Positions 1 to 64,000 of a DNA stretch of 64,000 bases are shown here, piece by piece (the first letter of the stretch is position 1; the number at the start of each line of letters is the position of its first letter). Source of the DNA: Gemmatimonadota bacterium (GTDB lineage Bacteria > Gemmatimonadota > Gemmatimonadetes > Longimicrobiales > Gaopeijiaceae); contig JBDHHQ010000018.1 of NCBI GenBank assembly GCA_039589315.1, positions 1-64,000 on the forward strand, in the 5' to 3' direction. The notes below the pieces were generated by a model. The model worked only from the letters and a program-made list of their open reading frames with translations, ran no database searches and had not been told where the DNA came from. The translations under genes were made by a program, and so were the position numbers.

Positions 1-1401
1 GGGCGAGATGGAGGAGCGGGCCCGGTAGCCGGGCGTGAGGTCCGATCCCAGGTAGCCGCCCAGCGTCGAGGCGTAGAGCATACCCATGCCGGGCACGGCC
101 ACCTTCGAGCCCATTGCGGGACCGATGGTCTGGGTCAGAGCCACCGCCATGCCGGTGGAGTCGGCGGTGGACAGGTGGGTCGTGTAGTGCTCGGCGTCCC
201 AATCCGGAGGGAACGTGGTCGGGTCGATCCCGTCACTGCCTCCGGCGACGGCGGGCGCGTTACCAGCGCTCGCGCCGGGCACTCCGGTGGGCCCGTTGCC
301 GAAGCCGGCTCCCCGCTCCACGGCGGCTTCATCCTTGGCCACCAAGCGGATCTTCTCGGCCTGCTGCGCCGCCCACTCCTTCGACGTCGCTCGAGCGGCG
401 GCGGTGTCGGTTCCGAGCGCCCGGCGATCCGGCGACGCGAGCCCTATGGCCTGGCCGATCACTGCCGCCCACTCCTCGTCGTCCATCGAGTGGGCATCGA
501 AGTTCTCCATGATCTGGAGCGCCTGGATCGACACCGCGCCGGACGCCGGCACGTCGGTACCCACCAGGTCGTAGCCCCGGTAGCTGCCCCGCACGATGCG
601 GCTGTCCAGGGCCTCGTAGCTCTCGAGGGACTCCCGGTTCACGAATCCGTCGTTGGCCTCCATGTCGGCGATCATCACAAGGGCGAGCTCGCCCTTGTAG
701 AAGACGTCGTGACCGCCCCCGACGATCTTGCGTAGGGTGGCCCCGAGAGCCTCCTGGACGAACAGCTCGCCCTCCCGGTACGGCGAACCGTCGGGCTTCA
801 GGTAATGCATGCGTCCGCCCTCGGACTCGGCCAGCGCTTCGGCTGACCGGGCGTGGAAACCCGCCTGTTGGCGGAGCAGGCGGAACCCCTGTTCGGCGAA
901 GTGGATGGCCGGCTGCATGACCGTCTCGAGGGGCAGCGAGCCGTGCTCGCTGTGGAGTCGCATCAGGCCGGCCAACGCCCCCGGAACACCCACGGTAGCG
1001 TAGCCGAACTCGGCCTCCGGAGCCGTCTCCGGGTCGTAGCCTATGGGCACCTGGGTGGTGCCGTCGATGCCGTGGAACTGCCCGTCCGCGGTGTGGACCA
1101 GGATCTGGTTGCGCCCGCCGATGCTGTTCATGCTCGGCCGCACCACGGCCACTGCGAAGGCGGCCGCCACGGCGGCATCGGCAGCGTTTCCGCCCATCTC
1201 GAGGATGCGGGAGCCGGCCACGGTGGCCAGGGGGTGGGCGGTGGTCACCATGCCGGCCTCGGAGCGGGCCGCCTGGTGGACGCCCTGGCCGGACACGAGC
1301 GGCGGCGCAACGACGGCCCAGGTAGCCACGAGCATCCACAGGACGTTCGCGCCGATCCCTCGTTGGACCAACGGGCGTACGTGGGTCGGCGGAATCTGCA
1401 T
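1..1401 (-). CDS. gamma-glutamyltransferase family (Ntn-hydrolase) protein; 3' end runs off the window
   Basis: Not in the ORF track (no stop in window). Manual translation from the ATG at 1401 gives a signal-like N-terminus, GMVTTAHPLATVAGSRILEMGGNAADAAVAAAFAVAVV, and the small-subunit start TTHLSTADSTGMAVALTQTIG. Confidence 0.88.
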   Translation of the reverse strand, partial: MQIPPTHVRPLVQRGIGANVLWMLVATWAVVAPPLVSGQGVHQAARSEAGMVTTAHPLATVAGSRILEMGGNAADAAVAAAFAVAVVRPSMNSIGGRNQILVHTADGQFHGIDGTTQVPIGYDPETAPEAEFGYATVGVPGALAGLMRLHSEHGSLPLETVMQPAIHFAEQGFRLLRQQAGFHARSAEALAESEGGRMHYLKPDGSPYREGELFVQEALGATLRKIVGGGHDVFYKGELALVMIADMEANDGFVNRESLESYEALDSRIVRGSYRGYDLVGTDVPASGAVSIQALQIMENFDAHSMDDEEWAAVIGQAIGLASPDRRALGTDTAAARATSKEWAAQQAEKIRLVAKDEAAVERGAGFGNGPTGVPGASAGNAPAVAGGSDGIDPTTFPPDWDAEHYTTHLSTADSTGMAVALTQTIGPAMGSKVAVPGMGMLYASTLGGYLGSDLTPGYRARSSISP

Positions 1402-1619
1402 AGGTCGTTTCTCTCGGTTGAGCGGTCGGCGGAACATGCGCCCGAGCGGCCCTCGGGAAAGCCCCCGGCCGGTGGCGGGGAACGTGGAGTCTGGCGCCGT
1501 AAACGGTTTCAGGTCAAGGCTCACCGGGTGCGAGGTCAGCGCGGTCACGCCGTGGCGCTCAGAGCCCCACGTGGAGAGAAGCTCGCGGCCGCGATGGCTC
1601 CACCCCCTCCGCCCGCGAC

Positions 1620-3065
1620 CTACCTCCGGATGGCGACCTCCAGCTCCACGTCCTGGCGCCGGTACATACAGATGCCGTCCACGTCCTCGCACACGTAGTA
1701 GAGGGCGTAGGCGGGGATCACGGCTGGGGCCCCCCCGCGGGCGTTCTCCGGCGCTCTGACTTCGATCTCCAGGGTGCGCACTTCGTCGCTCACCGCCGCC
1801 GGTGGCACCGGGTGCCTCAGCATTCGGGTCTCCACGGCCCAGCCCTGCGGCGGGTCGATCCACAACACCATGTCGTCGGCTTCGTTGTTCCAGTGTGCCT
1901 CTCTCGCGGCAATGGGCCGGAAGATCGCGTGGAGTCGGGCCACCTCGCCGGGCGCCACCGATGCGGGCACCGATACGGTCTCGACCTCGATGAAGTGACC
2001 CTCGTCCTGGAGCACGCGGCCGAGCGGATCGGGCTCGGCCTCCTCCTCACTCCCGGCTTCGAAGCTCTCCGCCGGGGTCGCGAACTCGGAGCCCCGGGGC
2101 TCCACCGTCAGCGGAGCGGGGTCCTCGCCCCGGGCCCGGATCTCGTCCCGGGCCGCATGGATCCAGTCATAGAAGGGATAGGGCTTGTCCAACCGGGGAC
2201 CGTACTGCTGGATGCGCCGTCGCCAGATGTACTGGTTCGGATCGATGTCGAGCGCCGTTCCCCAGCGCTCGACGGCCTTCTGGAAGTCGCCGGGCTCGGC
2301 CGCCTCCGAGTCGTAGCGCATCCTGTGGGCGACGCCGAGGCGGAAGTGCGTCGTACCGTCACCCGGCTCGATCCTGGCCGCCGTCTCGTACGCGTCAATG
2401 GCCGTGTCGATCTGGTCGTCGCCTCCCCACACCGCCAAGGCATCGGCGTAGTCACGCCAGGCTCGTGCTCCTCCGCGAGCGTGGGCTGAGCGCGCCAGGG
2501 CGTCGAGATCCGGAGCCGCGGCCTGTGGGGCGGCCCCGTGAGCAGAGACGCCGAAGGCCTCTTCGACGAAGTCCTGCCCCAGCTGCCCTTCGTCTTCCAG
2601 GCGGGGGAGGAGTCGCTGGATCACGCCGCTCTCGTCGAGCGCAAGCGTGATGGGCACGTAGGGGACCTCCAGGAGGTTGTAGGAGTCCACCAGGAGAGGC
2701 CAGCCCATCTCCTTCCACTGCATGAACAGCCGCGCCCGGTCAGGATGCTGCTCCTGGATGATGCCCACCATCTGGATGACGCCTTCGTCCTGCAGCGTCT
2801 TCGTTGCTTCGTGCCACCCGGGCACGTGTACTCTACAGCCAGCTCACCATGAGGCGAACACGTGCAGAATGACCTTACGACCTCGGAAGTCCGCCACGGA
2901 CATGGGGTGGTCACCGTCCAGGGCGGGGAGCGCCACCGTGGGAAAGGCCTGGCCAGGCGCGAGGCCGTCAGGCAGCTGGGCCCGCTGAGCACCGGCATCG
3001 TCGGGCAGCGTGATCGCCGCGAGGGCCAGGAGAGCGGGGAAGAACATCCAGAAGCGAGATCTCAT
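1620..3065 (-). CDS. Putative exported selenoprotein: TlpA/AhpC-TSA thioredoxin fold (UxxC), TPR-like region, C-terminal DsbD-N-like domain; TGA at 2844-2846 read as Sec
   Basis: ORFs 2844..3185 and 1620..2825 are in the same frame, separated only by one TGA: ...VILHVFASW-TGA-AGCRVHVPGW... ATG at 3065 has an AGGAG RBS and a signal peptide. Confidence 0.78.
2810..2826 (-). promoter_or_regulatory. Candidate bacterial SECIS hairpin
   Basis: Minus strand CGTGCC-CGGGT-GGCACG is a perfect 6-bp stem with a G-containing loop, with 23 nt between the in-frame UGA and the loop. Confidence 0.6.
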
Positions 3066-3287
3066 CGTCGATCTCCTGGGCGAAGGAGAAGAGCCTGCGG
3101 CGCCGTGCGACACATTACCGGGTGCCTGGCCCGGGGGCCACCGGCGGCAGAGCGTCCGCGCCGGAGTGGGCCCGGGCCTCGGCACCGGACTGGTCCGCGA
3201 CTTCCGCGCCCGGAATGAGCCGGGCCTCCACGCCGGCCTGGTCCAGGCCCTCCACGCCAGGATGGGCCGGGACCTCCGGACAGCTCC

Positions 3288-5579
3288 CTAGAACCGGTGC
3301 AGGTAGGTCAGCTTGGCGACCATGCCCCGATTCTCCTGGTCCCCGAAGTCCGTGCCCCCGCGCTCTTCGGTGAACACCAGGAAGAGGTCACTACCCGGCC
3401 GATAGATGTAGTTGAAGCGGATGTTGGTGATCAGGGCGTCGTTCAGGCTGTTGTACTGCACGAACGCGTTGAGCGTGGCCTGGGTGGAGAACGAGTAGGT
3501 GCCCCGGAGCGAGGCGATGTCGGCCACGAAGGCGCCGTTGGGCAGGCTGACGTCGTTTCGGGTGTAACCGCCCGTGACGCCCACCTTGGGCGTGGGATTC
3601 CACGTGAGGCTCCCGCCCAGGGTGTTGACGGTGCCGCCGAAGGACTCACCTACGGTCGCCTGCAACTGGCCGACCAGCGGCCGTGCCGGACTCGAGTTGA
3701 ACGCCAGTTGCACGTTGTTGGCGCCGTACACGCCCGGCTCCACCAGCACCGTGTCGGCCAGGTCGAACGCCTCGGTCACGGTCTGCTCGGCGAAGTCGAT
3801 CTCGAACCGGCCGCCGTCCCCCGAGTCCCACTCCGGCAACAAAGTGGGACCGATCTCCCAGTCTTGCCGGGCACCCGAGAAGTCGGCGAAGTAATCGCCG
3901 CTCAGGAAGAAGTCGATCTTCCGGAGCGACAGGAACAACGGCCGGGCCGTATAGCGGCCCCCTCCGCGGCTTCGGTGTACGTCGGTCCGGGTCACGAACC
4001 CCATGTCCGCGTTGACCTCCGGCCCGATCCCCATGTGTTGAAAGAACAGGCCGTACCGATCCGAGGTGTAGTCCACGGCGCCCCGGAACGCGACGTCGTC
4101 TCCGCCATCTCCCTCCGTGAACGTGTACGCCAGGAACGCCTCCGTCGTGAGCTTGGTGCCAAACCAGAACGTGCCGTCCACGCCGGCTGTCGTGTTCCAG
4201 GTGTCCCGGCTCCGACGGTCCGTGAGCATGACGCCGAGGTAGCTGTTCTCGCCGATGTCCCGCTTGGCCCGGACAACTGCGAAGTTGGTGACGGGCTCCT
4301 CGAAGGCCTCGTCCGTCACGACGTTCAGGAGGCCGATCGTCTGCTGACCCGCGCGGCCCGTCAGCCGCGCACCGGCGAGGATCGGCACCTCGCCGTCCTC
4401 CGAGATGCCAATCTGGCGGGAGAAGAAGAGGAGGAACGGAGGCTGCTCGAAGAAGCCCCGGTCACCGAACTCGAAGATACCGGCGTTCTCCAGGAAGAAG
4501 TCTCGTTTTTCGGGGAAGAACAGATTGAAGCGGGTGAGGTTCACCTGTTCGTCGTCCACCTCGACCTGTGCGAAGTCGGTGTTGAGCGTGAGGTCCAGGA
4601 CGAGCCCGCCCGCCACCTCCGTCTTGAGGTCCAGACCGATCTTCGAGTCGAGCTCCGTCGGCGTCGCTCCGGTCAGCTCGTCACGCTCCTGCGTACTGCC
4701 GCCCAGCGCGTACGGTTTGACCTCCAGGTTCAACCCGGGCCGGGGAAGCTCGGTCAGGCCCGAAAGGTGCCCCGCCTGGCTGATCCGGTTGAACCCCTCG
4801 TTGTCCCGGGACCAGGATCGCCAGAGCACCTCTTCGTTCTTGCGGCGGATCATGCGGTAGACGTTGAAGCCCCACGGCTCGACGCCTCCGTCGGTGGGAT
4901 AGCGCAACGTTCGGAACGGGATGGCGATCTCGGCGGACCAGCCCTCGGGGATCCGCGCCGCCTTCACCCGCCAGATGCCTCGCCAGTCGATGTTCACCTC
5001 GCCGCCCTCGTCCGTGACCAGCGCGTCGAACTCGGCCCCGTTGGGGTTCGTGGCGAACACCATTCCGTTGCGGTGATCGTGGAACGGGTCAAGGACGATG
5101 GCCACGACGTCGTCTCCCGTTGCGCTCAGTTGGTTGGCGAATCCGCCGACCTCCATGATCCGGTCCCGTTGCAGGATACGACCGACGATGGCCTCCGGGT
5201 TCGAATCCAGGGCGCGGATCCCCACGTACATGGTCGCGTCGTCGAAGGCGATCCGGACCTCGGTCACCTCCGTGGCCGGCTCACCCTCGAGCGGCTCCTG
5301 CTGGCGAAAACCGGTGATGACCCCGGTGCGGGCCCAGAACGTCTCGGCCAGGAGCCCGTCGAGCTGGATCTCGGGCTCCTCGGCACCGGTGAGCCGCACG
5401 GCTTCCACGGGCAAAGCGACGGGGGGCTCCGCTTCAGTGCTCTCCTGGGCCTGGGCGGGAGACACGAGCGCCGCCGCCCACAGGAGGAGGAGGCCCACGA
5501 CGACGATCTCGGGTCCGCGGACTCCGGAGGGAGGAGGCTGAGGCGCCGCGCGGGCAAATGGGAGGAATGGGATGTTCAT
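3288..5579 (-). CDS. CBM9-like/DUF5916-type outer-membrane beta-barrel protein (start uncertain)
   Basis: N-terminal IQLDG..E..W / FRQQEP..GEPATE.TEVRIAFD, WSAEIAIPFRTLRY, LTLNTDFAQVEVD, FFPEKRDFFLE; C-terminal Phe. Confidence 0.8.
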   Translation of the reverse strand: MNIPFLPFARAAPQPPPSGVRGPEIVVVGLLLLWAAALVSPAQAQESTEAEPPVALPVEAVRLTGAEEPEIQLDGLLAETFWARTGVITGFRQQEPLEGEPATEVTEVRIAFDDATMYVGIRALDSNPEAIVGRILQRDRIMEVGGFANQLSATGDDVVAIVLDPFHDHRNGMVFATNPNGAEFDALVTDEGGEVNIDWRGIWRVKAARIPEGWSAEIAIPFRTLRYPTDGGVEPWGFNVYRMIRRKNEEVLWRSWSRDNEGFNRISQAGHLSGLTELPRPGLNLEVKPYALGGSTQERDELTGATPTELDSKIGLDLKTEVAGGLVLDLTLNTDFAQVEVDDEQVNLTRFNLFFPEKRDFFLENAGIFEFGDRGFFEQPPFLLFFSRQIGISEDGEVPILAGARLTGRAGQQTIGLLNVVTDEAFEEPVTNFAVVRAKRDIGENSYLGVMLTDRRSRDTWNTTAGVDGTFWFGTKLTTEAFLAYTFTEGDGGDDVAFRGAVDYTSDRYGLFFQHMGIGPEVNADMGFVTRTDVHRSRGGGRYTARPLFLSLRKIDFFLSGDYFADFSGARQDWEIGPTLLPEWDSGDGGRFEIDFAEQTVTEAFDLADTVLVEPGVYGANNVQLAFNSSPARPLVGQLQATVGESFGGTVNTLGGSLTWNPTPKVGVTGGYTRNDVSLPNGAFVADIASLRGTYSFSTQATLNAFVQYNSLNDALITNIRFNYIYRPGSDLFLVFTEERGGTDFGDQENRGMVAKLTYLHRF

Positions 5580-5716
5580 GTCGGCCAAGGGTGCACAAGG
5601 TCCAGGAACATCGACGCCGCCTCGTCGCTTGGCCAGAGGGCTCAGCAAAGCAAGACGGGCCGGAGATCGAGGCCGCGGCCCGCCATTTGTCACGCCCGAC
5701 ACGAGCCAGGCAGGAT

Positions 5717-5773
5717 CTACTGTGGCTCCGAGCCGTTCAGATACTCCTCGAGATTCGTGTAGCCGTCGTTGTC
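5717..5773 (-). pseudogene. 3' remnant of a deleted gene ending DNDGYTNLEEYLNGSEPQ*
   Basis: Manual translation. The motif resembles the DxDGYTNLEEYLN C-terminal Ca-binding motif of pectate-lyase-like secreted proteins. The in-frame sequence just upstream is unrelated to such a protein. Confidence 0.5.
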
Positions 5774-5866
5774 CCAGCTACGGGTGGAACGAAATGACAC
5801 AGCAGCAAGACCGTGTCGGGTCGTAGCTGGAACGTCTAGTGGTGGCGAGAGTGGGGCGACGGCGCG

Positions 5867-6553
5867 CTAGATCCCGAGGTCCAGCTGCTGGCCGGTGAAG
5901 GTGATGCGGTGATGAGGCGTGAGGCCGAGCCGCTCGATGGCGTCGAGGTGAGCGCGCGTACCGTACCCCACGTTGGTGTGCCAGTCGTACTCCGGGTATC
6001 GCTCTGCCAGACGGAGCATGAGGCGGTCTCTACAGACCTTGGCCACGATTGACGCGCAGGCGACGGAGTGCACGAGATCATCGCCGCCCACGACGGCTTC
6101 GTGGTCCCATCCGAGCCCCTTCACGGGACGGCCGTCGATCACCACGTGCTCGGGCTCCTGGGGGAGGCGGCTCAGGGCACGGCGCATTGCTCGGGTCGTG
6201 GCGCGCAGGATGTTGAAGAAGTCGATCTCGCGAACCGAGGCTGCCCCTATGCCCACGGCCCGGGCATGGGCCAGGATCTCTCGGGACAGCCGTTCACGGT
6301 CCTCCGTGTCCAGCTGCTTCGAGTCGATGGCGCCGTCGATGAACATCCCCGGGGCGAGGACCACAGCGGCAGCCATGACCGGGCCCGCCAGGGGCCCGCG
6401 TCCCACCTCGTCGACGCCCGCGATCCAGGAAAGGCCGCGACCCCAGAACCGCCGCTCGTAATCGAGGGGGGGCCGGGGTCGCTCTTGCCGGGGTGGCACC
6501 GACGCCACGGCAGCGACGCGTGCCAGGCTTCCGGGCGCGGGGTCCGAGGACAT
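5867..6553 (-). CDS. rnhB: ribonuclease HII
   Basis: GVDEVGRGPLAGPV, DSK, ASIVAKV.RD, GYGT..H motifs; follows rplS. Confidence 0.96.
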   Translation of the reverse strand: MSSDPAPGSLARVAAVASVPPRQERPRPPLDYERRFWGRGLSWIAGVDEVGRGPLAGPVMAAAVVLAPGMFIDGAIDSKQLDTEDRERLSREILAHARAVGIGAASVREIDFFNILRATTRAMRRALSRLPQEPEHVVIDGRPVKGLGWDHEAVVGGDDLVHSVACASIVAKVCRDRLMLRLAERYPEYDWHTNVGYGTRAHLDAIERLGLTPHHRITFTGQQLDLGI

Positions 6554-6574
6554 CCGAGCCGGGAAGGCCGCTTG

Positions 6575-6922
6575 TCAGGTGCGCTTTTCGGGGATCCGCG
6601 CGGCCTTCCCGCGCAGCCCCCTCAGGTAGTAGAGCTTGGCTCGCCGTACGCGACCGTGCCGCACCACCTTGATGCCGGAGATGTTGGGACCGTGGAACGG
6701 GAATACGCGCTCGACTCCGATGCCGCTGGAGATCTTGCGCACCGTGAAGGTCTCACCCGTGCCGCCGCCGCGGCGTCCGATGCACACCCCCTCGAAGGCC
6801 TGAATCCGCTCCTTGGCGCCTTCGCGCACCCGGTACAGGACACGGACCGTATCGCCCGGAGCGAAGTCGGGAAGGTCGTCCCGAAGCTCTTCGTTCTCGA
6901 GTTCTCCAAGCAGATCTGTCAT
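6575..6922 (-). CDS. rplS: 50S ribosomal protein L19
   Basis: [45 protein letters not shown]. Confidence 0.98.
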
Positions 6923-6973
6923 GGTGCGCCTCCCATGAGTCCGGTGCCGTATCCGACCGGTAATGAGCGCTAT

Positions 6974-7002
6974 ATGATAATGAGGCCGAGGCCTTTCGTG
7001 AA
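6974..7002 (-). promoter_or_regulatory. Candidate sigma70 promoter for rplS-rnhB
   Basis: Minus strand TTCACG-N17-TATCAT in an AT-richer patch. Confidence 0.45.
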
Positions 7003-7055
7003 GGGGACGAAAAGCCTGAATCAGAGGGAGACCTGGGGCGGCTCGTGCCCCGCCC

Positions 7056-7745
7056 TCAATCGTCGTGCGCCTCGGCCTCCCCAGTCTCCTCGTCCCACCG
7101 GCTTCGGCTGAGCCGTTCCGCCTCGCGTGCCCGCCATTCTTCGATTCTCGCGTGGTCTCCGCTCAAGAGGACTTCGGGCACGCGGAAGCCCCGATAGTCG
7201 GCCGGGCGAGTGTAGGACGGGGGACTGAGTCGCCGCGCGTCGTAGAACGAATCCGATGCGGCCGAGTCGTGATCGCCGATTGCACCGGGCTGTAGCCGTG
7301 CGACGGCGTCGGCGATGGCCAGGGCCGCCACCTCTCCACCCGACAGCACGAACTCGCCGATGGACACCTCCTCGGTGGCCAGATGGTCGGCCACCCGCTG
7401 ATCCACGTCTTTGTAGTGGCCACACAGGAGGGTCAGCTCGGGAGCCACAGCGTAGCGCACCGCATCCCTGTGCGTGAACGGGCGTCCGCGGGCCGACAGG
7501 AGCACGATGGGCCCCTCCGGCCCCAGCGCTTCAACGGCCTCGAAGAAGGGCTCGGGCTTCATGACCATCCCCGCACCCCCACCATACGGGTAGTCGTCTA
7601 CGGTCTGATGACGGTCGTGGGTGAAGTCCCGCAGGTTGACCACGTTGAACGTGACGAGCCCCCGTTCGGCCGCACGCTCCGGAATGCTGATTCCGAGGGG
7701 CACGCGGAAGAACTCGGGGAAGATCGTGATAATGTTGATGTTCAT
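7056..7745 (-). CDS. trmD: tRNA (guanine37-N1)-methyltransferase
   Basis: [44 protein letters not shown]. Confidence 0.97.
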
Positions 7746-7751
7746 GAAGCG

Positions 7752-8297
7752 TCAGAGGTCCAGGAGTCCCTCGGGCGGGTCGATCACGATGCGACCGCTG
7801 TCCACGTCGACGGCTCGAACGACCTGCTTGGTGAACGGGATCAGGCGCGAACGGCCGTCCTCGGCCTCCACCGCCAGCATGTCGGCCGGCCGAATCTCGT
7901 ATACCTCCACGACCCGACCGACGGGCGTGCCGTCCGGGGTCTCAACCAGCATCCCCAGGAGTTGGTGGTAGAACACCTCGCCTGCCGCGAGGCTCTCCAC
8001 CTCTTCGAACGGCCGAAGCAGGTAGCGGTCGCGCAACCGCTCCGCGCCGTCCCGGTCCGCCATGCCGACGAACTTCACCAGGTAGCCCCGACGATAGGGT
8101 CGTACGGTCTCGATCTCCAACGCCGGGAAGAAATCATCCGGTGCCTCGCCTGATGCGTCTCCGACTCGCAGGACCACCCCGGGGGCAAAGGCGCTCCCGG
8201 GGTGGTCCGTGAGGGGCCAGACGAAGAGCTCGCCCTTGGTCCCGTGGGGCTTGTTGAGGTGCCCCACGACCAGGAAAGGCGGTGCCTGGGAGCCCAC
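7752..8297 (-). CDS. rimM: ribosome maturation factor RimM
   Basis: VGHLNKPHGTKGEL, FYHQLLG, LIPF, IDPPEGLL; lies between rpsP and trmD. Confidence 0.95.
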   Translation of the reverse strand: MGSQAPPFLVVGHLNKPHGTKGELFVWPLTDHPGSAFAPGVVLRVGDASGEAPDDFFPALEIETVRPYRRGYLVKFVGMADRDGAERLRDRYLLRPFEEVESLAAGEVFYHQLLGMLVETPDGTPVGRVVEVYEIRPADMLAVEAEDGRSRLIPFTKQVVRAVDVDSGRIVIDPPEGLLDL

Positions 8298-8321
8298 GGG
8301 CTGTTGCCGTTTCGGCAGCCG

Positions 8322-9056
8322 CTAGCTCTTCTCTTCTTCCTCGACCTCCGCCTCGGCGGCGGGCTCGACCTCCGCCTCCGCAGCGGGCTCCTCGGCGGCT
8401 TCGGCGACAGGCTCTTCCTCCGCCTCCGCAGCGGGCTCCTCGGCGGCCTCGGCGGCAGGCTCCTCCTCCGCCTCCGCAGCGGGCTCCTCGGCGGCCTCGG
8501 CGACAGGCTCTTCCTCCGCCTCCGCAGCGGGCTCCTCAGGGGCTTCGGCGGCTGGCTCTTCCTCCGCCTCCGCAGCGGGCTCCTCGGCGGCCTCGGCGGC
8601 GGGCTCCTCGGCGGTCTCGGCGGCTGGCTCTTCCTCCGCCTCCGCAGCGGCTGCCTCGGCGGCCGCCGCTGCGCTAGCGGCGGCGGCAGCCTTCGCCTCG
8701 TCAGCAGCCTTCTTGCGGGCTTCGGCTTCCGCCTTCCGCTTGGCGGCCAGCTCCTCCTGCCTGCGGGCGCGATCAGCGGCCGCGTCCACCTCGCCTACGG
8801 CCACGGAATCGTCACCGCCCTTTTGGACCTTGTTGAACAGGGCCCTGACGGTGTGGCTGGCCGTCGCGCCCTCGCCGAGCCAGTACTGGAAGCGCTCGAC
8901 GTCCAACACGACCCGGGCCGGTCGGCTGAGCGGCTTGTAGAAGCCCAGCGTTTCAACGAACCGACCGTCCCGGGGCGACTTCGAGTCCGCCACGACGATG
9001 CGATAATGAGGCTGCTTCTTCCGGCCCATGCGCCGGAGTCGAATGCGAACGGCCAT
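8322..9056 (-). CDS. rpsP: 30S ribosomal protein S16 with long acidic repeat tail
   Basis: [38 protein letters not shown]. Confidence 0.97.
8337..8648 (-). repeat. 13 x 24-bp coding tandem repeat (AAEA[AE]EEP-like) in the rpsP tail
   Basis: Units counted directly in the translation (aa 137-240). Confidence 0.9.
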
Positions 9057-9114
9057 CGTCTCCCTCTTGTTGTGAGGCCTGCCACGCCGCCCTCGCGCAC
9101 GTGATCGGCTGTGG

Positions 9115-10416
9115 TTATCGAGGCATCAGCCCCTTCATCTGCTTCATGAACTTCTGCATTTCCTTGAACTGCTTCAGCAGCCGGTTCACTTCCGACACCG
9201 GCCGGCCGCTCCCCCGCGCGATTCTCGCTCGCCGGCTTCCGTTCAGGATCTCAGGCTTCTGGCGCTCCGCCGGCGTCATCGACAGGATGATCGCCTCGAC
9301 GTGCTTCATCCGCTTCGGGTCCACGTTCCCCACGGGCAGGCGCTTGGCCGCGCCGGGAATGAGCTTTACCAGCTGTTCCAGCGGACCCATGCGCTGCACC
9401 TGCCGCATCGCCGTCAGGAAGTCCTCCAGCGTGAACCTCCCCTGCCCCAGCACCTTCTGCTGGAGCTGCTCCTGCTCCTGCAAGTCGATGGCTCGCTCGG
9501 CCCGCTCCACGAGCCCCACAACGTCACCCATCTGGAGGATCCGACCCGCCAGCCGCTCGGGGTCGGCCGAGTCCAGATCGTCCAGCCCTTCTCCTACCCC
9601 CACGTACTTGATGGGCTTGCCCGTGACGCCTCGGATCGACAGGGCCGCCCCGCCCCGCGCGTCGCCGTCGAGCTTCGTCAGGACGACGCCCGTGAGCTCC
9701 ACGGCCTCGTCGAAGCCCTGGGCGATTCGCACCGCCTCCTGACCGGTCATGGCGTCGGCCACCAGGAGGATCTCCTGGGGCTGCAGGTCCGCCTTGATGC
9801 GGCGCAGCTCGTCCATCATCGGCTCGTCGATCTGGAGCCGACCGGCCGTGTCCACGATCAGGACCGTGTGTCGCTCCCGGCGTGCCGCCTCCAGGGCCGC
9901 CGCCGCCACGGCCACCGGATCGTCCCCCGGCATGCCGGCGTGCACGGGGATGCCGATCTGGCGCCCCAGGGTCTGGAGCTGATCGACCGCCGCCGGACGG
10001 TACAGATCGCACGCCGCCAGCATGGGCTTCTTGCCTTCGCGGGCAAGTCGCTTGGCCAGCTTCGCCGCCGTGGTCGTCTTCCCGGAGCCCTGAAGGCCCA
10101 CCATCATCAACACCGTTGGAGGCGACGGCGCCCATGCGAGCGTCGGCCGTCCCTCGCCCAGGAGGTTGGCCAACTCCTCATGGACGATCTTAACCACCTG
10201 CTGTCCGGGCGAAACCGCCCTCAGGACCTGCTCCCCGAGCGCACGCTCCTGCACCCGGGCCAGAAAGTCCTTCGTGACCCGGAAGTTGACGTCGGCCTCC
10301 AGAAGCACACGTCGCACTTCCCGGAGGCCGTCCCGGATCATGGGCTCGGTGAGAACGCCTCGTTCCCGGAAGCGTCCCAGAACCCCGTCCAGCTTGGTGC
10401 TCAGCTCATCGAACAT
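9115..10416 (-). CDS. ffh: signal recognition particle protein
   Basis: [29 protein letters not shown], Met-rich M domain. Confidence 0.98.
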
Positions 10417-10504
10417 CTTGCCGCCGCCACGCTTCCACCATACCGAAGCCGCCCCGGGCCGGGGCCGGTCGACGGCTCGTTATCCGGAAGCGGCAAAGCT
10501 TGAT

Positions 10505-10533
10505 AAGGTATGGAAGATGCGGGTCCCTCTCAA
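10505..10533 (-). promoter_or_regulatory. Candidate sigma70 promoter for the ffh operon
   Basis: Minus strand TTGAGA-N17-TACCTT. Confidence 0.5.
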
Positions 10534-10584
10534 GGTAGATGGCTCTACCCCGGGGGGACGGCGATGAGACTTCCCGAGCCGCAG

Positions 10585-11934
10585 CTACGCCACTCGGATG
10601 ATCTGGGCCCGGCGCGTGCCGACCGAGACCATCTCGATCGGGGCTTCCATGAGCTCCTGGACGCGGTCGAGGTAACGGCGTGCCACTGGGGGCAGCTCCG
10701 AGAGGGCCCGCGCGCCCGTGGTGTCCGATTGCCACCCCGGGAGCGTCTCGTACACGGGCTCTACTGCCTCCATGGACCACGTGTCTGCCGGAAACGTGCT
10801 CGTGACGCCGTCCCGGCCCCGATAGCCGGTGCAGATCGAGATCTCCGGGAGCGTGTCCAGCACGTCGAGCTTGGTGACGGCCAGCCCGGTCAAGCCGTTG
10901 ACCTGGGCCGAGAAACGCGCCTGCACGGCGTCGAACCAACCGCAACGCCGAGGGCGACCCGTGGTCGCGCCGAACTCTCCGCCGAGCTCACGCATGCGCT
11001 CGTCCATCTCGGTGTCGAAGGCGGTCGGCAAGGGGCCGTTGCCGACTCGGGTGGTGTAGGCTTTCACGACGCCAACGACCCGGTCGATGGTGGTGGGGCC
11101 AACACCGACACCGGTTGCGGCCGCCGCCGCCGTGGTGTTCGACGAGGTCACGAACGGGTACGTCCCGTGATCCAGGTCCAACGCCGTGCCCTGAGCGCCC
11201 TCCAACAGCACGCCGCCACCCTTCGAGAGCGTCCTCAGGATCTCGCTGCCGGTGTCTGCGGCCAACGCCAGCAGCCGGCCTCTGAGCCCGAAGACCCTGT
11301 CCATCTCAGCGTCGAGCGTGGGGTCGGGATCGACGCCCAACTGCTCCAGCCTGGATTGGGCCCGAGCCACTCCGGCCTTCAGCATCCCTGTCAGGCGGCC
11401 CTTGTCGGCGAGATCCGCCACGCGAATACCGCGACGGCCCGCCTTCTCCTCGTAGGCCGGGCCGATGCCGCGCCCGGTGGTGCCGATCTTCTCGCTCGCC
11501 CTGTCCTCCGCTGCCAGGTCCAGGCGTCGATGATACGGAAGCAGGAGGTGCGCCCGTGAGCTCACCGCGACCCGACCTTCGAGGTCGATGCCGCGGTTCT
11601 GAAGCGCCTCGTACTCCTCGAAGAACTGGAGTACGTCCAATACGACGCCGTTTCCGAGAAGGCAGCGCTTGCGGTCGTGCAGGATCCCCGAGGGAATCTG
11701 GTGCAGGACGAACTCCTCGTCCCCTACGTGCACGGTGTGGCCCGCGTTCGCTCCGCCTTGATACCGAGCGACGATCTCCACGCTCTCGGCGAGAACGTCG
11801 ACGATCTTGCCCTTGCCTTCGTCACCCCACTGGCACCCTACGACGACGGTGCACTGACCCTCCCGTTGAGCATGCGGGCGGGACGGGGGCGCGTCTTGGC
11901 GCTGATTCGCGGATTCCACCTGGGTCCTCTCCAC
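10585..11934 (-). CDS. purA: adenylosuccinate synthetase (start may be slightly downstream)
   Basis: QWGDEGKGK, GGANAGHT, IGTTGRGIGPAY, EGAQG, GATTGRPRRCGW. Confidence 0.97.
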   Translation of the reverse strand: MERTQVESANQRQDAPPSRPHAQREGQCTVVVGCQWGDEGKGKIVDVLAESVEIVARYQGGANAGHTVHVGDEEFVLHQIPSGILHDRKRCLLGNGVVLDVLQFFEEYEALQNRGIDLEGRVAVSSRAHLLLPYHRRLDLAAEDRASEKIGTTGRGIGPAYEEKAGRRGIRVADLADKGRLTGMLKAGVARAQSRLEQLGVDPDPTLDAEMDRVFGLRGRLLALAADTGSEILRTLSKGGGVLLEGAQGTALDLDHGTYPFVTSSNTTAAAAATGVGVGPTTIDRVVGVVKAYTTRVGNGPLPTAFDTEMDERMRELGGEFGATTGRPRRCGWFDAVQARFSAQVNGLTGLAVTKLDVLDTLPEISICTGYRGRDGVTSTFPADTWSMEAVEPVYETLPGWQSDTTGARALSELPPVARRYLDRVQELMEAPIEMVSVGTRRAQIIRVA

Positions 11935-12029
11935 GGGCCACGCCCGGGGTGCGGGAAACGGTGGTGGGTGGGCACGGAGAAGCCCACCCCCCGGTGGGGG
12001 ATGGGCCTGGTTGAGCTATCCTCTGGGAG

Positions 12030-12058
12030 AAGCTAGAAACGGGCCCCGGGAGTGTCAA
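12030..12058 (-). promoter_or_regulatory. Candidate sigma70 promoter for purA
   Basis: Minus strand TTGACA-N17-TAGCTT (perfect -35). Confidence 0.65.
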
Positions 12059-12071
12059 CCGAAGGAGTCGG

Positions 12072-13019
12072 TCAGGCCGGCTGGACCTCGCCCAGACCTG
12101 CAGCCGACAGCAACCTCCGCAGCGCCTCGTTCTCGGATTCCGGCAGGGGACGCAAGGGTGATCTCGGGTCGCCGCCGCGGAACCCGAGCAAGTCCAGGGC
12201 CCGCTTGACCCCTGGGACGCCCCGCTTGCCCACGATCTCCACGTGCAAGGGCGCCACGGTCTCCTGCAACCGACCGGCCTCCGCGCTGCGTCCGGCCGCG
12301 AACGCCTGGTGCACATCGGTGCACAGGGCGGGAGCCAGGTTCGCCACGCCCAGGATGCCGCCCACGCCGCCGATCTCCAGCGCCCCGTAGAACTTTGCGC
12401 CGTTCCCCACCAGTACCTGGAATCCCTCCTGTGTCTGAGTGACGAGCTCGCCCACGAGAGCGAGGTCGCCCCGCGAGTCCTTGACCCCGACGATGTTCTC
12501 GTGAGCCGACAGCTCGGCCACGAGGCCGGTGGCCAGGTCCAGGGTGCTGAAGCGGAGGGGCACCTGGTAGAGGATCACGGGCACGGCGCTCTGGTCCGCC
12601 ACGGCACGGTAGTGGTCCAGAAGCACGGCGGGAGACATGGCTCCTCTGTAGTACGCCGGCGGCTGGACGAGCACCGCATCCGCTCCAGCGTCGGCTGCGT
12701 CCCCACACAGCTGCACAGTGCCGCGGGTCGATTCGGCCCCCGTTCCCACCACCAGCAACCGGTCCCCGGGCAGCACGGACCGGGTCGCGTGGATCAGGGA
12801 GAGACGCTCGTCCCGGTCCAGGAACACGGCCTCACCGGTGGAACCTGCGATGACCACGCCGCGAACGGGGTGCTCGAGAAAGCCACGGAGGTTGCTGCGG
12901 TGACCGACGACGTCCACGTCCCCGGTCACGGGATCGAAGGGGGTGGTCGTGGGGATCAGGACACCGCTGAGATCGATAGGGAGCGTCACGCTCGGACTCC
13001 GGTCGGGGGTGGCGGACAC
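12072..13019 (-). CDS. DapA/NAL-family class I aldolase (non-operonic paralog)
   Basis: GSTGE, LYQVP, Schiff-base Lys in GVKDS. Confidence 0.88.
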   Translation of the reverse strand: MSATPDRSPSVTLPIDLSGVLIPTTTPFDPVTGDVDVVGHRSNLRGFLEHPVRGVVIAGSTGEAVFLDRDERLSLIHATRSVLPGDRLLVVGTGAESTRGTVQLCGDAADAGADAVLVQPPAYYRGAMSPAVLLDHYRAVADQSAVPVILYQVPLRFSTLDLATGLVAELSAHENIVGVKDSRGDLALVGELVTQTQEGFQVLVGNGAKFYGALEIGGVGGILGVANLAPALCTDVHQAFAAGRSAEAGRLQETVAPLHVEIVGKRGVPGVKRALDLLGFRGGDPRSPLRPLPESENEALRRLLSAAGLGEVQPA

Positions 13020-13060
13020 GCCGCCGAGGTGCGCCCGGCCGGAAGAGTCTCTCGCCCGGG

Positions 13061-14197
13061 TCAGCCTCGTGTCACCGTGAACTGATCCGGCACGTTGGAC
13101 ACATGGGCCGATCCCTGCAACCCCTGCGGGTCAGTGTCGAAGACGTTCATCTTGAGATCGAAGTCTCCGGGGTTGGTCGCAGCGGCCTTGGCGACCTCGA
13201 ACGTGACCAGGTCCTGGTTCACCAGATCCATCAGGTGCTGATCGAAGGACATGGAGCCGTTGACCTCTCTACCCTCCTCGATGAGATCTCGCATCTCGTC
13301 GATGCGATCCGAATCCATGATGCACTCCTTGATCGTCCCCGTAGCCAGCATGACCTCGCAGGCGACGACCCGGCCCTGTCCGTCCTTCCGAGGCAACAGG
13401 CGTTGGCTGATCACGGCCTGCAGCGTGTCCGCGAGCCGGATGCGGAGGATCTCCTGCTCGTCGGACGTGAAGGCGGCGATGATGCGGGAGATAGTCTGGA
13501 CCGCGTCCTGCGTGTGCAGCGTCGAGAGAACGAGGTGACCCGTCTCACCCGCTTTGAGAGCGGTCTCGATGGTCTCCTTGTCCCGCATCTCACCGATCTG
13601 GATCACGTCGGGATCCTGGCGGAGCGCCGCGCGGAGCCCGCTCATGAACGATGCCGTATCGGTCCCCACGTCCCGCTGCGTGATGGAGCACCGGAGGTCG
13701 CGATGCAGGAACTCGATGGGGTTCTCCAGCGTGACGATGTGCTTCTGCTTGTTGCGGTTGATGTGGTTGACGAGCGCCGCCATCGTCGAGCTCTTGCCTG
13801 ACCCCGTGACGCCCGTGACCAGAACGAGCCCCCGTTCGTTGTCGGCGATCTTGCTCATGACCGGAGGAAGCCGCAGCTCGCTGAAGTCCGGGATCTCGAT
13901 GGGGATGACCCGCATCACGATCATGAAGGAGCCGCGCTGCCGGAGGATGCTCACCCGGAAGCGGCCGAGGCCCGGCAGTCCCCAGGAGCAGTCGTAGTCC
14001 AGGAGCTCGTCGATCCGCGCCCGATCGTGGTCGTGGGGGATGAGCTTCAGAGCCAGCGCGCGCACCTGGTCCTGGGTGAGCTTCTGCTCCGTCAGAGGGA
14101 CCAGGAATCCGTGGATCCGAGCGCGGATGCGGTCCCCGGACTTGATGTGGATGTCGCTGGCGCCCTGTTCGATGGCGGCCTTGAATACCTCGGTCAT
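13061..14197 (-). CDS. PilT/PilU-family type IV pilus ATPase
   Basis: ASDIH, GRFRV, Walker A GVTGSGKSST, ALRQDPDVI.IGEMRD, ETGHLVLSTLHT. Confidence 0.93.
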   Translation of the reverse strand: MTEVFKAAIEQGASDIHIKSGDRIRARIHGFLVPLTEQKLTQDQVRALALKLIPHDHDRARIDELLDYDCSWGLPGLGRFRVSILRQRGSFMIVMRVIPIEIPDFSELRLPPVMSKIADNERGLVLVTGVTGSGKSSTMAALVNHINRNKQKHIVTLENPIEFLHRDLRCSITQRDVGTDTASFMSGLRAALRQDPDVIQIGEMRDKETIETALKAGETGHLVLSTLHTQDAVQTISRIIAAFTSDEQEILRIRLADTLQAVISQRLLPRKDGQGRVVACEVMLATGTIKECIMDSDRIDEMRDLIEEGREVNGSMSFDQHLMDLVNQDLVTFEVAKAAATNPGDFDLKMNVFDTDPQGLQGSAHVSNVPDQFTVTRG

Positions 14198-14332
14198 CTA
14201 CGTCCCTCGCTCTCGGCGACAGTTGGCGGGTTCTCGCCTCGCAGCGCACCGGGGACCACGGCAGACTGGCGGACAAGGGTCGGTTGGAGCATCCTTGCGG
14301 CTCGCCGGCACCCGTCCCTTGCGCACCGATGC

Positions 14333-15439
14333 ATGCTCGACACCGCCTGGACGCTCGGACTTTCCGTGCTGTTGGTTTCGATCCCCTCGACGGGCGCGTC
14401 AGGGCAGTCCCCGTGCGCACCCACCTCCACCAATGGTCTTCGGCCTTTCGGACCCGGGAGTGAAGTCCGCTTCGAGCCTTCCGCGGTGGTGGCGCTACCC
14501 GGTGAATGTGCGGTCCTGGTCTTCTCCGACGAGTCCGACGAGCTGGAGGCCTTCCGGTTCCCACTGGGCCCCGCAGGGCTCGGCCCCGGGGAGCTGGTTT
14601 CAGTCCCCGCGGCACCCGGTGTCCTCCAACTGGAGGCTGCAACGTGGACGGGCGACAGCACGGGGGTCCTCGCGTTGACGTCCGGCGCGTACGATGGCGT
14701 GCCCTCGGTCGACCAGAGCCGCGAGGACCGAGCCGTGATCATAGCCCAGGACGAAGCGGGCGAATGGCGTGTCGCAGACGACCTGACCGCCCAATGGCGC
14801 CGCTTCCTGGACCGGCTACGGCGGCGAACCCACGCTTGGCTGAGGGTCGAAGCGGTGCACGCCCTGGGGGAGCGCTACCTGGTGGGTATCCGCCAATTCG
14901 GCCTGGACTCGAACCGCTTCGACTTCGGGATGTGGGTGGTCGTCTGGGATCCGCTGGAGCCTTCCGTGACAACCGTGCTGGCCGACCCCCGGTCGATGAC
15001 GTTCGAGGAAACGGGCGACATGAACGGGACCGGTCTGGCCTACGTACGCACCTACGGCATCTCGTCGCTGGAGTGCGCCCCCGAGAGCGCGCCCGGCCGG
15101 TTGTCCTGCTACATGCTGGTGGCCGCCGAGGCCGGGCCTGGGAGCCATCAGGTGAAGAGCCGTCTCCTCCGCTTCGAGCTCGCCGAGCTGACGGACGTCA
15201 GAACCCTGCCCGGCAGGCAGGTGGCGTGTTTCTGGGGCAAGGCAGAGGGCCTGACGCTTCTCGAGGACGGCATGGCGTTGGTCGTATTCGACTCGGACCA
15301 ATCCCGCAAAGGCGGTTCCGCCGGATCGGATCTGTTCGCGTTGAACGACAACCAGGACTGGTACTGGGTGGGACTGGTGGAGGAGGGGGTGGGACCCCCG
15401 TGGGAGGAGGGGGCGCCGGCGGGGTGCGTGGGTCCGTGA
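14333..15439 (+). CDS. Hypothetical secreted protein, probably a beta-propeller
   Basis: Signal-like N-terminus from the ATG at 14333; blade-like motifs FEPSAVV, LEAATW, RVEAVH, KAEGLT..VVFDSD. Confidence 0.6.
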   Translation: MLDTAWTLGLSVLLVSIPSTGASGQSPCAPTSTNGLRPFGPGSEVRFEPSAVVALPGECAVLVFSDESDELEAFRFPLGPAGLGPGELVSVPAAPGVLQLEAATWTGDSTGVLALTSGAYDGVPSVDQSREDRAVIIAQDEAGEWRVADDLTAQWRRFLDRLRRRTHAWLRVEAVHALGERYLVGIRQFGLDSNRFDFGMWVVVWDPLEPSVTTVLADPRSMTFEETGDMNGTGLAYVRTYGISSLECAPESAPGRLSCYMLVAAEAGPGSHQVKSRLLRFELAELTDVRTLPGRQVACFWGKAEGLTLLEDGMALVVFDSDQSRKGGSAGSDLFALNDNQDWYWVGLVEEGVGPPWEEGAPAGCVGP

Positions 15440-15608
15440 GGTCTGTGTGGGAGCCTGACTCGGTCGCAGCTGGAAGCTCCTGAATCCTGAGTCCGAGGGC
15501 TACCGCCAGCCTAGGCGTTGACGTCACGCCCGGATCTGTTCCGACCTGGCGGGGGCCTCCCCCTGACCACGTTCGTTCAGGTAGAGACGCCAACGCCGGA
15601 GCGCGTGC

Positions 15609-15800
15609 ATGGCCGCCTGTGATCTGGAGGTTCGCCTCAAGCGAGACCCGCCGCGGTTTCATCCCGGAGAGACCGTAGAAGGAGTCGTGCGCGTACAGGT
15701 GAACTGAAGTGGTCGGTGAACGCGTCGGCCAACGTCAGGGCCCTGCGCAGCCCCGAGACGGCCGTGGAGATCAAGGTCTTACCCGACCCCGCGTCGAAAG
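15609..15800 (+). pseudogene. Remnant of an arrestin/Spo0M-like gene (internal deletion plus frameshift)
   Basis: ATG 15609 gives MAACDLEVRLKRDPPRFHPGETVEGVVRVQVN* (stop 15705-15707). A shifted frame continues LKWSVNASANVRALRSPETAVEIKVLP, resembling the end of the same fold. Confidence 0.35.
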
Positions 15801-16068
15801 AGAAACCGGACTGGATCGCTTCCTTTGGCCCGACGTCCCGCATGCGCAAACTGGTCGCCGCCATGATGGAGCGTGTAGGCCAGGAGGCTCGGCCTCACGA
15901 GCTAGCGGCTCAGTTGGATCTGCCCCGGCCACTGAAGACCGCAGTTGGGGAGTCGATGCCGCCAGGCGGGTGCGGTCCCGAATGCGTGGAGGGGCACCCG
16001 GACGCCCATCCGTGCCCTCCGTGCTGCCCTCCGCAGGAGAGCCGCGTCCCCATGGTGCCGTCAGGCCC

Positions 16069-17082
16069 CTACACCGCGCTCCGCCAATCCAACCCCATGC
16101 GCTTCCGGGTCTCGTTCAAGGTAGCCCGGGCGATGGCTCTGGCCTTCGCCGCCCCCTCTTCGAGAATCCCCTGCACTTCTTCGGGATGAGCTTGATAGTG
16201 GGCGGCCTTTTCCCTCATCGGAGCGAACTCCCGAGCGATGGAGTCGGCCAGGATCCGCTTGCAGTCGACACAACCCCGCTCGGCGCTTCGACACTTGGCT
16301 GCGATGTCCGGCAACTCCGTCTCGTCCGTGAAGAACTTGTGGAGCGTGTAGACGTTGCAGACCTCGGGCCGGCCCGGATCGGTCCGTCTCACCCGCTGCG
16401 GGTCCGTGACCGCCGTGCGGACTCTCTCCCAGACCTCGTCCGGCTCGGCGAGGATGCCCACGGTGTTACCCAGCGATTTGCTCATCTTGGCCTTGCCGTC
16501 GAGCCCCATGATGCGACCCGCTGTGCCGATCAACGGTTGGGGCTCCGGAAAGGTCTCGCCGTACCTCGCGTTGAACTTGCGAGCGATCTCCCGGGTGAGC
16601 TCGAGGTGCTGCAGCTGATCCTCACCAACAGGCACGGCTTCCGCCTTGTAGATGAGGATGTCCGCCGCCTGGAGGATGGGGTAGTTCAGGATCCCGGCCG
16701 GAATGGACTCGAACTGCTGAGATTTGTCCTTGTATTGGGTCATCCGTTCGAGCTCACCCACGGGCGTGATCGTATTGAACAGCCACTGAAGCTCCGTGTG
16801 CTCGGGCACGTCGGACTGGACGAACAGGATGGCTCTCTCGGGATCGAGGCCCACAGCGAGGAAGCTCGTCGCGAGATCTAGCGTGTTTTGGGGAAGCGTC
16901 TCTGGATCAGAGCCGGCGGCCACGGCATGGTCGTCGACGATGCACCAGATGCAGTCGTAGTCGCTCTGCATCTGGGCCCAACGCTTCAACGCGCCCAGGT
17001 AGTTGCCGATGTGGGCCTCGCCGCTGGGCTGCATGCCGCTGAAGACCCGCTTCTTGGTCCCACTCGCCTGCTCGGTGCTCAT
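16069..17082 (-). CDS. trpS: tryptophan--tRNA ligase
   Basis: SGMQPSGEAHIGNY, YPILQAADI, VPVGEDQ.QHLE, KMSKS. Confidence 0.97.
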   Translation of the reverse strand: MSTEQASGTKKRVFSGMQPSGEAHIGNYLGALKRWAQMQSDYDCIWCIVDDHAVAAGSDPETLPQNTLDLATSFLAVGLDPERAILFVQSDVPEHTELQWLFNTITPVGELERMTQYKDKSQQFESIPAGILNYPILQAADILIYKAEAVPVGEDQLQHLELTREIARKFNARYGETFPEPQPLIGTAGRIMGLDGKAKMSKSLGNTVGILAEPDEVWERVRTAVTDPQRVRRTDPGRPEVCNVYTLHKFFTDETELPDIAAKCRSAERGCVDCKRILADSIAREFAPMREKAAHYQAHPEEVQGILEEGAAKARAIARATLNETRKRMGLDWRSAV

Positions 17083-17251
17083 GGACGGTTCGCTATTGCT
17101 CGTGAGGTGGACGATCGTCCTCGAACGATGACCCTACGGCGACCAGAATGTGCCCCGGAAGCGGTATCCCGGTTGTGAAGGGTCGCCTAAGTTATTCGGC
17201 GCACATGGGCTCCGCGACCCACCGCGACCCTTACGCAAACGTCCCGAGCCT

Positions 17252-18139
17252 ATGACCAGAGATCTCCTCCAAACTGCACTCGATGCTGCGGACGCCGCGG
17301 GGGCCGTGCACCAACGCTACCGCGAGCGCCTCGACAGCTTCCGCACGGTGGAGAAGGGCCAGAGCGACTTCGTGTCGGAAGTCGACCTGGAGGCGCAGGA
17401 AGCTGCGCTGTCGGTGATTCGCTCCCGGCATCCTGGCCACCAGATCCGCGCCGAGGAGGACGAGCACGGAGCCTCGCTGTTGCGCTCAGCCGGTGCCGAG
17501 GTGAATCACTCGGCCCACGGCCCGGCTGGCACCGGCTCGGACGTGCCTACCTGGATCGTGGATCCCCTGGACGGGACCACGAACTACCTGCATGGCCACC
17601 CCATGTTCGCGTCGTCCGTTGGGGTAGCCTTGGGCCCGCACGTGGTGGCCGGAGCGGTCCTCGCCGTAGCGACCGGCGAGCGGTGGTGGGCGTCCCGGGG
17701 TGGTGGCGCGTTCCTCAACGGCCAGCCGATCAGAGTCTCGACCCAGCGTGAGCTCCGAGGCGCCCTCATTGGGACGGGGTTCCCGTTCAAGAGTCTCCCT
17801 CTGCTTCCGCGCTACTTGCAGCAGATGGACAACGTGCTCCGCAACACGGCGGGGATTCGACGATTGGGATCGGCCGCTCTGGATCTCTGCTACCTGGCGA
17901 CCGGCAGACTGGACGCGTTCTGGGAGCTGCAGCTGGGCGCTTGGGACGTCGCGGCCGGACTCGTGATCGTCGAAGAAGCTGGGGGTATCGTGACCGACGT
18001 CGACGGCTGTGCGATCGAGCTCGTCGATTCCGGCTCCTACCTGGCGGCCAACTCGCCGACGCTGCATGAAGCCCTGCGCGGTCTCGTGAGGCAGGCCGAC
18101 GTCGCGGCCGATGCGCCTGAGGAGCCCGGTACGCAGTAG
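17252..18139 (+). CDS. suhB: inositol monophosphatase family (SuhB-like)
   Basis: DFVSEVD, WIVDPLDGTTNY, RRLGSAALDL, WDVAAG. Confidence 0.88.
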   Translation: MTRDLLQTALDAADAAGAVHQRYRERLDSFRTVEKGQSDFVSEVDLEAQEAALSVIRSRHPGHQIRAEEDEHGASLLRSAGAEVNHSAHGPAGTGSDVPTWIVDPLDGTTNYLHGHPMFASSVGVALGPHVVAGAVLAVATGERWWASRGGGAFLNGQPIRVSTQRELRGALIGTGFPFKSLPLLPRYLQQMDNVLRNTAGIRRLGSAALDLCYLATGRLDAFWELQLGAWDVAAGLVIVEEAGGIVTDVDGCAIELVDSGSYLAANSPTLHEALRGLVRQADVAADAPEEPGTQ

Positions 18140-18353
18140 GCACGTTTGGAAGCACCGGCTCGTCCTCAGCCTTGCGGTCTGTCGCCGAAGGTCCGCAAGG
18201 TATTGTCTCGTGGCTCTTGCCTATCGGCCGGGCTTTGCACCTTTGCGAGCCAGGACGCGTGGGTTACCAAGACCGGCGCTCTACGCTCGCTGGCGCCCTG
18301 GCCGCCGCCCACTCTCTGGCGGACCCCGACCCTCCTCAATCAGGAACGAACCA

Positions 18354-18836
18354 ATGAGCAACCGCACCCTACGTGACCTGCACCTCCGCCTCGACGGCCT
18401 CGAGCGCTCCAACCGCAGGTGGAAGGGGGCGGCCCTGATAGGACTGGCAATGTTGACGCTCGGCTGGGCGCTGCCGGCCGAGGACATCGTCCGCGCGGAG
18501 GCGTTCGAGCTCATAGACCCGCAGGGGAACGTCAGGGCAGAGCTCATGCTCGAGGACTCGAACCCGGAGCTGCATCTCCTCGACGAAGACGGCGTTCGGC
18601 GGGCCTCGCTCGTCCACGACGCTCAGCAGACGGGCCTGTTCCTTCAGGACGCCGAAGGGGACACGAGGGTTGGGGCCGCCCACTTCGCCCACGGCGGCGG
18701 TGGGTACGCCCTGCACGGACCCGGTGGCGAAGGCGCGCTCGTGCTCTATCTCAGGGAGACAGGCACGCTGACCCACTACGGTCCGGACGGGGAGGTGGTG
18801 GCCCGGTTTCCGGAGCGTGGCGAGGCCGGCCGCTAG
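18354..18836 (+). CDS. Hypothetical protein with N-terminal membrane anchor and repeated LxDxxGxxR beta-hairpins
   Basis: ATG 18354 with AGGA upstream; coiled-coil, TM segment, then three D.[QEA].G..R repeats. Confidence 0.7.
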   Translation: MSNRTLRDLHLRLDGLERSNRRWKGAALIGLAMLTLGWALPAEDIVRAEAFELIDPQGNVRAELMLEDSNPELHLLDEDGVRRASLVHDAQQTGLFLQDAEGDTRVGAAHFAHGGGGYALHGPGGEGALVLYLRETGTLTHYGPDGEVVARFPERGEAGR

Positions 18837-18891
18837 TCGGTACGCGAAGGGGCGCGTAGGGCCTGCGCGGCGCCCAACCTGAGGGGTTGCC

Positions 18892-18924
18892 AAAACGGCC
18901 CGGGAGGAAGCTCCCCCCGGGCCG
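18892..18924 (-). terminator. Intrinsic terminator downstream of hsp20
   Basis: CGGCCCGGG...CCCGGGCCG hairpin followed by TTTT on the minus strand. Confidence 0.7.
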
Positions 18925-18953
18925 CCGCGCTGAGCCGCATCCGAGCCGAGTGA

Positions 18954-19415
18954 CTAGGCCTTCTTGCCGATGGAGATCTTCCTGCCCTTCGCCTCGGGCA
19001 CCTTCGGCATGTGCACCGTCAGGATGCCGTTCTCGAAGACGGCGTTGATGTCCGTGGGCTTGACGGTCCGAGGCACCGTGAAGCTGCGCTGGAACGATCC
19101 GTACCGCCGCTCCCAGAGGTGATAGCGGCTGTCGTCGTCGCCTTCCTCCCGCTCCTCGCGCTTTTCGCCCCGGATCGTGAGGATGTTGTTCTCCAACTCG
19201 ATCTCGACGTCGTCATGACCGAGCCCCGGGAGCTCCGCGGTGAGGACGACCTCGTCCTTCTTCTCCTCGACGTTCACGGCCGGCATCCATCCCTTGTGGG
19301 TCGGCGCCAGGAACCAGCTGTCGTCGAGGGTCCTTCCGAGCCGGGACGTCAGCTCGTCCAAATCACGCCAGGGATTCGCCAGCGACTTGCCTCGGGTGTA
19401 CCGTGTGATTGCCAT
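18954..19415 (-). CDS. Hsp20/alpha-crystallin small heat-shock protein
   Basis: PAVNVEE, AELPG, LTIRGEK, ERRYGSFQRSF, A.FENGIL; strong GGAGG RBS before ATG 19415. Confidence 0.95.
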   Translation of the reverse strand: MAITRYTRGKSLANPWRDLDELTSRLGRTLDDSWFLAPTHKGWMPAVNVEEKKDEVVLTAELPGLGHDDVEIELENNILTIRGEKREEREEGDDDSRYHLWERRYGSFQRSFTVPRTVKPTDINAVFENGILTVHMPKVPEAKGRKISIGKKA

Positions 19416-19530
19416 GATTCTCCCCTCCGTTCGGGTAAGGCATCGATGTTGCGCTCTACGATGGTCAGGCGCTTCGTCGCACCGTGTTCGGGCACGTGAC
19501 CCGAGGGGCGACCGCTGCCCCACTGTCGCG

Positions 19531-19546
19531 TGCATGCAGCGTGCCA
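19531..19546 (-). promoter_or_regulatory. sigma54 (-24/-12) promoter for hsp20
   Basis: Minus strand TGGCACGCTGCATGCA vs consensus TGGCACG-N4-TTGCW: one mismatch, exact GG-N10-GC spacing. Confidence 0.7.
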
Positions 19547-19736
19547 CTCGAATTCGGGTGAAACTCTGCCAAAATGATGGTGTCAAAGAGCTTATGATAC
19601 AGAACGGACTGCCATTCAGGCTCCCCGTACGTCATTTCGACAAGGGTTCTGCCGGAGAGACGGGCACACCGGCCGCCACCCTGGCGAGGGCGAGGCCGTG
19701 CCGTTCCGCTACAGCCCTGACTCGGAGGTCCGAATC

Positions 19737-20810
19737 ATGATGAACCGGGTGCCCGAGCCCATCGAGGTGGGCGTGCTCGGTGCTACGGGAACCGTCGGCA
19801 GCCTGCTGGTTCGGATGCTGGATGGGCACCCGTGGTTTCGGCTGAGGGAAGTCGGGGCCTCGCCTGCTTCGGCGGGGATGCCCCTGGGTGACCGAACGCC
19901 CGCGGATTCGCTGGGGCCGCTGTCGATGGAGGCGTCCGGACTGGTTCTCAAGGCCCTGGACGACGAGTGGTCGTCGCCGCTGCTTCTTTCTGCGCTGCCC
20001 TCGAGCGCAGCTCGTCCAATCGAGGCGCTGCTGGCCGAGCGGGGACACCTCGTGGTCAGCAACGCCTCGGCGTACCGGCAGGACCCGGTGGTCCCACTGA
20101 TCATCCCGGAGGTCAACCCCGACCACCTGCGACTGCTCGAGGCGCAGGCGGACCGGTGGCCCGGCGGCATCGTCACCAACCCCAACTGTGTCACCGCCGG
20201 GTTGGCGACGGCCCTGGCCCCACTCCACCGGGCTTTTGGCCTGGAGACGGTCATCGCCACGTCCATGCAGGCCATCTCGGGAGCTGGTCGGCCCGGACCC
20301 GCGGCGGCGGAGCTCACGGACAACGTGATCCCGTTCATCGCCGACGAGGAAGAGAAGATCGCCGAGGAGTCCCAGAAGATCCTCGGCCACCGGAATCCTG
20401 ACCGTATCGTGCATGGCGACTTCGTCGTCTCCGCCCATGCGAACCGAGTCCCGGTCCTCCATGGGCACCTCGTGGCGGTCTCGGCGTCGTTCCGGAACGG
20501 GGCCAGCCCCGAAGACGTCGAGGCGGCGTTCACGTCGTTCGAGCCACCCGAGGAGGCCCGAGGACTGCCCAGCGCGCCGGAGCGGCCCATCGAGCTGATT
20601 CCGGGCAATGCCCGGCCCCAGCCGCGCCTCGATCGGGACCGGGGCCAAGGTATGGTCGTGACAGTGGGAAGGGTGCGCCCATGCCCTGCGCTTCACGTAC
20701 GCTTCCTCGTGCTTGCCCACAACCTGATCCGGGGCGCTGCCGGTGCGGCGCTCCTGAACGCAGAGCTCTGTCACGCCGTTGGCGTGACCTCCCGGATGTT
20801 GGCCCGATGA
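19737..20810 (+). CDS. asd: aspartate-semialdehyde dehydrogenase
   Basis: VLGATGTVG, SNASAYR, PEVN, catalytic NPNC, QAISGAG, HN.IRGAAG; GGAGG RBS. Confidence 0.94.
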   Translation: MMNRVPEPIEVGVLGATGTVGSLLVRMLDGHPWFRLREVGASPASAGMPLGDRTPADSLGPLSMEASGLVLKALDDEWSSPLLLSALPSSAARPIEALLAERGHLVVSNASAYRQDPVVPLIIPEVNPDHLRLLEAQADRWPGGIVTNPNCVTAGLATALAPLHRAFGLETVIATSMQAISGAGRPGPAAAELTDNVIPFIADEEEKIAEESQKILGHRNPDRIVHGDFVVSAHANRVPVLHGHLVAVSASFRNGASPEDVEAAFTSFEPPEEARGLPSAPERPIELIPGNARPQPRLDRDRGQGMVVTVGRVRPCPALHVRFLVLAHNLIRGAAGAALLNAELCHAVGVTSRMLAR

Positions 20811-22339
20811 CACCCTGGCCCACGGAGGTCGTGGAGGGCGGCACGCCGGTGGAGCGGCCCAGGCCGGCTCCGGCGAGCGACGCTCTCGGGGCGGCCGTGA
20901 TCGTTCACAAGTTCGGCGGCACGTCACTGGCGGACGCGCAACGCATCGGTCACGCCGCCGACCTCGTGGCCGCCGGGCCAGCGCAGGCCGTCGTGGTCGT
21001 GTCCGCCACCGCCGGAACGACCGACCAGCTCGCCGCCCTGATCGGTTGCCACCAGAGTGGCGACACGGACGGGATCCGAGCCGCCGTGGAGCACTTGCGC
21101 GACCGGCACCTGGGGGCGGCGCGGGCTCTGACCCCCGGCCTCGAAGACCTGCTGGCGGTGGAGGCTCGGACCGATCAGGTCCTGACCCGTCTGGAGGGTG
21201 TCCTCACGGCACCGGCCGCGGCCACAGGAGCGGCCGATCCGGTGCTCCACGCTCGCCTCGCCGACGAGGTGACCTCGGCGGGAGAGGATCTATCGGCGGA
21301 GCTCATGGCCGCCGCCCTCGACGCGCGGGGCCGTCCGGCTCGGGTGGTCGACGCACGGACGCTGATTCGGAGCGATACCCGCTTCGGTCATGCCAGTCCG
21401 TTGGAAGACATCACGCAGCAGCAGATCAAGGACGCCATCGAGCCGCTGCTCGCCGAGGGCGTAGTGCCGGTGATCCAGGGCTTCGTGGCCGCCACCGTGA
21501 GCGGGGTGACCACCACGCTGGGTCGGGGCGGCTCCGACCTCACCGCAGCGATCCTGGGGTCGTCCCTCGGCGCGACGGAAGTCTGGATCTGGACCGACGT
21601 CGACGGCATGCTATCGGCGGATCCCCGGGCCGTGGCCGGAGCACGGCACATCGCAGAGATCGGGTTCGAGGAGGCCGTGGAGCTGGCCTATTTCGGGGCC
21701 AAGGTCATCCACCCCAGGGCAGCCCAGTGGGCGGTGTCCCATGGCCTGTCGCTCCGGATCCGTAACTCGTTCGATCCAGGTGGGCGGGAGACCCGGATCC
21801 GGTGGGACCGCAGGGGCTCGCCGGAGGTGGCCGCGGTGGCGTACAAGCCCGGCGTCATCCTCATCAAGGTCCGAGCTCACGCCGCCTCGTTGCCCTACGG
21901 CTTCCTGGCGCGGGTGTTCGAGGTGCTCGCCCGACACGAGCTCCCGGTGGACCTGGTGGCTACCTCCCATTCGTCGACGGCTTTCACCATCGACGAGGAC
22001 GAGGAAGTGACCCAGGTGGGCGTGGAGCTCAACGAGTTCGCGGACGTCGAAGTCGTACGCAGGTTGGCCACGGTCACCGTGGTCGGCCATGGACTCCTGC
22101 AGGAGCCGGGCGTGAGCGGACGCATGTTCGAGGCCGTGGGAAGCACGCCCATCCATCTGATCAGCCAGGCGTCGGACGTGAGCGTGAGCTTCCTCGTGGA
22201 CCAGGAACGGGCACCCGCCGTGGTGCAGCGCATCCACGACCGCCTCGTCGAGAGGCGGAGCCCGGAGCAGCCGTCGCTGGACCCGTCGAGGCCACCAGAC
22301 CCGTCGGTGCGGGCCTTGGCCAGGGATCCCTCGCCGTGA
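20807..22339 (+). CDS. lysC: aspartate kinase
   Basis: KFGGTS, TTLGRGGSD, WTDVDG, ELAYFGAKVIHP, two ACT-like domains; ATGA overlap with asd. Confidence 0.94.
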   Translation: MTPWPTEVVEGGTPVERPRPAPASDALGAAVIVHKFGGTSLADAQRIGHAADLVAAGPAQAVVVVSATAGTTDQLAALIGCHQSGDTDGIRAAVEHLRDRHLGAARALTPGLEDLLAVEARTDQVLTRLEGVLTAPAAATGAADPVLHARLADEVTSAGEDLSAELMAAALDARGRPARVVDARTLIRSDTRFGHASPLEDITQQQIKDAIEPLLAEGVVPVIQGFVAATVSGVTTTLGRGGSDLTAAILGSSLGATEVWIWTDVDGMLSADPRAVAGARHIAEIGFEEAVELAYFGAKVIHPRAAQWAVSHGLSLRIRNSFDPGGRETRIRWDRRGSPEVAAVAYKPGVILIKVRAHAASLPYGFLARVFEVLARHELPVDLVATSHSSTAFTIDEDEEVTQVGVELNEFADVEVVRRLATVTVVGHGLLQEPGVSGRMFEAVGSTPIHLISQASDVSVSFLVDQERAPAVVQRIHDRLVERRSPEQPSLDPSRPPDPSVRALARDPSP

Positions 22340-23091
22340 ACCTGGCGCTGATGGGTTGCGGCCGAATGGGCAAGGTCGTCGAGGCGCTCGCGCCGCGGCT
22401 GGACCACACGGTGGTGGCGTGGGTCGACTCCACGAGCCACCGGGAGGGGCTCGGCGTGGCCGCCATGCTCGCTTCCGGCGCCGAGGTGGCCATCGACTTC
22501 ACGACCGCGGACGCGGTGGTGGAAAACGTGCGGGCGGCCACGGGCGTCGGACTCGACGTGGTGGTGGGCACGACCGGGTGGTACGACCGTCTCGCCGAGG
22601 TGGAGGGTATCGTCGAAGCCTCTGGCAGGGGACTGATCTACGCGCCCAACTTCTCGTTGGGCGTGCAGCTTTTCGCCCGCCTTGCACGCCATGCCGCTCG
22701 GCTGGCCGAGAGGGCCGGAGACTACGACGTGCACGTGAGCGAGGCGCATCACCGCCACAAGGCGGATCATCCCAGCGGCACCGCCGTTCGGTTGGCCCAG
22801 GGGCTCGTCGACGAGCTCTCCGGGAAGGACCGGTGGTCCGCCGGCCTTCCGGAAGGCCCCGTGGACCCGTCAGTGCTCCAGGTCTCGGTCGTCCGGGCGG
22901 GTGAGGAGCCCGGCACGCACACGGTGGGACTGGACGGCCCCGACGATCGTATCGAGCTCCGGCACCGCGCCCGGGACAGAGCTGGCTTCGCCCGTGGCGC
23001 GCTGGCGGCGGCAGAGTGGATCCGGGGGCGGCCGGGCCTCTACACCCTGGACCACATGATGGCTGAGCGTTTCGGCCCTGAAGGAGGATGA
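22336..23091 (+). CDS. dapB: 4-hydroxy-tetrahydrodipicolinate reductase
   Basis: GCGRMG, IDFT, VVGTTG, APNFSLG, EAHHRHKADHPSGTA; GTGA overlap with lysC. Confidence 0.95.
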   Translation: MNLALMGCGRMGKVVEALAPRLDHTVVAWVDSTSHREGLGVAAMLASGAEVAIDFTTADAVVENVRAATGVGLDVVVGTTGWYDRLAEVEGIVEASGRGLIYAPNFSLGVQLFARLARHAARLAERAGDYDVHVSEAHHRHKADHPSGTAVRLAQGLVDELSGKDRWSAGLPEGPVDPSVLQVSVVRAGEEPGTHTVGLDGPDDRIELRHRARDRAGFARGALAAAEWIRGRPGLYTLDHMMAERFGPEGG

Positions 23092-23984
23092 CCATGGCGG
23101 CAGGGCGCTGGAGGGGCCTGGGCGTGGCGCTCGTGACTCCATTTCACGAGGACGGGTCTCCGGATCTGGAGGGCTTCGCGCAACACGTCGAGTTCCAGAT
23201 CGAGGGGGGCGTAGACTTCCTGGTTCCGTGCGGGACGACCGGCGAGAGCGCCACGCTGGATGACGCCGAGCAGCGGGCGGTCATCGAGGCGGCGGTTGCC
23301 GCGGCGGCTGGCCGGGTCCCGGTGATGGCAGGAGCGGGGACCAACGATACCGAGCACGCGACCCGGCTGGCCCGGAGCGCGCGAGCCGCGGGCGCCGACG
23401 GAGTGCTGTCGGTGAGCCCGTACTACAACAAGCCCTCGCCCGAAGGCCTGTTCCGCCATTATGAGGCGGTGGCGGAAGCGGCCGAGATCCCCCTCGTCGT
23501 GTACAACGTGCCGGGCAGGACTGGCGGCAACATCGACCCGGCCACGCTCTTTCGCATCGCCGAGATCGAGAACGTCGTGGGCGTGAAGGAGGCGTCGGGG
23601 AATCTCGAGCAGATCATGACCGTCCTCCAGGGGCGACCCGACGGGCTTGTCGTCCTCTCCGGCGACGACGCGCTGACGCTTCCCATCGTGGCCGCCGGAG
23701 GCGACGGTGTGATCTCGGTCGTCTCCAACGAAGCGCCGGACCTCATGTCGGCCCTGGTGTCCTCGGCACTGGCCGGAGACATTGCCGCGGCCCGTCAGGC
23801 GCACTACCGCCTCTACCCCCTGATGAAGGCGAACTTCGTCGAGACGAACCCCGTGCCCGTGAAGACGGCGCTCCAGATGATGGGGCGCATGGACGCCCGC
23901 TTCCGCTTGCCGCTGGCTCCCATGACGGAGACGAATGCGGACGCGTTGGAGGACGCGCTCGTGGCGGCGGGGCTTCTGGAATGA
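23088..23984 (+). CDS. dapA: 4-hydroxy-tetrahydrodipicolinate synthase
   Basis: GTTGES, PYYNKP, YNVPGRTG, GVKEASG, SGDD, ETNPVPVK. Confidence 0.96.
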   Translation: MTMAAGRWRGLGVALVTPFHEDGSPDLEGFAQHVEFQIEGGVDFLVPCGTTGESATLDDAEQRAVIEAAVAAAAGRVPVMAGAGTNDTEHATRLARSARAAGADGVLSVSPYYNKPSPEGLFRHYEAVAEAAEIPLVVYNVPGRTGGNIDPATLFRIAEIENVVGVKEASGNLEQIMTVLQGRPDGLVVLSGDDALTLPIVAAGGDGVISVVSNEAPDLMSALVSSALAGDIAAARQAHYRLYPLMKANFVETNPVPVKTALQMMGRMDARFRLPLAPMTETNADALEDALVAAGLLE

Positions 23985-24050
23985 CGGGGCCGGCTGAGAG
24001 GGAGCTGTCTGAATGGCAATAGACGACTCGATAGCGGTGGGCCTCCCCGA

Positions 24051-24893
24051 ATGAGCGAGCTGGACGAGCTGCGCGCCGAGATCGAAGCACTCGCCGAAGA
24101 GGCCACGCCTGTCGACGGTGACGCGGCCCGCAGCGCCGTCCGCCGCCTTCTGGACGCCCTCGAGACCGGTGCGATTCGCGCCGCCCGCAAGGGTCCTGAC
24201 GGGTGGCAGGCCGTGGAGTGGGTCAAAGCCGGCATCCTGTTGGCGTTCCGGGTCGGTCGCACGCGCCGGTTCGCGGACCTCGGACCCGACTTCTTCGACC
24301 GCGACACCCTCCCACTCCGAAAGACTCGGGGTGTGGAGGAGAACATCCGCATCGTCCCCGGCGGGACCACCGTGCGTGCGGGTGCCTACCTGGCGCCCAA
24401 CGTGGTGATCATGCCGCCGGCCTACGTCAACGTGGGCGCCTGGGTGGGTGCGGGCACCATGGTGGACTCCCACGCACTGGTCGGGTCGTGCGCCCAGGTG
24501 GGCGAGCGGGTGCACCTGAGCGCCGGCGCACAGCTCGGTGGGGTGCTCGAGCCGGTGGGCATGCGCCCCGTGATCGTGGAGGACGACGTCATGGTCGGCG
24601 CCAACACGGGCCTCTTCGAGGGGACGCTGGTCGAGACCCGGGCCGTCCTGGCTCCGGGCGTCAACCTGACCGCGTCGACGCCCCTATTCGACCTGGTGCG
24701 TGGCGAGATCCGGCGGGCGGGTCCGGCCAATCCGCTGACGGTGCCGGCCGGCGCGGTGGTCGTGCCCGGAACGCGGCCCGCGTCCAGCGACTTCGCCCGG
24801 GCCCACGGGGTCGAGGTCTACGCGCCCGTGATCGTGAAGTACCGGGACGAGCGCACCGACGCGGCCACCGCCCTGGAGGAAGCGCTCCGGTAG
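24051..24893 (+). CDS. dapD: tetrahydrodipicolinate N-succinyltransferase
   Basis: WVKAGILLAFR, RIVPGG, YVNVGAWVG.GTMVDSH..VGSCAQVG, GGVLEP. Confidence 0.95.
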   Translation: MSELDELRAEIEALAEEATPVDGDAARSAVRRLLDALETGAIRAARKGPDGWQAVEWVKAGILLAFRVGRTRRFADLGPDFFDRDTLPLRKTRGVEENIRIVPGGTTVRAGAYLAPNVVIMPPAYVNVGAWVGAGTMVDSHALVGSCAQVGERVHLSAGAQLGGVLEPVGMRPVIVEDDVMVGANTGLFEGTLVETRAVLAPGVNLTASTPLFDLVRGEIRRAGPANPLTVPAGAVVVPGTRPASSDFARAHGVEVYAPVIVKYRDERTDAATALEEALR

Positions 24894-24960
24894 CGGTGGC
24901 GCGTCGACAGTCCGAGGGCCGCCGAGACCGTCAGCCGATGCGTGGCCGGCAGGCCGCCCC

Positions 24961-25344
24961 TCAGGAGTCCGGTCTCGCCTCTATCGTGACCAGGGCGCCC
25001 GCCTCGGCCTCGGCGCCGCCGGAACGCGCCAGAGCGGTGATCTGGGCGGCGCCCGCGGAGACCCCGGTCACCAGCCCGCTCGAGCTCACCTCGGCGATCT
25101 CCGCGTTGCTCGTGGACCAGACGATCGACGCGCTTACGATCTCACTGCCGTCCGCCGCGAAGACGGTGGCCGTGAGCTGGGCGGTCTCTCCCTCCAGGAT
25201 ATTGCGTGTGAGCGGCGTCACGACCACTTGGGCCACGGGGGGTCCACTCACCACCAGGCCGCCCTCGTTCGAGCCGCCGCATCCGGCCAGGGTGACCAGC
25301 GCCAGGAGGGAGCCCGCGATGGGGCCTGCGAGGCGCTCCATCAT
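24961..25344 (-). CDS. Small lipoprotein with a bacterial Ig-like (Big_2) domain
   Basis: Lipobox LAGC; WSTSNAEIAEVSSSGLVTGVSAG. Confidence 0.8.
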   Translation of the reverse strand: MMERLAGPIAGSLLALVTLAGCGGSNEGGLVVSGPPVAQVVVTPLTRNILEGETAQLTATVFAADGSEIVSASIVWSTSNAEIAEVSSSGLVTGVSAGAAQITALARSGGAEAEAGALVTIEARPDS

Positions 25345-25356
25345 GTCTCGTCTCCG

Positions 25357-26958
25357 TCAGGGGTAGTGGGCGACCGGGAGCACCACCGTGTTCTCGGCCA
25401 CCGGCGACGTCTCCGGGTGATCGATGGTGTAGTGGAGGCCGCGGCTCTCCTTGCGGCGCCTCGCGCTCTGCACGATCAGCCACGCCACCTGGACCAGATT
25501 CCGGAGCTCCAGAAGGTCCTTGTTGGGGATCACACCCCAGTAGTACTCCTGCACCTCCTGTGCCAGGTTCGCGATCCGCCGCTCCGCCCGCTCCAGCCGC
25601 CTGTCGCTCCGAACGATGCCCACGTAGTTGCTCATCACGCGTCGCACCTCGTCCCAGTTGTGCGCCACGATGATCTGCTCGTCCGGGGGCACGGCGTCGC
25701 CGTATTCCCAGTCGAGTCGGCCGTCCTCGGGCACGGCAGGGACCCGGAGCTCCCCCGCCAGGACGTCGTCCGCCGCGAAAGCGCCGAAGGCCAAACACTC
25801 CAGAAGGCTGTTGGACGCCATCCGGTTTGCGCCGTGAAAGCCGGTGAAGGCCACCTCGCCGATGGCGTACAGCCCAGGGAGGTCCGTGCGTCCGTTCTCG
25901 TCCGCCCACACGCCGCCGCACTGGTAGTGTGCCGCGGGCACCACCGGGACCGGCTCGTTCACCAGGTCGAAGCCGTAGCGGGCACAGGCGTCCACGAGGG
26001 TGGGAAAGCGGTCGCGGATTATCGACCGGGGCTTGTGGCTGATGTCCAGGTATACGCAGTCGGAGCCGCTCCGCTTGATCTCGGCGTCGATGGCACGGGC
26101 CACGATGTCCCTCGGCGCGAGCTCCGCCATCTCGTGCACGTCCTCCATGAAGCGGCGCCCGTCCTCGCCCAACAGCACGCCTCCTTCTCCGCGGACGGCT
26201 TCGGATATGAGGAAGCTCTTCGCCTCCGGATGATAGAGGCACGTCGGATGGAACTGGGTGAACTCCATGTTCACCACCGAGCAGCCCGCCCGGTACGCCA
26301 TGGCCACGCCGTCGCCGGTCGCGACGTCGGGGTTGGAGGTGTAGAGGTAGACCTTGCCCGAGCCGCCCGTGGCCAGGATCGTCACGGACGCGAGGAGGGG
26401 CTCGATGAGATTGGTGCCGGTATCCAACAGGTAGGCCCCGAGACAGCGGTCCTCCCGCTGTTTGAACCGCCGCCGGGCAGTGATCAGGTCGACGGCCATG
26501 CTGTGCTCGATCAGCCGGATGCCCGGATGCTCCCGGGCCCGCTCGAGGAGCACGCGCCCGATGCCGGGCCCCGTCATGTCTCCCACGTGGAGCACCCGCC
26601 GCAGCCCGTGGCCACCCTCCCGGCCCAGGTCGTACTCGCCTTGGTCCTGTCGGTCGAACTCGACGCCCCAGGCCTCGAGATCGAAAACGAGCCCGGGAGC
26701 GGCCTCCACGACCCTGCGCGCGACCTGCGCGTTCACCAGGCCGGCCCCAGCAGCCTCGGTGTCGGAGATGTGCCGCTCGAAGGAGTCCTCCGACGTCACC
26801 ACGGCGGCGATCCCGCCCTGGGCCCACCACGTGTTGCTGGCCGGGAATTCGGTCTTGGTGACCACCGTGACCTGCTGGCGACCGGCCACCCGCAGGGCGA
26901 GGCTGAGGCCGGCCAGGCCGCCGCCCAGCACCAGGACGTCGGTGCGCTCGAAGCTCAT
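25357..26958 (-). CDS. nadB: L-aspartate oxidase
   Basis: GGGLAG, AQGGIAA, REGGH..RRVLH, QFHPT, LISEAVRGEG, HGANRMASNSLLE, ESRGLHY. Confidence 0.96.
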   Translation of the reverse strand: MSFERTDVLVLGGGLAGLSLALRVAGRQQVTVVTKTEFPASNTWWAQGGIAAVVTSEDSFERHISDTEAAGAGLVNAQVARRVVEAAPGLVFDLEAWGVEFDRQDQGEYDLGREGGHGLRRVLHVGDMTGPGIGRVLLERAREHPGIRLIEHSMAVDLITARRRFKQREDRCLGAYLLDTGTNLIEPLLASVTILATGGSGKVYLYTSNPDVATGDGVAMAYRAGCSVVNMEFTQFHPTCLYHPEAKSFLISEAVRGEGGVLLGEDGRRFMEDVHEMAELAPRDIVARAIDAEIKRSGSDCVYLDISHKPRSIIRDRFPTLVDACARYGFDLVNEPVPVVPAAHYQCGGVWADENGRTDLPGLYAIGEVAFTGFHGANRMASNSLLECLAFGAFAADDVLAGELRVPAVPEDGRLDWEYGDAVPPDEQIIVAHNWDEVRRVMSNYVGIVRSDRRLERAERRIANLAQEVQEYYWGVIPNKDLLELRNLVQVAWLIVQSARRRKESRGLHYTIDHPETSPVAENTVVLPVAHYP

Positions 26959-27025
26959 AGGTCGGGGCTGTCGGTTGGGGTGGGCCGGGGGCTGAGCCCC
27001 CGGAGCGGTCGCAGCGAGTACCCCC

Positions 27026-29152
27026 CTAGAAGACCGTGCGATCCTCCAGGTGCGCCTCGATCTCGGAGCGGGTGCGCCAGACGGGCCGTAGCTCCTTGCC
27101 GGAGAAGTAGCGCAGCTGATCGGTCCTGTGGGGCGAACCAGGCTGGGAAGCGTTGCCGTAACCGATCAATGCCATGGCGCGCACCGGATCCGAGAACTCC
27201 ACTGCGGCGACGTAGCTGTCGCCGCCCATGATCTCGAACCGGCCGTTGCCCTGATCACGGTACCAGGCCGCTCGAAAAACGCCCACCGGGTCGGCAAAGC
27301 CGTTGCCAGGCAGATCGAGGTCGTCCCGCTGAAGTCGGTAGACGTGTCCGAACGCCACGGCCAGCTGTCCGTACCGGTCCCGTACCGCAGCGGCGGCCGC
27401 CTCCAGGGCGCTCACCGCCACGTCGGCGTTGGCCAGGCCGTTGGGCGTCTCCAGCGGGCGGTCCGGGTCCCAGCCGTGGGCGAAGATCTGGTCGAACCCA
27501 CCGCTCCTCCGCGACAGCTCCTGGGCCCAGGCCAGGAAGAGGACGGCACCGCGGCTGTCCGCGTCGGCGAGCCTGTCCCAGCGCTCCAGCACGTCCGCAG
27601 CGTTTCTGGCGGTCGGGGATCCTCGGGTCCGGGCCAGGGGGAGCAGCTCAGGCAGGAGCCGGTCCGCGAGCTCGATCCTCGTGGAGTGCTTGTACGTGAC
27701 CAGCTCCTCGAAGGAGAGCGCCTCGTCCTCGCGGAGCATGCGGGCGGAGCGTTGAGGTCGGAACGCCATCCCCCGAGGCGCCATGTAGTCGGGAAACGAT
27801 CGTGGGTCCAGTGCGCGGGGCAAGGTGGTGGTCCACGGGGGATCGTTGGCGTTTTGCAGCCATCCGGACTCGGGACTGAGCACGCGAGGGAGCTCCTCGT
27901 ACTGGTGGACGTCGTCCCACAGGGTGCCGTGGGTGGCGCCCGGGATGAGGCCCTGCCAGTAGGTAAAGTCACCCGCCTCGCGCTCGGGCACCCGCCCGTT
28001 GAACAGGTGCAGGATGTTGCCGTCCCGGTCGGCGTAGATGGTCGTGAACATGGGCAACTGCAACATGGCCATGGCCGCTTCGAACGACTCGAGGTCCCTC
28101 GCACGCAGCATGTCCCAGCTCTGGCGGAGCACTTGCGACGCGTCCAGCCCGGCGACCCGCAGCGCCACGGCCTCCTCGACGGTCTCGCCGATCACGGGTC
28201 CGTGCACGGACTCCCGTACGTTGAGCCATTCCTCCCTTGGGAGATCTCCCTCCTGGCGGATCTTCAGCAGCTCGGCGCGGACCTCGAAGGGCCGGGTCTC
28301 GCCATCCATGACGTAGCCGGTGCCATCCAGCTCGAGCAGGTAGACGTCGGCTCCGTCGTACGTGTTGACTGTGTGCGTCCAGCCGAGGTGGTCGTTGAAG
28401 GCGATGGGCAGGAGCGGCAGGCCTACGAGCACCGCACCATACGCGTCCACGCCGGGGCTCGTCAGCTGAGCCTCGAACCATGTGAAAAGCCCACGCCACG
28501 GAAGGTGGGGGTTGGCCAGGAGTAGCGCGTTGCCACTCATGGATCGCTCTGGCGCGATCGCCCAGGCGTTCGAGCCGGCGCGTGAAGGGGTGGGCCCAGG
28601 GAGACTGGCCGGCTGAGCCGCTTCCGCATCGATGGCCGCCAGCGCTGCTGCTGCGAAGCCTTGGGGCACGAGGCCCGGGTTGGACACGAACGTGAAGTGC
28701 ACGATCCGCTGGAGATGAGCGAGCACGTCCGTGGGCTCCACGGGGAGCACGCGACGGACCGAGGCGTCGATCCGGTCTCCGTTCTCCTCGGCCCAGGCAT
28801 TCATGCCCTCGGCGAAGGCGTCCAGGAAACCGCGAACCTCGCTGTCCTGAGCCTCGTACCACTCCGCCGCTCGGCCGGGGACGTCCATGGTCCGCACCCA
28901 CCAGTCGGACTGGAGGGCCTCCTCACCCCAGTACTCTGCGGCCCGGCCCCTGGCCTCGCCGTACAGCCGAAGCACGAGATTGGCATGGTTGTTCATCTGC
29001 GCCCAGCCGAATGCATGGAACAGAGCTTCATCGGTGGCGGCGAAGATGTGGGGGATGCCGTAATCGTCCCAGAGGATCTCGGTGGGCTGAGGCGCGCAGG
29101 CGGGTAGGAGGGCCACTACCACGGCGAGACCGATCGCACGGACGTGGGACAT
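27026..29152 (-). CDS. Penicillin/AHL acylase family Ntn-hydrolase, lipoprotein
   Basis: Lipobox LPAC; WDDYGIPHI; beta-subunit start GSNAWAI, LLANPHL, QNAND. Confidence 0.92.
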   Translation of the reverse strand: MSHVRAIGLAVVVALLPACAPQPTEILWDDYGIPHIFAATDEALFHAFGWAQMNNHANLVLRLYGEARGRAAEYWGEEALQSDWWVRTMDVPGRAAEWYEAQDSEVRGFLDAFAEGMNAWAEENGDRIDASVRRVLPVEPTDVLAHLQRIVHFTFVSNPGLVPQGFAAAALAAIDAEAAQPASLPGPTPSRAGSNAWAIAPERSMSGNALLLANPHLPWRGLFTWFEAQLTSPGVDAYGAVLVGLPLLPIAFNDHLGWTHTVNTYDGADVYLLELDGTGYVMDGETRPFEVRAELLKIRQEGDLPREEWLNVRESVHGPVIGETVEEAVALRVAGLDASQVLRQSWDMLRARDLESFEAAMAMLQLPMFTTIYADRDGNILHLFNGRVPEREAGDFTYWQGLIPGATHGTLWDDVHQYEELPRVLSPESGWLQNANDPPWTTTLPRALDPRSFPDYMAPRGMAFRPQRSARMLREDEALSFEELVTYKHSTRIELADRLLPELLPLARTRGSPTARNAADVLERWDRLADADSRGAVLFLAWAQELSRRSGGFDQIFAHGWDPDRPLETPNGLANADVAVSALEAAAAAVRDRYGQLAVAFGHVYRLQRDDLDLPGNGFADPVGVFRAAWYRDQGNGRFEIMGGDSYVAAVEFSDPVRAMALIGYGNASQPGSPHRTDQLRYFSGKELRPVWRTRSEIEAHLEDRTVF

Positions 29153-29411
29153 CAGTGTCCTTCCATGAGGGGTGCCAGGTAGCGGACGCACCGGCCCGCC
29201 CCCAACATGCAGACGCGCTTTCCCTACGCAAGGAAGAGACGCTTGGGTTCGCCCGGGAGTTGCCCGAGGTCCATGGTCTCTGACGTCGTGCACGCGCCGG
29301 GTCACCCCCGACGGCTGCCGGACCGGGCGGCCGTGATCCGGCCCGGCCACGCGGCGACCCTCCTCCCGACGGGGGGAGCGGGGTCGTCCGACGTGGCGTC
29401 CAGCGCCCGGG

Positions 29412-29873
29412 TCAGTCCGAGTAGGCCCACAGCAGCTCCCTGCTCCGTGGGTCCAGCTCAGCGGGATTCGGCACGTGGTACAGGTCCCCCGCAACGTCCC
29501 GTATCAACAATCCGCCGCCCGGCACCTCCCGGGGCCAGTCGTCAAGCCTGGTCTGGAAGGTCCGCGCACCCTGGCGCGTGTCCACCTGCCACGCCCGGAT
29601 CTCTACCTCGTCCTCCACACTGCGAATGGCCGTGACCTCGAGCACGAACCCGGCCTCTGCCAGCGCGCCCTCGAGTACGACTCGCGAGGCCTCATCCAGC
29701 TCCGCCAGCTCCGTGACCATGGCCAGCTCCCGCTCGTCGTCGTCCCGGAGCGAGACGAACCGCTCCGGCTCCGACCAGGGGAAGCACCGGTACACGCGCA
29801 CCGGGTCTGCCCGCCCGTTCCGCACGACCCAGAGCTGGCCGTCCACTCTCCGCTCCAACCTCAACTCGCTCAC
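29412..29873 (-). CDS. DUF1854-type protein
   Basis: VRVYRCFPWSEPERFVSL.D, W.VDTRQG.RTF, LLIRD..GDLY; AGGAGG upstream of GTG 29873; downstream of the ABC exporter. Confidence 0.8.
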   Translation of the reverse strand: MSELRLERRVDGQLWVVRNGRADPVRVYRCFPWSEPERFVSLRDDDERELAMVTELAELDEASRVVLEGALAEAGFVLEVTAIRSVEDEVEIRAWQVDTRQGARTFQTRLDDWPREVPGGGLLIRDVAGDLYHVPNPAELDPRSRELLWAYSD

Positions 29874-30128
29874 GGGTTCTTCCCTCCTTTCTGCCGTTTG
29901 TGTTGTGGGGTGAGTCGGAGCTGTCTCCCCCGCTGCTCGCGCTCGCGGCTCGCCGGCGGGCACCCGAAGGCTCACTCCGCATGCGAGCTACGGCTGCTAC
30001 GCGCAGCCGACTTCGCTGCGGGGGAGACCGACCCGCCTCACCTCCACCCTGCCGGTCGTCGTCCAGATTCCATGTCGCTCGTTTCCAGTCACCCCGCCCA
30101 GCCAGCCACCCCCCCGAACGCACCGCGA

Positions 30129-30293
30129 GACGCTCGCGGAGCGGGCCAACCATCCCGTCCACTCCACAAAGGCCCGAGCCATGGTGTGTGGAGCGCCCGT
30201 GGAGCGCGCGACCATCGCCGCCACTCCACCGGCCCCCACCGTGGTGGGCAGGACGCTCGCGGAACGGGCCGTCCACCATCCCGCCCACTCCAC
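30129..30293. repeat. Three degenerate tandem units of about 62 bp (core accatcccg[tc]ccactccac)
   Basis: Cores at 30149-30167, 30211-30229 and 30275-30293. Confidence 0.65.
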
Positions 30294-30420
30294 CCATCCC
30301 CCCTACCGGTTGGAAAGGGCAGGGCGAATCGATCTCTCCTGCAGCGACTGTCTGCCGCGCGTAGCGGCAGAGCGAGGCAGGCGGAACACGCATGCAATCG
30401 CCGAACGACCTGCGGCCGAG

Positions 30421-30520
30421 CGCAGGCGCTACAGGCGAGTCTCGATCGCCCTGCCCCACCACCAACTCCGAACGCAGGCGCTACAGGCGAGCTCGACCGC
30501 CCTGCCCCACCACCAACTCC
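30421..30520. repeat. Tandem duplication (about 48 bp) of the ABC gene 3' end
   Basis: 30421-30469 vs 30473-30520 differ by one substitution and one indel. Confidence 0.85.
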
Positions 30521-32787
30521 AGCTGCAGCTCGTGGAGCTTGCGGTACAGTCCATCCTCGCGTTCGAGGAGCTCCGCGTGCGTCCCGCTCTCCACCAACCT
30601 CCCCTGCTTCATCACGAACAGGCGTGACGCTTTGTGGAGCGTGGACAAGCGGTGGGCGATGGCGAATACGGTCCGCCCCGCCACCAACCGGTCCAGCGCC
30701 AGCTGGATGTTCCGCTCCGTCTCGGTGTCCACGGCGCTGGTGGCTTCGTCCAGGATCAGGATCCGGGGATCCTGGAGGATCGCCCGGGCGATCGAGATCC
30801 GCTGCCGCTCGCCCCCCGACAACGTCTGGCCACGCTCGCCGACCACGGTGTCGTAGCCGTGAGCCAGGTGCAGGATGAAGTCGTGGGCGTTCGCCGCCTG
30901 CGCGGCCTCGATCACCTGATCCAGCGACGCCTCGGGCACGCCGTAGCGGACGTTCTCCAGGATCGTCCCGTGGAACAGATACGGGTCCTGAAGCACCATC
31001 CCGATCTGGCGACGGTAGTGGCCCATCTCCAGGCGGCTGACGTCCACGCCGTCGATGAGCACGCGTCCGCCGGTGGCGTCGTAGAACCTCGCGATCAGGT
31101 TGATGACGGTAGTCTTCCCCCCTCCGCTCGGCCCCACGAGCCCGATCATCTCGCCCGGCGCCACGTCGAAGGTCACACCCTTGAGCACCTGACGGACGCC
31201 GTCGTACCCGAAGCTCACGTTCTCGAACGTGACCCGGCCCGACACCGGATCGAGACGCACCGGGTCGGGCACGTCCACGATCTCCGGCTCGGTGTCCAGC
31301 ACCTCGAACACCCGGTGCGCCGAGCTCGTCGCCCGGTTCACGGTCCGGGCCATCTGACCGATGACCTCCATCGGCCCCACGAACATGGTCGTGTAGAGCA
31401 GGAACGAGACGAACGTCCCTGCCGACAGGCTCGCCGCCTCGTCAACACCACCCACCAGGCGCGGAACGGCGAAGGCCCACACGGCCACGGTGGTCCCGTG
31501 CACGGCCAGCATCAGCGCCGGCCAGAACGTGGTCCAGTGCGCGTGGATCCGGTTGAACTCCTCCGTTGCCTCCCGATTCCGGGAACCGAACCGTGACTTC
31601 TCTCTCTCCTCCTGGTTGAATGCCTTCACCACCCGGACACCCGGGATCGTGTCCGACAGCACGTCGGTCAGCGCCGACCACTTCCGCCAGGCCCGGGTGA
31701 ACAGCCTGTTGATGCGCTCCCCGTGCTTGAAGATGGCCCAGCAGAACACCGGTACCGGCAACGCCATGACCAGGCCCAGACGCCAGTCCAGGCTCAGCAG
31801 CACGGCGCTCAAGCCCATCAGCATCACCGCCGACAGCGACACGTCCACGATGCCGAACGCCAGGAACTCCCAGAGCCGGTCCGTATCCGAGCTCACCCGC
31901 GTGATCAGGCCTCCCGTCTTCTTTCGCGAGAAGAACCCCAGGCTCAACCGCTGTAGGTGCTCGTACAGCTCGGTCCTCAGATCCCGGGCCACGAGCTCAC
32001 CCAGCACCGACATCAGGCGCAGGCGCACGAGGGCAGCCCCCTGACGGATCAGGTACACGGCTGCCATGGCCAGCACGGCGATCCATGCCATCCTCCCCGC
32101 TGCTGACACGTCCAGGCGCCTTTCCTGGGCCGGCCTCACGACCTCGTCGATGAGGTAGCCGGCCAGGTACGGCGGGACGAGGCTCACGGCCGTGATGACA
32201 CCGGCCGCGGCGAACCCCAGGGCCACCTGCCGCCTGTACGGCTTCAAGTACGACAGCAGTCGCCAGAGCACGCGAGCCTTGTTCCCAGCCACCAGCGCCT
32301 GGGCCTCCCGGATGGGGGCCGCCACCGAATCGGCGTACTCCCGGTCTGCGTCCTCGGAGCTCACCGAGCGACCCCGGAGCTGCTCCTCGAGCACGAACCG
32401 GAGGTTTTCCACGGCCCGGCGCTGACGGTGCGTGTACCGCAGGATGGCCAGGGCCGGATCGCCGGGAGCACCCAGAACGGTGAGCACGCTCCCGCTCAGC
32501 CCCGGGGCTTCCCTCAGCTCCCGGACCTGGCTGCGCGGCACGCTCCGCACCACCCAATCCCGTCTCGACCGCTTCTCCGTCGCGATCGCCAGGTGCTCGG
32601 GCCCGAGTGCCACCCAGCTGCGCACCAGATTCATGGACGCGTCCAGATCAACCAGCGTGTACAGCTGAACCGGACGTCCCCCCCACTCGGCCTCGATCCG
32701 CTTGCGCAGCTCGACCGGCAACCTCGCGGGCTGATCCGTGTACCGCCTGATGATCTCCTGGTCCATCCGACTGCGATGCTCCGACAT
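30481..32787 (-). CDS. ABC exporter (fused TMD+NBD) with an N-terminal extension of about 170 aa
   Basis: Multi-TM domain, Walker A GPSGGGKT, LSGGERQR, ILDEATS, AHRLST. Confidence 0.93.
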   Translation of the reverse strand: MSEHRSRMDQEIIRRYTDQPARLPVELRKRIEAEWGGRPVQLYTLVDLDASMNLVRSWVALGPEHLAIATEKRSRRDWVVRSVPRSQVRELREAPGLSGSVLTVLGAPGDPALAILRYTHRQRRAVENLRFVLEEQLRGRSVSSEDADREYADSVAAPIREAQALVAGNKARVLWRLLSYLKPYRRQVALGFAAAGVITAVSLVPPYLAGYLIDEVVRPAQERRLDVSAAGRMAWIAVLAMAAVYLIRQGAALVRLRLMSVLGELVARDLRTELYEHLQRLSLGFFSRKKTGGLITRVSSDTDRLWEFLAFGIVDVSLSAVMLMGLSAVLLSLDWRLGLVMALPVPVFCWAIFKHGERINRLFTRAWRKWSALTDVLSDTIPGVRVVKAFNQEEREKSRFGSRNREATEEFNRIHAHWTTFWPALMLAVHGTTVAVWAFAVPRLVGGVDEAASLSAGTFVSFLLYTTMFVGPMEVIGQMARTVNRATSSAHRVFEVLDTEPEIVDVPDPVRLDPVSGRVTFENVSFGYDGVRQVLKGVTFDVAPGEMIGLVGPSGGGKTTVINLIARFYDATGGRVLIDGVDVSRLEMGHYRRQIGMVLQDPYLFHGTILENVRYGVPEASLDQVIEAAQAANAHDFILHLAHGYDTVVGERGQTLSGGERQRISIARAILQDPRILILDEATSAVDTETERNIQLALDRLVAGRTVFAIAHRLSTLHKASRLFVMKQGRLVESGTHAELLEREDGLYRKLHELQLELVVGQGGRARL

Positions 32788-32836
32788 CGTCCTCTCCCCC
32801 GTCCCGGAGCCCCTGTGGCTCCCGATTTCGACCTGC

Positions 32837-32884
32837 AAGAGAAACGCGGCCTCCCGGGTCCCGAAGGATCCGGAAGGCCGCGTT
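32837..32884 (-). terminator. Terminator hairpin in the leader of the ABC exporter gene (attenuator)
   Basis: Minus strand AACGCGGCCTTCCGG-ATCC-TTCG-GGAC-CCGGGAGGCCGCGTT followed by TCTCTT. Confidence 0.7.
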
Positions 32885-32916
32885 GGCTATGCGGCCGAAA
32901 CGCGAGAAACCCGGTC

Positions 32917-33060
32917 CTAAGGCACCCCCTCCACTTCCGCCTGCGTGGCGGCCGGCACGACGCTGCCGATCATGCCCTTGGGCACGATCCGCCCGTACCG
33001 CAGTCCCGCCCAGGGGCGGTCCGCGACAGCGTCGAAGCCGGAGTTGGTGAGGATTCTCAT
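32917..33060 (-). CDS. Putative 47-aa leader peptide (uORF)
   Basis: MRILTNSGFDAVADRPWAGLRYGRIVPKGMIGSVVPAATQAEVEGVP*; AGGA upstream; mostly G/C-ending codons; ends just before the antiterminator/terminator. Confidence 0.55.
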   Translation of the reverse strand: MRILTNSGFDAVADRPWAGLRYGRIVPKGMIGSVVPAATQAEVEGVP

Positions 33061-33473
33061 CACTCGGGTTTCCTGTATGGGATCGGACTCCAGCGCCCGG
33101 GCGTCAGGTGACGCCAGGCGGATACCACTTCCGGGGGCTGGCCCCTACGCGGAGTCGGATCACTGGTGCATCTCGCGATCACTCGTGTCGGCGTCCACCT
33201 CGGACGCCGGTCTGTGCAAGCTACGTACGTGGAGGGGGCCCATCAAGTTTCTCGTCGAGCGTGGTGCAGCCTTGACTCAGAAGATGCCCTATCCTCGTCG
33301 AAGCGGATGTGTGCTGCTTCGTGAGTGGGGTCGTGGTTCGGTGAGCGACGCCTAGCTCGTTCGGTTGCGTGACGGTTCCCAGGTCGGCCGACCTTCCTCG
33401 GAGCGACCCACTGCTCGTGCCCACGCCCCACCCGGCCTTGCCCGACCCACCCCCATCCCTACCTTCGCCCCTC

Positions 33474-34610
33474 ATGAGCCAAGTCAGCATGGTATCGCCG
33501 GAGGACCAGGGCGCGACGTTCGTCGAGCTCTTCTTCGACCTGGTATTCGTGTTCGCGATCACCCAGGTGACCCACTACGCGGCCCATCACCTGGATGCCC
33601 ACGGGATCTTCCGCGCGGTGGTCGTCTTCTGGCTCATCTGGTGGGGATGGACCCAGTTCACGTGGGCCCTGAACTCTGCCAACACACAGCACCACCACGT
33701 CCGGGTCGGCACGCTCGTCTCCACGGGCGTCGCGTTCGTGATGGCGGTGTCGTTGGACGACGCCTTCTCCGATACGACGGGGGCACTCTGGTTCGCGTTG
33801 TCCTATGTGGGCGTTCGCACCCTGGGGTTGGGCCTCTACTACCAGGTGCTCACCGACGGCGCGCAGAGATCCTCGGTTCGCGCCTTCGCCATGCTCTCGA
33901 TCGGAGGTCTGGTCGCCGTGCTGGTCGGCAGCCTGGTCGATCCGTCTCTGCGAGATTGGATCTGGCTCGCGGCCATAGCCATGGACTTCGGAGCGGCCTG
34001 GCTGGCTGGAAACAAGTGGTCGTGGGGCGTCCACGCCGGCCACTTCGCCGAGCGGCACGGTCTCATCATCATCATCGCTCTCGGCGAGTCGCTCATCGTC
34101 GCCGGCGGCGCGCTCGTGTCGGGCGTCACGCTGCCCGTCCTGGTGACCGGCTCGATCGCGGTGGTGCTGACCTGCCTCCTGTGGTGGACCTACTTCGGGT
34201 GGGTGCAGGGGGTGCTCGAAGAGTCCTTGATCGCCATCGAGGGTCCGGCGCGCTCCCAACTCGCGCGGGACGCCTATTCCTTCGGACACTTCCCGCTGGT
34301 GAGCGGGATCATCGCACTGGCCGTGGGCTTCGAGGCGTCGTTCCATCCGGAGGCCTACGGGCTCGTCCAGATCGCCGCAGCCGTCGGGGTGGGGCTCACC
34401 CTGTTCCTGGTATCGACTGCGGCCTCGCTCTGGCGCGCGCTTCGCTGCGTGCTGTGGAACCGCTTGATGGTCCTGGCGCTTACGCTGGGCGCGCTCGCCT
34501 TCAGCGCTGGGTCCTCCGTCAACGTGATCCTCGGCGTCGCCGCCGCAGGACTCGCCGTGATCGTGGTCATCGAGCAGTTGACGGTGCGCCGGCGTCTGGC
34601 GAGCCACTGA
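33474..34610 (+). CDS. low temperature requirement protein A (LtrA) family membrane protein
   Basis: ELFFDLVFVFAITQ, WWGW, HFAERHGL..IIALGES, WWTYF. Confidence 0.9.
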   Translation: MSQVSMVSPEDQGATFVELFFDLVFVFAITQVTHYAAHHLDAHGIFRAVVVFWLIWWGWTQFTWALNSANTQHHHVRVGTLVSTGVAFVMAVSLDDAFSDTTGALWFALSYVGVRTLGLGLYYQVLTDGAQRSSVRAFAMLSIGGLVAVLVGSLVDPSLRDWIWLAAIAMDFGAAWLAGNKWSWGVHAGHFAERHGLIIIIALGESLIVAGGALVSGVTLPVLVTGSIAVVLTCLLWWTYFGWVQGVLEESLIAIEGPARSQLARDAYSFGHFPLVSGIIALAVGFEASFHPEAYGLVQIAAAVGVGLTLFLVSTAASLWRALRCVLWNRLMVLALTLGALAFSAGSSVNVILGVAAAGLAVIVVIEQLTVRRRLASH

Positions 34611-34689
34611 CGTCCACCACCCTCCCACCCCGGGCACTCGGATGTTCGATCGGAGCTTCGCCACCGCTCATGGACCCCGCGGTACCACC

Positions 34690-35739
34690 GTGACACGATC
34701 TTCATGGCGCAGGGGCCCTTCGAGGGGAGTTCTGGGCTCGCTGTGCTTCTGCGCCGTTGCCCTCGGGTGTGACCCGGATGCGCCGCGCGCTGAAGGTGAC
34801 CTGATCCCGCTCAGCGTCGAGTTGGGGTCCCGGTCCGTCAGCAAGCTGCCCTTCGTGATCGCCGCAGATCAGGGTCTCTACGAGAAGCACGGTCTCGCCG
34901 TCCGGCTGTGGATGCCGGAGCCCGACTTTCGCGGTGGTTGGGAGCCGTCCACCGAGAGACCCCGTCGCCCCGACATCAGCGTGGACGGCGGAACCCCCAT
35001 GATGGTCGACATGGTCACCAAAGCGACGGCCTTCACCCGCGTAATGCTGGCCTCGACCGACTGTGTCGTGCGGGCCCACATCGTCGCACGACCCGAGATC
35101 GAGACCCTCGAGGACCTGAAAGGCAAGCGTCTGGGCATCTCCTCGGGAACGCACACCACAACCGGCTTCGTGGCCCTGAGACTGGCAGAGCGCATGGGCT
35201 GGGACCCGGTACAGGACATCTCGATCATGCTCGGCGGTCGTACGATGCGCGCGCTTCGCGACGGCCGCGTGGACGCGATCGTGGCGAGTGAGCGGCGATT
35301 GGCGCAGGCTCGGCGGGAGGGCTTCCCGAGCCTGGTCGACACACGGACCTGGGACCTGCCGGTCGCCGGCAACAGCGTGCGCGTCGAACCGGGGTGGTTG
35401 GAGACCGAGGCGAACCGTGACGCAGCACGCCGCTTCCTCCAGGCGACGATCGAGGGCATCGCGCTGTTTCATGCCGACCGCGAGCTGGCGCTCGAGGTCC
35501 TGGAGGAGTGGCACGGCGTCACGGACGCGGCCTACGCGGCGACATTCTACGACGGGGGTCGTTGGATTCCCCGTGAGCCCTACCCCTGCTACGACGGCAT
35601 CGACGCCACGCTCGAGCTCTACGACTCGAACGAGATGCGCAAGCACGTCGCGGGCGACTTCTATGACGACTCCCTGATGCGGGAGATCGACGAAAGCGGG
35701 TTCATCGACAGCGTCTACGCCGCCGTCGCGGAGCGGTGA
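34690..35739 (+). CDS. NMT1/SsuA-type ABC substrate-binding lipoprotein
   Basis: Lipobox ALGC; LPFVIA.DQGLYEKHGL; IETLEDLKGKRLGI; L..GRVDA. Confidence 0.82.
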   Translation: MTRSSWRRGPSRGVLGSLCFCAVALGCDPDAPRAEGDLIPLSVELGSRSVSKLPFVIAADQGLYEKHGLAVRLWMPEPDFRGGWEPSTERPRRPDISVDGGTPMMVDMVTKATAFTRVMLASTDCVVRAHIVARPEIETLEDLKGKRLGISSGTHTTTGFVALRLAERMGWDPVQDISIMLGGRTMRALRDGRVDAIVASERRLAQARREGFPSLVDTRTWDLPVAGNSVRVEPGWLETEANRDAARRFLQATIEGIALFHADRELALEVLEEWHGVTDAAYAATFYDGGRWIPREPYPCYDGIDATLELYDSNEMRKHVAGDFYDDSLMREIDESGFIDSVYAAVAER

Positions 35740-35928
35740 GCTCCTTCGCCCGGTTGCTGCGAAGGTGCAGCGCCGATCCAGCGCCGGGGCAGCCTCAGCG
35801 GTAGAGGCCCAGGTGAGCGCCGCACCGGAGGCAGACGCCCGGCGCCCGGAGAGCGGCACCACCGCGATCCGCGGCGGCGCCGCTCACCCGAGGCCCTCAC
35901 GCGTGTGGCGCTCCGTCGGCAAGAGCCT

Positions 35929-37407
35929 CTAGACGCCGACCGGCTCCCGCCCCTCCACCTCGAACTCCACGTCCAGGCCGAGCCTGCGAGCCACCCCCTC
36001 GCCGTACGCCGGATCGCACTGATAGAAGAGTGCGAGCTGGCGATGGACGATCGCCTCGGGCACGCCCTCCATGGCCTCGGCGATGTTGTGGAACAGCTGT
36101 TCCTTCTGACTCTCGCTCATGAGCCGGAAGAGGTTGCCGGGCTGGGTGAAGTCATCGTTCCCTTCCCGATGGTCGAACCTGTCCGCCATGGCGAAGTCGA
36201 TCCCGAGGGCCGGCTCCTTGAGCGAGGGATCCTCCACCGGCCCGCCGAAGCTGTTCGGCTCGTAATGCACCTTGCCGCCCTCGTTGGCGTCAAAGCGCAT
36301 GGCGCCGTCCCGGATATAGTTGTGCACGGGGCAGCGCGGCCTGTTCACGGGCAGCATCTCGTAGTTCGTGCCGACGCGGTAGCGGTGGGCGTCGGCGTAC
36401 GAGAAGATACGGGCCTGCAGCATCTTGTCCGGCGACCAGCTGATGCCGGGAACCACGTTCGAGGGTGAGAACGAGGACTGCTCGACCTCGGCGAAGTAGT
36501 TCTCGGGGTTCCGGTTGAGCTCCAGAACGCCCACCTCGACCAGAGGGTAATCGGCGTGCGGCCAGACCTTGGTGAGGTCGAAGGGATTGACGTGGTACTT
36601 CGCCGCTTCGACTTCGGGCATGATCTGTACCATGAGCCGCCACCGCGGATACTCGCCTCCCTCGATGGCTTCGTATAGATCACGCTGGTGCGTCTCGCGG
36701 TCCTGGCCCACGAGCGTCGCGGCTTCGGCGTTGGGCACGGTCTCGATGCCCTGGAGGGTCTTGAAGTGGAACTTGACCCAGACGCGCTCCCCATCGGCGT
36801 TGATGAAGCTGTAGGTGTGGCTGCCGTACCCGTTCATGTGCCGGTACGAACGCGGCAGGCCGCGGTCGCTGAACAGGATCGTCAGCTGGTGCAGGCTCTC
36901 CGGCGACAGGGACCAGAAGTCCCACATCGCGGTGTTGGACCGCAGGTTCGTCTTCGGGTCCCGCTTCTGTGTCCGGATGAAGTCCGGGAACTTGTACGGA
37001 TCGCGGACGAAGAAGACGGGCGTGTTGTTCCCAACCAGGTCCCAGTTGCCCTGATCCGTGTAGAACTTCACGGCGAACCCGCGCACGTCCCGCTCCGCGT
37101 CCGCAGCGCCCCGCTCGCCCGCCACCGTGGAGAAGCGAAGGAAGACCTCGGTCTCCTTCCCGACGCGAGAGAAGATGGATGCCTTGGTGTACTGGGAGAG
37201 GTCGTTGGTGACGGTGAATGTCCCGAAGGCACCCGAGCCCTTGGCGTGGACGACGCGTTCGGGAATCCGCTCGCGATTCTGATGGGCCAGCTTCTCCAGA
37301 AGCTGATAGTCCTGCATCAGGAGCGGTCCACGGGGCCCGACGGTGAGGCTGTTCTGGTTGTCGGCGACGGGACTTCCGCCGGTGGTCGTGAGTGTCTCTC
37401 GGTTCAT
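35929..37407 (-). CDS. katA: monofunctional small-subunit heme catalase
   Basis: [44 protein letters not shown]. Confidence 0.95.
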
Positions 37408-37640
37408 GTTCCCCCTCCTTCCAGGTGCTTCCTGCGGTCCTCCTCCCCTGTGTCCGCCGGCGTCATGCCTCCTTCGGCCCGAGGGTCAGGCCGGCACTCG
37501 TCAATGGTAGGCTTCCAGCGCCGACATGTCTGTCGGGAAGTGGATGAAATGCGCGAGGGAATGTGCCACCGGCACCGCGGGCACCGCGGGGCCGGCGGCC
37601 ACGTCTCGGGACGAAGCCGCGACGTCGGGAGGCTGAGCCG

Positions 37641-39236
37641 TTAGAGCCCGAAGACGAAGAGAGACGACCCGGCCGCGATGGCCACGTGCTGCTGGCCATC
37701 GATCTCGAAGGAGACCGGATTCGTCCGGACCGCGGCCCCCGCCTGGAACTCCCAGAGCGCTTCGCCGGTCTCGGCGTCGAGGGCAAACACGTTGCCCTCG
37801 TTGGAGCCGCCGAACACCAACCCTCCGGCTGTGGCCATCACCCCCGACCACGGGGGCGTGAGCAGCCGGAACTCCCAGCGGCGCTCGCCGGTCCTGACGT
37901 CGAGGGCGCGCACGGCCCCGTAGGCCTCGTCGCCGTCCAGCGCGCTCTCCCCCCCGCCCATGTAGGGGGCACCGGCCTCGTACTCCACCTCGGTCTTGTA
38001 GTACACCGCCCCCATCTCCCGGACCGGCACGTAGAAGAGCTCCGTCCGGGGGCTGTAGGAGGGACTGGGCCAGTTGGTGGCGCCCTGCAGGCTCGGATAG
38101 ACCAGCGTGCCCTCTTCCGTGGGCTCGGTGCCCGGCTTGACGATCGGGCGGCCGCTCTCGTCCAGCCCCTCGGCCCAGGTCTGCGTTGCGTAGGGCGCGC
38201 CCATCAGGAACTCGCCGGTCTCTCGGTCGAGGAGGTAGTAGAAGGCGTTGCGGTTGGCTGTTGCCAGGACCTTCCGCCGCTGGCCGTCCAGCTCCAGATC
38301 CACCAGCACCGGGATCTGGTTGGCGTCCCAGTCGTGCGTGTCATGAGGCGTGAACTGAAAGTGCCAGACCAGCTCGCCGGTATCCGGATTCAGCGCGACC
38401 ACCGAGCAGGTGTAGAGGTTGTCGCCGGGTCGGACGTCTCCATTCCAGTCCGGCCCCGGGTTGCCGATCCCCCAGTACAGGAGGTCCAGTGCGGGGTCGT
38501 ACGATCCGGTGAGCCAGGTGGCGCCGGCACCGTATCTCCAACTCTCGCCGCCCCAGGTGTCGTTGCCCGGCTCCCCCGGACCGGGGACGGTCCAGAAGCG
38601 CCACAGGCGATCGCCCGAGGTTGGATCGTACGCATCCACGAAGCCGCGGATGCCGGCCTCACCGCCGCTGGTCCCTATGATGATCTTCCCGTCGAGGGCC
38701 AGGGGTGCCAAGGTCAGGGAATGACCCGTGGCATTGTCGGCCACCTGGGTCTCCCATCGCACGGCGCCGGAGCGGGCGTCCAGCGCCACCAACCGCGCGT
38801 CCAGCGTGCCGACGAAGAGGGTTTCGTCCAGGATGGCCACGCCCCGGTTCACGCGGGGAAAGCCGATGTTGCGGAGCTCGGTGGGAAGCTCTGCCGCCCA
38901 GCTCCAGAGCTTGCGGCCCGTGCGCAAATCCAGCGCGGTGACCTTGGTGGGCGGCTCGGTGATGTACATGACCGAGTCGGCGACGATAGGCGTGGTTTCA
39001 ACCAGTCCGGGGCCGGTCATCTGGTAGACCCAGCGCACCCTCAGCTCGTGAGCGTTGTTCCGGTCGATCTGATCGAGACCGGAGAACCGGCGCGAGTCGT
39101 ACGTCCCCGAGTACGTCAGCCAGCTTCGCGGCTCGGCCGCGGCTTCACGAATGCGCTCGAACGGCACCTGCCCGGCGCCAGCGGACACGGCGCCCACCAG
39201 CAGGGCGCCCGCGCCGAGGATGGAGCGAACGGTCAT
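37641..39236 (-). CDS. PQQ-dependent dehydrogenase family protein (alcohol-DH-like, no vicinal Cys-Cys)
   Basis: RFSGLDQI, ETTP, NRGVA, GNPGPDW, GDNLYT, HDTHDWDANQ, ANRN, GATNW; signal peptide. Confidence 0.9.
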   Translation of the reverse strand: MTVRSILGAGALLVGAVSAGAGQVPFERIREAAAEPRSWLTYSGTYDSRRFSGLDQIDRNNAHELRVRWVYQMTGPGLVETTPIVADSVMYITEPPTKVTALDLRTGRKLWSWAAELPTELRNIGFPRVNRGVAILDETLFVGTLDARLVALDARSGAVRWETQVADNATGHSLTLAPLALDGKIIIGTSGGEAGIRGFVDAYDPTSGDRLWRFWTVPGPGEPGNDTWGGESWRYGAGATWLTGSYDPALDLLYWGIGNPGPDWNGDVRPGDNLYTCSVVALNPDTGELVWHFQFTPHDTHDWDANQIPVLVDLELDGQRRKVLATANRNAFYYLLDRETGEFLMGAPYATQTWAEGLDESGRPIVKPGTEPTEEGTLVYPSLQGATNWPSPSYSPRTELFYVPVREMGAVYYKTEVEYEAGAPYMGGGESALDGDEAYGAVRALDVRTGERRWEFRLLTPPWSGVMATAGGLVFGGSNEGNVFALDAETGEALWEFQAGAAVRTNPVSFEIDGQQHVAIAAGSSLFVFGL

Positions 39237-40120
39237 GGTGTCCCCCTGAGGCTGGCCAGATACGCGACGAGATCCTCGAGCTCGGAATCCGTGAAGACTC
39301 CCTCGTAGCTCGGCATTGCGCTTTCGTCGAAGAGCCGTTCCACGTCCCGCAGCTCGTCCTTCCTGAGCGAGTAGGATCTGCCCAGATCGTCACGGAGCTG
39401 GAGCGTGAAGTCGTCCTCGTTGATCCGCATGCCCTCGACGCTGCTCCCGTCGGCCAGCACGGCCCGGACCAGCAGGTATCCGTCGAACCCGCTGCTCCCC
39501 ATGGTGTTGATGGCGCTGGGCCTCCGGGCGCCCGGCTGCATGATCGCCTCCAGGAGGTGCGCGGCGCCGCGGCGGGCCCCCACGTCCGTGAGCTCCGGAC
39601 CGATCCCGGTGCCGACGCCGGACACGATGTGACAAGCCGTGCAGTCGGCGTCGCCCATGAACATGGCCGCGCCCCGGGCCGAGTCCCCTGGGAGCTCGAC
39701 GACCTCGGTCCGGCCGAGCGTGCGGATGTAGGCGGCGACCTGGCGCACGTCCTCCGCGCTCATGACCCACGCGCCTCCCATGTCAGTGCCCGGAATCCCG
39801 CCGGAGATGACTGCCACGAGGGCTTCGTCATCGGGGGCGCTCCTGAGGGACGGACGGTTCAGCGCCGGCCCCTCGCCACCAGTGCCCCCCACCCCGTGAC
39901 AGCGGGAGCACTGAGCGGTGAAGATCCGCTCTCCCCTGGCCAGCTCCACGGGGTCGGTGGGGAGCCCGGCCTCCACGGGCCCTTGCTGCCGGGCAGCGCG
40001 GAGCGGTGTCGGCACCGTGATCAGGAGCGCCAGAGCGCCCCCCAGGGTGGACAGACGAAGACCGCGGGTGATGCGGTGCGTTCCACCCACGGATGTCGGG
40101 GAGACGGAGGTGTGGGTCAC
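39233..40120 (-). CDS. diheme c-type cytochrome (start uncertain)
   Basis: CSRCH and CTACH, GPELT.VG, SAMP, DLVAYL; its stop overlaps the dehydrogenase ATG. Confidence 0.85.
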   Translation of the reverse strand: MTHTSVSPTSVGGTHRITRGLRLSTLGGALALLITVPTPLRAARQQGPVEAGLPTDPVELARGERIFTAQCSRCHGVGGTGGEGPALNRPSLRSAPDDEALVAVISGGIPGTDMGGAWVMSAEDVRQVAAYIRTLGRTEVVELPGDSARGAAMFMGDADCTACHIVSGVGTGIGPELTDVGARRGAAHLLEAIMQPGARRPSAINTMGSSGFDGYLLVRAVLADGSSVEGMRINEDDFTLQLRDDLGRSYSLRKDELRDVERLFDESAMPSYEGVFTDSELEDLVAYLASLRGTP

Positions 40121-40151
40121 GGAGCTAGCGTGGTGCTGCAAAAGCACCACA

Positions 40152-41789
40152 CTAGCGCCCGTCGGTGACGCTGCCCGCCCCCTCCTGCTGCACGTACCAG
40201 AGGACCTCGCGCAGGAGGGCCGGAGCGTCGTAGACGACGCCGTCCTTGATGGTCCAACGGATGCCGCCGTGCTGCCACTGTTCATCGGGAGGCACGATGC
40301 CGAAGAACCCGAAGCCCAGGCCGTACATGACCTTCAGATTGTCGATCGGGTTCCCGTTCACGACGGCCAGGTCCGCCGCGCAGCCCACCCGGATTCCGCA
40401 GTGCTCCTCCATCCCCAGAACCTCGTATGCATTCACCGTCGCGGTGCGGATGATGTCGATGGGGTGGAGTCCGGCTTCCTGGAACAGCTCCATCTCGCGC
40501 ACCATGGCGAGACCGCCCCAGGGACTCGTGTCAGTGCCCACGGTGAGCTTGCCACCCCGCTCGTGGAACTCGTCCACCCAGTCCATCCAGATGCGGAAGT
40601 TCTCCTTCCAGCGGATCTCGTCGGACGTCTTCCACTCGGTGTGGTACGCCCCGTGCCTCTCGGGATCGGGCCACATCTGATCGATGACGGAAGGGTGGTA
40701 GAACGCCACCTGCCACGGCAGCGTGAGCACCCGGGCCAGGTCGCGGTTGTCCTCGTACACCACCATCGTGGGGTTCCACGCGGTGCCGTTGGCGATCAGC
40801 GTGTCGAGCACGGCCGACAGACGCTCCGGATACGCGTTGGCCTCGGCCCACAGGGCTCCGGCCCAGCGGAAGCGGTCCAACTCCTCCCAGTAGTTGTATT
40901 CTTCGGGAAAGTCCTGTGTGTGGGGGAGGGCCGCGTCGGGCACGCCGTACCAGTGCTCGATGCTGGCCACGCCGGCTTGGGAGGCCGTCACCGCGTCGGT
41001 CTCCGAGACCTTCAGGTCCACCATGACCTGCATGCCGAGGGTGCGACCCTCGTCGACGGCCGCCGCGAGCACGTCGGGGTAATGGCCGGGACTCTTGCTG
41101 ATCTTCACGCAGTCGGCGCCCTGCTCGTGGAAGCTCCGGACCATTTCACGGGCTCGCTCCGGGGTGTTGCCCACGTCCCAACGCCGGAGCGGCAGCGGCC
41201 AACGCTGGCAGAGCACGAGGCGGGGCGCCACGATGTCGTGGGTCTCGGAGAGCGCGCGCTGCTCGGTCATGACGTCTAGGCTGGCCCCCGTACCCGCATC
41301 CCGGATCGTCGTGACCCCGTGGCCCATCCACAGCCGGTACTGGTAGTCCAGGGCCCTCGGACCCAGCGGGCCGTCGTTTCCCCGAAGGTGGACGTGCATG
41401 TCCACGAGTCCCGGCATCACGTACATGCCGCTGACGTCGATGATATGGCCTGCCCCGGCTTCGCCTGCGTTCGCCCCGTAGCCGGCTGCATTCACCGGAT
41501 CCACCGGGACCATGTCCACGATGCGGCCGTTCTCGATGACGATGTCGATGGGCCCTTCGGGGGGCATTGCACGATTGGACCGGGGCGTTCCTCGGCCGCT
41601 CACGACCACCGCGTTCTTGAGGATCAGTCGCTCGTAGCGCTCGCCCTGGGTGGTGCCCATGGGGATCGGGTCGGGGAGCGTCACGCGGGTAGCCGAGGCC
41701 TCCTGGGCGCTCGCCTTGCCGGCAGCAGTCAGAGCGGTCCCGATGGCAAGCATGACGACCGTCAAGGTGCGGGGAGCTGGGACGAACAT
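40152..41789 (-). CDS. secreted amidohydrolase family protein
   Basis: MPGLVDMHVH, GVTTIRDAG, SIEH, VGTD, G.I.VG..ADL; GGAGG RBS; signal peptide. Confidence 0.88.
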   Translation of the reverse strand: MFVPAPRTLTVVMLAIGTALTAAGKASAQEASATRVTLPDPIPMGTTQGERYERLILKNAVVVSGRGTPRSNRAMPPEGPIDIVIENGRIVDMVPVDPVNAAGYGANAGEAGAGHIIDVSGMYVMPGLVDMHVHLRGNDGPLGPRALDYQYRLWMGHGVTTIRDAGTGASLDVMTEQRALSETHDIVAPRLVLCQRWPLPLRRWDVGNTPERAREMVRSFHEQGADCVKISKSPGHYPDVLAAAVDEGRTLGMQVMVDLKVSETDAVTASQAGVASIEHWYGVPDAALPHTQDFPEEYNYWEELDRFRWAGALWAEANAYPERLSAVLDTLIANGTAWNPTMVVYEDNRDLARVLTLPWQVAFYHPSVIDQMWPDPERHGAYHTEWKTSDEIRWKENFRIWMDWVDEFHERGGKLTVGTDTSPWGGLAMVREMELFQEAGLHPIDIIRTATVNAYEVLGMEEHCGIRVGCAADLAVVNGNPIDNLKVMYGLGFGFFGIVPPDEQWQHGGIRWTIKDGVVYDAPALLREVLWYVQQEGAGSVTDGR

Positions 41790-41885
41790 GAGCGCCTCCG
41801 GCAGGGGTGCAAGCATCGACACGACAACGGTACGGGGGGTGCGCCCTCCGCCGAAAGGCCCTCGCGGCGTCGGGCCTTCCGCGCG

Positions 41886-42026
41886 ACGACGTAGGGCCGG
41901 TCCTCGACGTATCCCGGCCACGACGTCGGGACCGGGTCATCGACGATCCCGGCCACAGCGTCAGGACCCGGTCCCCGAAACATCCCGGCTACGGCGTCAG
42001 GAGCCGGCCGGCGACGTATCCCGGCT
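41886..42026. repeat. Degenerate tandem repeat of about 36 bp (about 4 units) overlapping the GH57 gene stop
   Basis: Units start at 41905, 41941, 41976 and 42012 (cgacgtatcccggc...). Confidence 0.75.
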
Positions 42027-43871
42027 GGGCGCGGGAAGGGTCAGGGAGGCCCGCCCCAGGCGCGCCGGCCACCGTGGCGTCACGGACACGCCCTGCTCGA
42101 TCGGCTCGAAGCCGTCGGGGCACTTCGATATCGTGACGATGGGATACGTCCAGGTCTCGGTGGGGGGCGTCAGCTCGACCGGAGCCGGGCGGCCCAACGA
42201 CAGCTCCGGAGCGAACCAGGCGTCGGCTGGGAAGGCGCCAGGATCCCAGCGCCACGCGATCTCTACCCCGCCGTCCGCGTCCACGCGAATCGTCTTTCGA
42301 ACCCGCGGCCCTTCGTGAGCCTCGAACGACCACGTCAGGGTGCCCCCCTCCATCTCGGGTCCGGACGATCGAGCGGGTGGCCAGCTCCAGACGGGGGTGG
42401 CGTCGCCCTCCCGATAGGTGCCCAGGTCCAGGTCGCCACCGAGGACCCGGTCGACGACGAGGGTGCGGGGCTCCGGGTCCGCCGCCGGGAGTCGGGTCAG
42501 GGTCGCCATCGCTTCGGTGTCGTGGATCGACGGCGCGGAGTCCGGGACTGCCTGCGCGACCCCATCGCCGCCCTCGCGGGACCGACTCACGGCTTCCTCG
42601 TGGTAGGCCTCCCTGCGCCGCGTGAGCACGTCGGTCAGATCGGGCGCTGTGCCGAAGTGGATCAGCTCGGTGATGGTTCCGCCCCCCAACGGGCTCACCC
42701 AGGCCGAAAACCGGTCACTGTGGACCCACCACTCGAGCGCACCGTCACCGTCGAGATCCGCTCGCTCCCACGCGAGGCCCTGCCCCCGGCGGAGCACGGC
42801 CTCGGCCGCGGCCAATTCCCGGCGAACGCCCTCCCTGAGGTGCTTCATGTAGAGCCCGCCGAAGACACCGTGCCAGTACGCGTCGTTGCATTGGGCGCGG
42901 CCCACGGCCCGGCGCGCTTCGTGGGGATCCCCGGCGGCGCGGCACAGCCGGCTCACGGACAGCATCCGCTTGTGCAAGCGGTTCGCCTCCGAGTAGCGCG
43001 TCAGGAAGTTTTTCCAGTTTCCGCCCGACCACTCCTCCATTTCCGGATAGGAGCCGACCGGCAGGTACACCGGTCCCCTTGCCGGGAGCTCGGCACGCGC
43101 CTGCGCGGGCGTGACCAGGCGGATCGACCCGTCGTCCCGCAACCCGTCCAGGACGTCGCCGAAGGACTCCAGCCACCCCTGCTCGTAGAGCCAGGGGCGG
43201 GTGCGAGGCCAGCCGCCGAACTTCTCGCCGTCGTCGCCGAAGAGAGCCAGTGGCTCGCCCGCGGCGTGCCGACGGCGTAGCTCTTCGCCGATCTCGGCGG
43301 CCGGCCGAAAGGGAATCAGGTACCGGAGCTGCTCGTCGATGGCCAGAAGGTCCACGTAACGGCCTTCCGACTCGGTGCGGAGGGGCCCCAGCAGATCCCG
43401 AGGGGCCGCGCCGGCCCTGAGGGCGAGGTGGTCGTCCACCAGGACGTACTCCACGCCCGCCGCCGCCAGGTCACGTACCAGCCCGGGCTCCCACACCCGC
43501 TCCGTCAGCCAGATGCCCGCCGGCGTGACTCCGAACCGGCGCTCCAGCCTCTCCCGCGTCCACGCCAGCTGGGTCCGGCGGTCTTCCGCGGGCAGCGCCA
43601 CCAGGATGGGCTCATACCACCCGGCGCCCAGGAGCTCCACGCGGCCGTCGGCCACCAGGGTCCCGATGCGGTCCAAGAGCGCCGTGTCGTGCGCCTCCAT
43701 CCACTCCACCAGCGGACCCGAGACGTGGAGGCCGATGGGTAGCACCTCCCGGTCCTCCAGGAAGTCCAGAAACGGCCGGTAGACGTCGGCGGCGTGCTCC
43801 CGGAAGACATGGTCGAAGTTCCCCACGGGCTGGTGGACGTGGAGGACGAAACAGAAGCGCAGCGGCGTCAC
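41997..43871 (-). CDS. GH57 alpha-amylase/4-alpha-glucanotransferase
   Basis: HVHQPVGN, YEPIL, WLTERVWEP (nucleophile), DDGEKFG (acid/base), QCNDAYWHGVFGGLY; GTGA overlap. Confidence 0.9.
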   Translation of the reverse strand: MTPLRFCFVLHVHQPVGNFDHVFREHAADVYRPFLDFLEDREVLPIGLHVSGPLVEWMEAHDTALLDRIGTLVADGRVELLGAGWYEPILVALPAEDRRTQLAWTRERLERRFGVTPAGIWLTERVWEPGLVRDLAAAGVEYVLVDDHLALRAGAAPRDLLGPLRTESEGRYVDLLAIDEQLRYLIPFRPAAEIGEELRRRHAAGEPLALFGDDGEKFGGWPRTRPWLYEQGWLESFGDVLDGLRDDGSIRLVTPAQARAELPARGPVYLPVGSYPEMEEWSGGNWKNFLTRYSEANRLHKRMLSVSRLCRAAGDPHEARRAVGRAQCNDAYWHGVFGGLYMKHLREGVRRELAAAEAVLRRGQGLAWERADLDGDGALEWWVHSDRFSAWVSPLGGGTITELIHFGTAPDLTDVLTRRREAYHEEAVSRSREGGDGVAQAVPDSAPSIHDTEAMATLTRLPAADPEPRTLVVDRVLGGDLDLGTYREGDATPVWSWPPARSSGPEMEGGTLTWSFEAHEGPRVRKTIRVDADGGVEIAWRWDPGAFPADAWFAPELSLGRPAPVELTPPTETWTYPIVTISKCPDGFEPIEQGVSVTPRWPARLGRASLTLPAPSRDTSPAGS

Positions 43872-45961
43872 GGCGCTTCCGTGGCAAAGCCCAACCGACG
43901 ACGCAGGCCCTGGATCACCGAGTCGGAGGGGTCCCGCCCATCCACGCGCTCGCGATCGCCCAGCAGTCGCCACAGGCGCGTCTCCGCGTCGTAGGGGACT
44001 CCCTCGTCGAGGGCCTCCAATGCGTCCAGGATCCGCTCGAGCCGGGCCCCCTCGGCTCCATCCGCGGACGGACCGGAAGGCGCCGGGCCTGGGCGTTCTT
44101 CGAGGACGGCGATCGCCTGATTCAGGGATTGGTGCAAGCGGTGAATCTGCACCGCCCGTGGGCCGGTGTGGGTGAATGAGCCATCCGTATCCGGGGAGAG
44201 CCCCTGGGCCGACAGCGCCAGCGCACCGGCCAAGCGCTCCTGCACGGCAACGGGGAGATCGGTCCAGCGGATCACCCGGGAGCCGGCCTCCGTGGGCATC
44301 GTGACCCGGGCCTCGAGCGTCGTCGGCCCGGCGCCCACCACCTCCACCACCCCCTTCCACGACCGGCCCGTGGGCCCGTGCAACACCGACGCCTCGCCCG
44401 ACGCCACCGAGGCGGTGTAGGCGCCCCACCGCTGCACCGCACGCCCCCCCAGCCTCCGGAACACCTGGGCAGCGGCCGCCACGGTGAGCGGAACCGGCAC
44501 GGCGGGCGCGACCGCCGTGACATACAGCTGGCCGGCCGTGTCCACCTCGGCGTCGTTGCTGGCGGCTTTCTCGAGGCGGGTGACCAGGCCGTCCTCGAGT
44601 CGCCCAGCCCCATCTCCGTACAGGTCGATGGCCCGGGCCGCGTAGGTCAGGACCTGACGCGCCTCGATGCCCGCCACGTCGTCGAAGAACCAGGCGCACG
44701 AGGTGAACAGTCTCAGGGCGTTGCGCTCCATCTCCAGCATCTCGACGACATGGCGGCGCTCCTCGCCCGTGAGCTCCCGGGCGGACCACCGCTCCAGGAA
44801 CGGCTGGAGGGCCGCCTCACGGTCCGGAGCGAGCGTGCCGACGTACCCATCCCGCGCGGACCACGGATCCGTCAACAACGGTCGGGTCTCGCGCTCATAC
44901 CGGCGGTGCAGCTCGTTGGCCAGCCACGTCAGGGCGTGCCGCAGCGGGCCCCGCCAGGACTGGTCGCTCGCCGTTTCGGGAGACGCCTTGCAGCCACAGT
45001 CGGATCGCCAGCGCTCGACGCCGTGGGCGCAGCTCCACGCCGTCGGGGCCACCAGCTCGACCTCTTCCCGGGGCTCATGGCGAGCGAGGAACGACGCGAA
45101 GCTCTCCACCACCACATCGTCCCGTGCGCGCAGGCGCTCCAGCGCAGTAGCCAGGGCCATCTCGCCGAAGCGGTGGTGGTGGCCGAACGTCTCGCCGTCG
45201 GTGGCCATGGAGCGCAGCAGGCGCGCCGGGGCGCCCTTCTTCTTCTCCCCCTCCGGAGGCGTGGCCAAGCGGTCCGCCCACGCGGCGCCGTCCTTCAGCA
45301 GGTGACCGAACGCCACGTCGTGGGCCACGCCCCCGTCGTACACGAAGACAGCGATGTCCCGCCCGCTCGGGGTGACGTACCGACCGGGCAGCCCACCCGC
45401 CGGCACGGTCCGCACCTGGTGAGGAGCGAGGACGGTGAAGCGGATACCCTCGGCGGCGAGGACGTCGAGCGTCTGGGCGTCGACTGCCGTCTCCGGCAGC
45501 CACATACCCTCCGGGTCTCGACCGAAGCGACGACGAAAGTCGGCGATGCCCCAGCGGACCTCGGTCACGCGGTCCCGGGCGTCGGAGAGCGGCAGGATGG
45601 GATGGTGGTACGCCATCGCCATGGCGTTGCCATGCCCGTCGAGGCGCCGGCAGCTCTCCAGGTCCGCCTCCAACACCGCGGCGTAGGTGTCAGGCGCTTC
45701 GCGCTCGAGCCAGCTCAGGAGCGTCGGTCCGAAGTCGAAGCTCAACCACTCGAGGGCGTTGACGATACCGCGGATGTGCCCATCTCGGTCGAGGATGCGG
45801 CTCGCCACGACGGCTCTGTAGCACTCGTGCTCGACCCGCTCGTTCCAGTCGTGGTACGGGGCAGCCGCCGGCTGGTGGGGGACCTCTTCCAGCCACGGAT
45901 CTTCACGGGGCGGCTGATAGAAGTGCCCGTGAATGACGACGGAGAGGAGTTCCTTGCGCAA
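43868..45961 (-). CDS. GH57/DUF3536-type glycoside hydrolase (TTG start inferred)
   Basis: HGHFYQPPREDPW, PYHDWNER, GMWLPETAVD, ATDGETFGHH, WSCAHGVERW, FTSCAWFFD. Confidence 0.9.
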   Translation of the reverse strand: MRKELLSVVIHGHFYQPPREDPWLEEVPHQPAAAPYHDWNERVEHECYRAVVASRILDRDGHIRGIVNALEWLSFDFGPTLLSWLEREAPDTYAAVLEADLESCRRLDGHGNAMAMAYHHPILPLSDARDRVTEVRWGIADFRRRFGRDPEGMWLPETAVDAQTLDVLAAEGIRFTVLAPHQVRTVPAGGLPGRYVTPSGRDIAVFVYDGGVAHDVAFGHLLKDGAAWADRLATPPEGEKKKGAPARLLRSMATDGETFGHHHRFGEMALATALERLRARDDVVVESFASFLARHEPREEVELVAPTAWSCAHGVERWRSDCGCKASPETASDQSWRGPLRHALTWLANELHRRYERETRPLLTDPWSARDGYVGTLAPDREAALQPFLERWSARELTGEERRHVVEMLEMERNALRLFTSCAWFFDDVAGIEARQVLTYAARAIDLYGDGAGRLEDGLVTRLEKAASNDAEVDTAGQLYVTAVAPAVPVPLTVAAAAQVFRRLGGRAVQRWGAYTASVASGEASVLHGPTGRSWKGVVEVVGAGPTTLEARVTMPTEAGSRVIRWTDLPVAVQERLAGALALSAQGLSPDTDGSFTHTGPRAVQIHRLHQSLNQAIAVLEERPGPAPSGPSADGAEGARLERILDALEALDEGVPYDAETRLWRLLGDRERVDGRDPSDSVIQGLRRRLGFATEAP

Positions 45962-45972
45962 GCGTGGACCGC

Positions 45973-47421
45973 TCAAGCCGCCCGGTGCGCGGCCAACGCC
46001 TTGGCGTACACGTCCAGGTAGGCCTGTGCCGGCCGTTCCCAGCCGAAGTCCCGGCTCATGGCCTCGCGCATGTGGGTCTCCCACGCCTCCCGATCCGGAT
46101 AGAGGGCGATGGCCCGTCGGATGGCCCTCTCCAGGGCCGTTGAGGTGAACTCGTCGAAGACGAAGCCGGTGACCTGGTCGTCGACGGTGTCGGAAAGCCC
46201 TCCCACTCGTCGGACGACCGGGAGCGCACCATAGCGTTGCGCCCGCATCTGGGTCAGGCCGCAGGGCTCGTATTGGGACGGCATGAGCAGGCCGTCGGCA
46301 CCGGCAAGCAGCCTGTGCTCGCGACGCTCCGTGAAATCGAAGCGCACGGTCACCCGATGCGGCATCTGGCGTGCCGCCTCCGCGAGCGCGTGCTGATACC
46401 CGGCCTCACCCTCGCCCACGAACACGAACTGGGCCTCCGGAATCCGAGAGAGCAGGCCGTCCCCCACGATGAGGTCGAAGCCCTTCTGCTTCACGAGGCG
46501 GGCAGTCATGCCGAAGAGCGGGATGTCGTCGCGCACGGGCAGACCGCAGGCGGCCTGCAGGTCAGCCTTGCACGCCCACTTCCCGGCCAGCTCCTCCCTT
46601 GAGTAGGTCTGCGGCAGATCGGGGTCCGTTTCGGGATTCCAGATGTCGAGATCGATCCCGTTCAGAATCCCCACCAAGCGGTCCCCCAGGGCGATGAACG
46701 AGTCGTGCAGGCCGAACCCGCCTGCGGGCGTGCGGAGCTCGTGGGCGTGGGTCGGGCTCACCGTGCCCACGTAGTCCGAGTACGCCAGCGCCCCCTTGAG
46801 CCAGTTGACCTGGCCGTAGTATTCCATGAGGCTCCAGTGAAAGAGCTCATTGGGGAGCCCCAGCTCGTCCAGGACGTCGGGTCCGAACAGACCCTGATAG
46901 CCGGCGTTGTGGACCGACAGGATCCTGGCGATCCGTCCGTAGACGTCCTGATCGGCCGCCAGCGTCGTCTCGAGGAGAATGGGCGCCAGCGCGGTGTGCC
47001 AGTCGTGGGCGTGGAGCACGACCGGCTCCTCCACCAGATCCGGCAGCGCCTGGAGCGCCGCTTTCGCGAAGAAGGCGAACCGGATGTGGTTGTCCGGATA
47101 GTCGCCCCCGCCCTCTCCGTAGAGGCCGTCCCGATCGAACAGCTCGGGCTGGTCGATGAAGATCACCCGGGGACCGGGAGGCGGGTCGCCGAGCTGGTAC
47201 AGGCGAGCGCTTCCGGCCCACCGTCCCACCGATACGGCGAAGGGCTCGCCCAGAGGCACGAGCCCCGGCGTGTTCTGCCGTACCACGCGGTACAGGGGCA
47301 TGATGGCCGTGGTTGGGAAACCCGACTTGGCCTGGAAGGTGGCGATCCCTCGCACGGCTTCGGCGAGGCCGCCGGACCGGGCAAAGGGCCAGTACTCGGC
47401 CACGAGGTGGACGATGTTCAT
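45973..47421 (-). CDS. glgA: glycogen synthase
   Basis: PFARSGGLAE, YPDNHIRF, HAHDWHT, TVSPT.A.E, GILNGID, PSQYEPCGLTQM, VGGLSDTV. Confidence 0.93.
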   Translation of the reverse strand: MNIVHLVAEYWPFARSGGLAEAVRGIATFQAKSGFPTTAIMPLYRVVRQNTPGLVPLGEPFAVSVGRWAGSARLYQLGDPPPGPRVIFIDQPELFDRDGLYGEGGGDYPDNHIRFAFFAKAALQALPDLVEEPVVLHAHDWHTALAPILLETTLAADQDVYGRIARILSVHNAGYQGLFGPDVLDELGLPNELFHWSLMEYYGQVNWLKGALAYSDYVGTVSPTHAHELRTPAGGFGLHDSFIALGDRLVGILNGIDLDIWNPETDPDLPQTYSREELAGKWACKADLQAACGLPVRDDIPLFGMTARLVKQKGFDLIVGDGLLSRIPEAQFVFVGEGEAGYQHALAEAARQMPHRVTVRFDFTERREHRLLAGADGLLMPSQYEPCGLTQMRAQRYGALPVVRRVGGLSDTVDDQVTGFVFDEFTSTALERAIRRAIALYPDREAWETHMREAMSRDFGWERPAQAYLDVYAKALAAHRAA

Positions 47422-47615
47422 CCGTGCCGACTCCTGGCCTGGCGAGGGAAGTGGGGAAGAGGTATCGGGTCGTGAAGCCGACCCGGGCCTGACGGCCGTC
47501 GTGGACGCCATCGGACGGTCCATTCGGTGGTGATCGGAACGCGTGCGAGGTAACGTAGACCCCGGACGGGTCTCTGATCAACGCCGGTTACTCATTACCC
47601 CGACGTGTGGTTCAC

Positions 47616-49889
47616 ATGAAGGTCGATCTGGTCGATTCGCTGCACGCCATCGCCGACGGACGCAACGCGACGCCCTTCGACGTGCTGGGCATGCACCCCA
47701 CCGACGACGTGGTGGACCGTGGCATGACGATCCGGGCCTGGCTCCCCGAAGCCTCCACCGCGGAGGTGCTCTGGAAGGGGCGTTCCGCGCCCATGAGCCG
47801 GGTGCACCCGAAGGGCGTCTACGAGGTCGTCGTGCCAGAGCCCGAACCCGTGACCTACCGCCTACGCGTGGATGGCGGCGCACCGTTCGAGGATCCGTAT
47901 CGCTTCTCTCCGGTCTTCGACGACGATGAGCTGGCGCCGATCCGGGAGGTGGACGGCCGCCCGCACCGCGTGCTCGGCGCCCACGTCATGGAGCATGAAG
48001 GCGTCTCGGGAACGGTCTTCGCCGTGTGGGCCCCGGGCGCGAGGGCGGTGAGCCTGGTCGGGGACTTCAACGGGTGGCGCGCCGGGCGGCATCCCATGCG
48101 GGCCCGGGCCTCCACCGGGGTGTGGGAGCTGTTCGTCCCCGACCTCGCCGCCGGAGAGCTGTACAAATACCGCATCCTCAGCCACGTCGAGGGGAAGGTG
48201 CTTCTGAAGACCGATCCCTACGCCCGTTCGATGCAGCTGCGGCCGGAGACGGCGTCGGTCGTGGTGGCGCCGAGCACCCATGTCTGGACGGACGGGCCAT
48301 GGACCGCAGAGCGGGCCGAACGTCAGGCGGACGGACGGCCCATATCCGTCTACGAGGTCCACCTGGGCTCGTGGAAACGAGAGCCGGGTGCGAGGCCCCG
48401 AGACGGCGCGCCGGGTTGGCAGGGCTACCGGGCGCTGGCGGCCGAGCTCATCCCGTACGTGAAGCGCCTCGGCTTCACGCACCTGGAGCTGCTGCCCGTT
48501 ACGGAGCATCCCTACGACGCCTCCTGGGGCTATCAGACTGTCGGTTACTTCGCCCCAACGGCGCGCTACGGCACGCCCGACGACCTCCGCTACTTCGTGG
48601 ACGAGGCGCACCGGGCCGGTCTCGGCGTGATCCTGGACTGGGTGCCGGCCCACTTTCCTCGCGACGCTCACGGCCTGGGCGTGTTCGACGGCACGCACCT
48701 CTACGAGCACGCCGACCCGAGGAAGGGCGTCCATCCGGACTGGGGCACCTACATCTTCAACTACGCCCGGCCGGAGGTGACCGCGTTCTTGATATCGAGC
48801 GCGCTGTACTGGATCGAGGAGTTCCACATCGACGGGCTGCGCCTCGACGCCGTCGCGTCCATGCTCTACCTCGACTACTCCCGGGACGAGGGACAATGGG
48901 TGCCCAACCAGTACGGTGGTCGGGAGAACCTCGAGGCGAGCCGGTTCCTTCGTCAACTCAACGAGACGGTGCACCGAGAGCACCCTGGCGTCCTGGTAAT
49001 GGCCGAGGAATCCACTGCCTGGCCGGGCGTCACGCACCCCGTCACAGCAGGCGGACTGGGCTTCGACGTGAAGTGGAACATGGGTTGGATGCACGACACG
49101 CTCGAGGTCATTCAATCGGATCCGCTGTTCCGGAAGGGGGTGTACGACAAGCTCACCTTTGGCATCACCTACGCGTTCTCCGAGCGCTTCCTGCTGGCGT
49201 TCTCCCATGACGAGGTCGTGCACCTCAAGGGCTCGATGCTCACCAAGATGCCCGGGCAGGTGCTGGACCAGTTCGCCAACCTGCGTCTGCTCTACGGCTA
49301 CATGTGGGCCCACCCTGGCAAGAAGCTGCTGTTCATGGGAGCGGAGCTTGCGGTGTGGCAGGAGTGGGACGTGGAGGGTGAGCTCGACTGGGCCGTGGCC
49401 AAGGAGCCTCTCCACGCCGGGATCCAGCGCTGGATCACCGAGCTGAACCACTTCTACGCCCGGGAGCCCGCCCTCCATGAGAGTGACTGGGACGGGAGGG
49501 GCTTCGAGTGGCTCGACTGCCACGACCAGGCTCGGACGACCTTGTCGTTCCTGCGCTGGTCCGGGGAGTGGAAGGACCACGTGGCGGTTGCCTGCAACTT
49601 CACGCCAGTCACGTGGGAGGGGTACCGGCTCGCGGTTCCCCACGCGGGCTCGTACGAGGTGGTGCTGAGCTCGGACGATCGGCGCTTCGGGGGCAGCGGG
49701 TCGGTGGAGCACACGGTCTTCGGCACCGTCGAGGGAGAGCTCTTCGGCCGCGACCAGTTCGTGGAGCTGACGCTGCCGCCCCTGTCGATGCTCTTCCTCA
49801 AGCAGGTGGCGCCGCCGGTCGACGCCAGGGGCTCCAGCAAGCCGTCCAGGGCGGGCCGCGCCAGGAAGGGCGGCGACACGGGCGGCTGA
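47616..49889 (+). CDS. glgB: 1,4-alpha-glucan branching enzyme (GH13)
   Basis: FAVWAP, YEVHLGSW, SWGYQ, DWVPAHFP, DGLRLDAVASMLY, AEEST, SHDEVVH, HPGKKLLFMG. Confidence 0.97.
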   Translation: MKVDLVDSLHAIADGRNATPFDVLGMHPTDDVVDRGMTIRAWLPEASTAEVLWKGRSAPMSRVHPKGVYEVVVPEPEPVTYRLRVDGGAPFEDPYRFSPVFDDDELAPIREVDGRPHRVLGAHVMEHEGVSGTVFAVWAPGARAVSLVGDFNGWRAGRHPMRARASTGVWELFVPDLAAGELYKYRILSHVEGKVLLKTDPYARSMQLRPETASVVVAPSTHVWTDGPWTAERAERQADGRPISVYEVHLGSWKREPGARPRDGAPGWQGYRALAAELIPYVKRLGFTHLELLPVTEHPYDASWGYQTVGYFAPTARYGTPDDLRYFVDEAHRAGLGVILDWVPAHFPRDAHGLGVFDGTHLYEHADPRKGVHPDWGTYIFNYARPEVTAFLISSALYWIEEFHIDGLRLDAVASMLYLDYSRDEGQWVPNQYGGRENLEASRFLRQLNETVHREHPGVLVMAEESTAWPGVTHPVTAGGLGFDVKWNMGWMHDTLEVIQSDPLFRKGVYDKLTFGITYAFSERFLLAFSHDEVVHLKGSMLTKMPGQVLDQFANLRLLYGYMWAHPGKKLLFMGAELAVWQEWDVEGELDWAVAKEPLHAGIQRWITELNHFYAREPALHESDWDGRGFEWLDCHDQARTTLSFLRWSGEWKDHVAVACNFTPVTWEGYRLAVPHAGSYEVVLSSDDRRFGGSGSVEHTVFGTVEGELFGRDQFVELTLPPLSMLFLKQVAPPVDARGSSKPSRAGRARKGGDTGG

Positions 49890-50001
49890 GCTCTCCGCCG
49901 CTCCAGTGCCCGAGTCTCCCCCCTCAATCGGGGAGACGGGGGCTCGAGGCGGAGCAACGACGGCTACTTCGACCCCTTTGTTGGGGCGTGGACGCGGGGG
50001 T

Positions 50002-51219
50002 CTACCCCGCCACCACCTGGAACCGGCTCGCCACCTTCCCGGCCATGTCGATCGTGGTCTGCAGGTCGGGATGGCGGACGACGAGCATGCCGTCGCCCAC
50101 CAGGACCTTGCGCCAGTCGCGCCGCGGCGCGCCGATGGGATTGAGGTCCATGGCACACACGTGCTGCCCGATCTCCGACAGTAGAGGCTCGAGACCCTCG
50201 TACCTCTGGATGTTCCCTCTTCCGCGAGCTCTCTTGAAGATCCACGCGGCGTTGAACTTGCGCTCCGCCGGCTGACTGAAGCTGCCGTGGACCACGGCCT
50301 CCGCCCAACCGGTGTACGTGTCGATGTCCGACGCGAAGTTGATGAGATCGACGAGGTACGCACCGGGCGGGCGACCCCCGATCTCGCCAAACACCGCCTC
50401 CCCCTCCTGCGTCCGGTACCACTCCATGTGGGTGTATCCGGTGCGGAACCCCAGCGCCTGGAGAACGGCCTCTCCCATCTTCTTGCCCGCGGCCAGCTCG
50501 GGCGTATCCGGATCCCGGTAGACCAGGGTGATGGGACTCACCCACTCGTTCTCCTTCATGACCAGCGCGCGGGGGATGTACGTAGCGATGGAGTAGTGCT
50601 GGATCCGCCCGTCGATGCAGATCGTCTCGTAGGTCATGTCGTCGCCCTCGACGAACTCCTCGACGCTGATCTCGTTCACGGACCTCAGAGCGGGCAGCAC
50701 GCCGTCGAGCTGTTCCCGGGACTCGATGCGATAGGTGTGCTCGGACCCGGCCCCGGCGATGGGCTTGACGATCACGGGATAGCCGATGTTCTCCGCAGCC
50801 TCCACGACCTGGGCGGCGGTGGTCGCGCTGTAGTGGTGGGGCGTGCGGATCCCAGCCTGGTCCAAGACGCGCTTCATGATCTCCTTGTCCCGAAACGGGA
50901 TCGTCTCCTGCACCGTCATCCCGGCCAAGCCGAGCATCTCCCGGATCCGGGCGGCCAACACCATGTACGGCTCCCACAGGCACTCGACGCGGTGGATCGT
51001 CACCCTCCGGGCGAGGTCGGCGACTTGCCCGAGGATGGCGTCCTCGTCCAGGAAGGAGCGCACCTGGATGTGCGCCTTCACCGCCGAACGTGCCGGCTCT
51101 TCCAGGGCCGTTTCCGGCTGGTCTCCGAGCCCGATCACGTTGGCGCCCACGGCAGCGAGACCGCGGGTGAAGTAGCGCATCTCCCGAGGGAAGCTGGGAG
51201 AGATCATCAACACGTTCAT
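50002..51219 (-). CDS. ATP-grasp ligase (L-amino-acid-ligase-like), paralog 1
   Basis: FRDK..MK, YP.IVKP.AGAGS..TYR, EEFVEG, THMEWY, EIGGRPPG; GAGG RBS before ATG 51219. Confidence 0.9.
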   Translation of the reverse strand: MNVLMISPSFPREMRYFTRGLAAVGANVIGLGDQPETALEEPARSAVKAHIQVRSFLDEDAILGQVADLARRVTIHRVECLWEPYMVLAARIREMLGLAGMTVQETIPFRDKEIMKRVLDQAGIRTPHHYSATTAAQVVEAAENIGYPVIVKPIAGAGSEHTYRIESREQLDGVLPALRSVNEISVEEFVEGDDMTYETICIDGRIQHYSIATYIPRALVMKENEWVSPITLVYRDPDTPELAAGKKMGEAVLQALGFRTGYTHMEWYRTQEGEAVFGEIGGRPPGAYLVDLINFASDIDTYTGWAEAVVHGSFSQPAERKFNAAWIFKRARGRGNIQRYEGLEPLLSEIGQHVCAMDLNPIGAPRRDWRKVLVGDGMLVVRHPDLQTTIDMAGKVASRFQVVAG

Positions 51220-51289
51220 GGTATCCTCTATCCTCCGGCGCAGCCGGGGTCTGAAGCGACGTGCCACGCACCGGCACGCCGCGGTTCGG

Positions 51290-52507
51290 TCATTCCAGCT
51301 CCACCCGGATCCCGGTGACGATTCGATGCAAGGCCTTCCGCACAAGCTCCGTCTCCGGATGCCGCACGATCAGGTAGCCCTCGCCTTCGTAGGTGCTGGA
51401 AGAGGGCTGGCCGACGCGCGGAAGTCGAGCCTCCACCACGAGGCTGCCCAGCTCGGCGAGCACCTCCGTGACGCCGTGAACGCGGGCGACCCTTCCCCTC
51501 CCCTGGCCGCGCAGGTATGCCGCCCCGGCGGCGTACGGGCGGGGGCCCGCCTCGAACACGTCGAAGACGACGAGGCGGGCCCAGGCGTGGAATAGGTCGA
51601 AATCCTGCGCCCGCGAGATCAGGTTGACGAAACGGGCGCCGGGCGGTCGGGCGCCGACCTCCGAGATGGCCACGCTTCCATCGGGGCGCCGGAACCACTC
51701 CATGTGGCTCATGCCGGTGTGCATGCCGAGGGCGTCGAGCGCCTGCCCGGCCACCGCCCGGATGCCGTCGTAGCGGGCGTCGTCCACATCCCGCGGCGTG
51801 AGGACGCACCACTGGATCCAGGGCTCCTCGACCACCCGAAGGGCGGCGGGCAGATAGTCGTTCACGGAGTGCCAGACCACCCGCCCGCCGATGCTGACCG
51901 AGTCGAACGAATGCTCCTCGCCCGCCACGAACTCCTCCATCATCACGGGCCGTTGGAGGGAAGCGGGCATGGCTTGCAGGAAAGCCGTCAGGTCGTCGAC
52001 GCTCTCGAGCCGGTAGGTGCCCCGGGCGCCGGAGCCCGCCTGAGGCTTGACGATCACCGGATAGCCGACGGCGGCGGTGAACGCGGCCGCTTCGTCGCCG
52101 GAGCGGGCCAGACCGTGTTGAGCACAGGGCAGATGGTGCGCGCGCAGCACCCGCTTCATGCGGGCCTTGTCGCGGAAGTTCTCGGCCACGTCGGCGCTCA
52201 TCCCGGCGATCCCAAGCCGGTCGCGTACGTGGCCCAGTGGCACCTGCAGCTCCTCGAGGGTTCCGAGAAGGCGGTGAATCCGGCCGCGCGTCGCCAGGCG
52301 CTCCACGGCAGTGGCGAGCTGGTCGGGATCCAGCGCGTCTCCCACTCGCAGATGGAACGCGAGCCGCCCTCTGAGGCCGGCCGGCAGCTTCCGAGGCGGT
52401 TCCTGGCTGATCAAGGTGGCGCGGACGCCGTCGAGCCTGGAGACTGCGTCGATGAAGCGCAGCGTGGTCTCGGCGAAGAAGGGCGCGACAAAGACGACGT
52501 TCTTCAT
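51290..52507 (-). CDS. ATP-grasp ligase, paralog 2
   Basis: FRDKARMK, YPVIVKPQAGSGARGTYR, EEFVAG, SHMEWF, EVGARPPG. Confidence 0.9.
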   Translation of the reverse strand: MKNVVFVAPFFAETTLRFIDAVSRLDGVRATLISQEPPRKLPAGLRGRLAFHLRVGDALDPDQLATAVERLATRGRIHRLLGTLEELQVPLGHVRDRLGIAGMSADVAENFRDKARMKRVLRAHHLPCAQHGLARSGDEAAAFTAAVGYPVIVKPQAGSGARGTYRLESVDDLTAFLQAMPASLQRPVMMEEFVAGEEHSFDSVSIGGRVVWHSVNDYLPAALRVVEEPWIQWCVLTPRDVDDARYDGIRAVAGQALDALGMHTGMSHMEWFRRPDGSVAISEVGARPPGARFVNLISRAQDFDLFHAWARLVVFDVFEAGPRPYAAGAAYLRGQGRGRVARVHGVTEVLAELGSLVVEARLPRVGQPSSSTYEGEGYLIVRHPETELVRKALHRIVTGIRVELE

Positions 52508-52707
52508 TCGGAGTGCCGGCAAGCACGGGGGAAGCCGGCGTCTGTCGGGTGATCTCGGTCCGGCGGAGGCCGGAGAAGAGTAAGGAAGGTAAACCCGCAC
52601 AGGCCAGGGGGGTACCTCGGCCGTCCCGTTTCGCTATCTTTGGCGCCGTTTCGCGGCCTATCGGCATCGGTCGCGCCAGTCCACCCCGACGACGGACACA
52701 TCGACTC

Positions 52708-53931
52708 ATGCACGCGGTCTTCGTCGAGCCGGCCTTCCCGTCGAACCAGAAGGAATTCGTTCGCGCTCTGCACCAGGCCGGTGCCCAGGTCACGGCCGTC
52801 GGCGAGCGCCCCAGGGAGGCGCTGGACGACGACCTCGAGCGCTGGCTACTCCACTACGAACAGGTCCCCTCGGTCGTCGACGCCCAAGACCTCGCACGGG
52901 TGGTGGGCGCCATTCACGCCCGCAAGCCGGTGGGGCGGTTGGAGACGACGGTCGAGGCCCACATCATGGCTGCAGCCCAGGTCCGCGAAGCCCTGGGCAT
53001 ACCCGGCACGTCCGTGCGCACGGCTTTCCTTTGCCGGGACAAGCCGGCCATGAAGGAGGTCCTGCGAGAGGGTGGTGTAGCGTGTGCTCAATCCATGGGC
53101 AGCGGCGACTCCGAGGCCATCCGGTCCTTCGCCGAGAGCGTCGGCTATCCATTGGTCCTGAAACCCAGGGCGGCCGCGGGAGCCTCGGGCACGTATCGGG
53201 TGGACGACCGGGAGCAACTGGACGGCGTCTTGACTCAGTTGGGCGTGGGTCACGGAGGCCAGGTGGCCGTCGAGGAGTTCATCGAGGGTCACGAGGCCTT
53301 CTACGACACGATCACCATCGGGGGTAGCGTCGCCCACGAGTTCATCACGCACTACTACCCGAACGTCCTCGAGGCCATGCGCACGCGCTGGATCTCGCCG
53401 CAGTTCATCACCACGAACCGCATCGAGTCCGCTCCAGACTACCAGGAGGTGCTGGAGCTGGGGCGCAAGGTCATCCGCGTGCTCGAGATCGACACCTCCG
53501 CGACCCACATGGAGTGGTTCTTCGGGTCCAAGGGCCTGAAGTTCTCGGAGATCGGCTGTCGACCGCCCGGCGTCCGGGCGTGGGACCTCTACGCCGCAGC
53601 CAACGAGATCGACATCTACTACGAATGGGCCATGGCCGTGCTCTGGGGCCGGACGTCGCGCAAGGCGTCTCGGGCGTATTCGGCCGGAATCGTCGCGCTG
53701 CGGCCGGACCAAGACGGCCGGATTCGTGGCTACGACGGCCTCGATGAGGTTCGCCGGCGCTTCGGCGAGTGGATTCTCGACCACCACCTTCCCCCTGAGG
53801 GGACACCCACCCAGCCCGTGGAGGGCGGGTACATGGCCAACGCCTGGATCCGCATGCGCCATCCCGACTACGACGCGCTACGCTCCATGCTCGATCAGGT
53901 CGGCGAAATCGTGCAGGTGAGGGCAGGGTGA
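52708..53931 (+). CDS. ATP-grasp ligase, paralog 3
   Basis: CRDKPAMK, YPLVLKPRAAAGASGTYR, EEFIEG, THMEWF, EIGCRPPG. Confidence 0.9.
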   Translation: MHAVFVEPAFPSNQKEFVRALHQAGAQVTAVGERPREALDDDLERWLLHYEQVPSVVDAQDLARVVGAIHARKPVGRLETTVEAHIMAAAQVREALGIPGTSVRTAFLCRDKPAMKEVLREGGVACAQSMGSGDSEAIRSFAESVGYPLVLKPRAAAGASGTYRVDDREQLDGVLTQLGVGHGGQVAVEEFIEGHEAFYDTITIGGSVAHEFITHYYPNVLEAMRTRWISPQFITTNRIESAPDYQEVLELGRKVIRVLEIDTSATHMEWFFGSKGLKFSEIGCRPPGVRAWDLYAAANEIDIYYEWAMAVLWGRTSRKASRAYSAGIVALRPDQDGRIRGYDGLDEVRRRFGEWILDHHLPPEGTPTQPVEGGYMANAWIRMRHPDYDALRSMLDQVGEIVQVRAG

Positions 53932-54863
53932 GCAACGGTCCTGCCCGGGTCGTTCTGCTGGGGTCCCACTCGGGCGTCCCGACGGGGGGGCCCTCCTTGG
54001 ACGAGCTCGGCCTCGACGGACCCGTGGCCACGGTACGAGCTGGCTGGCAGGAGTGGGAAGGGGAGCCCCATTCGTTGACCCTGGCAGCGGACGGCTGGAA
54101 TCTCCGCCTGTGGGAGCGGGCGGAGCGGATCTGGGCCGAGGACCCCGAGCTCACCCAGGCGCACCACGCGATGCAGGAGAAGATCCGCCTCCTCCGGCGC
54201 ATCTACAACGTCCGCCTCTCCCACCTCGCCGACGCCTACCTCGACATCGACGCCCGGGAGGGGCCGGCAGACGTGCTGGACCCGGAGCGTCACGCCGCGT
54301 TCGAGGCCGTGCGGGAGCTGGACCGACGCCAGGTGCAGCGGGTGGCCGGCATCCGCCGGGAGTTCGAGGAGCGCTACCGCCCCGGAGACCGACACGCCGT
54401 CGCGCGCGAACGCGCCGAGGTGGCGCGTATCCTGACCGACACGCCGGTGGTGGCGGTCGACGGCGGCCACGTCGCCATCCTCCTCAACCGGCTGCGTCTG
54501 TTCGGCCTGGCCGAGCTGCTGGCCGGCCGTGCGGTGGTCGCTTGCTCGGGCGGAGCCATGGTTCTTTCGGAGCGCCTCGTCCTCTTCCACGACTCACCTC
54601 CCTGGGGGCCCGGGCACGCCGAGGTGGCGGAAGCCGGCCTCGGCCTCTTCCCTGACGTCGTCGTCCTGCCCCACGCCGAGACGCGCCTGCGACTGGACGA
54701 TCCCACCCGGGTGAGCCGGCTCGCCCGCCGCGTGGCTCCGGCACCGTGTGTCCTCCTCGACCGGGACGCCCGGCTCGAGTGGGACGGCCGGCGCTGGACG
54801 GTTGCCCGGGCTCGGCATCTCACCGCTTCAGGGACAGTGACACTCTGGGAGGTGGCGGCGTGA
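53928..54863 (+). CDS. Peptidase S51/cyanophycinase-like (class I GATase fold) serine hydrolase
   Basis: VDGGHV, nucleophile elbow VACSGGAM, GLGL, LPH; GTGA-coupled to ATP-grasp 3. Confidence 0.72.
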   Translation: MSNGPARVVLLGSHSGVPTGGPSLDELGLDGPVATVRAGWQEWEGEPHSLTLAADGWNLRLWERAERIWAEDPELTQAHHAMQEKIRLLRRIYNVRLSHLADAYLDIDAREGPADVLDPERHAAFEAVRELDRRQVQRVAGIRREFEERYRPGDRHAVARERAEVARILTDTPVVAVDGGHVAILLNRLRLFGLAELLAGRAVVACSGGAMVLSERLVLFHDSPPWGPGHAEVAEAGLGLFPDVVVLPHAETRLRLDDPTRVSRLARRVAPAPCVLLDRDARLEWDGRRWTVARARHLTASGTVTLWEVAA

Positions 54864-54868
54864 GGGGC

Positions 54869-56047
54869 ATGCCCAAGGATCGGGAACGCGCCTCCGGGAG
54901 GGTCGATCACCACGGGTTGGCAATCGCCGAGCTGGTGGATGCCTCGCCGCCGGACGCGGACGCCGTGAGCCGATTCATCGAGGAACACGAGTTCCCCATC
55001 GTCGAGGGAACGCGTTGTACGTTCGTGTTCCAGGGCAAAGCCCGGGAGGTGCGACTTCGGCACTGGATCTTCGGACTGGCCACCGCCGAGCGCTTCCATC
55101 GCGTACCGGGCACGGATCTCTGGTACCACGTCATGGAGATCCCCGACGGCTCCAGGGTCGAGTACAAGCTCGAGGTGGAAGACGGTCGCCCGGCCCACTG
55201 GATCACGGATCCGCTGAACCCTCACCTGGCCCACGACCCCTTCGGCGCCAACTCCGTGTGCTACGGGCAGGGATACGAGGTGCCGGCGTGGTCCCGCGAG
55301 GATCCCCTGGCGGCACCGGGCAGCCTGGAGGAGCGGGTGTTTCACAGCGACGCCCTGGACTCGCCGAGGCGGGTGACGCTGTTCAGGCCAGCCCGGTTCA
55401 AGGAGACCCGGCGCTACCCCCTGCTCGTGGTGCACGACGGTGGTGACTACCTCCGGTTCGCCAACCTGGAGACGGTCCTGAACAACCTGATCCACCGCCT
55501 CGAGGTTCCGGGCGTGGTGGCCGCGTTGACGCACCCGGCCGACCGGATGGAGCAGTACCGGGACTCCGAGAGTCACGCCCGCTTCCTGACCGAGGAGCTG
55601 GTGCCTATGCTCGAGGAGGAGCTGCCCCTCCTGGGGACCCCGGCCGGACGCTGTCTGATGGGTGCGAGCCTGGGCGCCGTGGCCTGCCTCTCCACGGCCA
55701 TCCGGCACCCCGGCTTCTACGGCCGACTCCTGCTCCAGTCGGGCTCGTTCGCGTTCTCGGACATCGGCAACCACGACCGTGGCCCGGCTTTCGACCCCAT
55801 CGCTGACATGGTGAACCGGTACCGGAGCCAGCCGTTCGCCGTGAGCGACCGCGTGTTCGTGAGCTGCGGCATGTACGAGTCGCTCATCTACGAGAACCGG
55901 TCCCTCGTCCCCCTCCTGCGCGAGACCGGAATGGACATCCGCTACGTCGAGGCGAGGGACGGGCACAATTGGGAGAACTGGCGGGACCGGCTGCGCGAGG
56001 GTCTGTCGTTCCTGTTCCCCGGACCCCTCTGGTGGGTCTACGATTGA
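54869..56047 (+). CDS. Fes-like alpha/beta esterase with N-terminal CBM48/E-set-like domain (alternative GTG start at 54860)
   Basis: TFVF...LWY.....YKL...WITDPLNP; YPLLVVHDG; GASLG; GHNWENWRD. Confidence 0.85.
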   Translation: MPKDRERASGRVDHHGLAIAELVDASPPDADAVSRFIEEHEFPIVEGTRCTFVFQGKAREVRLRHWIFGLATAERFHRVPGTDLWYHVMEIPDGSRVEYKLEVEDGRPAHWITDPLNPHLAHDPFGANSVCYGQGYEVPAWSREDPLAAPGSLEERVFHSDALDSPRRVTLFRPARFKETRRYPLLVVHDGGDYLRFANLETVLNNLIHRLEVPGVVAALTHPADRMEQYRDSESHARFLTEELVPMLEEELPLLGTPAGRCLMGASLGAVACLSTAIRHPGFYGRLLLQSGSFAFSDIGNHDRGPAFDPIADMVNRYRSQPFAVSDRVFVSCGMYESLIYENRSLVPLLRETGMDIRYVEARDGHNWENWRDRLREGLSFLFPGPLWWVYD

Positions 56048-56108
56048 GAGGCCCGTCGGGACGGGCGCCCGTCGCTCGGATCCGAACCGCTCGACACGAG
56101 GAATCTCG

Positions 56109-57350
56109 ATGGCTGACGTAACCCGAAAGATCGGTCTGTCACTGGGCGCCGACATCTGCTGGCCCATCGCCTACACCGAGGTGCTCCGGCGCTTGGACCT
56201 GGCGATCCCCATCGGAGACGATACGATCAGGCTCGACGTGGAGCGGATGACGATCGAGCCGTTCGACCTCCGGGAGCACACGCCGTACGACCTGGTGATC
56301 GACCGGCTGACGCACTGGTATCACCCGCGCCGGGAGTGGATCAAGAAGGCCGTGCTGCTCGACGACGTCTACGTGTTCAACAACCCCTGGTCCGTGCAGT
56401 CGATGGAGAAGCTCAGCTCGTACTGCGCCATGATCAGGCTGGGGCTTCCCATTCCGGAGACGTGGCTCATTCCGCCGAAAACGTACTTCGATCACTCCCA
56501 GGAGCTGCAGACCACGTTAGAGCGCTACGCACGGTATTTCGACCTGCCCGCAATCGGCGGCGAGGTTGGCTACCCGCTGTTCATGAAGCCCTACGACGGC
56601 GGCGGCTGGCGGGCGGTGTCCAGGATCGCCAACGCCGAGGAGCTCGAGACGGCGTACGAGGAGAGTGGCGATGCCGTGATGCACCTACAGGAAGGCATCG
56701 AGCCGTTCGACCGCTTCGTCCGGTGCATCGGCCTCGGGCCCCAGACCCGCATCGTGCTCTACGACATCGATGCCCCAATCCACGACCGATACACGATGGA
56801 GCGGGGCTTCCTCGAGGACGAGGAGCACAAGCTCATCCGCGACATGACCCTGGTGATCAACGCCTTCTTCGCCTGGGACTTCAACTCGTGCGAGCTGATC
56901 CACCGCGACGGCGTGTGGCACGCCATCGACTTTGCCAATCCCTGCCCGGACTCGCAGGTGACGTCGCTGCACTATCACTTCCCGTGGCTGATCAAGGCCA
57001 ATATCCGATGGTCCGTATACGCTGCCGCCACCGGTCGCAGAATGAAGCCCATGGGCTGGGAGCGCTTCTTCAACGCCGTCGACGACGACATGACCTTGCG
57101 GGAGCGTCTGGACTCCCTCCTGCACCTCGTGCACGAGCGCTACGAGACCGAGCGCTTCGAGGCGTTCTGCCACCGTCACCTGCCCCACCTGGACGAGGTG
57201 ACGCACGAGTTCTTCGGTACGGAGGTGGCGCACGACGCAGTGCGGCAGAAGGTGGCGGCCCTGTTCCCCGAGCACGAAGTGGAGGAGTTCACGGAGCTGA
57301 TGTGGAGTCGCATCCAGACCTGGCGGGACGTTGAAGGGGCCTCGGCATGA
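56109..57350 (+). CDS. RimK/GshB-like ATP-grasp protein
   Basis: IDRLTH, VFNNP, LGLPIPET, YPLFMKPYDGGGW, LQEGI, FNSCE, AIDFANPCPD. Confidence 0.85.
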   Translation: MADVTRKIGLSLGADICWPIAYTEVLRRLDLAIPIGDDTIRLDVERMTIEPFDLREHTPYDLVIDRLTHWYHPRREWIKKAVLLDDVYVFNNPWSVQSMEKLSSYCAMIRLGLPIPETWLIPPKTYFDHSQELQTTLERYARYFDLPAIGGEVGYPLFMKPYDGGGWRAVSRIANAEELETAYEESGDAVMHLQEGIEPFDRFVRCIGLGPQTRIVLYDIDAPIHDRYTMERGFLEDEEHKLIRDMTLVINAFFAWDFNSCELIHRDGVWHAIDFANPCPDSQVTSLHYHFPWLIKANIRWSVYAAATGRRMKPMGWERFFNAVDDDMTLRERLDSLLHLVHERYETERFEAFCHRHLPHLDEVTHEFFGTEVAHDAVRQKVAALFPEHEVEEFTELMWSRIQTWRDVEGASA

Positions 57351-58075
57351 AGCGGACCGAAACCTGGCATTCTTCCCGGCTCGAACGGGAGATCACGGCC
57401 GTGCGGTGGGGGGAGACGGGGATCCCGGTGCTGATCTTCCCCACGGCGGGTGGCGACGCAGAGGAGATCGAGCGGTTCCTGATCATCCAGACATTGGCGC
57501 CGTTCCTCGACGCGGGGCGCATCAAGGTCTACTCGTGCGACTCGCTCGCGGGACAGGCCATGTTGGCCGGGGAGGGATCTCCCCAGCACCAGATGGCCAT
57601 GATTAACCGCTACCAGCAGTACATCGGCGAGGAGCTCGTGCCCATGATCCGCGCCGATTGTCGGAGCGAGGACATCGGAGTCGTCGCCGCAGGCGCCTCC
57701 ATCGGGGCGTTCACGGCCCTGGCGGCCCTCTGCAGATACCCGGAGGCCTTCACCCACGCCATGTGCCTGAGCGGCACGTTCGACCTGTCGCGGTTCGTGG
57801 ATGCCCCTATCACTGGCGACTTCTACGTTTCGTCGCCGGTCCACTACCTCCCCGAGCTCCACGGTCCCGGCCTGGAGGCGATCCAGCGGCGGTTCATCCT
57901 GCTGGCGTCGGGTGAGGGCCGCGCGGAGGATATCGGCGAGTCGTGGCGGGTCGCCAACGTGCTCGGGCAGAAGGGCATCCCGAACAGGGTAGACTCGTGG
58001 GGACCGGACTGGCACCACGACTGGCCGACCTGGCGGAACATGCTCCACAAGTACCTGGACGAGCTGGCGCCCTGA
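57347..58075 (+). CDS. short alpha/beta-fold esterase
   Basis: G.PVLIFPTAGG, GASIG, LSG.FD, HHDWPTW; ATGA overlap with the upstream ATP-grasp gene. Confidence 0.88.
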   Translation: MKRTETWHSSRLEREITAVRWGETGIPVLIFPTAGGDAEEIERFLIIQTLAPFLDAGRIKVYSCDSLAGQAMLAGEGSPQHQMAMINRYQQYIGEELVPMIRADCRSEDIGVVAAGASIGAFTALAALCRYPEAFTHAMCLSGTFDLSRFVDAPITGDFYVSSPVHYLPELHGPGLEAIQRRFILLASGEGRAEDIGESWRVANVLGQKGIPNRVDSWGPDWHHDWPTWRNMLHKYLDELAP

Positions 58076-58179
58076 AGCCACGCTGGTGCGGGCGCTCCCG
58101 CCCTGGCCTGATCAACCCCAAGGTGTCGTGCCGGCGCTCCCGCCCCGACCGACCCCGTCGGGCGAACCTCCCGGCGTGG

Positions 58180-60345
58180 TCAGGCCGTGGGCGGGTCGCC
58201 CCCGTCTCCCTCGCCCGTCATGGCCGGGACGTAGTACAGGTTGGCGTATTCCTTCAGCATCCGGTCGGTGGCGAACTGGCGGCCCGCTACCCACAGGGCG
58301 TGCTTCATCCGCTGGACCCACCCCACCGGGATGCCTCTTCGGTCCCGTAGGTGATACAACGGGACTACCTCGTCCTCGAGCAGATTGAACAGTTGGTCCC
58401 AGTCGTCCTCGTCGGGGTCCGTGAGGTCGGGCGCGGTGGGAATCGCCCAGCCGTTGATGCCGCTGAAGCCCTCGGCCCACCAGCCGTCCAACGTCCCGAG
58501 CTGTGGGACCATGTTCAGCGCCGCCTTCATGCCGCTGGTGCCCGAGGCCTCTTTCGGCACGCGGGGCAGGTTCAGCCACACGTCCACGCCTTCGTAGAGG
58601 GCGTGGGCCAGGTGCATCTCGTAGTCCTCCACGAAGGCGATGCGGCCTCCGAACCTGGGGTCCCGGGCCAGCATGTAGACCTTCTGCAGGATGCGCTTGC
58701 CATCGTCGTCCGCCGGGTGCGCCTTCCCGGCGAACACGATCTGCACCGGGCGCCAGGGGTTGGTGACCAGGCGGTGCAAGCGCGATTCGACCCGCAGGAA
58801 CAGGTCGGCCCGCTTGTAGGCCGCGAACCGGCGGGCGAAGCCGAGGGTCAGGGCCTCGGGGTCCAGCAGGGGGCCGGCAGCAGCCAGGTGTCCCGCCGCG
58901 GGCCACCGGTCCTTCCAGCGGCGCCTCGCTTGCTCCCGGATGAACCGGAAGGTCTGGAGCTTGAGCTTCTGGTGCAGCTCCCAGACGTGGACGTCGTCCA
59001 GAGACAATACGCGGTCCCATAGGCCGGGCTCGTCCATGCGGCTGGCCCATCCCTTGCCCAACGCGCCGTCCAGGAGATGCTCCACGCCGGAGGACATCCA
59101 GGTCGAACGATGCACCCCGTTGGTCACGTGCCCGATGGGAACGTCCTCGGCTCGCCGACCCGGCCAGAGCTCCGTCCACATGCGTCGGCTCTCCGCGCCG
59201 TGCCGCTTCGACACGCCGTTCACGCCCCTGCTGAGTCGAATCGCGCACGCCGTCATATGGAACCGAGCGCCATCCGAGACGGGGGCATGCCCCAGCTTCA
59301 TGAAGGTGGCCTCGTCGACGCCCAGGTCTTCCCAGACGGGGCCCACGCACCGCTCGATCTGCTCGACCGTGAAGGTGTCGTGACCCGCCGGCACGGGAGT
59401 GTGGGTCGTGAACACAGAGCGCGTCCGCACCTCCGACACGGCGTCCTCGAAGGCCATACCTGCCTGGATGAGCTCACGGATGCGCTCCACCATCATGAAC
59501 GCCGCGTGGCCTTCGTTGGCGTGCCAGCACGATGGCTCGATCCCGAGGGCGCGGAGCACCCGTACCCCCCCCACTCCCAGGATCCACTCCTGCCTGAGCC
59601 TCAGCTCTTCGCCAGTACCGTACAGCTTGCCGGTCAGGTCCCGGTCCTCTGTGTCGTTGGCCTCGAGGTTCGTGTCCAAGAGGAACACTCGGGTCCGGCC
59701 GACCCGCATCTCCCAGACCGCGAGCTCCACCGACCGGCCCTCGGTGACGACCGTCGCCAGGGTCTCGCCGCCCTCGGCGTTTCGCAGCCGCGTTAGTGGC
59801 ATGGCTTCGGGCTTGAACGACTCGTCTTCGGCCACTTGCCAACCCTCCTCGTCGATCCGCTGGTCGAAGTAGCCGCGGGCGTAGAGGAGGCCCACGCCCA
59901 CCATGGGGATCCCGAGGTCGGAGGCCGTCTTCACGTGGTCCCCGGCCAGGATCCCCAGCCCCCCCGAGTAGATGGGGACCGAGTTGTGGATCCCGAACTC
60001 GGCACAGAAGTACGCCACGGGCCGATCGTCCCGGGCCTTCACCTCTCGGTAGGCATCGGCGAACCACGTGTCGGCCGTGGTCTCCAGGGCGCCCATGGAC
60101 TGCATCACGGACCGGTATAGGTGCAGGAAGTCCGGGTCGTGGGCGCACGCCGCCAGTCGAGCCGGCTCCACGCGGTGCAGCAGCTGGATGGGGTCGTGGT
60201 GGGTCAGCGACCACAGGGTCGGGTCGATCCGCTTGAACATGCGGCGCGCGGAGGCGTTCCACGACCACGCGAGGTTCAAAGCGATGTCGGCGAGCCCCTG
60301 GATGGGGTCCGGGAGATACGGGATCTTGCGTCGGGCAGCGTTCAT
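58180..60345 (-). CDS. glgP: alpha-glucan (glycogen) phosphorylase
   Basis: YSGGLG.LAGDH, RLRQE, HANEGH, FTTHTPVPAGHD, TNGVH, FARRF..YKR, GKAHPAD, EASGTSGMKA. Confidence 0.96.
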   Translation of the reverse strand: MNAARRKIPYLPDPIQGLADIALNLAWSWNASARRMFKRIDPTLWSLTHHDPIQLLHRVEPARLAACAHDPDFLHLYRSVMQSMGALETTADTWFADAYREVKARDDRPVAYFCAEFGIHNSVPIYSGGLGILAGDHVKTASDLGIPMVGVGLLYARGYFDQRIDEEGWQVAEDESFKPEAMPLTRLRNAEGGETLATVVTEGRSVELAVWEMRVGRTRVFLLDTNLEANDTEDRDLTGKLYGTGEELRLRQEWILGVGGVRVLRALGIEPSCWHANEGHAAFMMVERIRELIQAGMAFEDAVSEVRTRSVFTTHTPVPAGHDTFTVEQIERCVGPVWEDLGVDEATFMKLGHAPVSDGARFHMTACAIRLSRGVNGVSKRHGAESRRMWTELWPGRRAEDVPIGHVTNGVHRSTWMSSGVEHLLDGALGKGWASRMDEPGLWDRVLSLDDVHVWELHQKLKLQTFRFIREQARRRWKDRWPAAGHLAAAGPLLDPEALTLGFARRFAAYKRADLFLRVESRLHRLVTNPWRPVQIVFAGKAHPADDDGKRILQKVYMLARDPRFGGRIAFVEDYEMHLAHALYEGVDVWLNLPRVPKEASGTSGMKAALNMVPQLGTLDGWWAEGFSGINGWAIPTAPDLTDPDEDDWDQLFNLLEDEVVPLYHLRDRRGIPVGWVQRMKHALWVAGRQFATDRMLKEYANLYYVPAMTGEGDGGDPPTA

Positions 60346-60740
60346 CGAGTCCGGCGGGACGGTTTCGTGATGGAGGGAGCGGCGCCGGTGCCGGCGCCGT
60401 ACGTCCGAGAGTGCGGAGCGGTATAATCTGTCACGAAGTGTCCTCGAGTTGAAGCGGCAGCGCGCTTCGACCGCAGGCCCGCGGACCGCGCCCGGTGGGA
60501 GCTCCAGACCCGGCGTCGTCCTCCGGTCAGCGGCCGCTCCGCTTCCACCGTCTTCGCCCCTTCCCAAATCTCCGATTCTCGATAGCATACGGATGACGGA
60601 ATAGACTCGCCGCCGCCCGACGGGCGCGGCGGGGTCGGAGGATCCTTCGTGACGCGCTCGTGACGTCCCGCTGCGAAAGCGTCATGCAAGCCTCGGTATC
60701 ATTCGGATAGACGACAACGCCATTTGGAATGAGGAGTTTC

Positions 60741-61067
60741 ATGAGCATCCGTGAGCAGCTTACCGCGTTCATCGAAGACCACACCGACGGATGGGACCAC
60801 GCCCAATGGATCGGGTTCCTGCAGACCCTGGACCAGCAGGGCATCGACGTAAGCGACCCGGACGATCTGGGCGTGAAGCTGGAGAGCGCCCGGCTGGGAT
60901 GGGAGCTTCGGCGCCGTGCGGTCCCGGGGCTGGGCCCCAAGCGCATCGATGCCGTGGTGGGCCGCTTCGGGTCTCTGTGGAGCCTCAAGCAGGCGACACC
61001 GGACGAGATCGCCGAGATCCCGACGATCCACAAAGGCCTGGCGGAGAAGCTGAGCGACGCTCTCTAG
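60741..61067 (+). CDS. small helix-hairpin-helix domain protein
   Basis: VPGLGPKR and A.IPTIHKGLAEKL HhH pair; GAGGAG RBS. Confidence 0.8.
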   Translation: MSIREQLTAFIEDHTDGWDHAQWIGFLQTLDQQGIDVSDPDDLGVKLESARLGWELRRRAVPGLGPKRIDAVVGRFGSLWSLKQATPDEIAEIPTIHKGLAEKLSDAL

Positions 61068-61094
61068 TCCACCTGTTTCCGACCCGCATGGCCT

Positions 61095-62693
61095 TCACTC
61101 CATTGAGGCCACGGAGGGTTCGAACAGGGACCGGGGGACGCCGTGGGTGTCCCGATTCGCCCCCGTCTCCCGATCCAGGATGGCCACCGTCGTCCGATAG
61201 AGGCGATCCGCCTCCTCCCGGCTGTTCCCGATGGACGTCACCCCCACTTTCCCGTACTGGGAAAGGGCGCCGATCATGAAGAATATGACGCCCTTGAGTG
61301 TCGAGTGGTTGAAGTGGATCCCGTGAGCCACCGTCAGATCGAAGAGGTCCTCGGGCAGCAGGCCACGATACGCCGGTGACTTGAGGTTGTCGGTGGCGTA
61401 GTAGTACTTGGCCTGGCCGTCCTCGGCCGTATACAGGCCGCTTTCCCTGTCGAACCGGCCACGGGCCAGGAACTCCAGGGCCATGAACGGCGGCGTGGTC
61501 CCGCCCATGCGCAGATTGATCTCCACGGCGTAGCTCTTCCAGGGCCGACCCTCGGATCTGGTGACGAGGAAGTCCACGCCGAAGCGCCCGATGACCCCGT
61601 TCCCCGCGAGCACTTGCCCGATGCGCTCCGCGTCGGCGCAGATCAGGGCGCGATAGTCGGCGTGGGCCGGAAACCGACATCCCAGGTAGACTTGTCCGGT
61701 GCTGCCCCCGAGGACCTGATCGTGGGTCGAGAGCACCGAGAGCTCGCCGTGGGGGTGGATGCGGAGCTGGACGCTCGGAGACACCACCTCGTCGTCCTCG
61801 ATCCACTCCTCGACGATGCCTGCCATCTCGCCGAGCTTGCCGAAGAAGCGATCCGGTGTCTCTCGTCCCCCCGGCCACTCGAGCTCCTCCAGACCTGCGC
61901 TCAGCGCGGCTCGCCGCTCCGGTCCCCCTACCGGAAGCTCGGCCGGGAACCGGTACACGCCGTTGCCCTCTCCGGCGAAGCTTTCGTTGAGCTTGAGGAC
62001 CGCCTTGCGGAGGGTCGGACGCCCCGTGACCAGGTCGTCGAGGGCGTCCACCACCTGATCCCGCGTGCGCAGATCGTTGACGCCCCGCGCGAGCGACACG
62101 CCTGCCTGTGCGAACACCTTGCGCGACCCCGATTTGGTGCCCATCCAGAGCAGTTCGGGATCGACCGAGTTCAAGGGAATGCCGAGCTCCACCGCCAGCC
62201 GGCGCTCCAGAATCGTGGAATTGTAGACGGTGAGGTAGGCCCGCTCGGGTGGCCCCATCCAGGACCGGATCCTCTCGATCACCCGGGGCCGGTCCAGGAT
62301 CTTCGCCGTGAGGGGCCTGGGGCTCGCATCGTAGAGGCAGAGCACCAGCAGACGGCTCAGGGCCCGGCCCAGGGGCACACCGGGGAGATGCTGCAGATAG
62401 TACTCGAGCGTTTCGGCATGGATGGGTTGGCTGGTGACGTAGACGGCACGGCCCGCGGGGTCGGCCAACCGGATCAGCGTGAAGAGGAGCCGTTCCTCGT
62501 AGAAGGCGGCACCCTCGACCTTCGCCAGCTCCTCCTGGTTGACGCTGACCGAGGGCACCACGACCGACGTGTGCGGCCAGGCCGGGTTGCTCCGCAGCCT
62601 TTCCGAGATGACCGGCAGGTGGGCCTTGAGCTCCTGAAAGCGGGCCAACTCCTCCGGCGAGCCCAGCTCACCGTACGGGGAGTCTGTGATCAT
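61095..62693 (-). CDS. PGM1-related ATP-grasp peptide ligase-like protein
   Basis: YEERLLF.L, WMGTKSGSRK.F, VLKLNESFAGEGN, SPSVQ, STHDQ.LGG, YLGCRFPA, EINLRMGGTT. Confidence 0.82.
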   Translation of the reverse strand: MITDSPYGELGSPEELARFQELKAHLPVISERLRSNPAWPHTSVVVPSVSVNQEELAKVEGAAFYEERLLFTLIRLADPAGRAVYVTSQPIHAETLEYYLQHLPGVPLGRALSRLLVLCLYDASPRPLTAKILDRPRVIERIRSWMGPPERAYLTVYNSTILERRLAVELGIPLNSVDPELLWMGTKSGSRKVFAQAGVSLARGVNDLRTRDQVVDALDDLVTGRPTLRKAVLKLNESFAGEGNGVYRFPAELPVGGPERRAALSAGLEELEWPGGRETPDRFFGKLGEMAGIVEEWIEDDEVVSPSVQLRIHPHGELSVLSTHDQVLGGSTGQVYLGCRFPAHADYRALICADAERIGQVLAGNGVIGRFGVDFLVTRSEGRPWKSYAVEINLRMGGTTPPFMALEFLARGRFDRESGLYTAEDGQAKYYYATDNLKSPAYRGLLPEDLFDLTVAHGIHFNHSTLKGVIFFMIGALSQYGKVGVTSIGNSREEADRLYRTTVAILDRETGANRDTHGVPRSLFEPSVASME

Positions 62694-63612
62694 GACGGAT
62701 CCGCGCCGGCGGAGGGATTTCGATCCACCACGAGATCCAGTGCCAGGAGGCCGGCCCCCCTGGCTCCGTCCACGCCCGCGTCGACGATGCCCAGCCCCGC
62801 GTCCGACAGAAGCGACCCCACCCGCTCACGCAGCGGGCCGCCGGGCGAGAGCAGGCCACCTGCCAGGGCGACGGGAGGGGACGCGACCTTCCACGGACCG
62901 AGGCGGTCCGCCAAGGTGGTCGCCTGGACAGCCAACGCCACGGCGGCCGCGACGAGCAGGCGGCCCGCCACGTCGTCGCTGGCCGCGGCCTCCGCCACGA
63001 CGGGCGCCAGGGCCGCGATGTCGCCCTTGCCCGCCTGGGACGCCCATGGGATCAACCCCTCCGGCGCGTCGACTCCGGCCGCTTCGAGGAGCAAGCGGGT
63101 GAGCTCGGTGGCGGGGCCGCGTCCGTCCCGGGCCCGAGCCACGGCTCGGAGACCCTCGAGACCCAGGTCGTACCCGCTGCCCTCGTCGCCCAGCAGGCTT
63201 CCCCACCCACCCACCCGGGCGACCCGGCCAGATTCGTTCCGGCCCCAGGCGATGGAGCCGGTGCCGGCGAGAAGCACGATGCCCGGACCGGTGCCCAAGG
63301 CGTCCCTGGCCGCAGCGGCCACGCCTCTCCCACGCCGGCGGTCGCCAGCGCAACGCGCAGGGCCGCCTTCACCTCGGGGCGCCCTCCCCCGGCGACCCCG
63401 GCGAAGAGCGCGGCGGCCGGGAGCGTCAGGCCCGCCTCGGCAGCGGCCGCCTCGGCCACCTGGTGGATGGAGCGAGCCACCTCCGCGGCGTTCGTCACGT
63501 CCAGCAGGGCGGCGCCACCGACGGCGCGACCCAGGAGCTGACCGTGGAGGCCCAGGGCCACCGCTTGCGTCCGGGTTCCACCGCCGTCCACTCCCACGAC
63601 GAAGGTGCTCAC
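62690..63612 (-). pseudogene. BadF/BadG/BcrA/BcrD-type N-acetylglucosamine-kinase-like gene, frameshifted near 63323
   Basis: N-half (GVDGGGTRT...AGVAG) and C-half (LLAGTGS, GGWG.LLGDEGSG) are in different frames; the connecting V.xD strand is missing at the junction. Confidence 0.75.
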
Positions 63613-64000
63613 GACGGGCCTCCGCCGCGGGCGGACCCCGGGTCCGGGGAAGCCGGCTCGACGCGCCGCGCCGAGGCGTGCGTGGCCGAAGCTCCTCGGC
63701 CGAGCACGCTCCCTACCACGAAGGTCACCACCGTGCCGATGAGCACGAACCACGGCCACGCCACGGCCTCGCGGGCGAAGACCCAGATCAGGGTCACGCT
63801 CCCGATGCCGGTGGCCATCCCGATGATGGCGCTCCGCTGGTCGGCCCGCGGAACCAGCACGCCCAGGGCGAACGCCCCGAGCAGGCCGCCGTAGACCAGG
63901 GACGCGACGCCCAGCGCCACCTCCACGGCAGGTGTGCCCTCCGAGAGCGGAATGAACAGCACGGCGCCCAGGACGAGCAGCGCGGACCAGAGCAAGGTGA
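63609..64000 (-). CDS. sodium:solute symporter family protein, C-terminal part (partial)
   Basis: YGGLLGAF.LG and AWPW...IG C-terminal helices; GTGA overlap with the kinase gene. Confidence 0.75.
   Translation of the reverse strand, partial: TLLWSALLVLGAVLFIPLSEGTPAVEVALGVASLVYGGLLGAFALGVLVPRADQRSAIIGMATGIGSVTLIWVFAREAVAWPWFVLIGTVVTFVVGSVLGRGASATHASARRVEPASPDPGSARGGGPS

What the first reader, a model, noticed from the sequence alone, without database searches (positions are those of the whole stretch)
50002..58075. Candidate uncharacterised system: ATP-grasp ligase / esterase / peptidase module embedded in the glycogen genes
Seen: seven contiguous genes between glgB and glgP, in two divergent units. 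They encode three paralogous amino-acid-ligase-like ATP-grasps, a RimK-like ATP-grasp, an S51/cyanophycinase-fold hydrolase, a CBM48-like esterase and a short esterase. Several are translationally coupled and none has an obvious signal peptide. Established: ATP-grasp enzymes form amide/ester bonds via acyl-phosphates, alpha/beta-hydrolases can hydrolyse or transfer acyl groups, and none of these is needed for canonical glycogen metabolism. Inference: a cytoplasmic write/erase system that builds a short peptide or amino-acid polymer and attaches it to, or co-stores it with, alpha-glucan (modified glycogen, coupled C/N storage or a stress solute). Similar neighbourhoods may have been noted computationally; I know of no defined product.
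Basis: partly seen in the sequence, partly recalled or inferred. Interest (0 to 1): 0.85.

Follow-up and report, generated by a model that had tools for sequence, protein, structure and literature searches.

The report
Glycogen-linked ligase and esterase gene cassette
Seven genes for four ATP-driven ligases and three hydrolase-type proteins sit as one block between two glycogen genes here and recur beside glycogen synthase in several bacterial phyla, and they likely add and remove an unknown amino-acid-based group on, or alongside, the cell's stored glycogen.

Summary
Observation confirmed: seven intact genes (A, B reverse; C-G forward) fill the glgB-glgP junction, where six of six related loci have glgB and glgP abutting. 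The block recurs in Gemmatimonadota, Myxococcota, Planctomycetota and others. Outside Gemmatimonadota it often carries its own glycogen-synthase clade (GlgA*), directly upstream of C in 20 of 27 loci. In even genome draws, 36 of 36 (Myxococcota) and 27 of 31 (Planctomycetota) C-bearing genomes have GlgA, against 61 of 115 and 108 of 170 others.

Against an obligatory link: glucan genes neighbour only 12 of 35 Myxococcota C loci and 0 of 40 Acidobacteriota G-family loci.

Corrections: E is enterochelin-esterase-like rather than a demonstrated glucan binder; D's S51 histidine is kept in only 28 of 55 homologues; F is only distantly RimK-like.

Best reading (0.4): ligases build an aminoacyl or peptidyl group, G transfers it to alpha-glucan and E removes it. 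Main rival: a co-regulated soluble peptide (0.3). Ten literature searches found no description; the 2009 amidoligase survey could not be read. This scan noted the same module before on at least 15 other stretches.

The parts
50002..51219 (-). A: ATP-grasp ligase, L-amino-acid-ligase-like paralogue (405 aa); travels as a tandem pair with B
   Evidence: Pfam ATP-grasp; conserved DK, KP, HMEW and EIxxRP motifs in 44 sequences; A-B pair present without C in 13 of 201 phylum genomes
51290..52507 (-). B: ATP-grasp ligase, second paralogue (405 aa)
52708..53931 (+). C: ATP-grasp ligase, third paralogue (407 aa); in many other lineages directly downstream of the GlgA* glycogen synthase
   Evidence: best PDB match is an L-amino-acid ligase, 4wd3; glgA* directly 5' in 20 of 27 non-Gemmatimonadota genome loci and 14 of 21 metagenome loci
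53928..54863 (+). D: peptidase-S51 (cyanophycinase/PepE) fold with a long helical insertion at about residues 61-170; may be a pseudo-peptidase in many genomes
   Evidence: model pLDDT 89; Z 14.9 to pseudo-CphB 7uqv and 14.7 to cyanophycinase 3en0; Ser207 in 47 of 55, His249 in 28 of 55
54869..56047 (+). E: enterochelin-esterase (Fes)-like serine esterase with an N-terminal beta-sandwich; putative triad Ser267/Glu337/His366
   Evidence: model pLDDT 91.7; Z 34.3, rmsd 2.8 over 345 residues to Fes 3mga; the three residues invariant in 62 of 62
56109..57350 (+). F: divergent ATP-grasp ligase, weakly LysX/RimK-like, coupled to G
   Evidence: K101, K160, R205, E262, D274, N277 invariant in 65 of 65; F directly 5' of G in 123 of 140 loci; one F-G fusion, P0121
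57347..58075 (+). G: single-domain PF00756 alpha/beta hydrolase (Ser118, His224), predicted acyl acceptor/transferase
   Evidence: recurs with an A/B/C-like ligase as a two-gene unit in distant bacteria
45973..47421 (-). glgA, GT5 glycogen synthase of the Gemmatimonadota clade (not the GlgA* clade); context gene
   Evidence: TIGR02095 over cut-off; tree
47616..49889 (+). glgB branching enzyme; left flank of the cassette
58180..60345 (-). alpha-glucan phosphorylase; right flank of the cassette
61095..62693 (-).
   Evidence: present in 12 of 220 module loci, next to C or G in several

Best explanation
The seven genes form a cassette inside the glycogen locus that likely writes and erases an amino-acid-based ester decoration on alpha-glucan. 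Shown: gene set, order, folds, conserved catalytic residues, and the link to glycogen synthase genes. Inferred steps: (1) ligases A, B, C and F would use ATP to activate carboxylates as acyl phosphates and build a short, probably glutamate-containing, aminoacyl or peptidyl unit; (2) G would accept it on Ser118 from its coupled partner F and pass it to a hydroxyl of glucan chains made by GlgA (GlgA* in other lineages); (3) the Fes-like esterase E would cleave that ester on mobilisation; (4) D would trim the released peptide or, where its His is lost, bind or scaffold. The decoration is optional for glycogen itself.
For: Cassette boundaries: glgB and glgP abut in 6 of 6 own-family loci lacking the block at this site (five genomes without the module, one with it on another contig); the block is inverted as a unit in 3 of 7 loci of another family. 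Glucan gene in the locus: 28 of 33 Gemmatimonadota, 23 of 27 other genome loci and 16 of 21 metagenome loci with C and at least 1.6 kb upstream. glgA* stays directly 5' of C through rearrangements. A third context in Planctomycetota: GT3-phosphorylase fusion, GH57, debranching enzyme, GlgC. Genome profiles: module in 5 of 40 own-family genera, all among the 15 with glgA; Myxococcota 36 of 36 against 61 of 115; Planctomycetota 27 of 31 against 108 of 170. GlgA* forms a clade of 61 of 106 sequences (SH-like support 1.0), 59 with a module gene nearby. In even draws 12 of 13 and 17 of 18 top-scoring GlgA* genomes carry C. E and G keep serine-hydrolase residues; E's nearest fold cleaves serine-lactone esters (Fes; established knowledge) and G's family includes sugar acyltransferases (antigen 85; recalled, fold hits). 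Frequent partners act on acyl-glutamate or aspartate chemistry: GCS2, C26, AstE/AspA, FGase; AstE (23 loci) and FGase (18) never share a locus among 220.
Against: No part has a tested glucan-binding site: E's N-domain is Enterochelin_N-like (59 of 62) rather than CBM_48 (2 of 62), and CE1-appended CBM48s did not bind starch (PMC8040265). Only 12 of 35 Myxococcota C loci have a glucan gene within about 9 kb. 0 of 40 Acidobacteriota G-family loci do, including four with D/E/F-type genes. The related type-II module has one in 6 of 20 loci, and A-B pairs without C in 3 of 8 (2.5 kb flanks). Two distant ligase+G pairs have none. Profiles are confounded by kinship, genome size and incompleteness, and the tree was enriched for module-linked GlgA. 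GCS2-CBS does not follow the module in this phylum: 20 of 23 own-family genomes have it without F, and the seven F-bearing family-f7 genomes lack it. Two of 61 GlgA* genes have no module gene nearby.
Confidence: 0.4

Rival explanations
1. The ligases make a soluble non-ribosomal peptide (for example a gamma-glutamyl or N-acyl-glutamate solute or nitrogen store) that D, E and G turn over; it is co-regulated with glycogen but never joined to it.
For: Many copies have no glucan neighbour. The type-II module F2 + circularly permuted ATP-grasp + GCS2 + C26 is complete in 20 of 20 loci and mostly away from glucan genes. Partner genes are amide ligases and amidases.
Against: A dedicated GlgA clade kept directly 5' of C and 36 of 36 co-occurrence with GlgA in Myxococcota are more than co-regulation requires. 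Two serine esterases are unnecessary for an all-amide product (inference).
Confidence: 0.3
2. GlgA* or GlgA glucosylates a small product of the ligases, giving a low-molecular-weight glucosyl or maltooligosyl conjugate, or a primer for glycogen, rather than a decorated polymer.
For: GlgA* has clade-specific residues, notably Glu108 (61 of 61, against Asn in 40 of 43 others) in the motif that aligns with E. coli GlgA 'DNxxRF'. 10 of 12 C-bearing Myxococcota with GlgA* keep a second GlgA.
Against: The window's cassette has no GlgA*; its neighbour is the Gemmatimonadota housekeeping-type GlgA. GlgA* is the only GT5 found in G201 and in 13 of 17 C-bearing Planctomycetota with GlgA*. GlgA* keeps the canonical KTGGL, HDW, RxxxQKG and EPCGL motifs.
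Confidence: 0.15
3. The ligases add amino acids to proteins (RimK-type tagging), possibly to the glycogen enzymes, and D, E, G remove the tags: a regulatory system.
For: F is weakly RimK/LysX-like; tight glgA*-C adjacency.
Against: No conserved small carrier or substrate protein among the neighbours (my gene caller dropped genes under 70-80 aa). A, B and C resemble small-molecule L-amino-acid ligases.
Confidence: 0.1
4. It is a split cyanophycin-like polymer system (ligases as synthetase, D as cyanophycinase).
For: D has the cyanophycinase fold; AstE/AspA-family neighbours in 23 of 220 loci.
Against: No CphA-type protein: A, B and C score 25-45 bits against cut-offs of 850-877; D lacks the S51 His in 27 of 55 homologues; two esterases have no place in that pathway.
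Confidence: 0.05

Closest known systems
L-amino-acid ligases of the ATP-grasp superfamily (PDB 4wd3, 3vot; BacD 3vmm)
   Same: Best solved relatives of C; same HxE and ExxxR motifs and size.
   Different: Far below the BacD cut-off (32 bits against 850); three paralogues kept together; partnered with esterases and glycogen synthase, not antibiotic tailoring genes.
Cyanophycin metabolism (CphA1, CphB/S51, pseudo-CphB 7uqv)
   Same: ATP-grasp ligation plus an S51-fold protein; a storage-compound context.
   Different: No CphA-size ligase; D carries a long helical insertion and often lacks the catalytic His; two esterases and a glycogen synthase are added.
Enterochelin esterase Fes and CBM48-CE1 feruloyl esterases
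   Same: E has the same two-domain architecture and Ser/Glu/His residues.
   Different: About 22% identity; below the Fes cut-off (90 against 222); no siderophore or xylan genes among conserved neighbours.
RimK/LysX glutamate ligases
   Same: F keeps the ATP-grasp lysines and metal-site acids.
   Different: Far below family cut-offs; about 90 residues longer than its type-II relatives; coupled to an alpha/beta hydrolase.
Acylated alpha-glucans such as mycobacterial methylglucose lipopolysaccharide (recalled, no call)
   Same: Cytoplasmic alpha-1,4-glucan carrying ester-linked acyl groups.
   Different: Built by CoA-dependent acyltransferases, not ATP-grasp ligases; no amino-acid groups.

Membership tests
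Cyanophycin system | CphA synthetase of about 870 aa over the family cut-off | tested here: not met
   A, B, C are 405-407 aa and score 25-45 bits against 850-877
Cyanophycin system | S51 fold in the hydrolase | tested here: met
   Z 14.7 to 3en0, rmsd 3.6 over 205 residues
Cyanophycin system | Conserved Ser-His-Glu triad and cyanophycinase score | tested here: not met
   His in 28 of 55, Ser in 47 of 55; TIGR02069 17 bits against 126.6; the window's own copy has both Ser and His
L-amino-acid ligases (Lal) | ATP-grasp fold with intact ATP and metal motifs | tested here: met
L-amino-acid ligases (Lal) | Ligation of two free L-amino acids | not testable with these tools
   needs an assay
RimK/LysX ligases | Score over TIGR00768 or TIGR02144 cut-off | tested here: not met
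   F: 17.6 against 143.4 and 27.2 against 275.6
RimK/LysX ligases | Linked carrier or substrate protein (LysW-type) | tested here: inconclusive
   none among conserved neighbours, but genes under 70-80 aa were not called
CBM48-CE1 esterases | N-terminal domain recognised as CBM48 | tested here: inconclusive
   CBM_48 weak hit in 2 of 62, Enterochelin_N in 59 of 62; whole-protein Z 27.8 to 7b5v against 34.3 to Fes
CBM48-CE1 esterases | Binding to alpha-glucan | not testable with these tools
   CE1-appended CBM48s were reported not to bind starch (PMC8040265)
Enterochelin esterase Fes | Two-domain fold with Ser/Glu/His triad | tested here: met
Enterochelin esterase Fes | Equivalog score and siderophore gene context | tested here: not met
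   90.4 against 222; no siderophore genes among clustered neighbours
Canonical glycogen pathway | Present wherever glycogen synthase is present | tested here: not met
   10 of 15 own-family glgA genomes and 61 of 97 Myxococcota GlgA genomes lack C

The most novel reading that the evidence does not exclude
Bacteria in several phyla make an aminoacylated or peptidylated glycogen: a dedicated glycogen-synthase clade (GlgA*) and a set of ATP-grasp ligases build it, an alpha/beta hydrolase acts as a CoA- and tRNA-independent aminoacyl transferase, and a Fes-like esterase reverses it. This would be a combined carbon-nitrogen store or a chemically protected glycogen with no described counterpart.
Probability: 0.4. 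Interest if true: 0.9.

Novelty: categorically new. Interest (0 to 1): 0.7.

Why it matters
Bacterial glycogen is treated as a plain glucose polymer. A cassette present in 36 of 151 Myxococcota, 31 of 201 Planctomycetota and 8 of 201 Gemmatimonadota genomes sampled, tied to glycogen synthase and in part to its own synthase clade, points to unrecognised chemistry on or beside a central storage polymer. It would also add ligase-to-hydrolase acyl relay as a route to esterify polysaccharides. The seven-gene boundaries found here define exactly what to express. If the soluble-peptide rival holds, it is still an undescribed pathway but a variant of known ligase/peptidase clusters (interest about 0.55).

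Tried and rejected
Complex prediction of GlgA* with C: no verdict, score 0.00; not used either way. RNA runs: none listed. Iyer et al. 2009 (PMC3268129; citation seen) was not held under three ids, so I cannot exclude that it notes this neighbourhood. Ten paper searches listed nothing that describes the module by title or abstract start; most subscription journals are not covered. The representative-protein search was busy twice and not run. Searching for longer G homologues gave 22 hits; of seven read, only P0121 looks like a clean F-G fusion, the others look frameshifted. GCS2-CBS as a core part: rejected on its profile. Plasmids: no F match; G-like matches in 15 records, three read without glucan genes. 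Promoter/terminator scan: nothing above shuffles. The maximum-likelihood tree did not finish; FastTree was used, with support read from the unrooted tree. No GlgC over cut-off in the 95%-complete own genome; not followed up.
Full report
1. Observation. The window is contig C18 of a 6.67 Mb genome; its closest public relatives are Gemmatimonadota metagenome bins. The seven genes are real and intact: A (51219-50002) and B (52507-51290) on the minus strand; C (52708-53931), D (53928-54863), E (54869-56047), F (56109-57350) and G (57347-58075) on the plus strand. They lie between glgB and an alpha-glucan phosphorylase, with glgA and two GH57 genes further left. C/D and F/G overlap by four bases. 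GC3 matches the flanks, so there is no sign of recent transfer. An eighth ATP-grasp gene, H (62693-61095, PGM1/BesA-like), lies beyond the phosphorylase and recurs in 12 of 220 module loci.

2. The proteins. A, B and C are 31-33% identical. C's best solved relatives are L-amino-acid ligases, and all three keep the ATP and metal motifs across 44, 47 and 65 sequences. F has no Pfam family and scores far below LysX/RimK cut-offs, but aligns with C by profile (96.5%) and keeps K101, K160, R205, E262, D274 and N277 in 65 of 65 sequences. E folds as enterochelin esterase (Z 34.3, rmsd 2.8 over 345 residues), ahead of CBM48-CE1 esterases (Z 27.8). Its N-domain hits Enterochelin_N in 59 of 62 and CBM_48 in 2 of 62 homologues. 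CE1-appended CBM48 domains were reported not to bind starch (PMC8040265; matching passages read). E therefore gives no evidence of glucan binding. G is a single-domain PF00756 hydrolase with invariant Ser118 and His224. D has the S51 fold (Z 14.9 to pseudo-CphB, 14.7 to cyanophycinase) with a long helical insertion. Its Ser is kept in 47 of 55 and its His in 28 of 55 homologues.

3. The block is a cassette. In six own-family loci lacking the block at this site, glgB and glgP abut; five of those genomes lack the module and one has it on another contig. In seven loci of another family (one genus) it sits beside glgP, between glgB and glgP in six, inverted in three. The module is optional for glycogen: 5 of 40 own-family genera have it, 15 have glgA, and all five are among the 15 (Fisher p 0.005, overstated by kinship and incomplete genomes).

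4. Link to alpha-glucan. Among loci found with G that contain C and at least 1.6 kb upstream, a glucan gene is present in 28 of 33 Gemmatimonadota, 23 of 27 other genome loci and 16 of 21 metagenome loci. A glgA paralogue (GlgA*) lies directly 5' of C in 0 of 33, 20 of 27 and 14 of 21, and stays there when the other genes are rearranged. These sets are the closest matches to G, not even samples. In even draws C was found in 36 of 151 Myxococcota and 31 of 201 Planctomycetota (phyla named from the record titles of the centre genomes). I fetched 35 and 25 of those loci: 12 of 35 and 18 of 25 have a glucan gene within about 9 kb, and 8 of 35 and 8 of 25 have glgA directly 5' of C. The five other unfetched Planctomycetota have a GlgA match within 2 kb of C by coordinates. 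Planctomycetota add a third context: GT3-phosphorylase fusion, GH57, debranching enzyme and GlgC. At genome level, 36 of 36 and 27 of 31 C-bearing genomes have GlgA, against 61 of 115 and 108 of 170 others; genome size and kinship confound this. GlgA* forms one clade of 61 of 106 sequences (SH-like support 1.0), 59 with a module gene in the fetched stretch; the tree was enriched for such genes and lacked Planctomycetota housekeeping GlgA. In the even draws, 12 of 13 and 17 of 18 genomes with top GlgA*-profile scores carry C. The window's glgA is not GlgA*; it belongs to the Gemmatimonadota clade. The cassette thus reaches a glycogen synthase in two ways: by carrying one or by sitting in the host locus.

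5. Results against an obligatory link. Of 47 Acidobacteriota genomes with a G-family gene (one is the unpublished G229, counted only), I fetched 40: none has a glgA, glgB, glgP or GH57 match nearby, including four with D/E/F-type genes. My queries would miss other glucan families. A second module type (F2, circularly permuted ATP-grasp, GCS2, C26 in 20 of 20 loci; G2 in 15; E2 in 11) accounts for most of the 53 F matches among 201 Gemmatimonadota genomes (includes the unpublished G157) and has glucan genes nearby in 6 of 20. A-B pairs occur without C in 13 of 201 genomes; of eight fetched with 2.5 kb flanks, three neighbour GH57 and five neighbour pyrimidine genes. Two-gene ligase+G units on Pararhizobium and Peptoclostridium replicons have no glucan neighbour. 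The ligase-hydrolase core is therefore older and broader than its glucan link.

6. Clues to the chemistry. F precedes G in 123 of 140 loci and one clean F-G fusion exists, which suggests hand-over of an activated acyl group (inference). Partners point to glutamate: among 220 loci GCS2-CBS occurs in 63, AstE/AspA in 23 and FGase in 18, the last two never together. The own genome holds GCS2-CBS+AstE (C56) and GCS2+C26 (C22) unlinked, but GCS2-CBS does not follow the module across this phylum, so it is accessory.

7. Mechanism. Best reading (0.4): ligases build an aminoacyl or peptidyl unit, G transfers it as an ester to glucan hydroxyls, E removes it, D trims or scaffolds. All chemical steps are inferred. 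Rivals: soluble co-regulated peptide (0.3), small glucosyl conjugate or primer (0.15), protein tagging (0.1), cyanophycin-like polymer (0.05).

8. Comparison and novelty. It works like an amino-acid-ligase/peptidase storage system but fails the membership tests for cyanophycin, RimK/LysX and Fes. Ten searches (listings and abstract starts only) found no description. I read passages of PMC8040265 and PMC2922099 (not about this module) and one reference line of PMC5934393. Iyer et al. 2009 could not be read and may note the neighbourhood. Earlier notes of this scan report the same module on 15 other stretches; they are not independent evidence, and my reading was entered before seeing them. Verdict: real, widespread, apparently uncharacterised, glucan link strong but not universal; interest 0.7.

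Noticed in passing
window 61095-62693 (-): PGM1/BesA-like ATP-grasp ligase with an IQCH-like ATP-grasp hit; recurs in 12 of 220 module loci and may be a fifth ligase.
   Followed up: partly
window 60729-61067 (+): 112-aa protein with a C-terminal helix-hairpin-helix; similar small genes lie beside glgP in related loci with and without the module.
   Followed up: no
L111-L130 (for example L121:8069-11852), L364: A second module type in other Gemmatimonadota: esterases, F2, circularly permuted ATP-grasp, GCS2 and C26 hydrolase; L364 mixes it with A and B next to a GH57 gene.
   Followed up: partly
G000:C56:19171-22273 and G000:C22:30046-31955: Unlinked GCS2-CBS + AstE/AspA pair and GCS2 + C26 pair in the own genome; GCS2-CBS is in 20 of 23 own-family genomes regardless of the module.
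   Followed up: partly
own genome G000: No GlgC over the family cut-off although glgA, glgB and glgP are present; the window's GlgA has RSGGL in place of KTGGL. The sugar donor is unclear.
   Followed up: no
L331:343-4548 (-): 1401-aa fusion of a GT3 glycogen synthase with a glucan phosphorylase beside the module in Planctomycetota.
   Followed up: no
L327 and L330: Very divergent GT5 genes (27-28% identity) beside the module with glgB and glgP, on a long branch of the GlgA tree.
   Followed up: no
window 49890-50001 and 58076-58179: The two convergent junctions at the cassette ends hold short G+C-rich repeats, seen by eye.
   Followed up: no
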